A DNA stretch of 63,527 bases, filler included, from Octopus bimaculoides (Eukaryota): NCBI RefSeq assembly GCF_001194135.2. It is 7 parts of 7 records of this genome, joined end to end, with 100 filler letters (N's around TTAATTAATTAA, not from the genome) between each part and the next. Parts side by side here need not be neighbours in the genome. Positions count along the whole stretch, not along the records: positions 20,844 to 51,922 come from NC_069004.1; 6 more parts are not named here. The stretch is one strand, 5' to 3'. How positions within the stretch are numbered: position 1 is the first letter of the stretch; every line of letters starts with the position of its first letter. Of the stretch, positions 1 through 63,527 are shown piece after piece. The notes below the pieces were generated by a model, which was not told where the DNA came from, did not search any database, and worked only from the letters and a program-made list of their open reading frames with translations. The translations under genes and the position numbers were made by a program.

Positions 1-1376
1 GTGTGTGTATGTGTGTATGCAAATTTAATTGCTTTTTTCAATATAAAGGGAGACCACACACACGTACCACCCCACTCGAGTCCGTCCTGAGAGTCTGTTC
101 ACGTCACTGCATCTGCGTAAAAAAAAAACGGGTCATAAAAGTGGAAACGTCACCGCTGCCGAGAATTTTATGGCAATTCTCACATCGTTCATTTTCTTTT
201 TACTGACAAACAATAGTGAAATCATTTAAAACCATAATTGGAAGATTTTGATCTGGATGTTATTTATTTATTTTCATTTTTAATTAAGTTGCTGATGATG
301 ACACTCGAAACATATCGTCATAGATTAATTATATAGAGTGGAACTACTCTTTCAGATAGTAAAATAGAAATTGTTTAAAAGATGAGATCTCTGTAACTGG
401 TGAATAGGAGTATAAACTCACACAACTTTGTTTAGAATCTTGAGAATCTAAACAGTGAAATACAGTATTTTGTAATATAAACAAAAATCATTTTTGTTGT
501 TTTTTTTATATATCGAAACGAATTTTCACATTTGAAACTTTTTTTTTGTACTTATTTTAATGGCCATTCATGTTTGAACATAAGTAACATTTTTTCGTCG
601 TTTCAAATGGTTTTTTTTTTTGTTGCAGTTTTTTGTTTTCCCTGTTGACATTTCAATTTTATCAAATTGAAATTTCAAACCGAATAATTATATAAGAGAA
701 AAAAAATAAAGAGAAAAATTTTGATTGAAAATCTCATTACATTGTTTAGATAAATTTACTGATCAATTAACTCAATCATCTTTCTTTAAATACCAACTGA
801 AAAACCCATCTCTTCGTCTACATAAGAACACTTGTAACATAGTATTGTTCTAATTTTCAATTATTTTTTTTAGTTGATTTCTAGTTATTTATTCATTTTT
901 CTTCTTCGCCTGAAAGCATAATCTTCTGTATGACATTGATTGTTATAGTCGGGTATTATTGTATATTATCCGGCTATAGACATACATAAGTCAATATAAG
1001 ACATATATAAGTCAATAAAACATAGTAATTAGTGACGATCATCTACACTACAACTGAACAGTTTTCGCGATCAATTCTGCTTGATTTACGTTAAGATGTC
1101 GAAAATCGTTATAAATTTAATTTATATCATGAAACCTTATTGTGAAATCGCTAAGATTTCTAAATGTAAGGTTTTTTTTGCAAGACACATTTACTGATTA
1201 GTTTTAGCAATAGATATTACTAACTGATTTTACCCGAGGTAACTAATTCAAAGACGATATGAACTCAGAAACTTGATGTCTCTAACTTGGCAAAGTAAAA
1301 CGTTAAGACTGATTTTTTAATCATTATTCCAACATCAGCGATTTCATATATATGAGAGATGTACCGTAAAAGACGT

Positions 1377-1752
1377 GGAGGCGCAATGGCCCAGTGGTTA
1401 GGGCAGCGGATTCGCGGTCATAGAATCGCGGTTTCGATTCCCAGACCGGGCGTTGTGTGTGTTTATTGAGCGAAAACACCTAAAGCTCCACGAGGCTCCG
1501 GCAGGGAATGGTGGTGAACCCTGCTGTACTCTTTCACCACAACTTTCTCTCACTCTTTATTCCTGTTTCTGTTGTGCCTGTAATTCAAAGGGTCAGCCTT
1601 GTCACACTGTGTCACGCTGAATATCCCCGAGAGTACACGTGTCTGTGGAGTGCTCAGCCACTTGCACGTTAATTTCACGAGCAGGCTGTTCCGTTGATCG
1701 GATCAACTGGAACCCTCGACGTGGTAAGCGACGGAGTGTCAACAACAACAAC
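1377..1752 (+). mobile_element. tRNA-derived SINE (octopus OK-like), apparently full length
   Basis: tRNA-like head with A box TGGCCCAGTGG and B box GTTTCGATTCC, conserved body and (AAC)n tail; near-identical 5' halves at 2040-2249 and 17555-17768. Confidence 0.85.
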
Positions 1753-2039
1753 GTTATTTTATTATATCGTTGATAAATAGCACCCTCTCGGAACAAACTA
1801 ATAGCTTTGAAGATGGAAAGCAATGTAGATTTTAAAGAAATATGACTTGAGAGTCATGAGGGACGATCAAAAGAGTTTCATTAAACATCTATCTAATGTA
1901 CAGACTCATTAGATGAATATGGATCTATATGCGCCCTTCGTAGGAAGAAATACTGGAAAGGCGTTCGTGTTGATAACCATTGTAGGGCTGTGTTTAATAA
2001 CTAACATAACAGCTTTAATATACGCAGTAATAATAATTA

Positions 2040-2249
2040 TTTGAATTACAGGCACAACAGAAACAGGAAGAATGAGAGAAAGTTGTGGTGAAAGAGTACA
2101 GCAGGGTTCGCCACCATCCCCTGCCGGAGCCTCGTGGAGCTTTAGGTGTTTTCGCTCAATAAACACTGACAATGCCCGGTCTGGGAATCGAAACCGTGAT
2201 CCAATGACCGCGAGTCCGCTGCTCTAACCACTGGGCCATTGCGCCTCCA
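2040..2249 (-). mobile_element. tRNA-derived SINE (OK-like), 5' half, inverted relative to the 1377 copy
   Basis: Reverse complement matches about 1377-1590. Confidence 0.85.
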
Positions 2250-2789
2250 CAATAAAATAACATCTAAAAAAAAAAAACAAAAAAAAACAACAAAAGATTA
2301 ATTTCTGTCGTAGATCACATACTTGAACCGTTGTACAGTTGATTATAAACATCCTCTATTTATTAACGTAATCGATTCCTAGAAGTATAAAATACTAAGA
2401 AGACGGTATGAGATTTGAACGTAGATTATAAATCAACGGAGAAGGCGATCTTTATGAGAATCGGCCATTTTACCGTTTGCTGTATGACACATTAAAAATG
2501 ACCAAGTAAATGGATTTACACTTTCTTAAAACTACAAAATGACTAAGGAAGAAGTTATTTCTTTCTGTTTCGACAAGAAGTCAAAAGTATTTCAAGAGTA
2601 TTGACACTTTTTAAGATATTATCTATAAATAGGAATTCCAATTATCTAACAAACATAGCTGTTTGAATAACAATGTATAAACATAAAGACTTCACAAACT
2701 AAACATGATCTTCTGTCCGTTGTCTATATTTTTACAGAACTTCGCCCAAACTAAACTCACGTAAATCAATTACGTTAAATGCAGTAAAA

Positions 2790-2911
2790 TACGGACGTGT
2801 ACATACTTACATACATATACATACATACATGCATACATTCATACATACATGCATACATACATGCATACATACATACATACTTACATAATACATACATACA
2901 TACATACACGC

Positions 2912-2966
<55 letters not shown>

Positions 2967-3472
2967 TGTATGTGTGTATGTATATATATGTTCATCTATA
3001 TATACATATATAAGTATANNNNNNNNNNNNNNNNNNNNNNNNNNNNNNNNNNNNNNNNNNNNNNNNNNNNNNNNNNNNNNNNNNNNNNNNNNNNNNNNNN
3101 NNNNNNNNNNNNNNNNNNNNNNNNNNNNNNNNNNNNNNNNNNNNNNNNNNNNNNNNNNNNNNNNNNNNNNNNNNNNNNNNNNNNNNNNNNNNNNNNNNNN
3201 NNNNNNNNNNNNNNNNNNNNNNNNNNNNNNNNNNNNNNNNNNNNNNNNNNNNNNNNNNNNNNNNNNNNNNNNNNNNNNNNNNNNNNNNNNNNNNNNNNNN
3301 NNNNNNNNNNNNNNNNNNNNNNNNNNNNNNNNNNNNNNNNNNNNNNNNNNNNNNNNNNNNNNNNNNNNNNNNNNNNNNNNNNNNNNNNNNNNNNNNNNNN
3401 NNNNNNNNNNNNNNNNNNNNNNNNNNNNNNNNNNNNNNNNNNNNNNNNNNNNNNNNNNNNNNNNNNNNNNNN

Positions 3473-3514
<42 letters not shown>

Positions 3515-3549
3515 GTATGTATGTGTATATATATATATGCATGTATTGA

Positions 3550-3581
<32 letters not shown>

Positions 3582-3592
3582 GTATATCTTTG

Positions 3593-3642
<50 letters not shown>
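2790..3642. repeat. Compound microsatellite (CATA/TA/TG) around an N gap; representative of many such tracts in the window
   Basis: Direct reading; similar tracts abut most gaps and generate most ORF-track entries. Confidence 0.95.
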
Positions 3643-3646
<4 letters not shown>

Positions 3647-5116
3647 CGAGCACACCATGATGATTATTATACATGCATAGTTACACACCACCATAAAGTA
3701 AAAAGTAAATCCGTATTAATTGCTGGATTCAAAACAGAAGTAGAGCCATATATGGTTTCGATCGGAGACAGGTGGGCTATCAATCATATGTTTCTATAGA
3801 TGATTCACTCCTCTCATCTCGTTTCAACAGATATGACAGTCGAAAAGAAAATATATTAATGTAAACAAAAACATGACATGACAAGTAACCCACAGTCAAA
3901 CGTCTTCACCTACACACCACTCCCGGGAATCTCTTCACAAAGATTTTTGCAGTGTCTTTTCGTGTCACGTGTATGTTTATAATGCCCTGGTTAAACAATC
4001 AAGCCAATTATTCTACTGGCATCCACATGACTAACAAACCAAAGGGATACATTTTAAGTTAGACATTTCCTTTACCCTTCTAAACTGGAAAATGCTGCTG
4101 GTTATCACAAAATCTGCGTTTAGGAAATCTTGGGATTAATTATTTCTCCTTCTAACCCACATTTCTTTCTTTTTGCGGTATTCTATCGTGTATTAACTAA
4201 AAAAAAAGAATCTCTCACGCATTCTATATATGAGAACAATTATTTTACTATATGTTTCTCCCCCATGTTATTTATCGACATCTGTCATTTGTTTAGTTCA
4301 GTCTTCCAAGACTATGTATGATAGTGAAAACAATAATGAGTCAAAGGAAAATATCTGAGTAAGATATTTTTCAAGTGTTAGCTGTCACGTTTACAATAAT
4401 GATGAATAAGAATACATGCTTTTATGATAAATAAAAAGATAAAATAAAACAATATTTCTTTATTGGTATATCCGAGACCTATGAGATATAGGTGTTTAAC
4501 GCTTTGAGATACTGATGAATTATTGTGAGCTGTACTTTTAATATAACTCTTCTCATTAATCATTGTATATAATAAATTTTTATTAAATAACAAAAATCAT
4601 TAAGTCCATTGACGTCGTTAGCTCCAGGCTTCTGTTGTTCACATCCTACTCAAAATTCAGATGTCATCTACCAAACAAAACCCAAAAGAAGTATTATTTA
4701 GACTGTACAAACCATCCATATTGAATTTTCAAAAATATCGCCATGGCTACATTCCACGAAACGTTTATCCATAGGCACGATATTTAATTATCAATGGACG
4801 AGATCAACAACTGTGAAATCGACAGCAAAATGTGATATAATTCTCACATGCAAATACTGGGGGCACTATAAAACTGAAAAGCTTTTCATTGTTTTCTAAT
4901 GCCGAATTCCGTTCAAATCTTAGCTATGTATAACAGAGGTCAGTTGGATGTTAGTTACTGGGATAAGACAGCGTTTCTGTAAGAGACAAACACGATAGAA
5001 GCAACTATTCCAAACTGTGCCTAGCAGCATGTGTATCAGTGTGATTCACAGGTTACATATAATATAGTATAATATGATATAATATAATATAGCATAATAT
5101 AATATAATATAATATA

Positions 5117-6420
5117 TTGGGTCATCACATCATTAGCGTAGCTAGAGTGTGTGCTGCATGGGGAGGCTATTTCGTTTACAGCCATGAAATAAAAGTGGGA
5201 GGAGGATGGGATAAACTACTTGCGTCAACTGGCTATAAAAGCAGGTTGTAATTTTACCTTGTATTTATTCTCAATGAAAGTTTTGAAGAATGCAGTTCTA
5301 TTTTAAAAAGGTATTTTTTCCAAAATTATAATGGAAGTGACAAAGGAGCATATCTAGCATATTTTTCTTTCTGAGTTCAATAAAGGCACCAATGTAATGG
5401 AAAGTGCGAGGAATATTAATACAGTATATGCGGATCGGATAATAAGCGTAAGCCAGTGTCAATGGTGGTTCCAGAAATTCCGAGCCAGAAACTACAGCCT
5501 AGAAGACGAGTCTCGTCCTAGAAGATCTGTAGACCTCGACGAGGACTCCTACAAATCCTGGTGGAACAAAATCCTATCGTAACTGTTGAGGAATTAACAG
5601 AGAAGCTTAGAGTTGGTCATTCAATCATTCATCGACATCTATGTGCCATTGGAAAAGTCAGCACTTTGGGTCAATGGGTTCCTCACAAACTTTCCGAGTC
5701 TAATCACGCGCAAAGAGTGAACGTGTCCTCTTCTTTGTCGCCACGTCACACGAATGAACCATTTTTGGACCGAATGGTGACTGGTGACGAGAAATGGGTT
5801 CTCTATTAAAATGTCAAGCGTCGAAAACAGTAGGTAGGGAAAGGAGAAACACTGGCACCTCAGGATAAAGAAGGTCTTCACCCACGTGAGGTGTTGTTAT
5901 TTGTTTGGTAGGATATGAAAGATTTTGTCCACTTTGAACTTATAAGACCAAACAAAATGATAACAAAGTAAATCTACTGCGAGCAGCTTGAGTGTATTAA
6001 GTCGGCGCTAGAAGAAAAACGACCATCTTTGGTTTCAAGAGGAAAGTTGTTCTTCCATCAGGATAATGCTCAGCCATATACAGCAAGGATGGCATTCATA
6101 AGGCTGGAGCAGTTTGAATGGGAAACGATTCCCCACTCACCATATTCGCCGAACATTGATTATTATTTATTCTGCAGTCTTCAAACTCATTTGGACGGAA
6201 AAATATGAATTCTGCAGACGAGGTAAGAACAATACTGGAAGAGTATTTTTCGTCAGGGACAAGTGAATTTTGGAAGAGCTGCCTTGCAAGTCTACCAGGT
6301 AGATGGAAGAGCATTGTAGAAAATGAAGGAGATTATATTTTAGATTAAAAAAGAACATTATCTTAATTTTGAAAAATAAAAGAAGTATTTAAAAATCGCA
6401 TTATTTATAGGATGACCCAA
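5117..6420 (+). mobile_element. Mariner (DD34D-type) transposon, near full length, transposase disrupted
   Basis: Terminal ttgggtcatc/gatgacccaa with TA flanks; fragments with N-terminal HTH, WVPHKL and VTGDEKW motifs; stops and frameshifts. Confidence 0.92.
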
Positions 6421-6436
6421 TAATATGATGTAATGT

Positions 6437-6467
<31 letters not shown>

Positions 6468-6535
6468 TACATATTACGGAGGTGTACTTGCATAGCAAGT
6501 GACTTGATCTGAGATCGTGTACTGAAAGAAAAGCA

Positions 6536-6816
6536 ATTGCAGCGTGGAAAATGTTTATAAGCCATTTAAAAACACAAAAAACATTAGATTCACTTGAACA
6601 TTTAAATTTAATTTGTGTCAAAATATTTTCGTCGCTTCGAAACTGCAACCTGTTCACTGGCAAAACTTCAGATGTTGCACGAAGTTTTGTCAGTGAACAG
6701 GTCGCAGTTTCAAAGCGACGAAAATATTTTGACACAAATTATATTTAAATGTTCAAGTGAATCTAACGGTTTTTGTGTGTTCGTAAATCGCTTATAAACA
6801 TCTTCCACGCTGCAAT
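6536..6816. repeat. Fold-back palindromic element with arms of about 135 bp
   Basis: 6536-6669 is the imperfect reverse complement of 6681-6816; the ORF track shows the same peptide start (MSKYFRRFETATCSL) on both strands. Confidence 0.85.
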
Positions 6817-6819
6817 ATA

Positions 6820-7700
6820 CATATAGTTGTCTTACCATCCCTGTTGTATTCCTGTGAAACTTGGACTTGTTATGAAAGGCATTTTAAATTGTTAGAACAA
6901 TTCCACCAAAAATGCCTTCTTCGCATTTTAAAAATTAAATGGAGTTCTTTTACTCTAAACACAGATGTCCTTGCATCTGCAGACATCACCTCAATTAAAG
7001 CTATCGTTTTGAGGAACCAATTGAGATGGTGTGGCCATATTATTCGAATGGCAGATGAACGCATGCCGAAACAGCTGTTTTATGGTGAGCTTGCAGAGGG
7101 GAAACGCTATCGGTGTAAACCTTTAAAAAACGGTTTAAGGACGGCATAAGGACTACTATGAAGTCACTTAGAATGGTTCCAGAAGATATAGAAACCCTTG
7201 CTTTGGATCGAGTTGGATGGCGAACAAAGGTGTGGAGAGGAGTAAAAGTATATGAAGGGGCCAGGATAACGCATGTAAGACTCAAAAGAGATCTAAGGAA
7301 GAATGTAACGATCGAGAAGGTAAATGATTATCACTTTTTTGTGTGAACAGTCTGTGACAGGCCATGCCTGTCCTTTGCTGAGCTCAAATCTCATTTGCGA
7401 ACGCATGGTAAACGAACCTCCACCAACTATTCTGCCTGTATGTCTGTGCACACCTTTGAATGTAATGTATGCCAGAAGGTTTGCAAATTCAATGGAGGCC
7501 TCAAAAGACATTTTAAGATCCACAAGGAGCAGAACTTATCTGCAGGTCTTGGTGGTCGGAATCAGAGGGACAATTTATGTGGGTATCTTTTCAGAACATT
7601 GTTTGTTTTAAAAAGCCACATCAGACGCCATGATGGTGCTAAGGTGTAGGTACAGGAGGTGGTTAAACTCAACTCTGCATAAGGAGTAGACAACCACCAC
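6820..7700 (+). mobile_element. RTE-clade LINE 3' fragment with C-terminal C2H2 zinc fingers
   Basis: YSCETW...EQFHQKCLLRILKIKW...QLRWCGHIIRMADERMPKQLFYGEL, then CNVCQKVCKFNGGLKRHFKIH and a second degenerate finger ending LKSHIRRH. Confidence 0.9.
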
Positions 7701-7874
7701 CATATATATAATATACTATATATATATNNNNNNNNNNNNNNNNNNNNNNNNNNNNNNNNNNNNNNNNNNNNNNNNNNNNNNNNNNNNNNNNNNNNNNNNN
7801 NNNNNNNNNNNNNNNNNNNNNNNNNNNNNNNNNNNNNNNNNNNNNNNNNNNNNNNNNNNNNNNNNNNNNNNNNN

Positions 7875-7911
<37 letters not shown>

Positions 7912-7944
7912 ATATATACAGATAGATACACACACACACAGTTG

Positions 7945-8264
7945 TGAGGCGTGTAGCGTAATGGCTACGGGTATTTGGCTAAGGATTGTAAAGTTCGATT
8001 CCCGGTGGCGCATCGTGTTCTCGAGCAAGATACTTTGTTTCACCTTGCTCCAGTTCACTCAGCTGTAGAAATGAGTTGCGACATCACTGGTGTCAAGATG
8101 TATCGGCCTTTGCCTTTCCCTTGGATAACATTGGTGGCGTGGAGAGGGGAGGCTGGTATGCATGGACGACTGCTGGGCTTCTATAAACAGCCTTGCTCGG
8201 ACATGTGCTCCCGAGGGTAACTTTTTACGTGAAATCCCATGGCCATTCATGACCGGAAGGTGTG

Positions 8265-8265
<1 letters not shown>
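7945..8265 (+). mobile_element. tRNA-derived SINE
   Basis: tRNA-like head with GTTCGATTCC; central segment ttgctccagttcactcagctg shared with the 10608, 16587 and 50937 copies. Confidence 0.7.
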
Positions 8266-8302
<37 letters not shown>

Positions 8303-8499
8303 TGATAGTTATCGGGGATACTTATGGCTCAGGGGAACATTTTTACATACATACACATATATATATATTATGTATGCGATACGCTTCTTCGTTGAACTTT
8401 CAATTGTATCGCTTAGTTCCATGTGAACCTTTCTAGCATACAGTGCCTTGCATGTATTTAAGCATCCCAGCTTATATCCGTCCATTAGTTGTTACCAAA

Positions 8500-8860
8500 C
8501 AAATTGTGATCCGATCGAGGTGGAGTGCAGAGGGTTTGCAGGTTAGTCCTTGTGAAACTCTCACAAAATCTTTGACATCACAGGGGCCAGTAGTCAGAAG
8601 CTCATCAGGATGGCTATGAAGGCAGCAGAAATTGCCTCAAGATGGATGCGCCGGATAAGGAGTTATGAGCTCTGGAAGCGAGCAATGCTAAAAAGGGTAA
8701 TGCTAACTCGACACAGCATCAAATCCCGCCTCACGCCGCTCACAGCTGGGTGAACGAGATGAGAGTGGATCTGATGTTGAAAGACTCGAGACACCTAATG
8801 ACCTTAGGAAACACCACTGATGATCTGTTGACGTGCATCGCAGCATAATGGACAGAGAAA
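8500..8860 (+). mobile_element. HERO-like non-LTR retrotransposon (restriction-like endonuclease) 3' fragment
   Basis: Translation CDPIEVECRGFAG*SL...DITGASSQKLIRMAMKAAEIASRWM resembles the recalled PxEVGCRGF...ASxW C-terminus of HERO elements. Confidence 0.7.
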
Positions 8861-9424
8861 TCTCTCGTAATATTTGCTGTTGTTGTTGCTGTTATTCTTA
8901 ATGCCATTGTTCTTCCGCAAATCAACAGCAATTTAAACAAGTGTAATTATTATTTCTATTTAAGATGTCATTAAATCATTATCCCTTTGATGCTTAGAAA
9001 CTTCCAATTTGTTCTTTCTTTCTAATCTAAATTTCTAGAGTTTAAAACCGACGCTTTAATTTTTATATCAGTTTTAAAGCCATTGTTTGCATTACATTCT
9101 GTTATCTATTAAAATGCTGTTATATGTTCTTTCTGTTGTTGCCGTTCTTCCTGCATCTTACGATACTTTGTAATTTACTTGTTACTCATTGTAGAACTAT
9201 TTTACAAATACTATTTTACAATCTATTCTTTTTTTTTTTTTGCCCACCATATATTTACACCGCTCTGTCTGTAACGTTTCATATCAAAGCTTCTAAAATA
9301 GCCCATTCTAAAATTATCAATTATATTTTTACAATACTATATCACGTGTGTGTGACGCAAACATACAAAAGCTTACTCCCTCATAAACCTTGTTTGTCCA
9401 TTAAATAGTGTATACTCACTTAAG

Positions 9425-9760
9425 CCCTTCACACTCCACAGAGCACAAGGCTATCAACGACTTCACTCCGCTGTTCTCGACTCTGGGCTTATCCGTCTGG
9501 TTTCACGTATTCTTATGACTGAGATGTTCTGAACTGTTATCAATGCTTCTGTAGCTTGGCTCTTTTTCCTAGCTAGGGCTATTGGCTCTGCGTAAACCCA
9601 TTCCAATCTTTGGATAGATGTGGTCCATATTAGTCTTGTTCCTATCCTTTCACGTCTCCGGCATGGCATGCCCTACAAAGAGCTTGCCCTCCTCTGTCGT
9701 TGCTCTCAGATTCATTGAATCATACAAGTCACCATACCGCTACAAGGACTGGACTTGGGT
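9425..9760 (-). mobile_element. Decayed RTE-like LINE 3' fragment
   Basis: RRRERIGTRLIWTTSIQR resembles the GxRxRGRPRxxW region of RTE ORF2. Confidence 0.4.
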
Positions 9761-10086
9761 GGTTGTTTTAAGACCTTAAAACAAAAACATATTTAAGATA
9801 AAAAAAAAATTAACCAACAGAATATGTTAATATGGCCGAATCGGTAGAGCACTGGAGAAAATATTATTTGCTATATTGGTTACTTATGTTACGCTCAGAG
9901 TTCAAATCTTACTGGTAGAGAATCTGTTTTCATCCTTCTGGGGTTTATAAAATAAACATAGGCATACGTGGATACAGATTCAGTCCCACTGCGCTACGTC
10001 TTGGGCAAGTGTCTTCTCTTATAGTCCCGGATCAACCAATACTTTGTGAGTGAATCTGGTAGACGGAAACTGTATGGAAGCCCGTC

Positions 10087-10118
<32 letters not shown>

Positions 10119-10607
10119 NNNNNNNNNNNNNNNNNNNNNNNNNNNNNNNNNNNNNNNNNNNNNNNNNNNNNNNNNNNNNNNNNNNNNNNNNNNNNNNNNN
10201 NNNNNNNNNNNNNNNNNNNNNNNNNNNNNNNNNNNNNNNNNNNNNNNNNNNNNNNNNNNNNNNNNNNNNNNNNNNNNNNNNNNNNNNNNNNNNNNNNNNN
10301 NNNNNNNNNNNNNNNNNNNNNNNNNNNNNNNNNNNNNNNNNNNNNNNNNNNNNNNNNNTAGCATAAGTGGATAAAATATCTGTATTTACAGAACTTTTGT
10401 TGCGATATTTTGTTCACGTTCGTAGTTCAAATTTCATTAGCGTCGATATAATCGACTATCCCCTACCTCTGAAATTCCTGCCTTTGCGAATAAAGTAGTA
10501 TTTAAACATAGACGTGGTAAAATCTTCAAGAATTCATCGAGGTTGATGGAGTCCATGTTGAATTTTTAAAAAATAGCCTGCCCCTGTACACACACACGGC
10601 ACACACA

Positions 10608-11012
10608 AGGAGCACTCCGTCGGTTACGACGACGAGTGTTCCAGTTCATATGATCAACTGAACAGCTTGCTCGTGAAATTAACGTGCAAGTGACTGAGCA
10701 CTCCACAGAAACGTTTACCCCTAACGTAGTTCTCGGGGATATTCAGCGTGACACAGAATGTGACAAGGCCGGCCCTTTGAAATACAGGTACAACTCATTT
10801 TTGCCAGCTGAGTGGACTGGAGCAACGTGAAATAAAGTGTCTTGATCAANNNNNNNNNNTTGAAATACAGGTACAACTCATTTTTGCCAGCTGAGTGGAC
10901 TGGAGCAACGTGAAATAAAGTGTCTTGATCAAGGACACAACGCGTCGCCGGGAATTGAACTCACGACCTACAATCGCGAGCCGAATACCATAACCACTAA
11001 ACCACGCGCCTT
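10608..11012 (-). mobile_element. tRNA-derived SINE with an OK-type 3' module; contains an assembly duplication across a 10-N gap
   Basis: 3' half homologous to 1590-1745 but with a different tRNA head; about 70 bp repeated on each side of the gap at 10850-10859. Confidence 0.8.
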
Positions 11013-12452
11013 CACACACATACACGCACGCACATAAACACACACACGCATACACACACGCGCACACACTCATAAACAAACACAAAGACAAACATACGAA
11101 CACAGGTACATACAATTATGGGGATAAATAAAATCTAGGTGATCACCTCAAAAGCACTTCATGCAAGAACCTGGCTTGCAAAGGATTCAAATATTAGTAT
11201 AAAAATTACATCTTTTAATCAACCACAGTATGATTGGGTTTGTTTCAGCTATGTATTGCAGGAACTCTCCGAAAACCCAAGGCGTGTTTACCAAACAGAA
11301 ATGTTATAAATCTCGCTGAGTTGATAACATATACACCATGCCTTATGGACTGTTTGTTAGCCACGACTGTATAGTAGCTAATAATTTTTGTGTTTGGGTA
11401 TTTCCTTTCATAAGTCGATTTTGAGTCGAAATAAACATGCCTGAAGTAGTCAACTGGCTCCAGATTTATTATATAATATAGTATAACTCTTCTATATAAT
11501 ATGAAATAAATGGCTGTTCCACAAAATGTACGTAGCATTAGTTATTTGACTTCCCTATCTCTTCATTATAATTATAGATATGTGTATGACACACACATGC
11601 ACATACACTGTATGATGGTTGTGTACCCATTAGACGAACATGACTTGCTGACAAGTAGGTGTAAAACTACGTACGTGCAAAGGTTTTAAGTCGAGTGCGG
11701 TTTGTACAACACCACGATGAGTCTCACTAGCAATAACAAGAAATCCCGAGATTAGTAACGTACAAGATATCCGGCTCAGTAGAGTATCGAGTTTTATATA
11801 TGAGTCAGCCTTCACCTAGAGGGATGCCTTAACTCCAGTGGCTTATAGCGCATTCGAAAATTTAGATGTCTCGTCGCTTATACATACATAGAGACAGACA
11901 GACAGACAGAACAGACAGATAGACAGACAGAAAGACATACATACGGATAGAAAAAAAGACTGACAGACATATACATATGAGTGTATGTGTGTGTATATTA
12001 TTCTTGGATTCTTTTTATTGTTTCAACGATTTGACTGTGGCCATGCGTATGTGCCACGTAGAATGACTTAACCAGATTTTCTCAAACGTTTCTTTTAAAA
12101 TTGGTTTATCAATAATTACAAGAATTCTGAAATTTATTAGTAATAATTTAAAGGAATAATTTCAAAGGATATCTAAAGCTTCAATAAGTTTCAGTTTATT
12201 GTTCAGTCTGTATTTATTGTTGTTCACTCTCAATTCATCAATGGCTCGTTTTTGTCTCAGGAAATGGTTAATATATAATCTATTTTCCTAACAGAGCTAT
12301 AAACAGATGTTGGTACATTTGAAAGAACAATTCAACAACAGTTGGATTTACTATACAAATAGTTACAACCAAATTATATAGACTAAAGCAACTAAGAATG
12401 TCAAAGGATTTCTTTTAACAGCTGGCTGTAGTTTTGAAATTCATATTCTATC

Positions 12453-12495
<43 letters not shown>

Positions 12496-12613
12496 ATATA
12501 TATATATATATATANNNNNNNNNNNNNNNNNNNNNNNNNNNNNNNNNNNNNNNNNNNNNNNNNNNNNNNNNNNNNNNNGTCTATCTACATTCACACACAC
12601 ACACACACATATA

Positions 12614-13404
12614 CAGCGTGCGGTGAATAAATTGTCGTTTAAATTACGCAAAAATGAAAGTAACACCGACATCTCATTTTAACAGATATATTTACCAAAA
12701 TTACGTAAAAATATCTTGAAATACTAAAGAGAAAATTTATTCAATAGAATCGCCATTGGCTTCAACCACGGCCTCCAGACGACTTAGGAATATTCTGCAA
12801 CTCTTTTGCACGGTCTCCTTGTGTAAGTTGGTGAATGCTGCCATAGTCCTTGCTTTCCGTTCATTTTTGGCGTGACAGGGAGTTTTGTTGGTCTCTCGCT
12901 CAACTGTGCCCCACACATAATAATCAAGAGGGTTGCAGTCTGGGGAATTAGGCGGCCAGATCTTAGGGGTGATGTGGTCTCAGAAATTGCCTGACAGCCA
13001 TGACTGGGTTTTCCTATTTTTGTGGCATGGTGCAGAGTCCTGTTGCAACCACCCTCTTTATCCAGGGCAGCACTAACTACCTCCGTGTTGAGTCTGAGGC
13101 CGTGTGGGAAGACGAATGGAGCCATAACGTCGCCATCACTAGTGAACACACCAAACACCATGATGCTGACTGGATGTTTGATTTTTATCACTCTCGGTAA
13201 ATGTCCTCAGATTGACACCCAGACACTCTGAAATGTTCGTATTCGAGCTTTCGGTGCGAATGCTAAGCAGTACAGCATATCGTTTCCAAATTTCTGGCAG
13301 ATTGAATTGCGTCATGGTGCTGTTTTTCTCACAGACGGTGCCCAACTGACTCTACTACACTGTGTAGTCGACAAAAGCAAACAATGCGCACCTATCGCAC
13401 CCTA
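12614..13404 (-). mobile_element. Tc1/mariner-superfamily transposon, internally deleted
   Basis: Termini cagcgtgcg/cgcacccta with TA flanks; KHPVSIMVFGVFTSDG and WPPNSPDCNPLDYYVWG motifs; N-terminus MTQFNLPEIWKR. Confidence 0.85.
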
Positions 13405-14055
13405 TATATATATATATATATATATATAATGAAAAATGCATTAAATACTACAAAATGTACACGGAGGAAAGACACAGAAGACCCCTAATTTTTCATCAGT
13501 TATCGACCAATATACTGATACTCAGTTACGTGCTTTTAACGACAAGATTGAGAACTTCGTATATCGGCAACACCCGCAAAACTTTCAGAAAATTAGGACA
13601 CGAGCAAACAAGACAATAGAGGGTGGACGTACGAAAGTAAACAAATGTGATTTGAAACGACAGACGAAGACGGAACAAATACGGCCTTTCGGCTAAACAC
13701 GAGAATGATGGGTAACGCCTAGAAGAAATCCTCCATGAATATAGGAAGAAAGATAGCAAGAGAGGCGAAAATGTTGACCGGCAGGCTAAGCGTCCGGTGG
13801 TAGAAAGACAGAGGGATGAGCCAAATTAATCACGGGTCACGTGTAGACATTAGATAGAAGTGAAGGAGGATGAAAGAGAGTTAGAGAGAAAGAGCGGCAG
13901 AGAGAACAGGGAAGGAAGGAAAGGTGGAAATCTACAATTAAGAGTGAGAAAACGAGAGAGAGGATGAGAGGTTGAGAGGAAGTTGGGATGCTAGAAAAGG
14001 AATATGAGGATGAGAAAGAAATAAATAAAGAAAGAAAGAAAGAAAGAAAGAAATT

Positions 14056-14310
14056 TGGGGAACTGCACTTTTGTGATCCTTTCTAACAATTCGCGTAAGA
14101 GTCCGACAGTCCCTATCTGAAAGTTTTGGTTTTCTTCCGGAGTTTTGTTTCGACTAGGAGATTTTTTCCCCCTTTTTCTCAAGAGCTGTCATTACTTTCG
14201 AGACAGTACTTCTTGATACACCAAACATTTCGGCTGTTTTCGTTACGCTAGCGCTTGCTATACGAACACCAACAATAGTGACCTATTTGAAAGTCCGAAA
14301 GATCTGTCAT
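14056..14310 (-). mobile_element. Tc1 transposase N-terminal fragment
   Basis: MTDLSDFQIG...SASVTKTAEMFGVSRSTVSKVM...SGRKPKLSDRDCRTLTRIVRKDHK across frameshifts (paired-like HTH). Confidence 0.8.
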
Positions 14311-15325
14311 TTTAATGAATTTTAATTACCTTTTTTCTTATGATATCTGAAAAGAAACAGGAATTTTAAGCACAACATATTAGGCAACACTAATAATAAA
14401 TCAAAAAGCATAAAAATAAACAAGCTTTTGGCAGCTTTATAGATATTTCAAAATTATGATGCTATNNNNNNNNNNNNNNNNNNNNNNNNNNNNNNNNNNN
14501 NNNNNNNNNNNNNNNNNNNNNNATATACACATGTATATGTGTAGATATAGATACGTATATGTACATACACACATACATATTTATGCATAAAAATATATTT
14601 CGTCTCTAGTTATGAGACCTTTATTGTAACATACTGTGATATATGCTTAATGTTTATATGTATGTGTGTGTATGTATGCATGTAGGTACGTATATCGATA
14701 TAAGCATTTCTTATATTTTCATGTATTATATACATGCATATTTATATTAAATTATTTTAGTGTATAATATAACCTATAATATCATATCATATACAAACTA
14801 TATAATATTCATACATGTATGTACGTATGAATGTACGTACGTATGTATGTATGTATGTATGTATGTATGTATGTATGTGTGGGTATATATGTATGTATGT
14901 ATGTATGTGTGTGTATGTATGTATGTATGCGTGTGTATGTATGTATGCATAATTTATTTTAGATTGTGCTTCCTTATTAATAAAAAAAATTTGTTATTCA
15001 TATGCTGCGGGGTGAATGTTGGTAGAAATTTTATTTATGAATAACGATTTCTGTCAAAGAGAACCCGATATCAATAACACTGAATATTGTATATTTGAAA
15101 AATTTATTGCGGTTGAATCTGTATTTGTCCATCTTTCCTTCCCCTATTTCTCTTTTCATGTAACTAATGCCTACTCTCCACTGTCCCCACTGTTTTAATT
15201 ATTTGACCGCTTTCAGTTTCTCAGCGAAAACTTTGCCAGTTCAAGTTTTTCACTTTCTTGCAGTCTATCTTCCACTATTTCTCATTCTCCATTTTCGTTT
15301 CTTTTTTCATTCTCACTATTTTACT

Positions 15326-15399
<74 letters not shown>

Positions 15400-15954
15400 C
15401 TATTTCCCCCACCCTCTCTCTCTGGTATATATTTTCTTTTTCCTTATTTCCTACGCTTTTGCCCCACTTGCTTCCTTTTTCTTCCCTCTCCCAGTAGAAA
15501 TCACTGCAAGTTAACCGTTTTACAGTTCTAGTGTAGAGCTGCTACTGATTATACCAGAATCAACTCAGTACAGACAACGAAGAAGATGCAATTATAACCA
15601 GAATTTCACTCATACAACACAACCCTTTCTATTTAGAGGACTACATTATCCAGTGCACTTCATGTCAATCAATTAATCCCACGAGTTAACATTGGCAGCT
15701 GCTGGACAACATCTCAGGAATACAACTAAGCTAATGACCAATTTTATGTAGGATACTAAAAAATAGTTGATAACACTATAAGCGTTGCATAGCTATGTGA
15801 TAATATGGTAATGTTGCTAAGGTTCTGAGAGACAAAGATCAAAATTCATATAAGCTAAGGTTGATCGTAACTCTTATAGGATTTTTTTTTAGTCACAGAA
15901 TCTATTGTAGTTCTATAAATTTAATGTGGGTGTTTCTTCCGCTTACCACACGTT

Positions 15955-16356
15955 ACTCTTTACTCTTTACTCTTTTACTTGTTTCAGTCATTTGACTGCG
16001 GCCATGCTGGAGCACCGCCTTTAGTCGAACAAATCGACCCCAGGACTTATTCTTTGTAAGCCTAGTACTTATTCTATCGGTATCTGTTGCTGAACCGCTA
16101 AGTTACGGGGACGTAAACACACCAGCATCGGTTGCCAAGCGATGTTAGGGAGGGGGGAGACAAACACAGACACACAAACACACATATACATATACATATA
16201 TACGACGGGCTTCTTTCAGTTTCCGTCTACCAAATCCACTCACAAGGCTTTGGTTGGCTCGAGGCTATAGTTGAAGACACTTGCTCAAGGTGCCACGCAG
16301 TGGGACTGAACCCGGAACCATGTGGTTGGTAAGCAAGCTACTTACCACACAGCCAC
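15955..16356 (-). mobile_element. tRNA-derived SINE with CORE-like central domain
   Basis: Same family at 9990-10090, 18821-19017, 24308-24873, 27185-27270, 37780-37890, 48490-48700 and 58495-58620; (GTAAAAGA)-like tail. Confidence 0.8.
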
Positions 16357-16586
16357 AATAATTTCATTTTTCAGCGTGGTTTAACACTCGACAGTGCGCT
16401 TTTTATAAATTATCTTAAGAATGAAAGTACTTCAAGTATTTCTAGAATAAAAGAAAATATATTCAATGATAGATTTGAATAAAATAAAACTGCTTTCATA
16501 ACTATTTAACCATGTGAACTTATTGTATATGCTCCATTTAGATAGTCATTCATTTAATTAAATTACAAAATAAATTACAAATATTG

Positions 16587-16840
16587 TGGAGGCGCGTGGC
16601 TTAGTGGTTAGGGTGTCAGCATCATGATCGTAAGATTGTAGTTTCGATTCCCGGACCGGGCGACGCGTTGTGTTCTTGAGCAAAACACTTCATTTCACGT
16701 TGCTCCAGTCCACTCAGCTGGCAAAAATGAGTAACGCTGCTATGGACTGGCGTCCCGTCCAGCTGCGGAACATATACGCCATTGAAACCAGGAAACCGGG
16801 CCCATGAGCCTCGCTAGGCTTTAAAAGGGCGCATTTATTT
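16587..16840 (+). mobile_element. tRNA-derived SINE
   Basis: A box TGGCTTAGTGG, B box GTTTCGATTCC, shared central segment, (ATTT)n tail. Confidence 0.75.
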
Positions 16841-17554
16841 ATTATTACAAATATTAGTTTCAAATTTTGGTACAAGGCTAGCAATGACAGTGTAAGGGTT
16901 AAGTCAGTTACTCAACTGATATTTATTATATCGACCCCGAAAGGATGAAAGACAAAGTCATCAACCTCAGTGCTTCATTGCTACTTACTTTACCAACACC
17001 AAAAGGATGAAAGGCAAAGTCGATCGCAACGGAATTTGAACATAAAGAGTGTAAAGAATCTAAAGAGACAGAAGAAATGGGGCCAAGTATTTTTTTCCTG
17101 CTCTCTTACGATTATACTTTTATTAAGAACAATTCTGCACTCTTTCTACCTACGTTTCAACTGAGGCAACGCCGGGTATCCTGATAGTACATCATATACA
17201 CATCTAATTATATATTCATAAAATTGGCACACCTTCCTGTCTGAAATTTGTGATTGTTATAAATTGAAGAATTACATATTATGAAGTATTTTGTTCTGTA
17301 CACATATTTACTGATCTGCAGCACCCTAGTATTATTTTAAAAGATGAAGCAAAATATATTCCATGAATTTTTTTCACAGAATATTATATGTCGGTTGCCA
17401 TACAGACATTATTTGGTCTCTGCTTAATTGTATTGCACTATTCTCTTTGTAACATAACACATATGCTTAAAGTACATGTAATATCTAGATTTTAATGTAT
17501 TTCATATACGTGTGTGGGCAAGCATGTGCATATGTCTGTAAATACATATTATAT

Positions 17555-17768
17555 GGAGGCGCAATGGCCCAGTGGTTAGAGCAGCGGACTCACGGTCATA
17601 GGATCGCGATTTCGATTCCCAGACCGGGCGTTGTGAGTGTTTATTGAGCGAAAACACCTAAAGCTCCACGAGGCTCCGGCAGGGGATGGTGGCGAACCCT
17701 GCTGTACTCTTTCACTATAACTTTCTCTCACTCTTACTTCCTGTTTTCTGTTGTGCCTGTAATTCAAA
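17555..17768 (+). mobile_element. tRNA-derived SINE (OK-like), 5' half
   Basis: Near-identical to 1377-1590; homology stops at cctgtaattcaaa, about the same point as the 2040 copy. Confidence 0.85.
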
Positions 17769-18820
17769 GGACAACATTTTTTTCACAAACAAGGTATTCA
17801 CTTAGCATTTTAATGGAACGAGAAAGTGTCTAACATTTCGGGTCTAAGTTTTTTATCTGGAGAAAGAGATGGACAGAAAAATTTGTCAGTGAAAAGAGAG
17901 CGGGCAAAGGTATAGAAACTAAGTTGGATGGGGGACTGTTTTATGAAGAAGGAAGGAAGGAAGCGGTGTGTAGATGCAAGTATAAGAGAATATACACATC
18001 TTCAAGCGGACATGGTGGAAGTAATGAGTGTGTGCAATGTGGTGTATGGATAAGTATAGAATTATGCAATCCTTGAAGTATAGGAGCGTCAATTTAACGG
18101 GTGCATCGGTGTGTGTGTGTGTGTAAGTATGTGAGGAAGTGTGTGTGTGTGTGTGTAGCCGTTAGGCGAGCAGTGTCAAACTGTTTATATAAGGTAGGAA
18201 AGAGGAGGTGAGGGAATAAAGATATTGGTGAAGTAAATGAGATGGCAAAAGTAATGTAAAAGATGTCATTGGTGGACGCGCAAGTTGTAATAAAAGTAAA
18301 CNNNNNNNNNNNNNNNNNNNNNNNNNNNNNNNNNNNNNNNNNNNNNNNNNNNNNNNNNNNNNNNNNNNNNNNNNNNNNNNNNNNNNNNNNNNNNNNNNNN
18401 NNNNNNNNNNNNNNNNNNNNNNNNNNNNNNNNNNNNNNNNNNNNNNNNNNNNNNNNNNNNNNNNNNNNNNNNNNNNNNNNNNNNNNNNNNNNNNNNNNNN
18501 NNNNNNNNNNNNNNNNNNNNNNNNNNNNNNNNNNNNNNNNNNNNNNNNNNNNNNNNNNNNNNNNNNNNNNNNNNNNNNNNNNNNNNNNNNNNNNNNNNNN
18601 NNNNNNNNNNNNNNNNNNNNNNNNNNNNNNNNNNNNNNNNNNNNNNNNNNNNNNNNNNNNNNNNNNNNNNNNNNNNNNNNNNNNNNNNNNNNNNNNNNNN
18701 NNNNNNNNNNNNNNNNNNNNNNNNNNNNNNNNNNNNNNNNNNNNNNNNNNNNNNNNNNNNNNNNNNNNNNNNNNNNNNNNNNNNNNNNNNNNNNNNNNNN
18801 TGTGTTTGTGTGTCTGTGTT

Positions 18821-19017
18821 TGTCCTCCCCTAACTTCACTTGATAACCGATGCTGGTGTGTTTACGTCCCCGTAACTTAGCGGTTCGGAGAAAAGACCGA
18901 TAGAATAAGTACCAGGCTTACAAAGAATAAGTCCTGGGGTCGATTTGCTCGATTAAAGGCGGTGCTCCAGCATGGCCGCAGTCAGATGACTGAAACAAGT
19001 AAAAGAGTAAAAGAGTA
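18821..19017 (+). mobile_element. CORE-like SINE 3' half (5' part in gap)
   Basis: Reverse complement of about 15955-16180. Confidence 0.75.
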
Positions 19018-19896
19018 ATATTTATCAGAGGCGACGCCAGGTCATCTGTGTCACTCGAGCTCATCACAGATTTCGCATAAGACACATACCTGCTCGAAGA
19101 ATTTCACGTTTTTCCGCAATATTTCTAGCCCCAGATAGCTTTTTCTTTTTTATATCTAGCACTATGTATTTCTCCATTTCTAAGTTTAGGGTAAATATAA
19201 AGCAACTCTGAGAAACACAACTGATCTTTACACACAGATGCACAGAAAAACCACAATCAAATAACGACAGCGAAGTGCACAAGAAACTGTCGCCTGTACT
19301 CTTGCAAGAGATACCAGGCCCGTTCGTCTTCGCCCAAGTTGCTGGATAATTTTTCGTTCCTTTTAGAATATTGTAGAAGGGAAACTTTTCATAGATTGGA
19401 ATTTAAATTCTAATCTCTATAGAAATTTATTGCTTCAAGAAACATTGAATTTGAATTATTCTAAATTTTTACGATTAACTTCTGAGCTAGAGTCAGGTGC
19501 GTGTGAACATTGTGGAGAGAGCGTCTGCTACAAATGATATTTTTTGACACAGGGCACCTCTAAGACGACCGGCAGACGCTGGACTAAAATAAATGAATTG
19601 CAACCAGTCACAATAAAAGGAGCCCGAGTTATTGGCTGCAATTACATACTTGAAGTCAGTGTTGGCAAAAATTAAATCAGCTTGCAAATACACATTCACT
19701 TTACTAAATTTATGTTCGGGCTAAGCCTGAACAGCCCGAGTGCCGGAGTCGCCACTGGTATATATGTACAGCCTTGGCCAAAAGTATTAGGCTACCCCAG
19801 TATTTTGGGGTTCTGCTTTTGGACAAGGCTGTATATATCGTTGCATACATGTATGTATGTATGTATGTATGTATGTATGTGTGTGTGTATTTATTG

Positions 19897-19937
<41 letters not shown>

Positions 19938-20402
19938 TGACGTCATACCAATAATCCCTTAAGTCCTTGAACATCAGCACTTTTAACTGGAGACAACTAG
20001 CTCTGAGTAGAAGCGTAATAGTGGCCTATGACTGGGAAGAAAAGTCTCTAGTTTAACAATAAAACACCGGATTTCCTATCGAATTGTGAAATGTATTGTT
20101 TGAAAAGCAAAGGCTTTAAATTCTCTGGGTTCAAAGACAATCTCGTCAGCAGTATTAGTGGTTACATTACACTTTCAAAAGTCAAACTTGTCATTTATGA
20201 AAGGTCAGTTATCGGGAGACCAATTCAGGAAGCTTATTGGTATGTTTGTTTTTTTTTTTTTATCAGAGTCTAAAGGAAGAGACCGTGCCTACTCGGAATG
20301 AGACAATTGGGCACAGCTGCTTTGGCGCTAGTGATTTGCCACAGCTAACTGGACGTTTCACCTGTTTTGGTAACAGTAGGTTTTGGCACCGGAAACAAAT
20401 GC

Positions 20403-20434
<32 letters not shown>

Positions 20435-20743
20435 AGATAAACAAACAAACACATACACACACATACAGATAGAAAGACTGAGAGTGGGCAAAGAGAAGGA
20501 GAGCGTGTGGATTGAGGGGAGAGAGAAGGAGAGGAGTCGAGAAAGACCTAGGGAGAGAGAAAGCCCTAGGAAGAGAGAAAGGCTTAGGGAGAGAGAGAAA
20601 GGGAAAGAGAGATATTACAATCTACTGATTGAACACGACCGATAAACACTTTCTGACTACTCAAACACATAAAGGGAAATATATTCACACGCACAAACAG
20701 AGAGGGTGATGGAGGGAGGGAGAAGGCATGAGAAATATATAAA

Positions 20744-20843
20744 NNNNNNNNNNNNNNNNNNNNNNNNNNNNNNNNNNNNNNNNNNNNTTAATTAATTAAN
20801 NNNNNNNNNNNNNNNNNNNNNNNNNNNNNNNNNNNNNNNNNNN
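20744..20843. other. Artificial contig-join pad
   Basis: 44 N + TTAATTAATTAA + 44 N; stop codons in all six frames. Confidence 0.95.
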
Positions 20844-22030
20844 GAAGAGCGCGATTCGATTGTAAGATATTTTATTAGTTGAACGATATTTCGACAGAAC
20901 GTCTGTCTTTGTCAAGTTCAAAATAAGAAGTGATAAAAATTCAAAATTACAGAAATTTAAACGTAAAGTATGAACGAGAGCAACCAGAGTCCATTCGTTG
21001 ATGGAATGACATCATCAGTTTTTAAGTTTTATAACAGGCGGAAAGAAAGAAAAAAATAGAAGCAGGAAGACGACAGAAAAAAGGAAAGAAAAAGAGAGAA
21101 AGAATATTCAATCAAACAGTTTTGTATAAATTTGATGATATTCTCCTGTCATCTTATTCATTCCTCCAGGGCGTGATGTTAATAACCCGCAAACATATTT
21201 CTCCTCATACATTCTGAGAAGTGAAAGTGGGGTAGATTCAGAATATTTTTTGNNNNNNNNNNTTAATAACCCGCAAACATATTTCTCCTCATACATTCTG
21301 AGAAGTGAAAGTGGGGTAGATTCAGAATATTTTTTGAGAATGTGCACTTTCAAATCTTCTTCAAAATTGCAGCCGCTTGAAACGAAATGTTCAGCAAGTT
21401 CTGTTGAACTACTGTTCTTGTGCCTGAAGTCGAATCTGTGCCCATTAAACCTTTTGATTAATTGTTCCGTTGTACAACCAACATAAATCAAGTTGTTTCG
21501 TGCATTCTGCACCGTACACTAAATGGGAATCTTTACATATTCCCCCTTCTGTATAAATCATAACATTTCTGTTATGATTTCTGATGAAATTCACTTCACT
21601 CATGTTGTTGCACAATGAACAGAGCTTACCCCTCTTGCGGCTGTTCTTTAAGGTACAGCATGCAGATACTCCAATGTTCGTTTTCTTGGCGTCAGATATA
21701 GAGGTCAATAATTCTCTTATGCTCTTATTCCGTCGAAAGGCTACAATGGGCGACTGAGGAAATATCTGTTTGAAACTGGGATATTGTTTCGCTACATGCT
21801 GGTAACTTTCATGCAACACTTTTGAAATGCCAGCGAAACGTCGGTGCCAGCTAATCACTAAAGGAATTCTGTCATCTATTGTATTTTGTTTGCTAAAATT
21901 ATGCGTGTAAGGTTTGACTATCTTTGCTAATCTTAGCTATTTCATTTGTTATTTCCTTTAAACGTGATTCACTGTAACCTCGTTTGACATAATGACATAC
22001 AAAAGCATTTGCATGTTTCCAGTAATCCCC
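20844..22030 (-). mobile_element. Penelope-like element, C-terminal (GIY-YIG endonuclease) part and 3' terminus
   Basis: RIPLVISWH...PIVAFRRNKSIRELL...Cys-rich linker...LIYVGCTTEQLIKRFNGHR...LAEHF...YEEKYVCGLLTSRPGGMN; frameshift near 21500. Confidence 0.9.
20879..20921 (-). ncRNA. Minimal hammerhead ribozyme motif (U3-A8 variant)
   Basis: UUGAAC UUGACAA A GACAG acguu CUGUC GAA AUAU C GUUCAA: helix I 6 bp, helix II 5 bp, palindromic helix III. Confidence 0.7.
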
Positions 22031-22068
22031 TATGTCAGTACAAATCCATAGAGTTCTATAGGGGATTA

Positions 22069-22700
22069 GTGGCGGGCAAGAGACGACGACGTCCTCGAGG
22101 AAACTCTAGGTGTCGGGAGGGATCAATTAAATGGTCTTTTCCTGAGAACTTTCGGGCCAGGGCCTATGGATAATTTCAGAAATTCCTGGTCTGGCAGTGC
22201 TACCGGGAGCCCTGCCGGTTCGAGACAAGCTCTACAGACACGGAAGTGCTGTCAAACGGACCTGTCCGAGATGTGCGCAGGGCGACGAAACTGTCCTGCA
22301 CGCACTCGTCTAGTGTCCGTGCATTACTGACCTGTGAAGCTTTGTCGAACTGCTGCTATCACGTGTAGGACTGATACGGTTATCAGCCGAGTCCATCGTG
22401 AGATCGCTCCGCCGCTTTCCTTTGACCGGGAAAGAAAGTCAGTTTTCCTCTGTCTGGTGGCTATGGCGAAGGAGGTAGTGTGGTGGATGAGATTGAAAGG
22501 ACTGAAGACAGATACTTCCCTCTTTGGCCAAGCACTCATTGACTTTTCCAAGTTCCACTTGAAAAGGAAAGTGAGAGTAGAGAGAGAAGTTTCACCCCCC
22601 AGAACTTCCCAGAGTTGAAAAGGAGAGAGGCGACTGCTGAGGTGCATCTGGTGGTAGGGATAACCAGAATGTGTGGGGTTTCTCGGTTGATTCTGTGAGG
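22069..22700 (+). mobile_element. Tx1/L1-clade LINE ORF2 3' fragment
   Basis: WQCYRGALPVRDKLYRHG...CPRCAQGDETVLHALV*C (zf-RVT-like) followed by FLCLVAMAKEVVWWMRLKG. Confidence 0.8.
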
Positions 22701-22769
22701 AACTTCCCCATTTTGAGGAATTTTACTGTTTAATTGTGTTGTTAATTGTCATTATTTTATCGTTTACTC

Positions 22770-22915
22770 GATTTTTGTGTTGAACATTACGTGTCCCCAG
22801 TTTTGTATTGTCAACAAAATTGAGTGTATGGTTAACAACTTCATGAGCATAGGAAGCCCATCCATCGGATACATAATGTTTTTTTATGAAATTTGGGGAT
22901 GTCGTTATCGTCACT
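22770..22915 (-). mobile_element. Possible Merlin/IS1595-type transposase remnant
   Basis: YVSDGWASYAHEVVNHTLNFVD resembles the recalled SDxWxAY...HxxVNHSxNFVD motifs, with the intervening segment missing. Confidence 0.4.
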
Positions 22916-24307
22916 TCCGGTTCTCTCGCAATTTACTTTGAATTTTCTTGGACAATTTGCTGTCACTCTTTTACCACGGTAAACTACTTGTTAACCAAGC
23001 CATGCACAAAGGTTCCTACAAAACACAACCAACAGAGAAATGAATATTGATTGTTAAGCACTTAAAATTATCCAAATATTTTATTAGCCACCGCAATTAA
23101 AACCGGGTCAAAGCTGAGGAAATATCTCTTGGAAAAAAAATGTACCTGTTACCTGACTATGTTTCAAACTCCCTGAGTTTCAACAAATTTTCTCAACACA
23201 TGATACATAAATACAAACATCAATTATGATCTTTTTCGGGAGTGTTTTGTTCTTTTCCTCTGCTCTATCTATCCCTTCTATTCTCAAGGGAGTTGTAGCT
23301 ACTTTTGGAACTTGGTAGCAAACTGTCTTTGAGATGAATAAATTGGCGTCGCTAACGTGGAAAAATTTATGGTTATTTATCAAAAGAGAGAATACATTAC
23401 ATTTCTTTAAGAAGTCGAGATATGTTCCTATGTTTGAAGAGAGCCTCTTCAAGCATGATTGCTGGGAGGTGAGACCCTTCCAGTACTGAGTGCCCAAAGC
23501 CCTTCGTATCAAGGGTCCGGAGCAGTCGCACCCTTCGGCGCCTATAAATTCGGCCCTGCATTGAGCAGTGATTTTAAAATTCGAATATTTTATCAATACT
23601 TTTATTTCAACGTATAAAGCGATCATCCAGATATCGTTTCTAATTCTCTTATATATTGGTAAAACGAGAATCCATATTTTTGAAGCGATACTTGATATAT
23701 TATCAATTCTAGATAATCCATAACTAAGTTTGCAAAAACTGGGACTGCTTTTATCGCCATCACAATTCAACTTTTCTGTTGGTAGTAATTGGCATAAAAC
23801 CAGAAGTAATTGCTCTGGAAGATAAATTTTAATGCTTCAATTATAAATTCCTTGTTGATACACTATGGTAATTCTTCTGGATAGTTCTCCAACCAGAATT
23901 TGGTTGCTGTGTGAGACAGTCGTGTGGGATATTAATCAGCATACAGGCTCACAACATCAAAGGATAAGATAACTGTCTCTTTATTGATTGTTTTTTTTTG
24001 TGGGGGGAGGTGGTTTAGCATATCTAGATTGTCTCTAATGAAGCTTTTGATATATTTCAGAAGGGGTTTTAGTAGGATGTCGAGAAAATTGCTTAAACAG
24101 TGAGTTTCACATGATCGGCCAGCTATGATAGGCCTTAATTTTAAATCTCTTGGTGATTGGACGTTAATGTATATGCTTGATGATTCTTTCCAAGCTTCAT
24201 GAATTTTTTTTTTTTCCTGAAATATTTGGTAAACCTTAGAAAAGACTAGGTTTTCATTTCAAATTTGTTATATAATCGATTTCTTTGTTTGTCAGCCTTT
24301 TCCGTAT

Positions 24308-24873
24308 ACTCTTTTACTTGTTTCAGTCATTTGACTGCGGCCATGATGGAGCACCGCCTTTAGTCGAGCAAATCGACCCCAAGACTTATTCTTTGTAAGC
24401 CTAGTATTTATTCTATCGGTGATTTTTGCTGAACCGCTAAGTTACGGGGACGTAAACACACCAACATCGGTTGTCAAGCGATGTTGGGGGGGACAAACAC
24501 AGACACGCAAACATATACACACACACATACATACATACATACATACATACATACATACATACATACATACATANNNNNNNNNNNNNNNNNNNNNNNNNNN
24601 NNNNNNNNNNNNNNNNNNNNNNNNNNNNNNNNNNNNNNNNNNNNNNNNNNNNNNNNNNNNNNNNNNNNNNNNNNNNNNNNNACACATACATATATAGACA
24701 TATATACGACGGGCTTCTTTTCAGTTTCTGTCTACCAAATCCACTCACAAGGCTTTGGTCGGCCCGAGGCTATAGTAGAAGACACTTGCCCAAGGTGCCA
24801 CGCAGTGGGACTGAACCTTGAACCATGTGGTTGGTAAGCAAGCTACTTACCACACAGCTACTCCTGCGCCTAT
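24308..24873 (-). mobile_element. CORE-like SINE with internal (CATA)n, inserted in the Penelope-like element
   Basis: Colinear with 15955-16356. Confidence 0.8.
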
Positions 24874-25189
24874 AAAGCCACTCCTGCGCCTAGGTGAAGT
24901 AAGGACGAAAGATGTTTCATTATTGTCTATTTCGTAGTGGGAATCGTTTTCAAGTATGGACAATACTTAGTCTTGGTCTTTGCAGTATTCTGTGTGCATC
25001 AGTGCTACAGTTTTCCCCTTTATCAGTTTCTTTAACCGTCAATTCTTTATCAGTTTTCAATTCAATTAACTTTTTTTTTATTTAGTAGTGCTGAGGTTTT
25101 ACTTAATTCTTTGCGTAAGGAAATTCAAAATGTTCATTATTTACATTATTTACATTTGACGGGTGTTTGTCCTCATCTTGTTTGTTATT

Positions 25190-25235
25190 AACGCAACGTT
25201 TCGGCTGATATACCCTCCAGCCTTCATCAGGTGTC
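25190..25235 (-). ncRNA. Minimal hammerhead ribozyme motif (left arm)
   Basis: GACAC CUGAUGA A GGCUG...CAGCC GAA ACGU U GCGUU; one mismatch in helix I. Confidence 0.65.
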
Positions 25236-25432
25236 ATGGGTAAATTACGAACCTGGGTTCTCATTCCTAAGGTATTTTTTCGATGTTGTTTTCATCATCA
25301 TCATTATCATCATTTAGGTCACTGCCTGGAATCGAACTCAGAATCTTGGGGTTAGTAGCCCGCGTTTTTAACCACCACGCCATATGCCCGTGAGCATATG
25401 GCGTGGTGGTTAAGTTCGATTCCAGGCAGTGA

Positions 25433-25500
<68 letters not shown>

Positions 25501-25549
25501 TCGAAAAAATACCTTAGAAATGAGAACCCAGGTTCGAAATTTCCCCCAA

Positions 25550-25595
25550 GACACCTGATGAAGGCTGGAGGGTATATCAGCCGAAACGTTGTGTT
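25550..25595 (+). ncRNA. Minimal hammerhead ribozyme motif (right arm)
   Basis: GACAC CUGAUGA A GGCUG gaggguauau CAGCC GAA ACGU U GUGUU; intact core, palindromic helix III. Confidence 0.75.
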
Positions 25596-27754
25596 AACAA
25601 CAAACAAGATGAGGATAAATATCCGTCAAATGTAAATAATGTACATAATTCCTCATCTCTTAAATATTGAACTGTATTCAAAATGTTATCACAAAAATCA
25701 ACGAGTGTTTTATTCCTACCTTTAGATAGAAGATAATTGCTCTTGTTTTTAACAAATGACTCATCATTGTTATTATAATTAAACAATGCTTCTGTAAGTC
25801 GCAAATTCCTGCAAAATTCCTTAATATTGTCTATGATTTCATTTTGCGTGAGGTCGAGGTAAATAGTAATTGTTTTTGCTTAGTATGTTCATTTTTGCTA
25901 TTGAAAAAGTTTTCTGCGATAAATTTATTACTTTGTAGTTCCCTGTATGTTCCAACGTGTGTCCCTGTTTCTCTGGGCTAGGCCAAGAAACGTTTGTTGT
26001 AATTACGTTAGTGTGGATTGTTAGTGTTACTAATTATATTTTAATTGTTAGAAGACTGGTTTTACTGACTAAGGTGTATTTACATGTTTCTATTTCCTTC
26101 GTTCAGAGTTAAATATATTTCCTTGAGTGTTTCTCATTACCTGAGGAAAGTTCATATTCCTAACTCTGAGATGATTCCTTCTAGTCTTTCTAATTTGTGA
26201 ATTGTTCCTATTTCTGGTTCGAGAGCGATTTACTTCAAAGTGTGAGATTGGTTTTGTGTGGTTGTGTTCTTTTAAGTGTCTACAATTTGACCTAATTGGC
26301 TGTTTAAACATTTCTGTATGGGTTTTCATTCGTGTTTTCTTCTTTATAAAAAGGGTTATTGGAACTGTATTCTGTTTTGAACTGAGTTTCATAATGTACT
26401 GTTGTATCATCTTTGGGGTAACAATTGATCAGTATATATATTGTTGAAGTTGAGAGAGCTTGGAACATAGGTGACAGGTATTTTTTTTTTCAAGAAATTT
26501 TTCCTCAATATTGAAGGGAATACATTTCTTCAGATTCATAAGTTTCTTTCCATAGTTTGAGAACACTTTCCAAAAGATCTCTTTCATTATCTTTAATGAG
26601 TTCGATATGCATTTCTTCATCAATGGTTTTATAGTTTTGTTCATTGTTTGATGCTCTTAGCTTAATTAATTCAATATCTATTTTCTTCTTTAGTTGTCTT
26701 TGTTGTTCAGGTATTTCTGGAATTAGTTTCATCTGGAGTTTGGGAGGAAGAACTAATGGCGTTGAGTTCATCCATCGTTCATATATTTCTTGTTATTATT
26801 TTTAATTATGTTCCAAAATGTGAATTTTCTCGCTTTTAATTTTTTGTTCCAAATATGTCTAATTCGGCTGTTAATTAGATATGCTAATGTTGGTATATTT
26901 TCATTATGTGTTTCATGTTTTGGGAATCTTTCTTTTTCAAATTATGTTTACAAAGATCAAATGAAAGGTTGTGCATAATTGATCCAAATTTTGACCAACC
27001 TGTTCCGAATAATGTCTTCCTTCTTCACTTTCTTTTGCTTCCCGGGTATAGGGATTAATTCATCAATTTTGTTAATTAGTGTGACCAGATCTGAGTTAAT
27101 TTCTTTTAATTCCCTCAAAATGTCTTCGTTAATAATTTTATCCAATGTGTTACATATACACACACACGCACACACACACACACACACAACGGGCTTCTTT
27201 CAGTTTCCGTTCACCAAATCTCCTCAAAAAGCTTTGATCTGTCCAGAACTCCAGTGGGAGACACTTGCCCAAAATATAAAAGACATAGATATTAAATGTG
27301 AATATTTTTAGATGGAATTTAAGTATGGAGATCGGCTTCCATAAATAACAATATCGTTTTATTAAACAGGAAGTTACTCCATGTTTATTGTGACGTTGCT
27401 CTTACGTCAAGGATATGGAATTGAAATAATAATTTCAGGAGACCTTTGACTGATTCTCTTCGTTTTTGTCATTCTTCATCTTCAACTAATTCTTTTTGAT
27501 CTTGTCGTTCTTTATTTTCAGCTAGTTTTACTAAAGGTATCGGCAACTAAACTCATTTTTTCTTTATTTTATCGTATTCTGTTTATGTATTTCTCTGCTT
27601 GACGACTGTTTGTATGTATTGTAAGTTATTCATTTTAAATTATTCTCATTCTAGCTTGAAATAATTTCAATTATTAAATACGATCATCATTTAAGTTTGA
27701 GGATTTTATTGGTCCGCGTTTACCAATAATCAATTTGGCAAAAATTGAAAGTTG

Positions 27755-27935
27755 AGGTATGTTGGTGCACTACGAAGAGTGTAGCATTTCGTCCGTCTTT
27801 ACGTTCTGGGTTCAAATTCTGCCGAGGTCAACTTTACCTTTTTGAGGTTGATAAAATAAGTACCAGTAAAGCACTGGGTTGATGTTATCGACTTACCCCT
27901 TCCCTGAAATTGCTGGCCTTGTGCCAAAATTTGAA
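27755..27935 (+). mobile_element. tRNA-derived SINE with Meta/MESC-like central domain
   Basis: ttctgggttcaaattctgccgaggtcaacttt...gataaaataagtaccag; same family at 37160, 38150, 52190, 55683 and 58670. Confidence 0.7.
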
Positions 27936-28140
27936 TTCAATATCTAACGTTAAAAAAACGTCCTGTTCTAAATGTTACGTATTTCTTTTCAAAATGCATT
28001 TAGCTGATCTTGTTCTTCTAATTTTAATGATTTCTTTTAATTAATTATGAATGATTATAAACCCAGAATAGAAGGTGGTACGTTAGCGTGCTGTTTACTG
28101 CAGCATCCTTAGTCTACGCTCTGAAATAATTATATCTGGA

Positions 28141-28407
28141 TTAGGATTACATTTAGTGTTAAGAGGCTGGGGTTAGGTTTACTATTGAGGGTTAGGGTCA
28201 GATTACGGTTTAAGGTTGGGTTAGGATTAGGGTTAAGGGCTTAGGTTTAGGGTTAGAGTTTAGGGTTAGGGTTTGGGGTTAGGAGTAGAGTTTAGGGTAG
28301 GGCTAGATTTAAGGTTAAGGTTTAGGGTTAGGATTACGGCTTAGATTTAGATTTAGAATTTAGGGTTAGGGTTTAAGGTTAAGGTTAGGGTTTAAAATAA
28401 GGGTTAG
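28141..28407 (+). repeat. Degenerate telomere-like (TTAGGG/TTTAGGG) tract
   Basis: About 265 bp of variant TTAGGG units at an internal position. Confidence 0.8.
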
Positions 28408-29835
28408 ACTACACTCTAAAATGAATGACACAAAATAGAATCTACGCTATGAGTAAATGAATGAAAGAGATACAAATTATGCATAATTGAAAGATCGTAC
28501 ATTCATTTTACATAATTCCAGATCCGAAATTTTTAGCAAATACAAACATATGGACAAATTTCTTTTGTCGAATCGGAGGATACCACCCACTCTGGATTGA
28601 GTAGCTATATTATATTTCGTTGTATTATTCTATACCAGTTAGATTAATTACGATTTCTGCACACAAAGGGTATGACGATCTTAGTTTTCTTTCCTTTTTT
28701 TTTCTCGTTCCACTTTTTGCATCAATCTTCTTCGCATTTTTCTCCTTTTATTTTCTCATATTTTCTCATAGACCCGCGTCCTGGTATCCAAATAGGTCTA
28801 ACAGTATTCAACGAACCTGAAAGACTGCTCGGAGATATATGGCATGTCATATATATCTATTAAATTATTGCAACTCTACAACATGAAACTACAAATAGAT
28901 CTTTTCTAAATTGTGTGTATATTAAATGGTAGTTATCTCGCATTAGGTGGAGCACTATTTTTTATTTTATCTATAACGAAACAGCAAATTATATATATCC
29001 ATCCATACATATATACATGCATATATATATATATATATATATATANNNNNNNNNNNNNNNNNNNNNNNNNNNNNNNNNNNNNNNNNNNNNNNNNNNNNNN
29101 NNNNNNNNNNNNNNNNNNNNNNNNNNNNNNNNNNNNNNNNNNNNNNNNNNNNNNNNNNNNNNNNNNNNNNNNNNNNNNNNNNNNNNNNNNNNNNNNNNNN
29201 NNNNNNNNNNNNNNNNNNNNNNNNNNNNNNNNNNNNNNNNNNNNNNNNNNNNNNNNNNNNNNNNNNNNNNNNNNNNNNNNNNNNNNNNNNNNNNNNNNNN
29301 NNNNNNNNNNNNNNNNNNNNNNNNNNNNNNNNNNNNNNNNNNNNNNNNNNNNNNNNNNNNNNNNNNNNNNNNNNNNNNNNNNNNNNNNNNNNNNNNNNNN
29401 NNNNNNNNNNNNNNNNNNNNNNNNNNNNNNNNNNNNNNNNNNNNNNNNNNNNNNNNNNNNNNNNNNNNNNNNNNNNNNNNNNNNNNNNNNNNNNNNNNNN
29501 NNNNNNNNNNNNNNNNNNNNNNNNNNNNNNNNNNNNNNNNNNNNNNNNNNNNNNNNNNNNNNNNNNNNNNNNNNNNNNNNNNNNNNNNNNNNNNNNNNNN
29601 NNNNNNNNNNNNNNNNNNNNNNNNNNNNNNNNNNNNNNNNNNNNNNNNNNNNNNNNNNNNNNNNNNNNNNNNNNNNNNNNNNNNNNNNNNNNNNNNNNNN
29701 NNNNNNNNNNNNNNNNNNNNNNNNNNNNNNNNNNNNNNNNNNNNNNNNNNNNNNNNNATATATATATATATATATAATATCTGGAACATTTTATAGGATT
29801 TTCTAGTTTAATTGGATGCCTGCTACCCAATAATC

Positions 29836-29894
29836 ATGGCTAGTATAGAGGAATACGCTGAGCACCTGTCGGTAAAGTCGAATCTTGGAAGGAT
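29836..29894 (+). CDS. CEP63: CEP63/DEUP1-like gene, coding exon 1 (MASIEEYAEHLSVKSNLGR + phase 2)
   Basis: ATG at 29836, strong donor AT|gtaagt; phase 2 fits the acceptor at 34087 and the recalled phase-2 first intron of vertebrate CEP63. Confidence 0.65.
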
Positions 29895-30009
29895 GTAAGT
29901 ATCTTATTAAATATTTGTATTGTTTTATTTACATATTACGTTTATATATTCGTTTTGCAAGATTCTTGATGTGATATCGTGTGTTGAAACAGATATTGCT
30001 CGGCGTGCT

Positions 30010-30250
30010 GGTAAAGAATCGATGAGCTCTTCTCTTCCTTAAGTTCCCTCCAATGTTTCATTTACCCGCTCTCTTATGCTGCGTACCGTTTCCCCTACGT
30101 ACGTCGTTGTCGTGTTATTGTGGCCTTTTAGGGTAACTCTTATACTAGCAACTAGTGCATGTGCGATCATTTTCTTTACCTGATGAACATTTGCGGGGGT
30201 CCGTATGGCTCTGGTCCATCCGCTCCATCTCTGTATAGGGGTCTTCCTAT
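30010..30250 (-). mobile_element. Inverted partial copy of the adjacent Penelope-like element (GIY-YIG region)
   Basis: Reverse complement of about 30020-30110 matches about 31303-31400 (TYVGETVRSIRERVNE). Confidence 0.8.
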
Positions 30251-30319
30251 CCATAGAAGTAATTGTGGGTGGTCTCTAGTAGTCATTTAAGAGGTAGACC
30301 ACCCACAATTACTTCTATG

Positions 30320-32060
30320 GCTACACGTTTAAGTTTAACAAGAAAATATACGCCCAGGACGAGGGGAAGCCATCGGCGTTAGTATCGCCGGTGATGTGGC
30401 CAATCTCTTCATGGTATGGTGGGACAGAAGGCTTAAGGAACGCCTGATACAGAACTCCATACTCATGAATATGTACTCTCGATATGTCGATGATATCAAC
30501 TTAGTGGTAAAGGCACCCCCCACAAGAGAGTACACTTGAAATAGAAATAGAAACTAATACTATGGAGAGCATCCAGCAAATAGCTAACTCCATCCACCAG
30601 AGTATTAAGGTTACGATAGACTACCCTACTAAACATCCTAACCATAGATTACCTGTACTAAATACTGAACTCTGGCTAGAAACTGAGAATAATAAAACCC
30701 GAATCCTCCATTCACACTTTGTCAAACCTATGGCCTCCAAATACCTGATCCATCGGAACTCAGCTATCGCGGACAATGCTAAATTCAATATATTGATGGC
30801 AGACCTCGTCAGAGTAATGTGAAATGTGTCCCGTATGTGCGACCCTACAGAGTTAGAGAGACACATATAACATTTCGTTCACCGCATGTAGTTCTCAGGT
30901 TACAGCCATAAAGAAAGAATCAGAGTATACAAAGGAGCCATGAGGAAATTTGAAACTATCATACGTAACGATAGGAATGCCCACTCTATAAGAGCAAGTC
31001 ATGGAACACCATTGAAAGGACTAAGAAGAAAATAGGGAAGGCCAACTCATGGTATGATAGCCACAAATACCAGAATGTCATGTTAGTCGACACCACCCCT
31101 AGAGGCGAACTGGCGTACCGCTTTAGAAGGGCCCTAGACAAACTTAAGCTAAAAATTAAGGTTGTTGAAAGGCCAGGCAACCCTAACAAATCCCTAATCA
31201 GTAGAACCTACCCTTTTAGTAGAACCCCCTGTACTGAACTGTACTGTATGTAGATTTAGCCCGCTAACAAATTGTAAAGCCAGAAATGTAGTCTATAGTA
31301 TAAGACAACGACGTACGTAGGGGAAACGGCACGGAGCATAGGAGAACGGGTAAATGAACATTGGTGTGAACTCAAGGAAAAGAAGAGCTCATCGGCTCTG
31401 TATCAGCACGCCGAGCAGGAACACAGAGGCTCATTCAACAACATAGAAGTTAAAATCTTGTCCACACATAGAACAGACGCAACGCTTAGATAAATTACAG
31501 AAGCTACACACATAATAGAAGATAAACCTAGCCTGAATAGGAAACTGAAATGAAACACTAGCACACACACCCAACACATCACAACATATGACAGAATAAG
31601 ATCTCCATAAACTGATAACAATATAAACAAAATAGAATACAATACACAGATAAACAAATGGAATTAAATAACTATATACGTTAACAAAATTGAATTAAAT
31701 TAAATACAAAGAAAAGAAAGAATAGAAAAAATAATAAGTAGGTATAAACACATGAACAAATAAATAAAAATAAATTAAACGAACGTGTATAAACAGGGGA
31801 TACAGATAATACAGGCACTCCCCTCACACACACACACGCACTTACTAAACGTAGACACACATAGGGGTATACGCATGCGCAAATAAAGACACATACAATA
31901 GGAATACAAAATACAAAATGGCTGATCGTTAGTAAGGAAAGACACACAAATAAGAAAGAAGAAAGCAAAGGACCACTGATGAGGTCACAGAAGTGTGACG
32001 AAAGAACTCTGGCCGAAATACGGTTAATGTAAAAAATAAAATAAAGCTGAAGCAAATTAA
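30320..32060 (+). mobile_element. Penelope-like element, 5'-truncated: RT thumb, GIY-YIG and 3' terminus; intronic
   Basis: AGDVANLFMVWWD...YSRYVDDINLVV, HFVKPMASKYLIH, VVYS...TYVGETARSIGERVNEH; stops present. Confidence 0.9.
31970..32014 (+). ncRNA. Minimal hammerhead ribozyme motif at the Penelope 3' terminus
   Basis: GGACCA CUGAUGA G GUCAC agaagu GUGAC GAA AGAACU C UGGCC. Confidence 0.7.
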
Positions 32061-32338
32061 CACCAAATATATAGTGCGTGTGTTTTTATTGGCTAAACTG
32101 GCAACATGACCATCCCCAAATACAACAATATTTATTTACATAGATTTATCGAATAAATAACAAGTGTTGGAGGTTTGTTGAAACCAAAGTAAACCTGTAA
32201 AAACCGCATAAGAGTAAATGTTTATATTTTGACTTATTAAACTTTTATCTAAATATATTTGACACGTAATGTTTTTCTCTCCATCCATCTCTCTCTTTCT
32301 TTCTCTCTCTCTCTCTCTTTCTCTTTCTCTCTCTCTCT

Positions 32339-32393
<55 letters not shown>

Positions 32394-32999
32394 ACTCTCT
32401 CTTTCTTTCTCTTTCTCTCTCTTTCTCTCTCCGAATTATCATCCATGAATTTGGAATCCAGAGACTTTCTTTTTATTAGTAAATTTGAAAAAAAAGGCGC
32501 AGTGCTTATATTTCTCTTAGACCCATTCTAATATTAGTAAATATTGGAAACTGGATGAGGCTAAATGTGGTTAATATTCCGTTGAAACTGCCGATTCTCA
32601 GTGCTGGAAGCAAAAATACATACCTATGGGTTCCAGGGGGACGCAATTTTAGCGGACGGGATCAAGGTAAAATGTATAGAATAGAGCAGAGTAAAGAAAG
32701 AAAGACAGATTATAGTTTGAGACTAGTGGAATTTAGCTCTTCTGAATTCATACACAGAAGAATGTGGACTCAATACTTCAATTGGCGAATCGATTATGAA
32801 ATTTGCAGTGGTAATTACTGTTGTAATAAATCGCTTGTATCCCAGAATACTGGTTTACAACATGAAAGTTGAGTTTCGTGCCCAAGGACACCATGCATTA
32901 CCTGTGATAAAATACGAGTTGTTTATCCTGACTGAAGAACAATGTAGCTTTCCTCCTGGGCACAAAACAAATATTTACTTTAGGCAGGTCTATGATTAA

Positions 33000-33760
33000 T
33001 CGTGGAAATATTGTTTTGTAGACATCGAAGACGCATATGACCGTATGCTGAATTATGTTTTTCAGAATTTAGGGAGTACTGGGCAACTTCTGGTTACCGT
33101 GAAGTCTTCTTGCAGTAAAAGGCAAATAGTGCCATGTTAAAATCTTTCAACCTGGGTGTTGGACTTCCGCAGGGGTTTGTATTGTCACCTCTCCTTTTCA
33201 TAATTTTTATGAACTTTGATGAACGTGCACAGCCATTGTGGAAGTGATATCACAATAAGTTGATGTAGGACAATAGGCTAATATATGCACAAATGCGTCA
33301 GCTCCAGCATTCGATCCTCAGAAGAGAAGTTGGTCAAAGGAAACTAAATATGCCTTCTTCACTTTGGTTTTGGGCCTATCCCTACCTATGATCATAGATA
33401 TTGGGTACAGATTGAAAGAGTACGATTGCGCATACAAATGTTTGAAATGGGGTTCCTCTAAAGAGTTTCTGGAGTAATATTACTCGACAGGGTGCATAAC
33501 TTTGAGATCAGAGAGTCTCTCCAGGTCAAGCTACTATATTTCCTTACTTAGAGGTCACAGATCCAGTACCCGGACAAGTGATTAGAAAGTCAAAGGAAAG
33601 AATTGCAAGACAAATTCTTCAAGATGAGACAACCAGTAGAAAACCTGGGGCAGGCCATAAATGTAATGGTTGAATAATATCTAAAGTTTCAATAGGTCAT
33701 GCTCGGAAATCCAATCGCAAAGTCTAACGATGGCTATTTCTGATAGGACCCTATGGAGGA
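33000..33760 (+). mobile_element. Decayed RTE-clade LINE (RT and 3' region)
   Basis: VGLPQGFVLSPLLFIIFM and DRVHNFEIRESLQV motifs. Confidence 0.65.
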
Positions 33761-34086
33761 GGTACTTGACGAGTACCTGGTCAACCCTCCCAGGAATGTG
33801 AGCGGAGAAGATAGATGGATGTCCAGTAACCGATCAACTGATTCATTTGGTCTTTCAGATGAGATTGTAGAGATTGTACAAAGAGTAAATTTTATTAAGA
33901 TCTATAGAACTTTCAGTCTGACTGAACTTTGGGATAAAAAGGATCTTAACATGTTCTAAAAAAACAAAAGCAACTCTCAGATACATTTTAGGATAGACAA
34001 AATAAAACATCAGTGAAATAATACTTTGGATTTTGCATGGTAAATTAAGTTTTACTCCTCTCACTTTCTCTTCTTTTCCCTTTCAG

Positions 34087-34279
34087 AATCTCAGACGAAA
34101 GCATTTTGATGATAGCCTGTAACAAAGAAGTACGGGAGTGCCTTCGCCAGCTCGATATACTGGTTGATGATCGAGAGCTTGACCTGAAGAAACAACTTGT
34201 TGATCTTTATAAGTACTTTACAGAAAGAACGAGACAATGTCAACAAAAGGATTTAACTATTAAGGAGAAAGTTAAGAAG
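34087..34279 (+). CDS. CEP63: CEP63/DEUP1-like gene, coding exon 2 (ISDESILMIACNKEVRECLRQLDILVDD...KEKVKK)
   Basis: Pyrimidine tract + tttcag acceptor; CNKEVRECLRQLDILV aligns with recalled human CEAELQELMKQIDIMV, and the ungapped 54-residue span from the Cys to the donor is the same length. Confidence 0.8.
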
Positions 34280-34374
34280 GTCTGTCACTTTCGTTACCAA
34301 ATTTTCATCTATAATGATTTTATTGTCAACAAGAGTTGTTATATAACAACTCATAGATGTTGGGTACAAACTGT

Positions 34375-34710
34375 AGGAGTATAGTCACGAATACAAATGG
34401 CTAAAATGGTGTTCCTCCGAAGGGTTTCCGAAACAGTATTACTCTACAGGGTGCATAGATTTGGGATCAGGGAATCCATCCAGATCAAACCACTACTTTT
34501 CCATACAAAGAGATCCCAGTTCATACACTACGGGTATGTGATTAGAAAGGCACAGGAAAAAATTGCTAGACAGATTCTTCAGGACGCGGCAGTCAGTAGA
34601 AGACCTAGGAGTCGGCCAAAGAGAGAAAAGGCTGGAAAATATCTAGAGTTTCAATTGGTCATTCATGGAAATCCAACCAGAGCGTCGAACAAAAAAAGGC
34701 AATTGTCGAT
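34375..34710 (+). mobile_element. Decayed RTE-clade LINE 3' fragment, same family as 33000
   Basis: KMVFLRRVS...GIRESIQIKPLL...RRPRSRPK. Confidence 0.65.
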
Positions 34711-36399
34711 GCTATATAACAACTCCAATATTTGTTGCATAACAGCTCAGTATTCACATCGCTCCTGTTCACTCAGCTGGCAAAAATGAGCAGCAAAGTA
34801 AGTCTCATTGAAGCAAACATCTTCCTACTATAGCGGTTCTCATCAATGATGGCACATCGGACAAAATACTTTGTGGAATTTCTTCTGGTCTTTTATATTT
34901 TGAGATCAAATACCGCCAAGGTCAACTTTGCCTTTCATTCTTTCGTAGTTGATAAGATAAGTACTAGTGAATCACTGGGGAAGGGGGTCACTGGTCTCGA
35001 CTTAACCCTCCCTTCAAAATTGCTGGCCTTCTGCCTAACTTAGAGTGAATATCGGTTAAAGATTTCCGATGATCCAATCACAGGTTCATTGATGAGATGG
35101 AATCAAGTTTATCGAATTTTTGGCAAAATATACACACATGCACAAAAACACACACGCACACACAAACATGCATGTAATATATATATATATATATATATAN
35201 NNNNNNNNNNNNNNNNNNNNNNNNNNNNNNNNNNNNNNNNNNNNNNNNNNNNNNNNNNNNNNNNNNNNNNNNNNNNNNNNNNNNNNNNNNNNNNNNNNNN
35301 NNNNNNNNNNNNNNNNNNNNNNNNNNNNNNNNNNNNNNNNNNNNNNNNNNNNNNNNNNNNNNNNNNNNNNNNNNNNNNNNNNNNNNNNNNNNNNNNNNNN
35401 NNNNNNNNNNNNNNNNNNNNNNNNNNNNNNNNNNNNNNNNNNNNNNNNNNNNNNNNNNNNNNNNNNNNNNNNNNNNNNNNNNNNNNNNNNNNNNNNNNNN
35501 NNNNNNNNNNNNNNNNNNNNNNNNNNNNNNNNNNNNNNNNNNNNNNNNNNNNNNNNNNNNNNNNNNNNNNNNNNNNNNNNNNNNNNNNNNNNNNNNNNNN
35601 NNNNNNNNNNNNNNNNNNNNNNNNNNNNNNNNNNNNNNNNNNNNNNNNNNNNNNNACGCACCTCCACCCAGTTGCATAAATCTCTCTGAGATTTAGAAAT
35701 GTATTATTTCTATTTTTGAAATCATTGAATGTATTTCACCAGAATTATTATGTTTACAAGAGCTTGACAGGCATCTCCAACTAGCAGGCCATGCTACTCC
35801 AGACAGATGACGAGCAAAGACTCGGAAACTAGTCTCTGGATGCAGGCTTAGCTGAGTGGAAGTCCTTGTCTCCCCCTTGTAAACCTAAGGACACAGAAAA
35901 TGTGTCAAGGTCGACAGGAAGCGGCGCAGCTTCCTATGTCTGAACAACAGTAGTATTATTCCCTTCATGGGACTGTCACATTAAGTTGACAGCATACAAC
36001 TACTTTATCGTATCACTACTGCATAAATCTTTCTGAGAGATTTAGAAATGTATTATTTATATANNNNNNNNNNCAACTGCTCACAATCAATTACTACTGT
36101 CAAATTGACGGGTCTTTATTTTATTAAAATTCGACAGTTCACTTTTAGTCACATGGAGATGGTCCTTCCAGAACAATGTATAATCCAAATACTAAGACAA
36201 AGAAATGTTTTAATACATCTTTAATGATTTGTCACAATTGTTTCTGTGCCAACTTTGCTTTCAATGCCAGTTTATGTAAAAGTCTGAAGTGAAAATTTTC
36301 GTAATATTTGCGGTTTTAGACATTAGATTTTTAGACACTTCATCAGACTTTTATCAAAAGTGCGCTCTTACATTATATCAAAAAATATATATATATATA

Positions 36400-36764
36400 C
36401 AGTGATACCTCGCAGTATGAGTTTGATTCGTTCCATAACCGAGCTCGTCTTACGATTTACTCGTTTTACAAATCAATTCTCCAAACTGAAATTAACTAAA
36501 ATATAACTAATCCGTTCCAACCCACCAAATCCACTCAAAAATAAGTTTTTATGGGTTTTAAACAGAAAAGGTGTAGTTACAAGTAAAACGACAATGCAAA
36601 AGAAACATGTAAACTGGTTTTATTAACTGAATTACCATAAAGGTAGGACGATTTGTGTGCTCGTACTGCAGATTTCCGCTCGTACTTCAAGACAAAAATA
36701 CGTACGAATCTCGGCTAGTACAGCAAATTACTCGATAATGGAGTACTCGTATTGCAAGGTTCTG
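36400..36764. mobile_element. pogo/Tigger-like MITE
   Basis: Left end TA + cagtgatacctcgcagta, right end attgcaaggttctg; repeated (g)ctcgta motifs. Confidence 0.5.
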
Positions 36765-36833
36765 CAAACGACGAAAATGGATAAAGGAACAAGAAACAGG
36801 TGTGTTAATTTAAATCTCGGGAAGAACGGAAAA

Positions 36834-36871
36834 CCCTTGACGTTTCGAGCCTACGCTCTTCGACAGAAAGG
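36834..36871 (-). ncRNA. Hammerhead-like motif, A6U core variant, in a short repeat
   Basis: CCUUU CUGUCGA A GAGC guag GCUC GAA ACGU C AAGGG. Confidence 0.5.
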
Positions 36872-36952
36872 ACTGAGAGGAAAAAAAAAGCAGAGAAAAA
36901 ATGTGCAAGGATTAACGGTTCAACATGATGAAATAAATGTTTCAGCCTTAAG

Positions 36953-37470
36953 GCTGTAGCCATGCTAGAGCATCGCTATGTAAAGACGTTATGCATATAT
37001 CCGAAAAAGAAGTACAGTCTAAAGCATTAGAGCAGTAATATATTTTCAGTCCAAATGCTGTGGCCATACTGGAGCACTCTGATGCAAGGACGTAGTGCAT
37101 ATATCCGAAAAAGAAGTACAATCTAAAGCATTAGAGCAGTAATATATTTTCAGTCCAAGACGGCGAGCTGGCAGGATCGTTAGCACGCCGGGCGAAATGT
37201 CTGTCTTTTTAGTTCTGAATTCAAATTCGGCCGAGGTCGACTTAGCTTTTCATCCTTTCAGTGTCGATAAATTAAGTACCAGTTGCGTACTGGGGTCGAT
37301 CTAATCGACTGACACCCTTCCCAAAAATTTCAGACCTTGTACCTAGAGTAGAAAAGAATATATTTTCAGTTCAAATGATGTGGCCATACTGTCGCACCCT
37401 CATGCAAGGACGTAGTGCATATATCCGAAAAAGAAAAGCACAGTGTAAAGCATTAGAGCAGTAATATATT
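36953..37470 (+). repeat. Three tandem units of about 105 bp with a SINE between units 2 and 3
   Basis: tgcatatatccgaaaaagaa...taaagcattagagcagtaatatatttt occurs three times. Confidence 0.85.
37160..37357 (+). mobile_element. Meta/MESC-like tRNA SINE with target-site duplication
   Basis: aatatattttcagt(c/t)caa on both sides. Confidence 0.8.
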
Positions 37471-37732
37471 TTGGGGGAAGTTTCGTCAACTTAACAATTT
37501 TATTAGCAGTGTGCCCGGCGCGTGCCAAAAGAACAATGGCAGAATGACTCTGTTGTTCCATGATTATCTGCTGTCGAATCACTTCACTATTTACCTGAAA
37601 AATAAAGAGGAGGATGAGATTTTCAAGCAAGCAAGGTTTTGTCAAAAAATGAAATGTTAAACCCACTAAGTCAACTGCTTAAAATTGGTCTCAATGTATC
37701 TGCAAGGCCCTGTATGTGTGTATGTGTGTGTG

Positions 37733-37782
<50 letters not shown>

Positions 37783-38776
37783 ACAGGCTTCTTTCAGTTT
37801 CTGTCTGCCAAATCCACTCACAAGGCTTTGATTAGCTCGAGGCTATGGGAGAAAACACTTGCCCAAGGTGCCATGCAGTGGGACTGACACACGGCAGACA
37901 TGCAGTTGCCATCAACCAAGTTCCACAAGTAAGGTATTGGTTAACCTAAGGCTGTGGTGTTGAAGGCATTCATCTTAAATAGCAAGTAGTTGGTTAGCAC
38001 CTAGATCTGTAAGGTTGCAACATGCAGCTCTTAGCTATGCAGCCACACTGACACCTGCTTTATGAATTCAGTCAACCATATCTTATTTCCCTTGTGCCAG
38101 CAAGTTGTAGTAGTTGATATCGTTCGTGGAAATATTTGACTTTCCTGGGTGGTGAACCAGCAGAATCGTTATTGCGTCGGGAGAAATGTTTAGCGGCATT
38201 TTGTCCGTCTTTTACGTTCGGAGTTCAAATCCCTCCGTGATCGGACTTACCTTTCATATTTTTGAGATCGATAAAATAAGTACCAGTTGAGCATTGGGGG
38301 CCGATGTAATAGACGAATCTCCTCTCCCAAAATTACTGGTTTTGTGTTAAAATTTGAATCCAATATTTGACTTTTTAAATTCTTTTGTTTCATCATTTAC
38401 AGCCATGGTCATAGTTAAGAAATTCACTTTGCAACTTTGTGGTTCTGTGTTTCACTTCAATGCACAACAAATTGAGCGGATGTCTTCAACTACAGCCTTG
38501 GGTTAACCAATAACTTGTGAGGGCATTTTAGTCGATAGATACTGAACAGACATCCCGTGAATGCGAGCGCGCGCGCGCGCGCGCGCGTGTGTGTATGCAT
38601 GCGACTGTTAATGCTAATGCATTCCTTTGTCTCATAACTTAGCTGAACAAAGAAAGTACGATAAAAAAAAATTACTGAAGGGTCAGAACCCTTTAAATCC
38701 AGAGTTCTAACATGGCCAGAGTCTAATGACTAAATCGGTAAAGAATAAAAGAATTTGTTTTAATTTTGTTTAACAG

Positions 38777-38872
38777 GTAAAGGTACTTGAATCTCATGTA
38801 CGTCGGATCTCCACAGAGAAAATGGAAACAGACGAGATATACGAGAGAAATCTGTTTGGGTTCAACTCAAAG
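38777..38872 (+). CDS. CEP63: CEP63/DEUP1-like exon 3, 96-nt repeat A (VKVLESHVRRISTEKMETDEIYERNLFGFNSK)
   Basis: taacag acceptor, AAG|gtaaga donor, phase 0-0, open frame. Confidence 0.8.
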
Positions 38873-38920
38873 GTAAGAAATTTGACTTCTCTTTTATTTT
38901 CATTCCCATCAATCTTTCTA

Positions 38921-39100
38921 CGAGGGGGTGCTGAAAAGTTCCTGGTTGCAGGCCCAAACTTCCAAGTTCTTTTACAGAACTTAGGAAAACTGACGGACCG
39001 CTGCAATAAGTGAGAGGGGAATATGTTGGATACAATCATAATTAACTGACCCTCTTGTATTTTCTTTTACCCAAAGCCAGGAACCTTTCAGCTCCCCTCA
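38921..39100. mobile_element. Mariner-type MITE
   Basis: Inverted termini cgagggggtgctgaaaagttcctgg / ccaggaacctttcagctcccctca with TA flanks. Confidence 0.8.
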
Positions 39101-39926
39101 TAGATGTCCAATATCTAAGAAGATAAGCTACAGAGCTATTGACTATATTTTGTCTACCCTTAACCCAAATAAAAGCCCCAGTTTACTCATTTTCCTTCTT
39201 TACCCCACTCGCAGATAAAGAGTAAAGACTAAAATGTTAGAATCTACGTTCTCTATGGTAAACAAACTTACTAGACTCCCCTATTAATTAAATGTACTGC
39301 TGCAACAGAACATCACCACCGTAGACTTTATATTATTGATTACAGTATCAGGAGTTCAAATCTCAACTTATCTGTTGTGTTTTATCAACAAACGTGACAT
39401 GTGTTCAACAACCTATTTATCCTATATAACCTGGATATTCTTTTAGAAAGTCATAATGCTGTGGTATTCATCTTGAGAAAGCATCTCGCATAGGCATATA
39501 GTGCTAAAAAGCACAGGATTATCAGTAGCAAATGTGTATTGTACAATACACATTTTGACGCTTATAAAAAACAAATGTTAATTTGTTTACATTTAGATAC
39601 ACGTAGTTGTCCATTTAGCTATTTAACGTCTAAATGTGTGGCTAAATTTGTCAGCGGGAAGTTTAGCTTAATGGTAAAGAACTCAGCTGCATCTTCGAGG
39701 GACATGGATTCGCGTCCTATTGTCGTTTGTAGACAAATTTCTTCGCTTTGTAAGGATAATTTATTCAGTTTTTCTGCTGTTCTAACGGCAGTTCTGCGTA
39801 CGAAAAAATATCACGTTCTTATTCGTATTGTACAATATACATTTCGATGCTAATGAAAAACAACTGTTTGTTTATATTTATATACATATGTATATAAATA
39901 CATATATATGTTTATATATGCATGTG

Positions 39927-39982
<56 letters not shown>

Positions 39983-41196
39983 CACACACATATATAGAGA
40001 TTCAGGCAAACACATACGCACGTCTCGTTTAACACACGTATCCGCGTACACATCTTCGTACATATACACATACATATACGCACGTGTGTGTGTATATCAC
40101 ATACATATACACACATGTACATGTATGTGCATGTATGAATATGTGTGCATGGATATGCCCGTTTGTGTATGTTGTGTGCGTGTGTATGTCTATATATATG
40201 TGTGTATGTATGTATATATATATGCATGTGTGTGTGTGTTGTTAAACAGCCCTACCTATACAGTGGAAGCAAATAAGATTTCAATTTGAAAACCGCTCTT
40301 AAGCGAGAAACTCACGTTAGACTCACCTTAAAAATAAACACCTGATAACTTTTAAACATCTAATTAAAGATTTTCAGAAAAGCCATTTCTATTCATTTTT
40401 TTAAATATATAAAATTGAATCAAAGATTTTCTCTTTCTTATTCTACTATATATATATATATNNNNNNNNNNNNNNNNNNNNNNNNNNNNNNNNNNNNNNN
40501 NNNNNNNNNNNNNNNNNNNNNNNNNNNNNNNNNNNNNNNNNNNNNNNNNNNNNNNNNNNNNNNNNNNNNNNNNNNNNNNNNNNNNNNNNNNNNNNNNNNN
40601 NNNNNNNNNNNNNNNNNNNNNNNNNNNNNNNNNNNNNNNNNNNNNNNNNNNNNNNNNNNNNNNNNNNNNNNNNNNNNNNNNNNNNNNNNNNNNNNNNNNN
40701 NNNNNNNNNNNNNNNNNNNNNNNNNNNNNNNNNNNNNNNNNNNNNNNNNNNNNNNNNNNNNNNNNNNNNNNNNNNNNNNNNNNNNNNNNNNNNNNNNNNN
40801 NNNNNNNNNNNNNNNNNNNNNNNNNNNNNNNNNNNNNNNNNNNNNNNNNNNNNNNNNNNNNNNNNNNNNNNNNNNNNNNNNNNNNNNNNNNNNNNNNNNN
40901 NNNNNNNNNNNNNNNNNNNNNNNNNNNNNNNNNNNNNNNNNNNNNNNNNNNNNNNNNNNNNNNNNNNNNNNNNNNNNNNNNNNNNNNNNNNNNNNNNNNN
41001 NNNNNNNNNNNNNNNNNNNNNNNNNNNNNNNNNNNNNNNNNNNNNNNNNNNNNNNNNNNNNNNNNNNNNNNNNNNNNNNNNNNNNNNNNNNNNNNNNNNN
41101 NNNNNNNNNNNNNNNNNNNNNNNNNNNNNNNNNNNNNNNNNNNNNNNNNNNNNNNNNNNNNNNNNNNNNNNNNNNNNNNNNNNNNNNNNNNNNNNN

Positions 41197-41229
<33 letters not shown>

Positions 41230-41403
41230 CAAGTTAACTTAATGGTTCAACAAAGAACAATCGATAAAATAAGTAACAGTCTGACATAAGTGCTATAGCC
41301 AGTGTGATTGCTCGCACCCTTGTACCCAGTGCCACAGCTTAGCTGCTGGTCAATGACTGAAACAAGCGAAAGAACAAACAATAATTCATCTTAACTTTAA
41401 CAG

Positions 41404-41499
41404 GTAGCAACACTTCAAAATGAACTAGATCGCCTCACTAAAGAAAAAGAGCACGAAGAAGGGAAGAATGTGATCAGCGTGTCAAATCTCAGGTCAAAT
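41404..41499 (+). CDS. CEP63: CEP63/DEUP1-like exon 4, 96-nt repeat B (VATLQNELDRLTKEKEHEEGKNVISVSNLRSN)
   Basis: taacag acceptor, AAT|gtaagt donor, phase 0-0, open frame. Confidence 0.78.
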
Positions 41500-41944
41500 G
41501 TAAGTAGATTTGGATTAATTCTCATTAATCTTTGTAAAAGCCCATTTACCGTGAGGGTAAATTACTGGGATGTTGACTACGTTTGCATACCCGCAGCCCA
41601 AGTGACAACATCTGTTTTCGACTTTTTATTCTTTACCGCATTTTCAGTTGAAGCAAAGGACTGAACATTAGATTCTAAACTCCCATATTTACTTGTTGCT
41701 GGTGTTACAGAACATTACAACTGTCTTCAGATTATAGATTTTACTCTATTGACTTCATGGTCGGGATTTTAAATCTGTGCATACCCATTGTCTTGTGCGC
41801 ACATATAAGATACAAGAAAAAGTGTTTTTCCCTCAAATTCAAGACAAATAATATGTATGTATGTATGTATGTATGTATGTGTATATGATATGATCGCTAG
41901 CCACTAAATCTTTTTCTATTTTCTCTCCGTTTATTTCTGTGTTC

Positions 41945-41980
41945 CTTTCTGTTGAAGAGTATAGGCTCGAAACGTAAAAG
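41945..41980 (+). ncRNA. Hammerhead-like motif, A6U core variant
   Basis: CUUU CUGUUGA A GAGU auag GCUC GAA ACGU A AAAG; downstream tail homologous to the 61320-61406 copy. Confidence 0.5.
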
Positions 41981-42097
41981 ACTTTCTCATTTCCCGAGCG
42001 TTAAATTAATACTTCTGTTTGTTGTTTACACCACCTGTCTTCGTCTTCTATTTTGTTGTTTTTTTTTGTAAATTCCAACTATATATATATATGTATG

Positions 42098-42185
<88 letters not shown>

Positions 42186-42239
42186 AATGTGCTTTCCACA
42201 GACTATCATATTGTGCACAAAAAGGGTATAATAAATAAC

Positions 42240-43110
42240 TTGCAGTCCATTTTGGGGGACTTCACCTTTTCTGTCCCTGTTGTGAGTAAGAATGTTGAAG
42301 TTGTTGACCGCCTCACTTATTTTCGTCGTGTGATTCATAGTGGCATTAGCTGCGAGTCTGAAGTACTAAAAAGACTTGGACGAGCTGGTACAGGTGTGAT
42401 CTCATTGGACAAAGCTTTTTGGCGCAGCCAATATCTGTGCGAGACATGTCCGGTAAGTTCACCATCATCAGTTCATTGCAGGGTAAGTTTACCGTCGTCA
42501 ATTCACCGCTTTTTGCTGTTGTTTTTTTTAAATAAAATAGTTTCTAACTATTAATGGTGAGATACTATGAATATATTTTCTCAGTAAACTTTCCTCGCAG
42601 TAAAATTTCCTCGTGGTGAATTGACGGCGGTGAACTTACCTGTACTCGTGCAGGAGTAAAAAAGTTCGGGTCTTTAGGGCTCTGGTCCTCCCTGTCCTGC
42701 TCTATAGTTGTGAGACTTGGACACTGTCCAGAGCTCTTGGGAGCTGCCTGAGCTCCTTTGGTGCTACAACGCTTCGCAGGATTATGGATTACCATTGGTC
42801 AGATTTCGCATCCAACCAACGACTCTTCTCAGAAACTAGTATGCATCCTGTTACTTGTATGATTCGGGAGCACCAGCTCAATCTATTTGGTCATGTTGTT
42901 CAATTTTCCAAGTTAGGCCCTGCTTATGTTCTCTTCTTTGAGGATCTGGCTAGGTTGATGGCTCGTGTTGATCGACCACATGGTCACGGCAGGCGGGAGC
43001 ATATCTCACAGAGATAGGAACTGACTAGGACTCTGTTTAACGGTTTGCCCAGGAGGACCTGGGGAAATGCAGACAAACAGTGAATACAGCAAAGTGCTGC
43101 AACAGCACAT
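42240..43110 (+). mobile_element. Decayed RTE LINE interrupted by a MITE of about 190 bp (42452-42641)
   Basis: VEVVDRLTY...ESEVLKRLGRA and MIREHQLNLFGHVVQF motifs; MITE termini ggtaagttcacc/ggtgaacttacc. Confidence 0.65.
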
Positions 43111-43494
43111 GCCCCCACATCTGACCTTCTTCACAGTTTTATAGTTTCCACTTGTAAGGACATCCAGTTGTTTCAACATTCACAGAAATAGAAAGCTTGC
43201 ACGGATATGACGTGCAAGAATTTGTTTCCAATTTAAGTTATTGTGTTCTGTGTTCCACTATAGACTCAACTTGACCAATTCCTTGTGAGGAAAAAGTAAC
43301 AGACGGAAACTGTGCTGGCATTTGTTAGGCATGATTGTCATTATTTAACAACTGCTTTCTACGCTGGCTTGGGTTGCATTGGTTGTCACTGTCTAACTCT
43401 CTTCATATTCTGAGTTACTACCTACTTAGACTGGTTGTAAAACTATATCTCACTTGTATATTCCAATTTTGGCATGGTTTTTACCTCTTGGTGG

Positions 43495-44870
43495 GTAATT
43501 CCGTACGAAATCAATAATTTTATTTTTTTAATTGAAGATGACCGAAACCAATTTCTTTCAAACTTTGCATCCTAAATGGCCTTCATATGAAACCCTTAAA
43601 TATGAAATATTTTTTTACCAAAAAGTGACATTTTTTCGGTTATCTCAGCTAGCTAGAAAACTCTTTTTTTTTTCATTTTAAAGCATTTAAATAGATCTAC
43701 AACTTTTGTTTGGTGTATTTTTTCCTTACATTAAAAATAACTAAGTTGACCTAAAATTTGACCCGTGATCTTTCATAGGTCAAAAGATTCAGTCATCGAT
43801 TTTTTTGAAATTTTATCCAAATATTGCCCTACTTAGTCACAACTCACATAAAAAAATTCATACTGGAATCTCAATGGGAAATATTTTAAATAAATATAAA
43901 CTATAGTGAAAAGTAATGACAAATTATCAAAACTTGCTTACTATTGTAACTATTATCCAGCTCTGCTATGGTCAATGTTAGCAATGCCACTGCCAACACT
44001 TAGAATCAAAGTGTTTGTATCCCATCGCCTAAGGGGCCACTTCTGATAGCTTAGCAGATGAAGCCACATGTCCCATCCTCCCACTTTTGCCTTGCTTTAA
44101 ATGATTAAGTACTTGTCAGATGAAATTCTGAAAGCTTAGAAATTTAATGAGACAATTTTCTTGAAATTGATAATTGTGATGCATTTTTCATTTCTTTTTC
44201 CGTGAAAGCATAATGTTCTTCCTGTAGCAGTACTGGGGTCAAATTTACAAAGGATGTCTAAATAACTCACTGTTAAAACATTTGACTTTCTAGGAACCTG
44301 GAATGATGATGAGGGTCCCTTAGGTTCAAGAAAGATGAGTTTTACTTGCATAGTTTCTGAATATGTTTCTAGAACACAGGCTAACCACCAGTCACCATCG
44401 TAAATTGCAGCTACAAATCCTTTTATATCCTCAAATTGAATAGCATCTTGCATGGAGATTCTAATTTTAATATAATTATCTATTGTAGATATCATTTTTA
44501 CCTTAATTTTTGGAGGTGAGTTTGGGATAAAGCAATGCAACTTTTGTTGCCCCTAGAATTGTCCCTGCATTTCCAAATCTCTTTCTCAAAAAATGCTTTA
44601 AAATGGAAAAAAAGAAATTAGCTTTCTTCCACAAATAGTAGCTGAGATATGACTTCTCAAAGTTATTTAGTAACCGAAAAAATGTCACTTTTTTGAAAAT
44701 TTCAAATGGCCATAACTCAGCAAATATTTGAGTCAGGTAAAAAAAATATTTTATATTTAAAGGTTTCGTATGAAGACCATTTGGCATGCACAGTTTGAAA
44801 GAAATTGGTTTCAGTCTACCTCAGTGCTGGCGTTGATTTTGCATGCCCTTCATGACACCAACTGCTTTAC
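43495..44870 (-). mobile_element. DNA transposon remnant with long inverted termini, retaining a transposase-associated C-terminal fragment
   Basis: About 43538-43690 is inverted-homologous to about 44590-44815; internal ORF 44136-44540 GFVAAIYDGDWWLACVLE...GPSSSF...DPSTATGRT; superfamily (Sola3-like) is a guess. Confidence 0.6.
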
Positions 44871-46410
44871 AGCGTGCACTGGCTTCATTTCATTGTTGCA
44901 CCAATAACAGAAAGGTTGTCATGTCCTCAGTCAGGACCTTTCAACTCTGTGTTGTCTGTGCTCAATCTTCAGCCACTTCCCAGCATCCTCCATATGCAGG
45001 CTACCAATACTTGTATACTACACTTCATTTCTCTCATACCCAGTTTTTTGCTCAGATTATTTGTAATCTAGAATCTAAACACACTAATATTTAGTGGAAT
45101 ATGTTTGTTTTATCTCCTTGTAGCCTTCACAAATCTTCATTTAAGGTATGCACCATCCCAGTTAGAGGTGTGTGCGTGTGTGTGTTTATGTATTTGTATT
45201 TCGTTTATCCGTATTTTTAACACTAGTCTAAAAATTGACACTATATAGTGTCCCTTTATGTCCCATAGCTTAATAGTTCGACAAAGAATGACCAATAAAA
45301 TAAGTAACAAACTGAAAATAGTGCTATAGTCAGTTTGATTGCTCAAACCAATTTGATTGCTCAAACCCTTGTACTTTATCATGCAAACTTCCCCTCACTC
45401 GGAGAAAGAAAAACCTTGTTATTAACAGAGGTAGTATCTTCTAGAACTTTTTCCAAATTGTTCTTACCCTGGCTACTATATTTTCTGAACACTCGCCTCC
45501 TCTACTAATTATTTCACCTTGGTAATTACTTCTAGTGAGCCAGCTAGGTATTTAAAAGTATCCATTTCCAGTCTGCTCTTAGTGCATATTGCTCGTAAAA
45601 ATCTGCCACATACAATGCTTACTTTCACGGTTAGTCTGCCTGTGATTCCACTACTTCTCTTGCGTGTTCATCACATTAAGAACAGCATATAAAGTTCCTA
45701 CCTACTTCTTCTCTGCCTCAAGCAAGGCCATTTTCCTGATGACACTGGAATTCTGTTTCCTTTCCTACTTATTTAACACCTTAGTCCTTTCTAAAGCTTT
45801 TAAGGCCTTTCTGTCCTAAAGCTTTCAGTCATAATGTTTTCAGTCATAAATCCTAGATTTTGCTTCTATACCTGGAATTTCTATTTTAATTCTACCACAT
45901 TCAATAATAAGAGCTAGGTCATCAGCATATGGGAATTTCCTTGGGTAGCTGGTCTTAAATGCTTCTGTGATGGCCTGTAAACAATGATCAATTAGTTGGA
46001 GCTGCAGACTGGGCTGTGATGAACCCATATCTTCATACCAAAATCATTACAAAACTCTATTTTGAAATTCACTTTATTACTTCTCAGCCCCCAAAAGCCA
46101 TTCATGTACATCTAGTTTCCTTAGTAGCTGTGCATATACGTACACATACATGTGCATTGTTGTGTCTTATGTTTTTGTTAACTTCTATCTAAAACTGATG
46201 CTGGTAATGTTGTAACGATTTTGTCCAGTACCCTATCAATATTCAACAAATAAGAGTTGATTTATCTAAATACCAGAGTGAAATATGTATGGGGATAAAT
46301 CTAATACTCTATAGTCCTTGAAGGTGGTGCAACAGTATAGCAGCATGGCTGCTGTGCAAGGACTAAAACCAATAAATTAACATAGAAATATATTTCAACT
46401 TTTTTGACAG

Positions 46411-46506
46411 GTCCAGTCACTTTACAATCAAATAAATTGGCTCGTATCTGAGAAAGAGAAAATAGATGAGATGAATGTCACACAAATGTCCGAACTCCAT
46501 TCACAA
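46411..46506 (+). CDS. CEP63: CEP63/DEUP1-like exon 5, 96-nt repeat C (VQSLYNQINWLVSEKEKIDEMNVTQMSELHSQ)
   Basis: tttttgacag acceptor, CAA|gtaagt donor, phase 0-0, open frame. Confidence 0.78.
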
Positions 46507-46699
46507 GTAAGTAAATTTGATAGCATTCTTTTCTTATCTAATATTACTATGATTGTTTATTGATGCTCATTAGATGTGTGGGATGGTTACTGACATTCAT
46601 GCTAGTGTCCTTCAAGGAGGCACTCTGGTTCTATACCTGTTTATGATATAGCTGGATTAGTCTTAAGTATATCCATTGACATCAACAAAGATCATGAAT

Positions 46700-47460
46700 T
46701 TACACTTCAGAGAGCTAGAAGTAGAAAACAACCAGCAGTGAAAATATCAGATGCTGACTATGTCGATGATCTTAGTATGCTTGGAGATGACAAAGAACTA
46801 GCAAAGGAAATGTTACATGTATTGAAGGCTGCAGCTGTGCAGTTAGGACAATATGTCAATGCCAGTAAGACTGAATGTGTGGGCTGTGATGTAACAGGGG
46901 ATATGTGTGCTCTGAATGGCGCCGATCTGAGTTGATGACTTTACTGACCTAGGAATCAAGATTGTCTCAATAGAAAAGGATGTCCAGGTAAGGGCTGTGT
47001 AAGTATGGAATGCCTCAGACAGACTCAGGATTATATGGAGATCCCACATTCCTGATAACATGAAGAGAGGTTTCTTCAAAGCAATTGTTGAATCTCTATG
47101 GCTCTTCAGCATGGACACAGAACAAGAGACTTGAAAAGAAGCTTGACAGTACATACACAAAATACTTTGTGCCGTTAGTTTTCAATCTTTCTTGGCAGTA
47201 ACACCCTACACAGCAACAACTGTTAGCAGTCCTCTTACCATCACCTCATTAATCAGAGAAAGAACGCATTATGCAAGACACTGCTGGACAGGTAAAGATG
47301 AAATATCTTGCAGTCTCCTCTGGAAGCTCATGCATGGGTAGTCGAAGAGGAGCATACGTCAATCAACTTGTGGAAGACACTGGAAATCAATTTGAGCATT
47401 TGAAGACTGCTGTGAAAGATCAGGACATCTGGTGTAGAAGGGTTGCATTGGTCTGAGTGA
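46700..47460 (+). mobile_element. Decayed LINE RT fragment (RTE-related)
   Basis: ISDADYVDDLSML...GQYVNASKTE (YADD-like motif). Confidence 0.7.
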
Positions 47461-47586
47461 GATGCCTCACCAGATAAACAGAGAAACTAGTGTTGTTTAA
47501 GCTGTATCTCTGTTTTATGTTATAACTGTTTAATGAGCAGTGTTCAATAAAAGATAGAGAGTGAAATAAGTACTAGAGTTAAAAAC

Positions 47587-47908
47587 CAGTGGTTTTCAAC
47601 TATTTTTTTATCTATGGACCCCCTTGATTGCTATCTTTTTCTGGTGGACCCCCATAGCCATTAATTTTATAGATTCTTCTTTCCTATTCTGTTCATCACA
47701 TATTCGCTTGTTTAGGCTGAACTATATAAAGCATTTGAGAAAGAAACCTAGCTGTTTCTTGCAATAAATATACTTTAAGCAAAATATTTTCATGGACCTT
47801 TAGAATAATATAAAAGTGAGTCCCCAATTTACTGTTTTGCTAATGCTGACCCCCAAAAATCTTATATGGACCCCCACGGGTCACATGGACTCCGGTTGAG
47901 AACCACTG
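47587..47908. mobile_element. hAT-type MITE
   Basis: Termini cagtggttttcaac / gttgagaaccactg. Confidence 0.75.
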
Positions 47909-47996
47909 GTCCAAACACTTGAATGTACTTCTCCAACATGATTGTAGTCCAATAACAAAAAACAATAAAAGTATGTAATTTAAATTTGTTTGGCAG

Positions 47997-48092
47997 ATAG
48001 CAACAATCCAGCTTAAAATCGAACTGGCCGTTTCAGAAGAACAGCAAGCAGCGGAGAGGTTTAAGACGCAAGTATCTTTATTCAAGACAAAG
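47997..48092 (+). CDS. CEP63: CEP63/DEUP1-like exon 6, 96-nt repeat D (IATIQLKIELAVSEEQQAAERFKTQVSLFKTK)
   Basis: tttgtttggcag acceptor, AAG|gtaagt donor, phase 0-0, open frame. Confidence 0.78.
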
Positions 48093-48716
48093 GTAAGTAA
48101 ACTTGGTGGAATTCATTTGTTGATTGTATTCCCATCAATGTATTCCCATCAATTCGAAGTCTGGAAGTCAAATGAGTAAGTTACTAGGCTCATGATAACA
48201 TTTACCTGTCCAAAATAACACCTCTTTCCTGTTTTTCTCCTTAACTCACTCTCAGATAAAAGGTAAGGACTAAAATGTTGGATTCTACGCTCCTCACAGT
48301 AAACTAACTTTCTGTAATCTATTAACGATATGTACTCTGGCTATGGAATGTCACCACTGTGTTCAAGATTACAACTGTTATCCTCTTGACTGCACAGTTG
48401 AGTGGTTAAGAAGCTTCTCAGTCAAGTGGATGTACACTAAGTATGAAATTAAAATTGTAATCAAACATATAAATATCTTGCATCCCAACCACATGGTTCC
48501 AGGTTCAGTCCCACTGCATAGAGCCTTGAGCAAGTGGCTTCTACTATAGCCTCGGGCCAACTAAAGTCTTGTGAATGGATTTGGTAGACAAAACCTGAAA
48601 AGGCTTTGCAACGATATAAGTACTGGGATTGATTCCCCTTAACTTGGCAGTTCGGCAAAAAAATACCGATAGGATAAGTACTAGGCTTACAAAGATTATT
48701 ATGTGCATATATGTGC

Positions 48717-48747
<31 letters not shown>

Positions 48748-48761
48748 TGTATGTATGTATG

Positions 48762-49905
48762 TCAAGATCACTGATGCGGTCCTCCCACTTAATGCCATAG
48801 ATCCGTCTGAGACACATCTGATGGAAACGTTCCAATTGTTTAAGGTGTTATCGATATGTGACCCAGGTCTCGTAGCCATAAAGAAGAGAAGAGAGTACAC
48901 ACGCCTTGTACACCTTTATCTTTGTCTTCCTGCATATGTCTCGCCGACCCCAGAGACGCCTTTCTAGCCTTCAGAAAGCATCACTTGCTTTCCTAATTCT
49001 GTATGGAATTTCATTGTCCAAATTGCCATACCTATTAACAGTGCTTCCCATGTAGACAAACTCATCGACTACACCAAGTCTTTTACCATACACATAGATA
49101 TTTGATTCAATATACTGCTTACCAGGGGCAGGTTGGTACATGACAACAGTTTTCTTGAGATTGACTGTCATTCCTAAGGCAGTGCAAGCATCAGAGAATG
49201 CATCAGTGATCTTGAGATATTGGAAAGCTCTCGGTGTGAAAGTGTAGAAGCTCTTGTGTTAAAGCAAAGGCTCAGATGGAGTGGTCATCTGGTCAGGATG
49301 AAAGATTCAAGGATGCCAAAACAACTCTTTTATGGAGAGTTAGCTAAAGGAGAGCGACCTCCACATAAACAAAAAAAAAGAGATATAAAGACTTGCTGAA
49401 GGTTTCCTTGAGAGATGCCAATATCTCTCCTAACACATGGGAAGGCATAGCTATTGAGCGTGGNNNNNNNNNNNNNNNNNNNNNNNNNNNNNNNNNNNNN
49501 NNNNNNNNNNNNNNNNNNNNNNNNNNNNNNNNNNNNNNNNNNNNNNNNNNNNNNNNNNNNNNNNNNNNNNNNNNNNNNNNNNNNNNNNNNNNNNNNNNAT
49601 CTTCGTAGTCATAAAGCAAGACCGATGATTGACTACCAGGCCGCTGGTGATGATGCTACACACCATACTGTCTGTTGGGCATGTGGAAAGGAGTGTGATT
49701 CAACAGGAGGACTTAAACAACACGCAAAGGTACATGGAGCCCAATTACAACAACAGCCAGATATTGCCAGTAAAGGTTTTGGATGCCAATTCTGTGCAAG
49801 ACATTGTAGATCTTTGGCTGGGCTAAAAAGTCACATTCGATCACAGCACCGTTAAGTTAAGCTTCGTGCAATGGCCATACTCGATAACGAGGGGGCAGCC
49901 ATAAT
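48762..49905 (+). mobile_element. RTE LINE with an inverted 5' segment and C-terminal C2H2 fingers
   Basis: 48762-49199 encodes the late RT region on the - strand; 49200 onward continues ISDLEIL...LRWSGHLVRM...CWACGKEC...HAKVH, CQFCARHC...HIRSQH* on the + strand. Confidence 0.88.
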
Positions 49906-50749
49906 GTATGTATGTATGTATGTGTGTATGTCTGTCTGTCTGTATGTATATAAGTATTATGTATATTTATGTAGAGATATATTAACAAAGGTTATGTACA
50001 TCAGTGAGAAGATTACTAACAAATTATGCAATCAAACAAAAATACTTCCTGATGAATTCTATTATAAGCAACACAACAGCAGTAGTATTAGATTAAAACA
50101 GCCATCAATGCATTATATTTAATGCAGATACATCATGAAAAGGCAGTAGGTCACGAGAAAGCCTAGTCAGACAGGATTGTACATCTGGCATTCTCACCAT
50201 CACTGCTGAACAATTTTTATCTACTACCAATATGCTTTTGTTTTAAACACCTAAGGGATATTATTCCCCCATGGAAACCACAGTAAATTTGCACTTTCAC
50301 AGTGTATCTGCATTAAGTATGATATATGAATGACTATTTTATTCTAATATTGCTTCCGTTGCATATAATGGATTTTTATTCAATTGTGTAACTAATCATA
50401 ACAATGATTATTCAATCACTGTTTTATTATACCATTAGTGATGGACGTTGCCTTAGCATGTGGTTAACAGTTAGCACATGAGACTAACAAAGCTCAGAGA
50501 GATGGAAATGAGTATCTATCACCCTCACACCACACTATGTGATTTTTATCTGCTACAGATATAATTTTGTGTTTTTAAACATAGCATGTCCATTAGGGAT
50601 ACCACAGTAAGTCTACCTCTTTTGCAATGTATATGCTTTAAGTATGATACATGGATGACTACTTTCTGATATTTCATCCACATTGCATTAATACCCCTTG
50701 CTATTAGAAATATAGTGTAGTAGTCACTGGACTGATGAAAGCCTATAAT

Positions 50750-50930
50750 CAACAATGCTATTGATCACAAAAAAGCACATTTCTACTACATTGGTGAGGG
50801 CTGTGCAAGCCATGTACAGGAATTCTGTCAATAAGGTGAAATTTGACATGGAGTATAGCAATGAATTTAGTGTACAAGGAGGAGTTCACCAAGGATCAGT
50901 TCTCAGCGCCTTCTTGTTTATCAGTTCTAG
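50750..50930 (+). mobile_element. RTE RT fragment
   Basis: VQAMY...EFSVQGGVHQGSVLSAFLFI. Confidence 0.75.
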
Positions 50931-50936
50931 TTCTTT

Positions 50937-51240
50937 CTGTGAAGTTGCATGGCTTAGTGGTTAGGGTATTCGATTCACAATCATAAGGTCATGAGTTCGA
51001 TTTCCAGTGACACATTATGTCTTTGGACAAGACACTTTATTTTCCCGTTGCTCCAGTTCACTCAATTGACAAAAAATGAGTAGTACCTGTATTTCAAAGA
51101 TCCAGCCTTGTCACACTCTGTGTCATGCTGAATCTCCATTAGAAGTATGCTAAGGGTGTACGTGTCTGTGGAGTACTCATCCACTTGCACATTAATTTCA
51201 CGAGCAGGTTGTTCCATTGATTGAATCAGCTGAAACCCCA
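50937..51240 (+). mobile_element. tRNA SINE with an OK-type 3' module
   Basis: Colinear with the reverse complement of 10608-11012. Confidence 0.75.
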
Positions 51241-51297
51241 ACACCTATACTTCTTTCTGTTTATTCAAAGAGTTTCTCTTCTTTTTAATCATTTCAG

Positions 51298-51441
51298 TTT
51301 AGGCAATTGAACGCAATGTATGAGCAACTTCGTTACATATTCAAGCAGGAACTACACCAGACGAACGAGGCTGTCTTAAATGCTGATACACGAATGGCAG
51401 AAAGGAAACGGCAAATTCAAGATCTTTCAGAAAAGTTAGAG
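51298..51441 (+). CDS. CEP63: CEP63/DEUP1-like exon 7 (FRQLNAMYEQLRYIFKQEL...RQIQDLSEKLE); next exon not found in the window
   Basis: Pyrimidine tract + tttcag acceptor, GAG|gtagtg donor; YEQLR and QIQDLSEKLE parallel recalled human YEKLQ and EIERLTAKIE. Confidence 0.8.
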
Positions 51442-51597
51442 GTAGTGACTTATGTTCTGTCAAGAGAAAACTCATGTCACCCACCTATCCCTCTCCTTCT
51501 CTCCTCCTCTCCCTCCCTCTCATTCTCTCTCTCTCTCTTTTTCTCCCCCCTTCTCTCCCCTCTCTCCCTCCTTCTCAATCTCTCGCATTCTCTCTCT

Positions 51598-51905
51598 CTC
51601 ACTCAAGTTCCAGAGGAGTGCGATGTGATCATTTTCAAGTACTGGGGGTGGTTTGTGTTCCCACCAGTTTTTATCATGGGGCAAGTCCAGGTTTTTGCAT
51701 ATTACCCAGTGAATATATTGTGCAGCTCTATCATGCCTGTTGAGATACTCTGTAGGCGCAAGCAAACTGCACATGGAGACAACATGATCAATGGTCTCAT
51801 TTTGTTGTAGGCATATACGACATAATGGGAAGCTGCCGTTCTTTAATATGTTGGCCTGGTAGTTCTTTGTAGGTAGGCATTGATCTTGGGCTGCTATGAT
51901 AAACC
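51598..51905 (-). mobile_element. R4/Dong-like non-LTR retrotransposon fragment
   Basis: CSLLAPTEYLNRHDRAAQYIHWVICKNLDLPHDKNWWEHKPPPVLEND, as recalled for the RHD motif region of R4-clade elements. Confidence 0.75.
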
Positions 51906-51922
51906 CCTCTGTTTCTGATTTC

Positions 51923-52022
51923 NNNNNNNNNNNNNNNNNNNNNNNNNNNNNNNNNNNNNNNNNNNNTTAATTAATTAANNNNNNNNNNNNNNNNNNNNNN
52001 NNNNNNNNNNNNNNNNNNNNNN
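51923..52022. other. Artificial contig-join pad
   Basis: 44 N + TTAATTAATTAA + 44 N. Confidence 0.95.
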
Positions 52023-52189
52023 CATGACACAAGTTACACCAATATTTTCTTATATAACGAAACACTCGGTGGTTTAAGTCATAAAGAAGTCTCAAGATCG
52101 ATAGAGCTAACAAAAACTTGTAAAATCATTCTGGTGCTTTGGAGGCATAAATGTTATTGGAACAACTCGACATTATGTACACACGTTAA

Positions 52190-52405
52190 AGTGACGAGCT
52201 GCAGAACCGTTAGCACGCCGGGTGAAATGCTTCGCGGTATTTCGCCCGTCGCTACAATCCGAGTTCAAATGCTACCGATGTTGATTTTGCCTTTCATCCT
52301 TTTGGGGGTCGATAAATTAAGTACCAGTGAAACACTGAGGTCGATGTAATCGACTAGTTCCCTCCCCAAAAATTTCAGGCCTTATGCTTTCGTAGAAAGG
52401 ATTAT
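52190..52405 (+). mobile_element. Meta/MESC-like tRNA SINE
   Basis: Colinear with 37160-37357. Confidence 0.75.
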
Positions 52406-52709
52406 GTACACGCGTGTACATACAAGCTATCTATTCTGCTTTATATAATCTATCATCTTTATTATGAATATTTATATAATTTATATTTATTCTTATTTTT
52501 ACAATTCTATTTTTCTATCTTTATTCAGCAATATACATTGATATTTAATGTCAAATGATCCAACATAGCTATATCTAAATATATTACTGTATGCTTGTAA
52601 AATGCCAAATTTCATGTTCTATTTTTCTTAAACGTCTGAAGATTGGTAAAGAGTAAATCAGAGTAACAAATTATGAAACTTCACCTTATATCCATATTTA
52701 TATCAACAG

Positions 52710-52894
52710 GTGGTCACGTGGTCATTGTGATGAGGAAGGAGTACCTGACTTATGTATTAGACTACAAAGACAAACTATTGCCATTATTTCACCGCCTTGA
52801 AGAAGAGAAGAAATGGAAAATGATATCTGATAAAGAAGTTCCCAATTATTCATTTAATAAAACAGGAATTGTGTTCATATTTTCAGTTCTTTAG
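52710..52894 (+). CDS. METTL27: Terminal exon of a METTL27/WBSCR27-like class I methyltransferase; upstream exons not found in the window
   Basis: tatcaacag acceptor, phase 1; GGHVVIVMRKEYLTYVLDYKDKLLPLF...WKMISDKEVPNYSFNKTGIVFIFSVL* matches the recalled mollusc METTL27-like C-terminus; family-level call only. Confidence 0.7.
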
Positions 52895-54074
52895 AATGTT
52901 AAAAGAATTTTCTAAATAGAGTTAAACGTATGTGTTGATATTATATTTACACACATATATTTATATAACATATCATATATCATAGTTTGGGACTTTAAAT
53001 TAAAATTTTCTTTTGTTTTTCTATATTTTATTATGCATTTACAAGGTATGGAACTATTTTTTTTTAAATTCATTCATTAACAATATATTTAACAACCCGG
53101 TTAAACACGAAACGTATTTACTTTTGTTTTTCTTCAGCCGAGTCACCGTGTTTTCGGAATTAACACTTGAACTCTAGTTTGAGGATGAATGACAAAATTC
53201 TTTCATGGGTTATTTTCTTCTACATCAACTACATGTAATTTCCTCATTCTGAACACCTGCATCTGTTGTAACATCATGGAGATCAGGCATAATTCATGGG
53301 TATTGCACTGTACTCACTGATGAAGTCATAATAAGTTACTTTAATTTAATCACAGGGCTTTAGATTATTCTTGAAAGTAAATTCTAGCATTTACTTTCCA
53401 GAAAGCAAAATTCTAGAAATTTGCTGTTGTGTATACTTTTGAAATAATTTTAAAAGATGGTTAGCCCTATATCCATTAATATTTTAAGACAAAAGATATC
53501 TAAAAATATATTGAAATTGAATGTTTACGAAAATATTTTTTCTGTATAAGATAATATATGTATATGTATGTTCTCTATTTTCTTTGGGTTAATAATAAAG
53601 ATTTGTGTAAATCTTTCTTGTGACGGTTTCTTGTTTGTATGCGAATGCATTAAATGTTTATGATATTGTACACTTGCATAGCCATGCGCCTCACTCACTT
53701 CTTTTCGCTTCCTCACGTGTGTGCGCGCGCGCGCGTAGTAGTAACTCTACTGACAGAATCATTAGTACGCCGATCGAAATACTTAACGGCATTTCGTCCA
53801 TCTTTACTGTTATATGGACTGTTAGATATGTAATTCGTCTGACGTTCCGTGTGTCATGTGGTTCGTCTGAGTTCATTGTTTCATTGTTGTTGTCTTGTGG
53901 GACTGTCGTAGAAAATGTCATTGATATATATATGGCGGACATGACTTTTGTTTATTCATAACGAACATTGGGTGAGTGCGTTCTTTGTATGTAATTGAAC
54001 AATAAATGTAATAATTAAATTGTATAACTCGTTATGTTATCTCTGCGAGTCAGTCCGAGGGAAACATAACATTT

Positions 54075-54174
54075 NNNNNNNNNNNNNNNNNNNNNNNNNN
54101 NNNNNNNNNNNNNNNNNNTTAATTAATTAANNNNNNNNNNNNNNNNNNNNNNNNNNNNNNNNNNNNNNNNNNNN
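54075..54174. other. Artificial contig-join pad
   Basis: 44 N + TTAATTAATTAA + 44 N. Confidence 0.95.
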
Positions 54175-54200
54175 GTGCGTGCGTGCGTGTGTGTGTGTGA

Positions 54201-54281
<81 letters not shown>

Positions 54282-54830
54282 TATCTTGATACATCTGTGG
54301 ATATACCTGCACGCATATAACTGGTGCGCATGTCTTTTTAGTTCATGAATACGTGCGTTTATTTTCCTTTTATACTTTGCTGTGTGTGGAATGAGGAGCG
54401 GAATCCATTTGAAACTGTTGAGCCTGATGACTTTAATGTTCCACTCCAACTGTTACAAGTCGACTCATGCAGGAAAGAAATAAGCAGAGAGAAGACTCAA
54501 GAGGGATGATATTATAAGAGAGGACGGTTTGGGCATAATGATTAGTGCTAGAAAAGGGTGACTGGAAGCCTCACGTGTGGTGAAAGATGGAAAGATAAGT
54601 GGGACAGAGGTAGAAGATCAATTCTTAACGTATGATTTTTTTTTTTTTTTTGTCATATACGTAAGTGAATGTGTACATATATTCATTCCAGTATCTTTGG
54701 AAAGCTTTAAAAATCTTAGGGGTACTTACCCACCTTATAGCGATTGGATTTAAAGGATGTATCTAAGTTTGTTTCGTTCTTTCTTTTACTTTTATTTCTA
54801 CGTTTTATGCAAATCTGTTGTTCCATAGAC

Positions 54831-55129
54831 CAGTGCTACTCAAAGTGGTGGTCCGCGGACCGGTGCCGGTCTGCGAGCCTTCAGCTGCCGGTACGTGGCG
54901 AGTTTCCAGAAAAGAAAGAAACATTATAAAATGCTTATAAAATGCTTATGTAATATTGTATTATTTGTTTACAAAATAAATATAAGATAATTGTCAACTT
55001 TTATTATATTCATTATATATATTGTATCCGGTAAAAATTATCATTACTAAGAAATATTACCGATCCCTGGTACATCGGGGGGGGGGAAAAACTGTCAGTG
55101 CGCCACATCAGATAGTTAGAGAAGCACTG
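54831..55129. mobile_element. hAT (Charlie-like) MITE
   Basis: Termini cagtgctactc / gagaagcactg; flanks ccatagac and ccccagac (6/8 match). Confidence 0.7.
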
Positions 55130-55570
55130 CCCCAGACTACTTCGCCAATAATAATTGGTACTAATAGGGATCTAAAATTTGACTAGAAGTGTTATGAATT
55201 ACACATGAGTTCACCACAGATGTTTGCTTTTTCTCAGAACATTAGACAAGATATACACACTCAGTGAGCACTGATCTCTATGACATCAGGTCTGTTGAGT
55301 TCGCTGTTTTTATTCGAATGCTTCGCCAGTATTTCGTATTCTTAAAGATGTTGATATATTTTGGTTCGGCATATGACCATCTGGGTAATATTTTTGTAAA
55401 TAGTTTTGGTAACATAAACGCAAGCATCGCTTCTTGGTAAGATTTGCAATCACGTGCTTTCAGTGTCAGTTCCTTGGTGTGGAATATTGGGCAAATGTCA
55501 GCTTGTATAACCCGGACTGACCAATGCCTCGTGAGTCAATTTGGTAAACGGGAACCGTTTGGAATCTTGT

Positions 55571-55667
<97 letters not shown>

Positions 55668-55682
55668 ACACGCGAGTCTATA

Positions 55683-56065
55683 TATTTCGTCTGTCTTTAC
55701 GTTCTGAGTTCAAATTCCGCCGAGGTCAATTTTGTCTTTCATTCTTTCGAGGTCGATAAATTAAGTAACAGTTGCGTACTAGGGTCGATCTAATCGACTG
55801 GCACTCTCCCCAAAAATGTCAGGCCTTGTGCCTAAAGTAAAAAAGAATATAGTGGTTAAAAGAAGGCGGCGCGCTGGCAGAAATGCTTAGCGGTATTTCG
55901 TCTGTCTTCATGTTTTGAGTCCAAATCTCGCCGAAGTCGACTTTACCTTTCATACTTTCAAGGTCGATAAATTGCGTACAGGGGATCGATCTAACTGACT
56001 GGCCCTCTCCCCAAAAATGTCGAGCCTTGTGCCTAGAGTTGAAAAGAATATAGCAGTTAAGAGCT
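55683..56065 (+). mobile_element. Two head-to-tail Meta/MESC-like SINEs
   Basis: Two colinear units of about 190 bp sharing the gaatatag flank. Confidence 0.75.
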
Positions 56066-56869
56066 ATTTTTGTTCCTAAAAGAGCCAAGAATATATTCTT
56101 TAAAGTGGGATGATACATATCAATCACAGGTCCAAGAGAGATTATTCTTTCTAACCTATTGCTGTACTTAGCTATATATATATATATATCTGCCAGTATG
56201 TATATATGTCCATAACAGCGGTGCAGAGAGGCATTTCTCAATGCCTCTCTGCATTTATAGATGTACATAGACATCGATAGAGAAAGTGATAGAGAGATTA
56301 TTAGACAGATATAGGTAACCGTGTGTATGTATGTATGCGTGCATATGTATTTGTGTGTATGCAGGTTTGTGCATATTTATACATGTGTGTATATGTGTAG
56401 GCTTTTCTTTGTGCCAGTGTGTATGCATATATATGTATGTTTGTGTTTGTGTTTGTTTTTGTGCATGCGCGCGCATGTGTGTGTGTTTGTGTATGCGCGT
56501 GTGCGTATGTGTGTGTTTGTGTATGCGCGTGTGCGTATATGTGTGTTTGTGTGTGTTTGTGTATGCGCGTGTGCGTATATGTGTGTTTGTGTGTATTAAG
56601 AGTGTATGTGTATGAGAGAGAATGTGTGTGCATGTATGTATGTTTGAGTGCCTGTGAGCGTTTGTGTGTATGCATACGTGCGTTTATATCTGTGCATGCG
56701 TGTGTGTATGCGTGTGTATGTTTGTGTGTGTATGCGTGTGTATGTTTGTGTGTGTATGTGTATGCGTATGAATCAGATTAGGACTTATAATAATCAAATT
56801 AGCATTTTGAAAAATAGAATAATCATTATCTGCAAGAATGATTTAAAAAGAGAGAAAGGAAAGCAAAAA

Positions 56870-57082
56870 AAGTGTGGTGAGGAAGAAAAGGAGGAGGAGG
56901 AAGAAAAGGAGGAGGAAGAAAAGGAGGAAGAGGAAGAAAAGGAGGAGGAAGAAAAGGAGGAGGAGGGGTGGAGGAGGAAGAAAAGGAGGAGGAGGAAAAG
57001 GAGGAGGAGGAGGAGGAGGAGGAGGAAGAAAAGGAGGAGGAAGAAAAAGGAGGAGGAAGAAAAGGAGGAGGAAGAACAGGAG
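56870..57082 (+). repeat. Purine-rich (GAG/GAA)n low-complexity tract
   Basis: Direct reading of the sequence. Confidence 0.9.
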
Positions 57083-57182
57083 NNNNNNNNNNNNNNNNNN
57101 NNNNNNNNNNNNNNNNNNNNNNNNNNTTAATTAATTAANNNNNNNNNNNNNNNNNNNNNNNNNNNNNNNNNNNNNNNNNNNN
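57083..57182. other. Artificial contig-join pad
   Basis: 44 N + TTAATTAATTAA + 44 N. Confidence 0.95.
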
Positions 57183-58669
57183 CTGTGGAGTGCTCAGCCA
57201 CTTGCACGTTAATTTCACGAGCAAGCTGTTCTCATGGGAACTGCCCATATCCTACGCAAAATACTGTCTATGTAATCTTAAATTTCAAAACAAACTCATA
57301 ATTTTCTTGTTTTCTAACTGGAAAATTCTAACTGGGCCCCACCTGCAAGGTCATGCGCTGTTTATCTTGATATGAGATCACCATATCGCACACATATGGT
57401 TGTGATGCATGTGCCTGGTGTACCCTTATCAGACGGGTAGTCATGATGGGTATACTGGACTTCGTATATTTGTACCCCAGTGTCACTTTGATGGCATGCA
57501 CTGCTCTCTCACTCAATAATAATAATAATAGACACAACAGTCGACCTACTCAACAAAAACCCTTCAAGGCTTTGGTGCTCCGGAATGGTTGCCGCAGAAT
57601 GACTGAAATAAAACAAAAATAAAAGATGAAAGCTGAAACGATAGGGTTAAATATCAGCGACATTAACGTCACTATTTTTAGCAGAACAATCCTTGCTTCC
57701 GACATTTATTGAAAAGCGATGATCTACCGTTTCAAATATTTTAAAGGAAGCAACGACAAGCCATACACAATAAAATAAGTAGGTCACACCATTGAATTAG
57801 TCTGTGATTTCTTTTTTGTCTTGGTTTTCATGGCTATTTGACTTCGTAATTTAGTGTGAGTAAAACTGAAAGGAAGCAGACGACACCCTTTCGTTTCTTT
57901 ACTTACTTTCGTCGTGGATGAAATCTTTTCAATGGTGGACTCTAACGGCTATTTTTAGATGTCTGGTTTTTTCTGCCTCTCCTTCCTCCTCATCTTCTTT
58001 TGCCTCCTCTTCCACTCCTCCCCCGTCTTCTTCCTTTCCTTCTTCTTCTACTTATTCTTCTCCAGGTTAGTCTAATTCTTCTCCACATACTTTACATTCT
58101 TCTTCTTCTTCTTCTTCTTCTTCTTCTTCTTCTTCTTCTTCTTCTTCTTCTTCTTCTTCTTCTTCTTCTTCTTGTTTTAGCCATTAGGCTCAGACCACGC
58201 AGGAGCACTTCCTTGAATGGTTCAATGGAATAAAAACAGAACNNNNNNNNNNNNNNNNNNNNNNNNNNNNNNNNNNNNNNNNNNNNNNNNNNNNNNNNNN
58301 NNNNNNNNNNNNNNNNNNNNNNNNNNNNNNNNNNNNNNNNNNNNNNNNNNNNNNNNNNNNNNNNNNNNNNNNNNNNNNNNNNNNNNNNNNNNNNNNNNNN
58401 NNNNNNNNNNNNNNNNNNNNNNNNNNNNNNNNNNNNNNNNNNNNNNNNNNNNNNNNNNNNNNNNNNNNNNNNNNNATATATATATATATATATACGTAGG
58501 GCTTCCATACAGTTTCCGCCGATCAAATTCACTCAGAAAGCATTGGTCATTCTAGAGCTGTAGCTGAAGACACTCACCCAAAATGCTGGGTGGAGTGGGG
58601 ACCGAACCCTAAACCACGTTGTTTGAAAATCGACATCTTAAACTACTGAATTTAATATTTGTTGAGTAT

Positions 58670-58874
58670 AAGGCAGCAACGTGGCCGAATCGTTAGCTTA
58701 ACGGCATTTCGTTCGTCTTTATGCTCTGAGTTCAAATTCCATCGGGGTCGACTTTGCCTTTCATCCTTTCGGGGTCGATAAATTAAGTACCAGTTGCGTA
58801 TTGTGTCGATCTAATCGACTGGTCCCCTTCCCCAAAAAATTTCAAGCCTTTTGCCTTTAGTAGAAAGGATTAGT

Positions 58875-58907
<33 letters not shown>

Positions 58908-59085
58908 ATTAAGGTGGTAAGCTGGCCGAAACGTTAGCACGCCGAGTGAAATGCTTAGCGGTATTTCGTCTGTCTTTACGTTCTGAGTTCAAATTCCGCC
59001 GCGGTCGACTTTGTCTTTCATCCTTTCGGGGTCGATAAATTAAGTACCAGTTGTAGGCTTTGTGCTTTTAGTAGAAAGAATTATT
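58670..59085 (+). mobile_element. Two head-to-tail Meta/MESC-like SINEs separated by (GTT)n
   Basis: Two colinear units, each ending tagtagaaag. Confidence 0.75.
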
Positions 59086-59218
59086 ATTATTATTATTGTT
59101 CAGTAGTTTTTATTTTTATAACGTGCTTTCACTTCACTACCAAGCGCAGCTCTGTGCGCCTTGGGTATGTGCTGTGGTTTGCTGTGGTGCTCTTATGGTT
59201 ACTGTATTGAAAGTGTTT

Positions 59219-59318
59219 NNNNNNNNNNNNNNNNNNNNNNNNNNNNNNNNNNNNNNNNNNNNTTAATTAATTAANNNNNNNNNNNNNNNNNNNNNNNNNN
59301 NNNNNNNNNNNNNNNNNN
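59219..59318. other. Artificial contig-join pad
   Basis: 44 N + TTAATTAATTAA + 44 N. Confidence 0.95.
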
Positions 59319-59553
59319 ATATGGTGGATCTTGCATGCATGAAGTGGATTCGATCCACTATAGCCAAATTTAAATTAACACTGCAACAGAACCTTTCCCA
59401 CGGTTGAACAATGGTTTTTCTCTGACAGCAGTTTAATATTTTCCAGATGCTTTAGCTAGGCAGAAATAATGTCTTCACCACTTGACCCTTCCGAACCTCA
59501 TCTACTCCACTAAAAGCTAGAATAGAGATAACAAGTCCACCAACTAAATCTAT

Positions 59554-60019
59554 TGTTCTCAATAATATATCTATCCTTTTAGATAGTTATAAAAGCAAGA
59601 AACCCCAAGAAAAATTTAGTTTAGTCACCAGTCGGTGACGACTCAACCAGTCCGGTCACATGGTGACGACTCAGTGAGAACGAAGTCTGGCTGACCAGCT
59701 AGAACCTCGACCAGGGTGAGAAAGAAGGTTACAACCAGCCAACTATGAGACACAACTTCCCTCGACTCTATAACTTTCACTAGCTCACTTTCTTTTCTCT
59801 GTAACATTACCATATCTCTGTTTATATACTGCTACAAGATCGTGTACACACATATACAGGCCGAAATTAACTTTCTTTACCTTGCATGCTTTACGAACTG
59901 TGTTATACTATTACACTAACCTACCCGTCGTGGTATGGCATTTATTAAAGTAACGGTAAATACATATTTCTTCTTTACAACTTCGATCACTGTTCATCGT
60001 TCACCTTACAATCGTTACA
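59554..60019 (+). mobile_element. Possible LTR-like segment
   Basis: Starts TG, ends CA followed by attggt; internal ATTAAA and a short ggtgacgactca repeat; no second LTR or internal ORF seen. Confidence 0.3.
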
Positions 60020-60068
60020 ATTGGTAACTACACAAAATTATCATCGCGACAAACAAAATCTTATCGTT

Positions 60069-60106
<38 letters not shown>

Positions 60107-60124
60107 GTGTATATATATAATTAT

Positions 60125-61250
60125 CATCATCATCATCGTCATCATCATCATTAACGTCCATTTTCCATGCTGTCATGGGTTGGACGGTTTGACTGAAAGC
60201 TGGTAAGCCGAGGAGCTGCACCAGGTTCTGATCTAATTTAGTAAGGTTTCTACAGCTGAATTCCCCATCCTAATGCCTACCACTCCGAGAGTGTAGTGAG
60301 AATTTTTTTACATGCCACCAGCACGAGTACCATTGGCCTGATGCCGACATCGGTCACGACTACGGTCTTACTTATCTTGACAGATCTACACAAGCACAGT
60401 ATCTCGCCAAAGGTCTCGGTCACCTGTCATTGCCTCCATGAGGCCCAACGCTCGAACGATGCTTTTTACATGCTACCGGCACGGGTGCCAGTCAGACAGC
60501 ACTGGCACCGGCCACGACTACGATTTCACTTGGCTCAACAGGTCTTCATAAGCCAAGCGTATCTCCCAACGCTTGAAGAGTGCTTTTAATGGGCTAGTTA
60601 CGCGACACTGGTATCGGCCATGACTACGATCACACTTGGCTTGACGGGTCTTCTCAAGCACAGCGTATCACCAAAGGTCTCGGTCGCTTGTCATTGCCTC
60701 TGTGATGTTTAACATTCGGAGATTGCGCTTCACCACTTCGTCCTATGTCTTCCTGAGTGTACCTCTTCTACAGGTTCCTTCCACCTTTAGAGGGCGACAC
60801 TAGAGGGCGACAGCTGTCCTTGTCCATACGCATCACATGACTATACCAGCGCAGTCGTCTCTCTTGCACACCACGTCTGACGCCTCTTATATCCAACTTT
60901 TCTCTCGGGATGCTTACACTCTGTCATGGATGCACACTGACATTACACATCCAGCGAAGCATACTAGTGTCATTTCTTACAAGTCTACGCATGTCATTGG
61001 CAGTCACAGCCTATGTTTCACTGCCTTGTAGCATGGCTATTTTCACACAGACATCATACAGTCTGCCTTTCATTCTGAGTGAGAGGCCCTTTGTTACCAG
61101 CCTAGGTAGGAGCTCTCTGAACTTTGCGCAGCTTATTCGTATTCTAACAGCTACGCTCTCAGAATGTTTACCCCTGCTACTGACCTGGTCACCCAGATAA
61201 CAGTAGTTATTGACTATTTCTAGTTTTCCCCGCTGACACATGATGGAGTC
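60125..61250 (-). mobile_element. RTE LINE 3' fragment with 3' UTR and (GAT)n tail
   Basis: LEIVNNYCYLGDQVS...KFRELLPRLVTKGLSLRMKGRLYDVCV, QERRLRWYSHVMRMDKD. Confidence 0.85.
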
Positions 61251-61258
61251 TACTTTCT

Positions 61259-61303
<45 letters not shown>

Positions 61304-61406
61304 TATATATATATGGGAGAATGTACGAAAAAAAAACAACAGACGAGGACATGTGGTGTAAACAACAAAAGGATGTATTAGTTTGACGCTCGGGAATACA
61401 GAAAGT

Positions 61407-61441
61407 CTTTAACGTTTCGAGCTACGCTCTTCAACAGAAAG
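61407..61441 (-). ncRNA. Hammerhead-like motif, A6U core variant
   Basis: CUUU CUGUUGA A GAGC gua GCUC GAA ACGU U AAAG. Confidence 0.5.
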
Positions 61442-61532
61442 AATACGGAGATAACAAGGAGAAAAACACGGAGAAAAAAATTGAATGGTGTTTGGTCAGC
61501 GATTAATCATGGCGTCTGCGGACGGAAAGTTG

Positions 61533-61598
<66 letters not shown>

Positions 61599-62000
61599 CA
61601 CATATTCATACTCATGCTCTAAATGTGTTCTTGCGTATGTTGCATGCACTAACACACACATGCACACCCATACACCCAATAGCATACAAACATACATACA
61701 TACATGCACACACATACACACACATACACACAGAGTTATCCGTATATTGTCCACCTTCAGATTTACTCTGTGCTTTCCAGTATTATGCGTACTTCTAGGT
61801 TTCTGTTTGGGCATCTGTCACGTATAAACAGATAATTGGAACAACTGGAGTCAACAAGAAGGCGTACTTTTAGACATTTATTTTTTAATCACTACGATTG
61901 TTTCCACGCAACATAGTTCTCCATTCGGGTTGTATTTCTATATATACGTATGCATGCCTCTCCACGTTTTTAGCATGCATGGATGTATATATATATCTAC

Positions 62001-62076
<76 letters not shown>

Positions 62077-62203
62077 GTGTGTGTGTGTGTGTGTGCGTCC
62101 GTCTATATATGTGTGAATACACGCGCATCTGTGTATGTATATGTATGTGCATATATGTGAGTGCGTACGTATCCGTATCTATTTGCATGTGTGTGTGTGT
62201 GTG

Positions 62204-62303
62204 NNNNNNNNNNNNNNNNNNNNNNNNNNNNNNNNNNNNNNNNNNNNTTAATTAATTAANNNNNNNNNNNNNNNNNNNNNNNNNNNNNNNNNNNNNNNNN
62301 NNN
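62204..62303. other. Artificial contig-join pad
   Basis: 44 N + TTAATTAATTAA + 44 N. Confidence 0.95.
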
Positions 62304-62982
62304 ATTTTCAGCAAATAGAACAACCACTTACATTGTCTCACAAGTCCAGAGGAGAAGCAGTGGATATTCAGATCCAATGGCACAGCTATGCTACTGGATA
62401 ATCATATTCTAAATAATGTCTGGATTGAGTACAAGAAGGGCTTTGTTTCTACTCCCACGCAGCTATCTCACCAAAATGACAGAGGGACACACATTTCATG
62501 AGAGAATGGCAAACTACTTTAACGTAAAGTAATTGATTTACACGTTTCTTTCTACTTCCAATTACAAACATTTCTAGGCAGATATTTCTTACGATCTCTA
62601 ACAGCACAATGACTTCAGTATCAGATTAAACATTCCGCAGTGATAGTACATCTGGTCTTCACTGTAATCTACGTTATGTCTCCTTATTTTAGCCAAATGA
62701 AAAAAAAACAGAAAAAAATTTAAATGAATACATAGAGAACCATTTATGAACTATGGAACTCAGTTTGAGATACTCTTTGGCCAATGTTGTGTTCGATACG
62801 GACTTTACAATGTCATTTTAGTATTGAGAAACTACGAACCATGGTTCGTATTTTTCGCATTACAAATATTCAGGTTGCCAAGTTGCATATGACCTGGATC
62901 TTAATGGAAGCTGATAATACGAAAGCTGACCAGTTCTGCACTCTAAAGATATCATTAACAGAAACCACCAAACAAAGATATA

Positions 62983-63527
62983 CAGCGTTGGTCAAAATTA
63001 TGGAGTAGGTATATTAAATAGAGAATATGATTGAAACTCATTTAGTTGATAATTGAAAACAGTAAAATAAACATTCTATAGTCTATCCCATCAATAATTA
63101 GTATTTGACGTGTCCTCCGTTTGCTTCTGTAACCGCTTTTATGACTTTTTGCAACTTGAGACTATGTTGCACAAGTGACTGGGTCAATTTTCTGCTACGG
63201 TTCACGAATTTTGGCTTCTAATTCGCTTTGTGAAAAACATCTGTGCATCCTCACTCATGTACCTAAGAGTGATTATAAATGTTCAATGGGTTTGAGGTCT
63301 AGAGACTGAGTGGGACTATTACATCATCTTCACCCCTTTCTCCTCAAACCAGCCCATTGAGACTCTGTATGTGTGGCACGGAACATTGTCTTGTTGAAAG
63401 ATTACACTGTCTGAGATGTTATCATTGAACATTTTAGCTAAGGAAGGTTGATAAACTTGATCTCGTGTAAGTGTTGGAATTCATTCTGCCTTCATTAGTG
63501 AAGAACATTACTAGGCCTGAAGACGAC
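62983..63527 (-). mobile_element. Tc1 (DD34E-type) transposon 3' part, running off the window end
   Basis: IFQQDNVPCH and SLDLKPIEHL motifs with stops; terminus TA + cagcgttggtcaaaatt. Confidence 0.85.

Follow-up and report, generated by a model that had tools for sequence, protein, structure and literature searches.

Unit exons of LOC106878640

The window analysed here is a stretch of 63,527 nucleotides from Octopus bimaculoides, in which positions 20,844 to 51,922 come from NC_069004.1, and it carries coding exons of LOC106878640 (hereafter gene A) on its plus strand. The first coding exon, located by tblastn of the protein P0001, lies at 29836..29894 (+); it starts with ATG, is 59 nt long, ends in phase 2 and encodes MASIEEYAEHLSVKSNLGR plus 2 nt. 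Its donor site reads GAT followed by gtaagt, and the joined CDS is identical to P0001. The following exon, which we call exon b (34087..34279, +; 193 nt, phase 2 to 0), encodes the conserved N-terminal segment of CEP63 (ACNKEVRECLRQLDILVDDRELDLKKQL...) and aligns with the start of the Pfam CEP63 profile as well as with residues 22-90 of a CEP63-like protein of Argonauta. Four exons of exactly 96 nt follow on the same strand, each in phase 0-0: unit 1 at 38777..38872 (VKVLESHVRRISTEKMETDEIYERNLFGFNSK), unit 2 at 41404..41499 (VATLQNELDRLTKEKEHEEGKNVISVSNLRSN), unit 3 at 46411..46506 (VQSLYNQINWLVSEKEKIDEMNVTQMSELHSQ) and unit 4 at 47997..48092 (IATIQLKIELAVSEEQQAAERFKTQVSLFKTK). Exon c (51298..51441, +; 144 nt, phase 0-0, FRQLNAMYEQLRYIFKQEL...) comes next, and its counterpart in standard CEP63 is the segment located after the single unit (Argonauta AAELRSEHERLHKTFLRKM).

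The four units are all open, have AG/GT borders and lie precisely where an initial annotation of this DNA had put them. Each is directly preceded by a T-rich tract and CAG and directly followed by GTAAG, so that the donors are near the consensus GTAAGT. The amino acid pattern previously proposed as common to the units (V/I at position 1, L/I at 4, hydrophobic residues at 8 and 11, E at 14 and K at 15, replaced by E in unit 4) is also present. Open 96-nt segments bordered by AG and GT are not rare by themselves in the examined piece (28 on the plus strand and 13 on the minus strand); among them, only the four units combine consensus splice sites with mutual resemblance. None of the ten longest ORFs in the piece gave a match when scanned against Pfam.

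Once joined, the exons at 29836-29894 and 34087-34279, the four units and the exon at 51298-51441 form an open frame of 780 nt which is identical to residues 1-260 of RefSeq XP_014783407.1. A gene model with all four units is therefore not new, being already present in this RefSeq entry. All 16 combinations of unit inclusion keep the frame open. Intron lengths at the locus range from 783 to 4911 nt, and an assembly gap (40462..41196) falls within the intron that separates unit 1 from unit 2, leaving the reading frame unaffected.

Several comparisons bear on the relationship between the units, which are adjacent exons of a single gene with a similarity above chance, as in tandem exon duplication. 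Their summed in-register BLOSUM62 score is 169, as compared with -107 +/- 28 for residue shuffles, 0/20000 of which reached 169, and the in-register alignment is the single best among the 32768 circular-shift combinations. Nucleotide identity between units amounts to 45-55 of 96 positions in register and to at most 40 when they are shifted. Searching the O. bimaculoides locus with a profile HMM of the unit recovered the four copies and no more, the readable introns being free of further ones. At the sequence level, these results show that the four exons are true repeats, homologous to one another.

The same arrangement was found in two other Octopus species, whose loci are gapless (the region is OX597837.1:20.985-21.047 Mb in O. 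vulgaris and CM046624.1:19.16-19.21 Mb in O. bimaculoides). The four units occur in the same order in O. sinensis (L002 7887-7982, 9952-10047, 10831-10926 and 12628-12723) and in O. vulgaris (L006 14130-14225, 16208-16303, 17091-17186 and 19215-19310), each of them 96 nt long and correctly flanked. A fifth unit was sought in these two gapless loci and not found; in particular, the intron between units 1 and 2, which measures 1969 nt in O. sinensis and 1982 nt in O. vulgaris, is without an extra unit. We noticed that the end of exon b is locally duplicated in the O. sinensis assembly, a feature absent from the other two species.

The hydrophobic core positions of each unit are 1, 4, 8, 11, 22, 26 and 29, and the hydrophobic periodicity peaks at 3.556, that is 32/9. 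The 32-residue unit can be decomposed into three heptads and one hendecad (a stutter), in agreement with the heptad discontinuity previously expected in every unit. The helices predicted by AlphaFold2 (residues 20-134 and 141-284) span the unit array. One exon would thus correspond to one 32-residue alpha-helical coiled-coil module and, with three heptads and one hendecad per module, successive modules could be chained without register loss.

A tandem family of CEP63-like genes

Gene A lies between two paralogs, B and C, in a tandem array (B-A-C). Paralog B is located directly upstream on the same strand and contains four units of 96, 96, 99 and 96 nt, and paralog C, located downstream, carries a single unit together with a C-terminus and C-terminal exon of the standard CEP63 type. 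The Pfam CEP63 profile (PF17045) matches P0001 with 26.3 bits (E = 7.8e-6), its positions 3-128 aligning with residues 30-156. This score falls short of the curated cut-off of 33 bits, and no other family has E < 0.01 for this protein. For comparison, the same profile gives 40.7 bits for the Argonauta protein, 78.8 for the Logan protein P0006 and 186 for a chiton protein. A phmmer search of 1.84 billion protein representatives retrieved the Argonauta 'centrosomal protein of 63 kDa-like' (E = 9.3e-12) and P0006 (E = 9.4e-6), with no unrelated protein at E <= 0.001. In pairwise BLASTP, the O. vulgaris ortholog and the Argonauta protein share 25% identity over 424 aa (E = 3e-27). Profile searches thus point to CEP63 as the nearest family, without assigning the protein to an unrelated one.

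Human CEP63 is a centrosomal protein, which binds CEP57 through its N-terminus and CEP152 through its C-terminus (PMC11194501, PMC10336005). The CEP152-binding motif (PF25771, CC_CEP152-bind) could be recognized by tblastn at the end of paralog C (L006 59192-59278, E = 4e-6). Using the C-termini of the Argonauta, chiton and P0006 proteins as tblastn queries, we did not find it in the regions of A and B, where A evolves fast and has a 3' end left undefined by gaps and a fused model. Upstream of exon b, a weak match to the C-terminus of CEP63 (L001 13377) was rejected as the remnant of a LINE reverse transcriptase. The description of the protein as CEP63/DEUP1-like has to be narrowed: the likeness to CEP63 stands, based on the only Pfam family detected and on the Argonauta match, but the gene is a fast-evolving tandem paralog. 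As judged from these similarities, gene A is a CEP63-like paralog of the Octopus lineage and not a standard CEP63.

Single units are present in more distant relatives, which agrees with the earlier proposal that the array arose by quadruplication of one exon. The CEP63-like gene of Argonauta hians (GAB1609151.1; L003 11670-11765), that of the chiton (L004 5132-5227) and octopus paralog C (L006 46262-46357) each carry one 96-nt, phase 0-0 exon, in all three cases between an N-terminal exon and an exon with the motif 'YE.L...F'. These three genes support a single 96-nt, phase 0-0 exon as the ancestral state. In the human CEP63 protein sequence (PDB 9i7q), 'VGML' lines up with the residue that opens the chiton exon. 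Every octopus unit is about as similar to the single unit of Argonauta as to its sister units. The CEP63-like genes of Argonauta and of the chiton each adjoin a COMM-domain gene; a tblastx search for such a gene upstream of the octopus array returned low-complexity noise only. When the family alignment or the Argonauta protein served as query in word-indexed protein searches, few relatives came out, the candidates (capped at 8000) being mostly matches to coiled-coil or acidic low-complexity words. As these words swamp the searches, missing homologs in other cephalopods mean little. We found no paper on CEP63 in octopus, on LOC106878640 or on PDB 9i7q.

The relative order of exon and gene duplication can be approached by comparing the arrays of A and B. 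The similarity score of 61 between the first units of A and B and their shared intron flanks support positional orthology. The correspondence is clear at unit 1 and less so at units 2 and 4, and that of unit 3 is ambiguous. Since a four-unit array is common to both genes, it is probably older than gene A, and the quadruplication probably came before the A/B gene duplication. However, with orthology weaker or ambiguous beyond unit 1, parallel expansion or gene conversion of the units in A and B is possible.

Splicing and evolution of the array

Four NCBI predicted models join units in series: the four of gene A in XP_014783407.1, the four of B in XP_036368982.1, and three in each of XP_014784391.1 and XP_036368983.1. 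Based on these models, we take serial inclusion of the four units in one mRNA as the default reading. We favour, as the most probable interpretation though not one that we hold with certainty, that the units are diverged tandem duplicates of an ancient exon of the CEP63 family in paralog A of the Octopus lineage, and that they are normally spliced serially. Splicing of the four units in series would lengthen the N-terminal rod by 96 residues (about 14 nm), inserted after the CEP63 N-terminal segment and before the remainder of the protein. Transcriptome-derived (Logan) assemblies contained no protein matching gene A.

A less probable, although still credible, alternative is that each mRNA contains only one of the four units, as mutually exclusive exons or as a single cassette, in which case the protein would have the standard length with up to four variants of one 32-residue segment. 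The units are indeed adjacent, homologous and of equal length and phase, the features by which candidates for mutually exclusive splicing are recognized (PMC3228551), and their comparable closeness to the standard unit of Argonauta and to their sisters would also fit single use. Moreover, O. vulgaris has one model for each of the two genes with exactly one unit, unit 2 for A (CAI9740080.1) and unit 1 for B (CAI9740079.1), and Iso-Seq is among the inputs of that annotation, together with RNA-seq, protein alignments and ab initio predictions (PMC10700109, which names the Iso-Seq and RNA-seq sets PRJNA718058, PRJNA791920, PRJNA547720 and E-MTAB-3957). However, these two models look unreliable, since genes A and C are fused in one of them and the conserved exon c is also missing from the other, and the four NCBI models that string the units together argue against exclusivity. 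Nothing in the sequence enforces it either: all units being 96 nt long and in phase 0-0, joint inclusion keeps the frame, and introns of at least 783 nt are too long for a steric block of joint splicing. We also considered a docking/selector pairing between 'ACCAAATTT', about 17 nt into the intron following exon b, and its complement 'AAATTTGGT', just past the unit donors. This candidate was rejected: it is not kept in paralog B, and RNAduplex energies between the exon b intron and the sequences downstream of the units did not improve on those of 400 intron windows picked at random at the four loci compared (O. bimaculoides A, O. sinensis A, O. sinensis B and O. vulgaris A). A better reading of the common 'gtaagtaaatttgg...' is residual homology between intron flanks that were duplicated. 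At the tested loci, we thus found no mechanism that would enforce exclusivity, be it a frame shift with NMD, steric hindrance or competing RNA structures.

Since all unit combinations are in frame, exon skipping is possible, and one may imagine a combinatorial array in which one to four modules, depending on the tissue, set the length of the N-terminal rod in steps of ~4.7 nm. The paralogs would then be specific to Octopus and independent of DEUP1, may have lost CEP152 binding, and would be positively selected, for instance in sperm or in multiciliated cells. We regard this scenario as rather unlikely, and the tuning of rod length by splicing as speculation.

Far less probable still is the possibility that only one unit is a real exon, the others being decaying pseudo-exons that predictors included because they happen to be open. 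The evolutionary rates could be seen as favouring it, with a dN/dS of about 1.4 for gene A, in the range of 1 or higher, and a divergence between O. bimaculoides and O. sinensis that is greater in exons (0.125) than in introns (0.089); together, they indicate that constraint on the amino acid sequence is weak. Likewise, 384 nt remaining free of stop codons after 48 substitutions is not very improbable by chance (P = 0.12). Against decay, no indel has occurred in these 384 nt of unit exons, as compared with 7.5 expected at the local intronic rate (P about 0.001), and canonical splice sites of the units are preserved in the three Octopus species. Furthermore, hydrophobic residues are kept at the seven core positions in 8/8 copies of A and B despite a nucleotide identity of ~50%, with 50/56 core positions being hydrophobic versus 42/200 elsewhere (p 5e-21). 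These alignments show that every copy has kept its frame, its length and its core pattern, in three Octopus species and in the two paralogs A and B. The suggestion of the initial annotation that the units diverged strongly while remaining under selection holds in this respect, but does not extend to the amino acid sequence, which is not conserved.

Finally, the reading of the repeat as an assembly artefact, a collapsed or duplicated segment near draft-genome gaps, could draw on the gap-rich O. bimaculoides locus and on the local duplication at the end of O. sinensis exon b, but it is effectively refuted by unit copies that differ at about half of their nucleotides and by three independent assemblies that agree on the unit order, two of which have no gap in this region.

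Comparison with known systems

Gene A has clear points in common with standard CEP63: the N-terminal segment C-x-x-E-L/V-x-E-x-x-x-Q-I/L-D-I/V-x-V, the 96-nt, phase 0-0 exon for a 32-residue module, after which comes a Y-E/D-x-L-x-x-x-F segment, and an all-helical coiled coil, as is predicted for gene A. In contrast, standard CEP63 (human, Argonauta hians GAB1609151.1 and the chiton Liolophura sinensis) has one module where gene A has four. Standard CEP63 also passes the Pfam cut-off of 33 bits, gene A scoring 26.3, and ends in a CEP152-binding coiled coil, none being found in gene A. Another difference is that gene A evolves with a dN/dS at or above 1. Octopus harbours a tandem family of rapidly evolving CEP63-like genes beside a standard-looking copy. 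These paralogs would provide a natural test of the effect of rod length on a centriolar scaffold, should they prove to act at centrioles or in sperm.

DEUP1 retains CEP152 binding, and we know of no DEUP1 with a multiplied N-terminal module. Like gene A, it is a lineage-specific duplicate of CEP63, and gene A could similarly be specialised for centriole biogenesis. DEUP1 (CCDC67) is described as a vertebrate paralog of CEP63 (PMC4926731, PMC5839779); given this vertebrate origin, the Octopus duplication is independent of the CEP63/DEUP1 split.

Clusters of mutually exclusive exons such as those of tropomyosin and Dscam (PMC9013439) resemble the array in being made of adjacent homologous exons of identical length and phase, derived from one ancestor. 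They differ from gene A, in which no frame-based, steric or RNA-structure mechanism is visible and whose models are mostly serial.

On the preferred reading of serial splicing, the array resembles rod and repeat proteins. Several of these were lengthened by exon duplication, as in nebulin, spectrin-type repeats and the 54-bp exons of collagen. In these proteins as in gene A, the exon coincides with a structural module and its symmetric phase permits changes of copy number in frame, although the module of gene A would be a 32-residue coiled-coil segment with a stutter instead of a folded repeat domain. It offers a clean example of how a coiled-coil scaffold may grow, with copies added or skipped while the reading frame and the hydrophobic seam stay intact. 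A rod-shaped protein lengthened by exon duplication is a real, fairly ordinary and modest evolutionary observation.

Four homologous exons in one gene

Four 96-nt exons, each open, in phase 0-0 and flanked by its own AG and GT, lie on the plus strand at 38777-38872, 41404-41499, 46411-46506 and 47997-48092 (unit exons 1 to 4), as the initial annotation had proposed. The piece carrying them belongs to Octopus bimaculoides chromosome CM046624.1 (assembly GCA_001194135.2; window coordinate = L001 coordinate + 19835, L001 being the O. bimaculoides locus). AG-[96-nt ORF]-GT segments are commonplace in this piece, with 28 on the plus and 13 on the minus strand. The four unit exons share a T-rich tract and CAG on the 5' side and GTAAG on the 3' side, and they are homologous to one another. 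Their in-register BLOSUM62 sum is 169, against -107 +/- 28 in shuffles, and the in-register alignment is the unique maximum among 32768 circular-shift combinations; nucleotide identity between units is 45-55/96 in register and no more than 40 in shifted alignments. Homology among the copies extends recognizably into about 40 nt of intron on both flanks, and the duplicated segment was therefore larger than the exon. A unit HMM recovers four copies per species, with no match beyond the four unit exons in the readable introns.

An assembly gap (40462-41196) within the intron between unit exons 1 and 2 is harmless to the frame because each unit exon is in phase 0-0 with its own AG and GT borders. 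The corresponding introns of O. sinensis (1969 nt) and O. vulgaris (1982 nt) have no gap and contain no further unit copy, and exon order is the same. Further O. bimaculoides gaps could in principle conceal unit copies, yet exactly four are present in both gapless species. The intron between units 2 and 3 measures 4911 nt in O. bimaculoides versus 783 nt in O. sinensis, owing to two O. bimaculoides-specific insertions of ~3.75 kb (42397-46146) and 366 nt (41816-42181). The ORFs of the larger insertion have no Pfam match, and it may be a non-autonomous repeat.

Together with 29836-29894, 34087-34279 (exon b) and 51298-51441 (exon c), the units encode residues 1-260 of RefSeq XP_014783407.1 (LOC106878640, 285 aa), here called paralog A; all four are therefore already joined in the public annotation. 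The final exon of this model lies outside the piece, past a gap. It (FSYETTDRIRTKLLKEVSTLDDLFN followed by a stop; L001 33755-33835) corresponds to intron sequence in O. sinensis (L002, the A locus, 16581-16688 and 17308-17385), and the true next exon, known from that species, is probably inside the O. bimaculoides gap just past the piece. The 285 aa thus probably represent a truncated protein or a short isoform, the gene going on in the next model (L001 41219-43290). Exons further downstream that are known in O. sinensis and O. vulgaris fall in a second O. bimaculoides model, beyond a 5-kb gap; the gene has thus been split and truncated by the assembly. The intron separating the first coding exon from exon b contains a LINE-type reverse transcriptase remnant (GLPQGFVLSPLLFIIFM...; ~33161-33260, plus frame), which O. 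vulgaris also has (L006 ~9050-9170). Past exon c (51470-51600) the same frame has no stop codon across a CT-rich, serine/leucine/proline-rich low-complexity run (...PPIPLLLSSSPSLSFSLSLFFSPLLSPLSLLL...), a simple repeat in the intron that is no evidence of coding.

The proposed CEP63-like identity was borne out: CEP63 is the sole Pfam family found on the A protein, though at 26.3 bits (E 7.8e-6) it falls below the cut-off of 33, and an exhaustive phmmer search of 1.84 billion representatives returned six matches at E <= 0.001, all of the CEP63-like family, including the Argonauta hians 'centrosomal protein of 63 kDa-like' (E 9e-12).

Serial or single use of the units

NCBI predicted models join the units serially, with four in O. 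bimaculoides A, four in O. sinensis paralog B (see below) and three in each of two truncated models. All 16/16 inclusion combinations are in frame, the introns between units are long and a search for competing RNA structure found none. Together these observations favour serial inclusion of the four units, which is probably the main form and would add 96 residues, or, for a continuous coiled coil, an inferred ~14 nm. A serious, if rather unlikely, rival is that the units are used one at a time. The O. vulgaris annotation, built from Iso-Seq, RNA-seq, protein alignments and ab initio predictions, has A with unit 2 only and B with unit 1 only. All four A unit exons are intact in the O. vulgaris genome, and these models are otherwise dubious, with an A-C fusion (CAI9740080.1) and a skipped exon c; the free combination of units in frame, the intron lengths and the RNA structure search also speak against single use. 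That splicing might tune the length of the rod is a speculative idea.

Unit donors are near-perfect GTAAGT, versus GTCTGT for exon b. Downstream of exon b, the intron opens with ~55 nt (ttttcatctataa[at]gattttattgt[ct]aacaagag; 34280-34340 in the window, ~7885-7940 in L005, the O. sinensis B region) that are conserved between A and B, unlike their exons, which are only ~25% identical in protein; this stretch may represent an intronic splicing element. In O. sinensis, XP_036368983.1 begins at an out-of-frame ATG inside unit exon 2 (L002 10001-10054) and restores the frame by splicing at a GT that lies 4 nt past the orthologous donor; the exon itself is intact at 96 nt in the proper frame. That assembly, unlike those of O. 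bimaculoides and O. vulgaris, has a second copy of the final ~60 nt of exon b and ~200 nt of the intron after it, 1.75 kb downstream (L002 7070-7330). Either an assembly error or a recent duplication accounts for this copy, which may explain the N-terminal truncation of XP_036368983.1.

Ancestral unit and tandem paralogs

The CEP63-like gene of Argonauta (L003) has one 96-nt phase 0-0 exon between the N-terminal exon and the 'ERLHKTF' exon, and that of the chiton Liolophura sinensis (L004) has one at the same position; the chiton protein reaches 186 bits against Pfam CEP63 and has the CEP152-binding coiled coil. Had such molluscs already carried four, single-copy ancestry would have failed; they carry one each. 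In a human CEP63 chain (PDB 9i7q), 'VGMLHQQVEE' aligns at the protein level to the first residues of the chiton exon, which fits the 32-aa human exon (VGML...LHEE) proposed in the initial annotation. In both Argonauta (L003 4219-7680, minus strand) and the chiton (L004 1-1263, minus strand), the standard CEP63-like gene has a COMM-domain gene as its head-to-head upstream neighbour, a conserved microsynteny that supports their orthology; no such neighbour was seen in the flanks available for the octopus array. The quadruplicated exon is real, and the core of the initial interpretation holds.

Paralog B (O. sinensis XP_036368982.1, O. bimaculoides XP_014784391.1) is directly upstream of the A ortholog on the same strand in O. 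sinensis, where it is annotated as 'RB1-inducible coiled-coil protein 1-like'. Its units, with splice sites in the style of A, are at L005 (CM016882.1:19444067-19503350) 10001-10096, 10509-10604, 12294-12392 and 13404-13499 (96/96/99/96 nt, unit 3 encoding 33 aa). Paralog C, downstream of A in O. vulgaris (L006, OX597837.1; exons 42758-42958, 46262-46357, 50952-51080 and 59192-59281), has a single 96-nt unit, and its terminal exon, encoding ...RDWAGNFSKELLYIRHNTQITIQRYINSL and a stop, shares 52% identity with the C-terminus of Argonauta CEP63. Judged by these features, C appears to be the standard copy and A and B derived duplicates. Each of the three is nearer to the Argonauta protein than to the others, and no additional copy lies in the 10 kb flanking the Argonauta locus on each side. 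Unit A1 pairs clearly with B1 (score 61), and the simplest history would be quadruplication of the unit followed by duplication of the gene into A and B. Parallel expansion of the two arrays or gene conversion is possible, as the A2-B2 and A4-B4 pairings are backed chiefly by intron flanks and A3-B3 is ambiguous.

Constraint on the module and known systems

Between O. bimaculoides and O. sinensis, 48/384 nt of the four units differ. Their dN/dS of 1.42 is not significantly different from 1, and they have diverged more (0.125) than well-aligned intron blocks have (0.089). There is therefore hardly any constraint on the amino-acid sequence, and positive selection could be at work. By contrast, the proposal that selection keeps length and frame stands, with 0 indels where the intronic rate would give 7.5 (P about 0.001) and with intact splice sites in three species. 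Core positions are hydrophobic in 50/56 cases in the eight A and B units versus 42/200 elsewhere (p 5e-21). What is maintained in every copy is an in-frame, coiled-coil-competent module, and all this argues against the extra units being dead pseudo-exons.

Hydrophobic residues are conserved at unit positions 1, 4, 8, 11, 22, 26 and 29 and at position 1 of the next unit, while positions 15 and 18 are polar, in the stretch holding E14 and K15. The resulting spacing, 3-4-3-(4-3-4)-4-3-4, equals three heptads and one hendecad, so that the claim of one heptad discontinuity per unit was correct; Fourier analysis of the 128-residue array peaks at 3.556 = 32/9. Because the ancestral unit already contained this discontinuity, units can be chained. 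An AlphaFold2 monomer (mean pLDDT 79, pTM 0.28) has helices at 20-134 and 141-284, the sole break being a low-confidence one at EGKNVI in unit 2, whose glycine is absent from O. sinensis.

Rod proteins are known to grow by duplication of symmetric exons. Tandem exon duplication is widespread, being found in ~10% of animal genes (PMC9013439). Our literature search found no paper on a four-module octopus CEP63-like gene. New in this case are the four-module architecture within the CEP63 family, its occurrence in two genes of an Octopus tandem array, very fast sequence evolution, and the failure to detect a CEP152-binding end in A or B. In human CEP63 the N-terminal part binds CEP57 and the C-terminus binds CEP152 (PMC11194501, PMC10336005); the octopus module sits in the N-terminal part.
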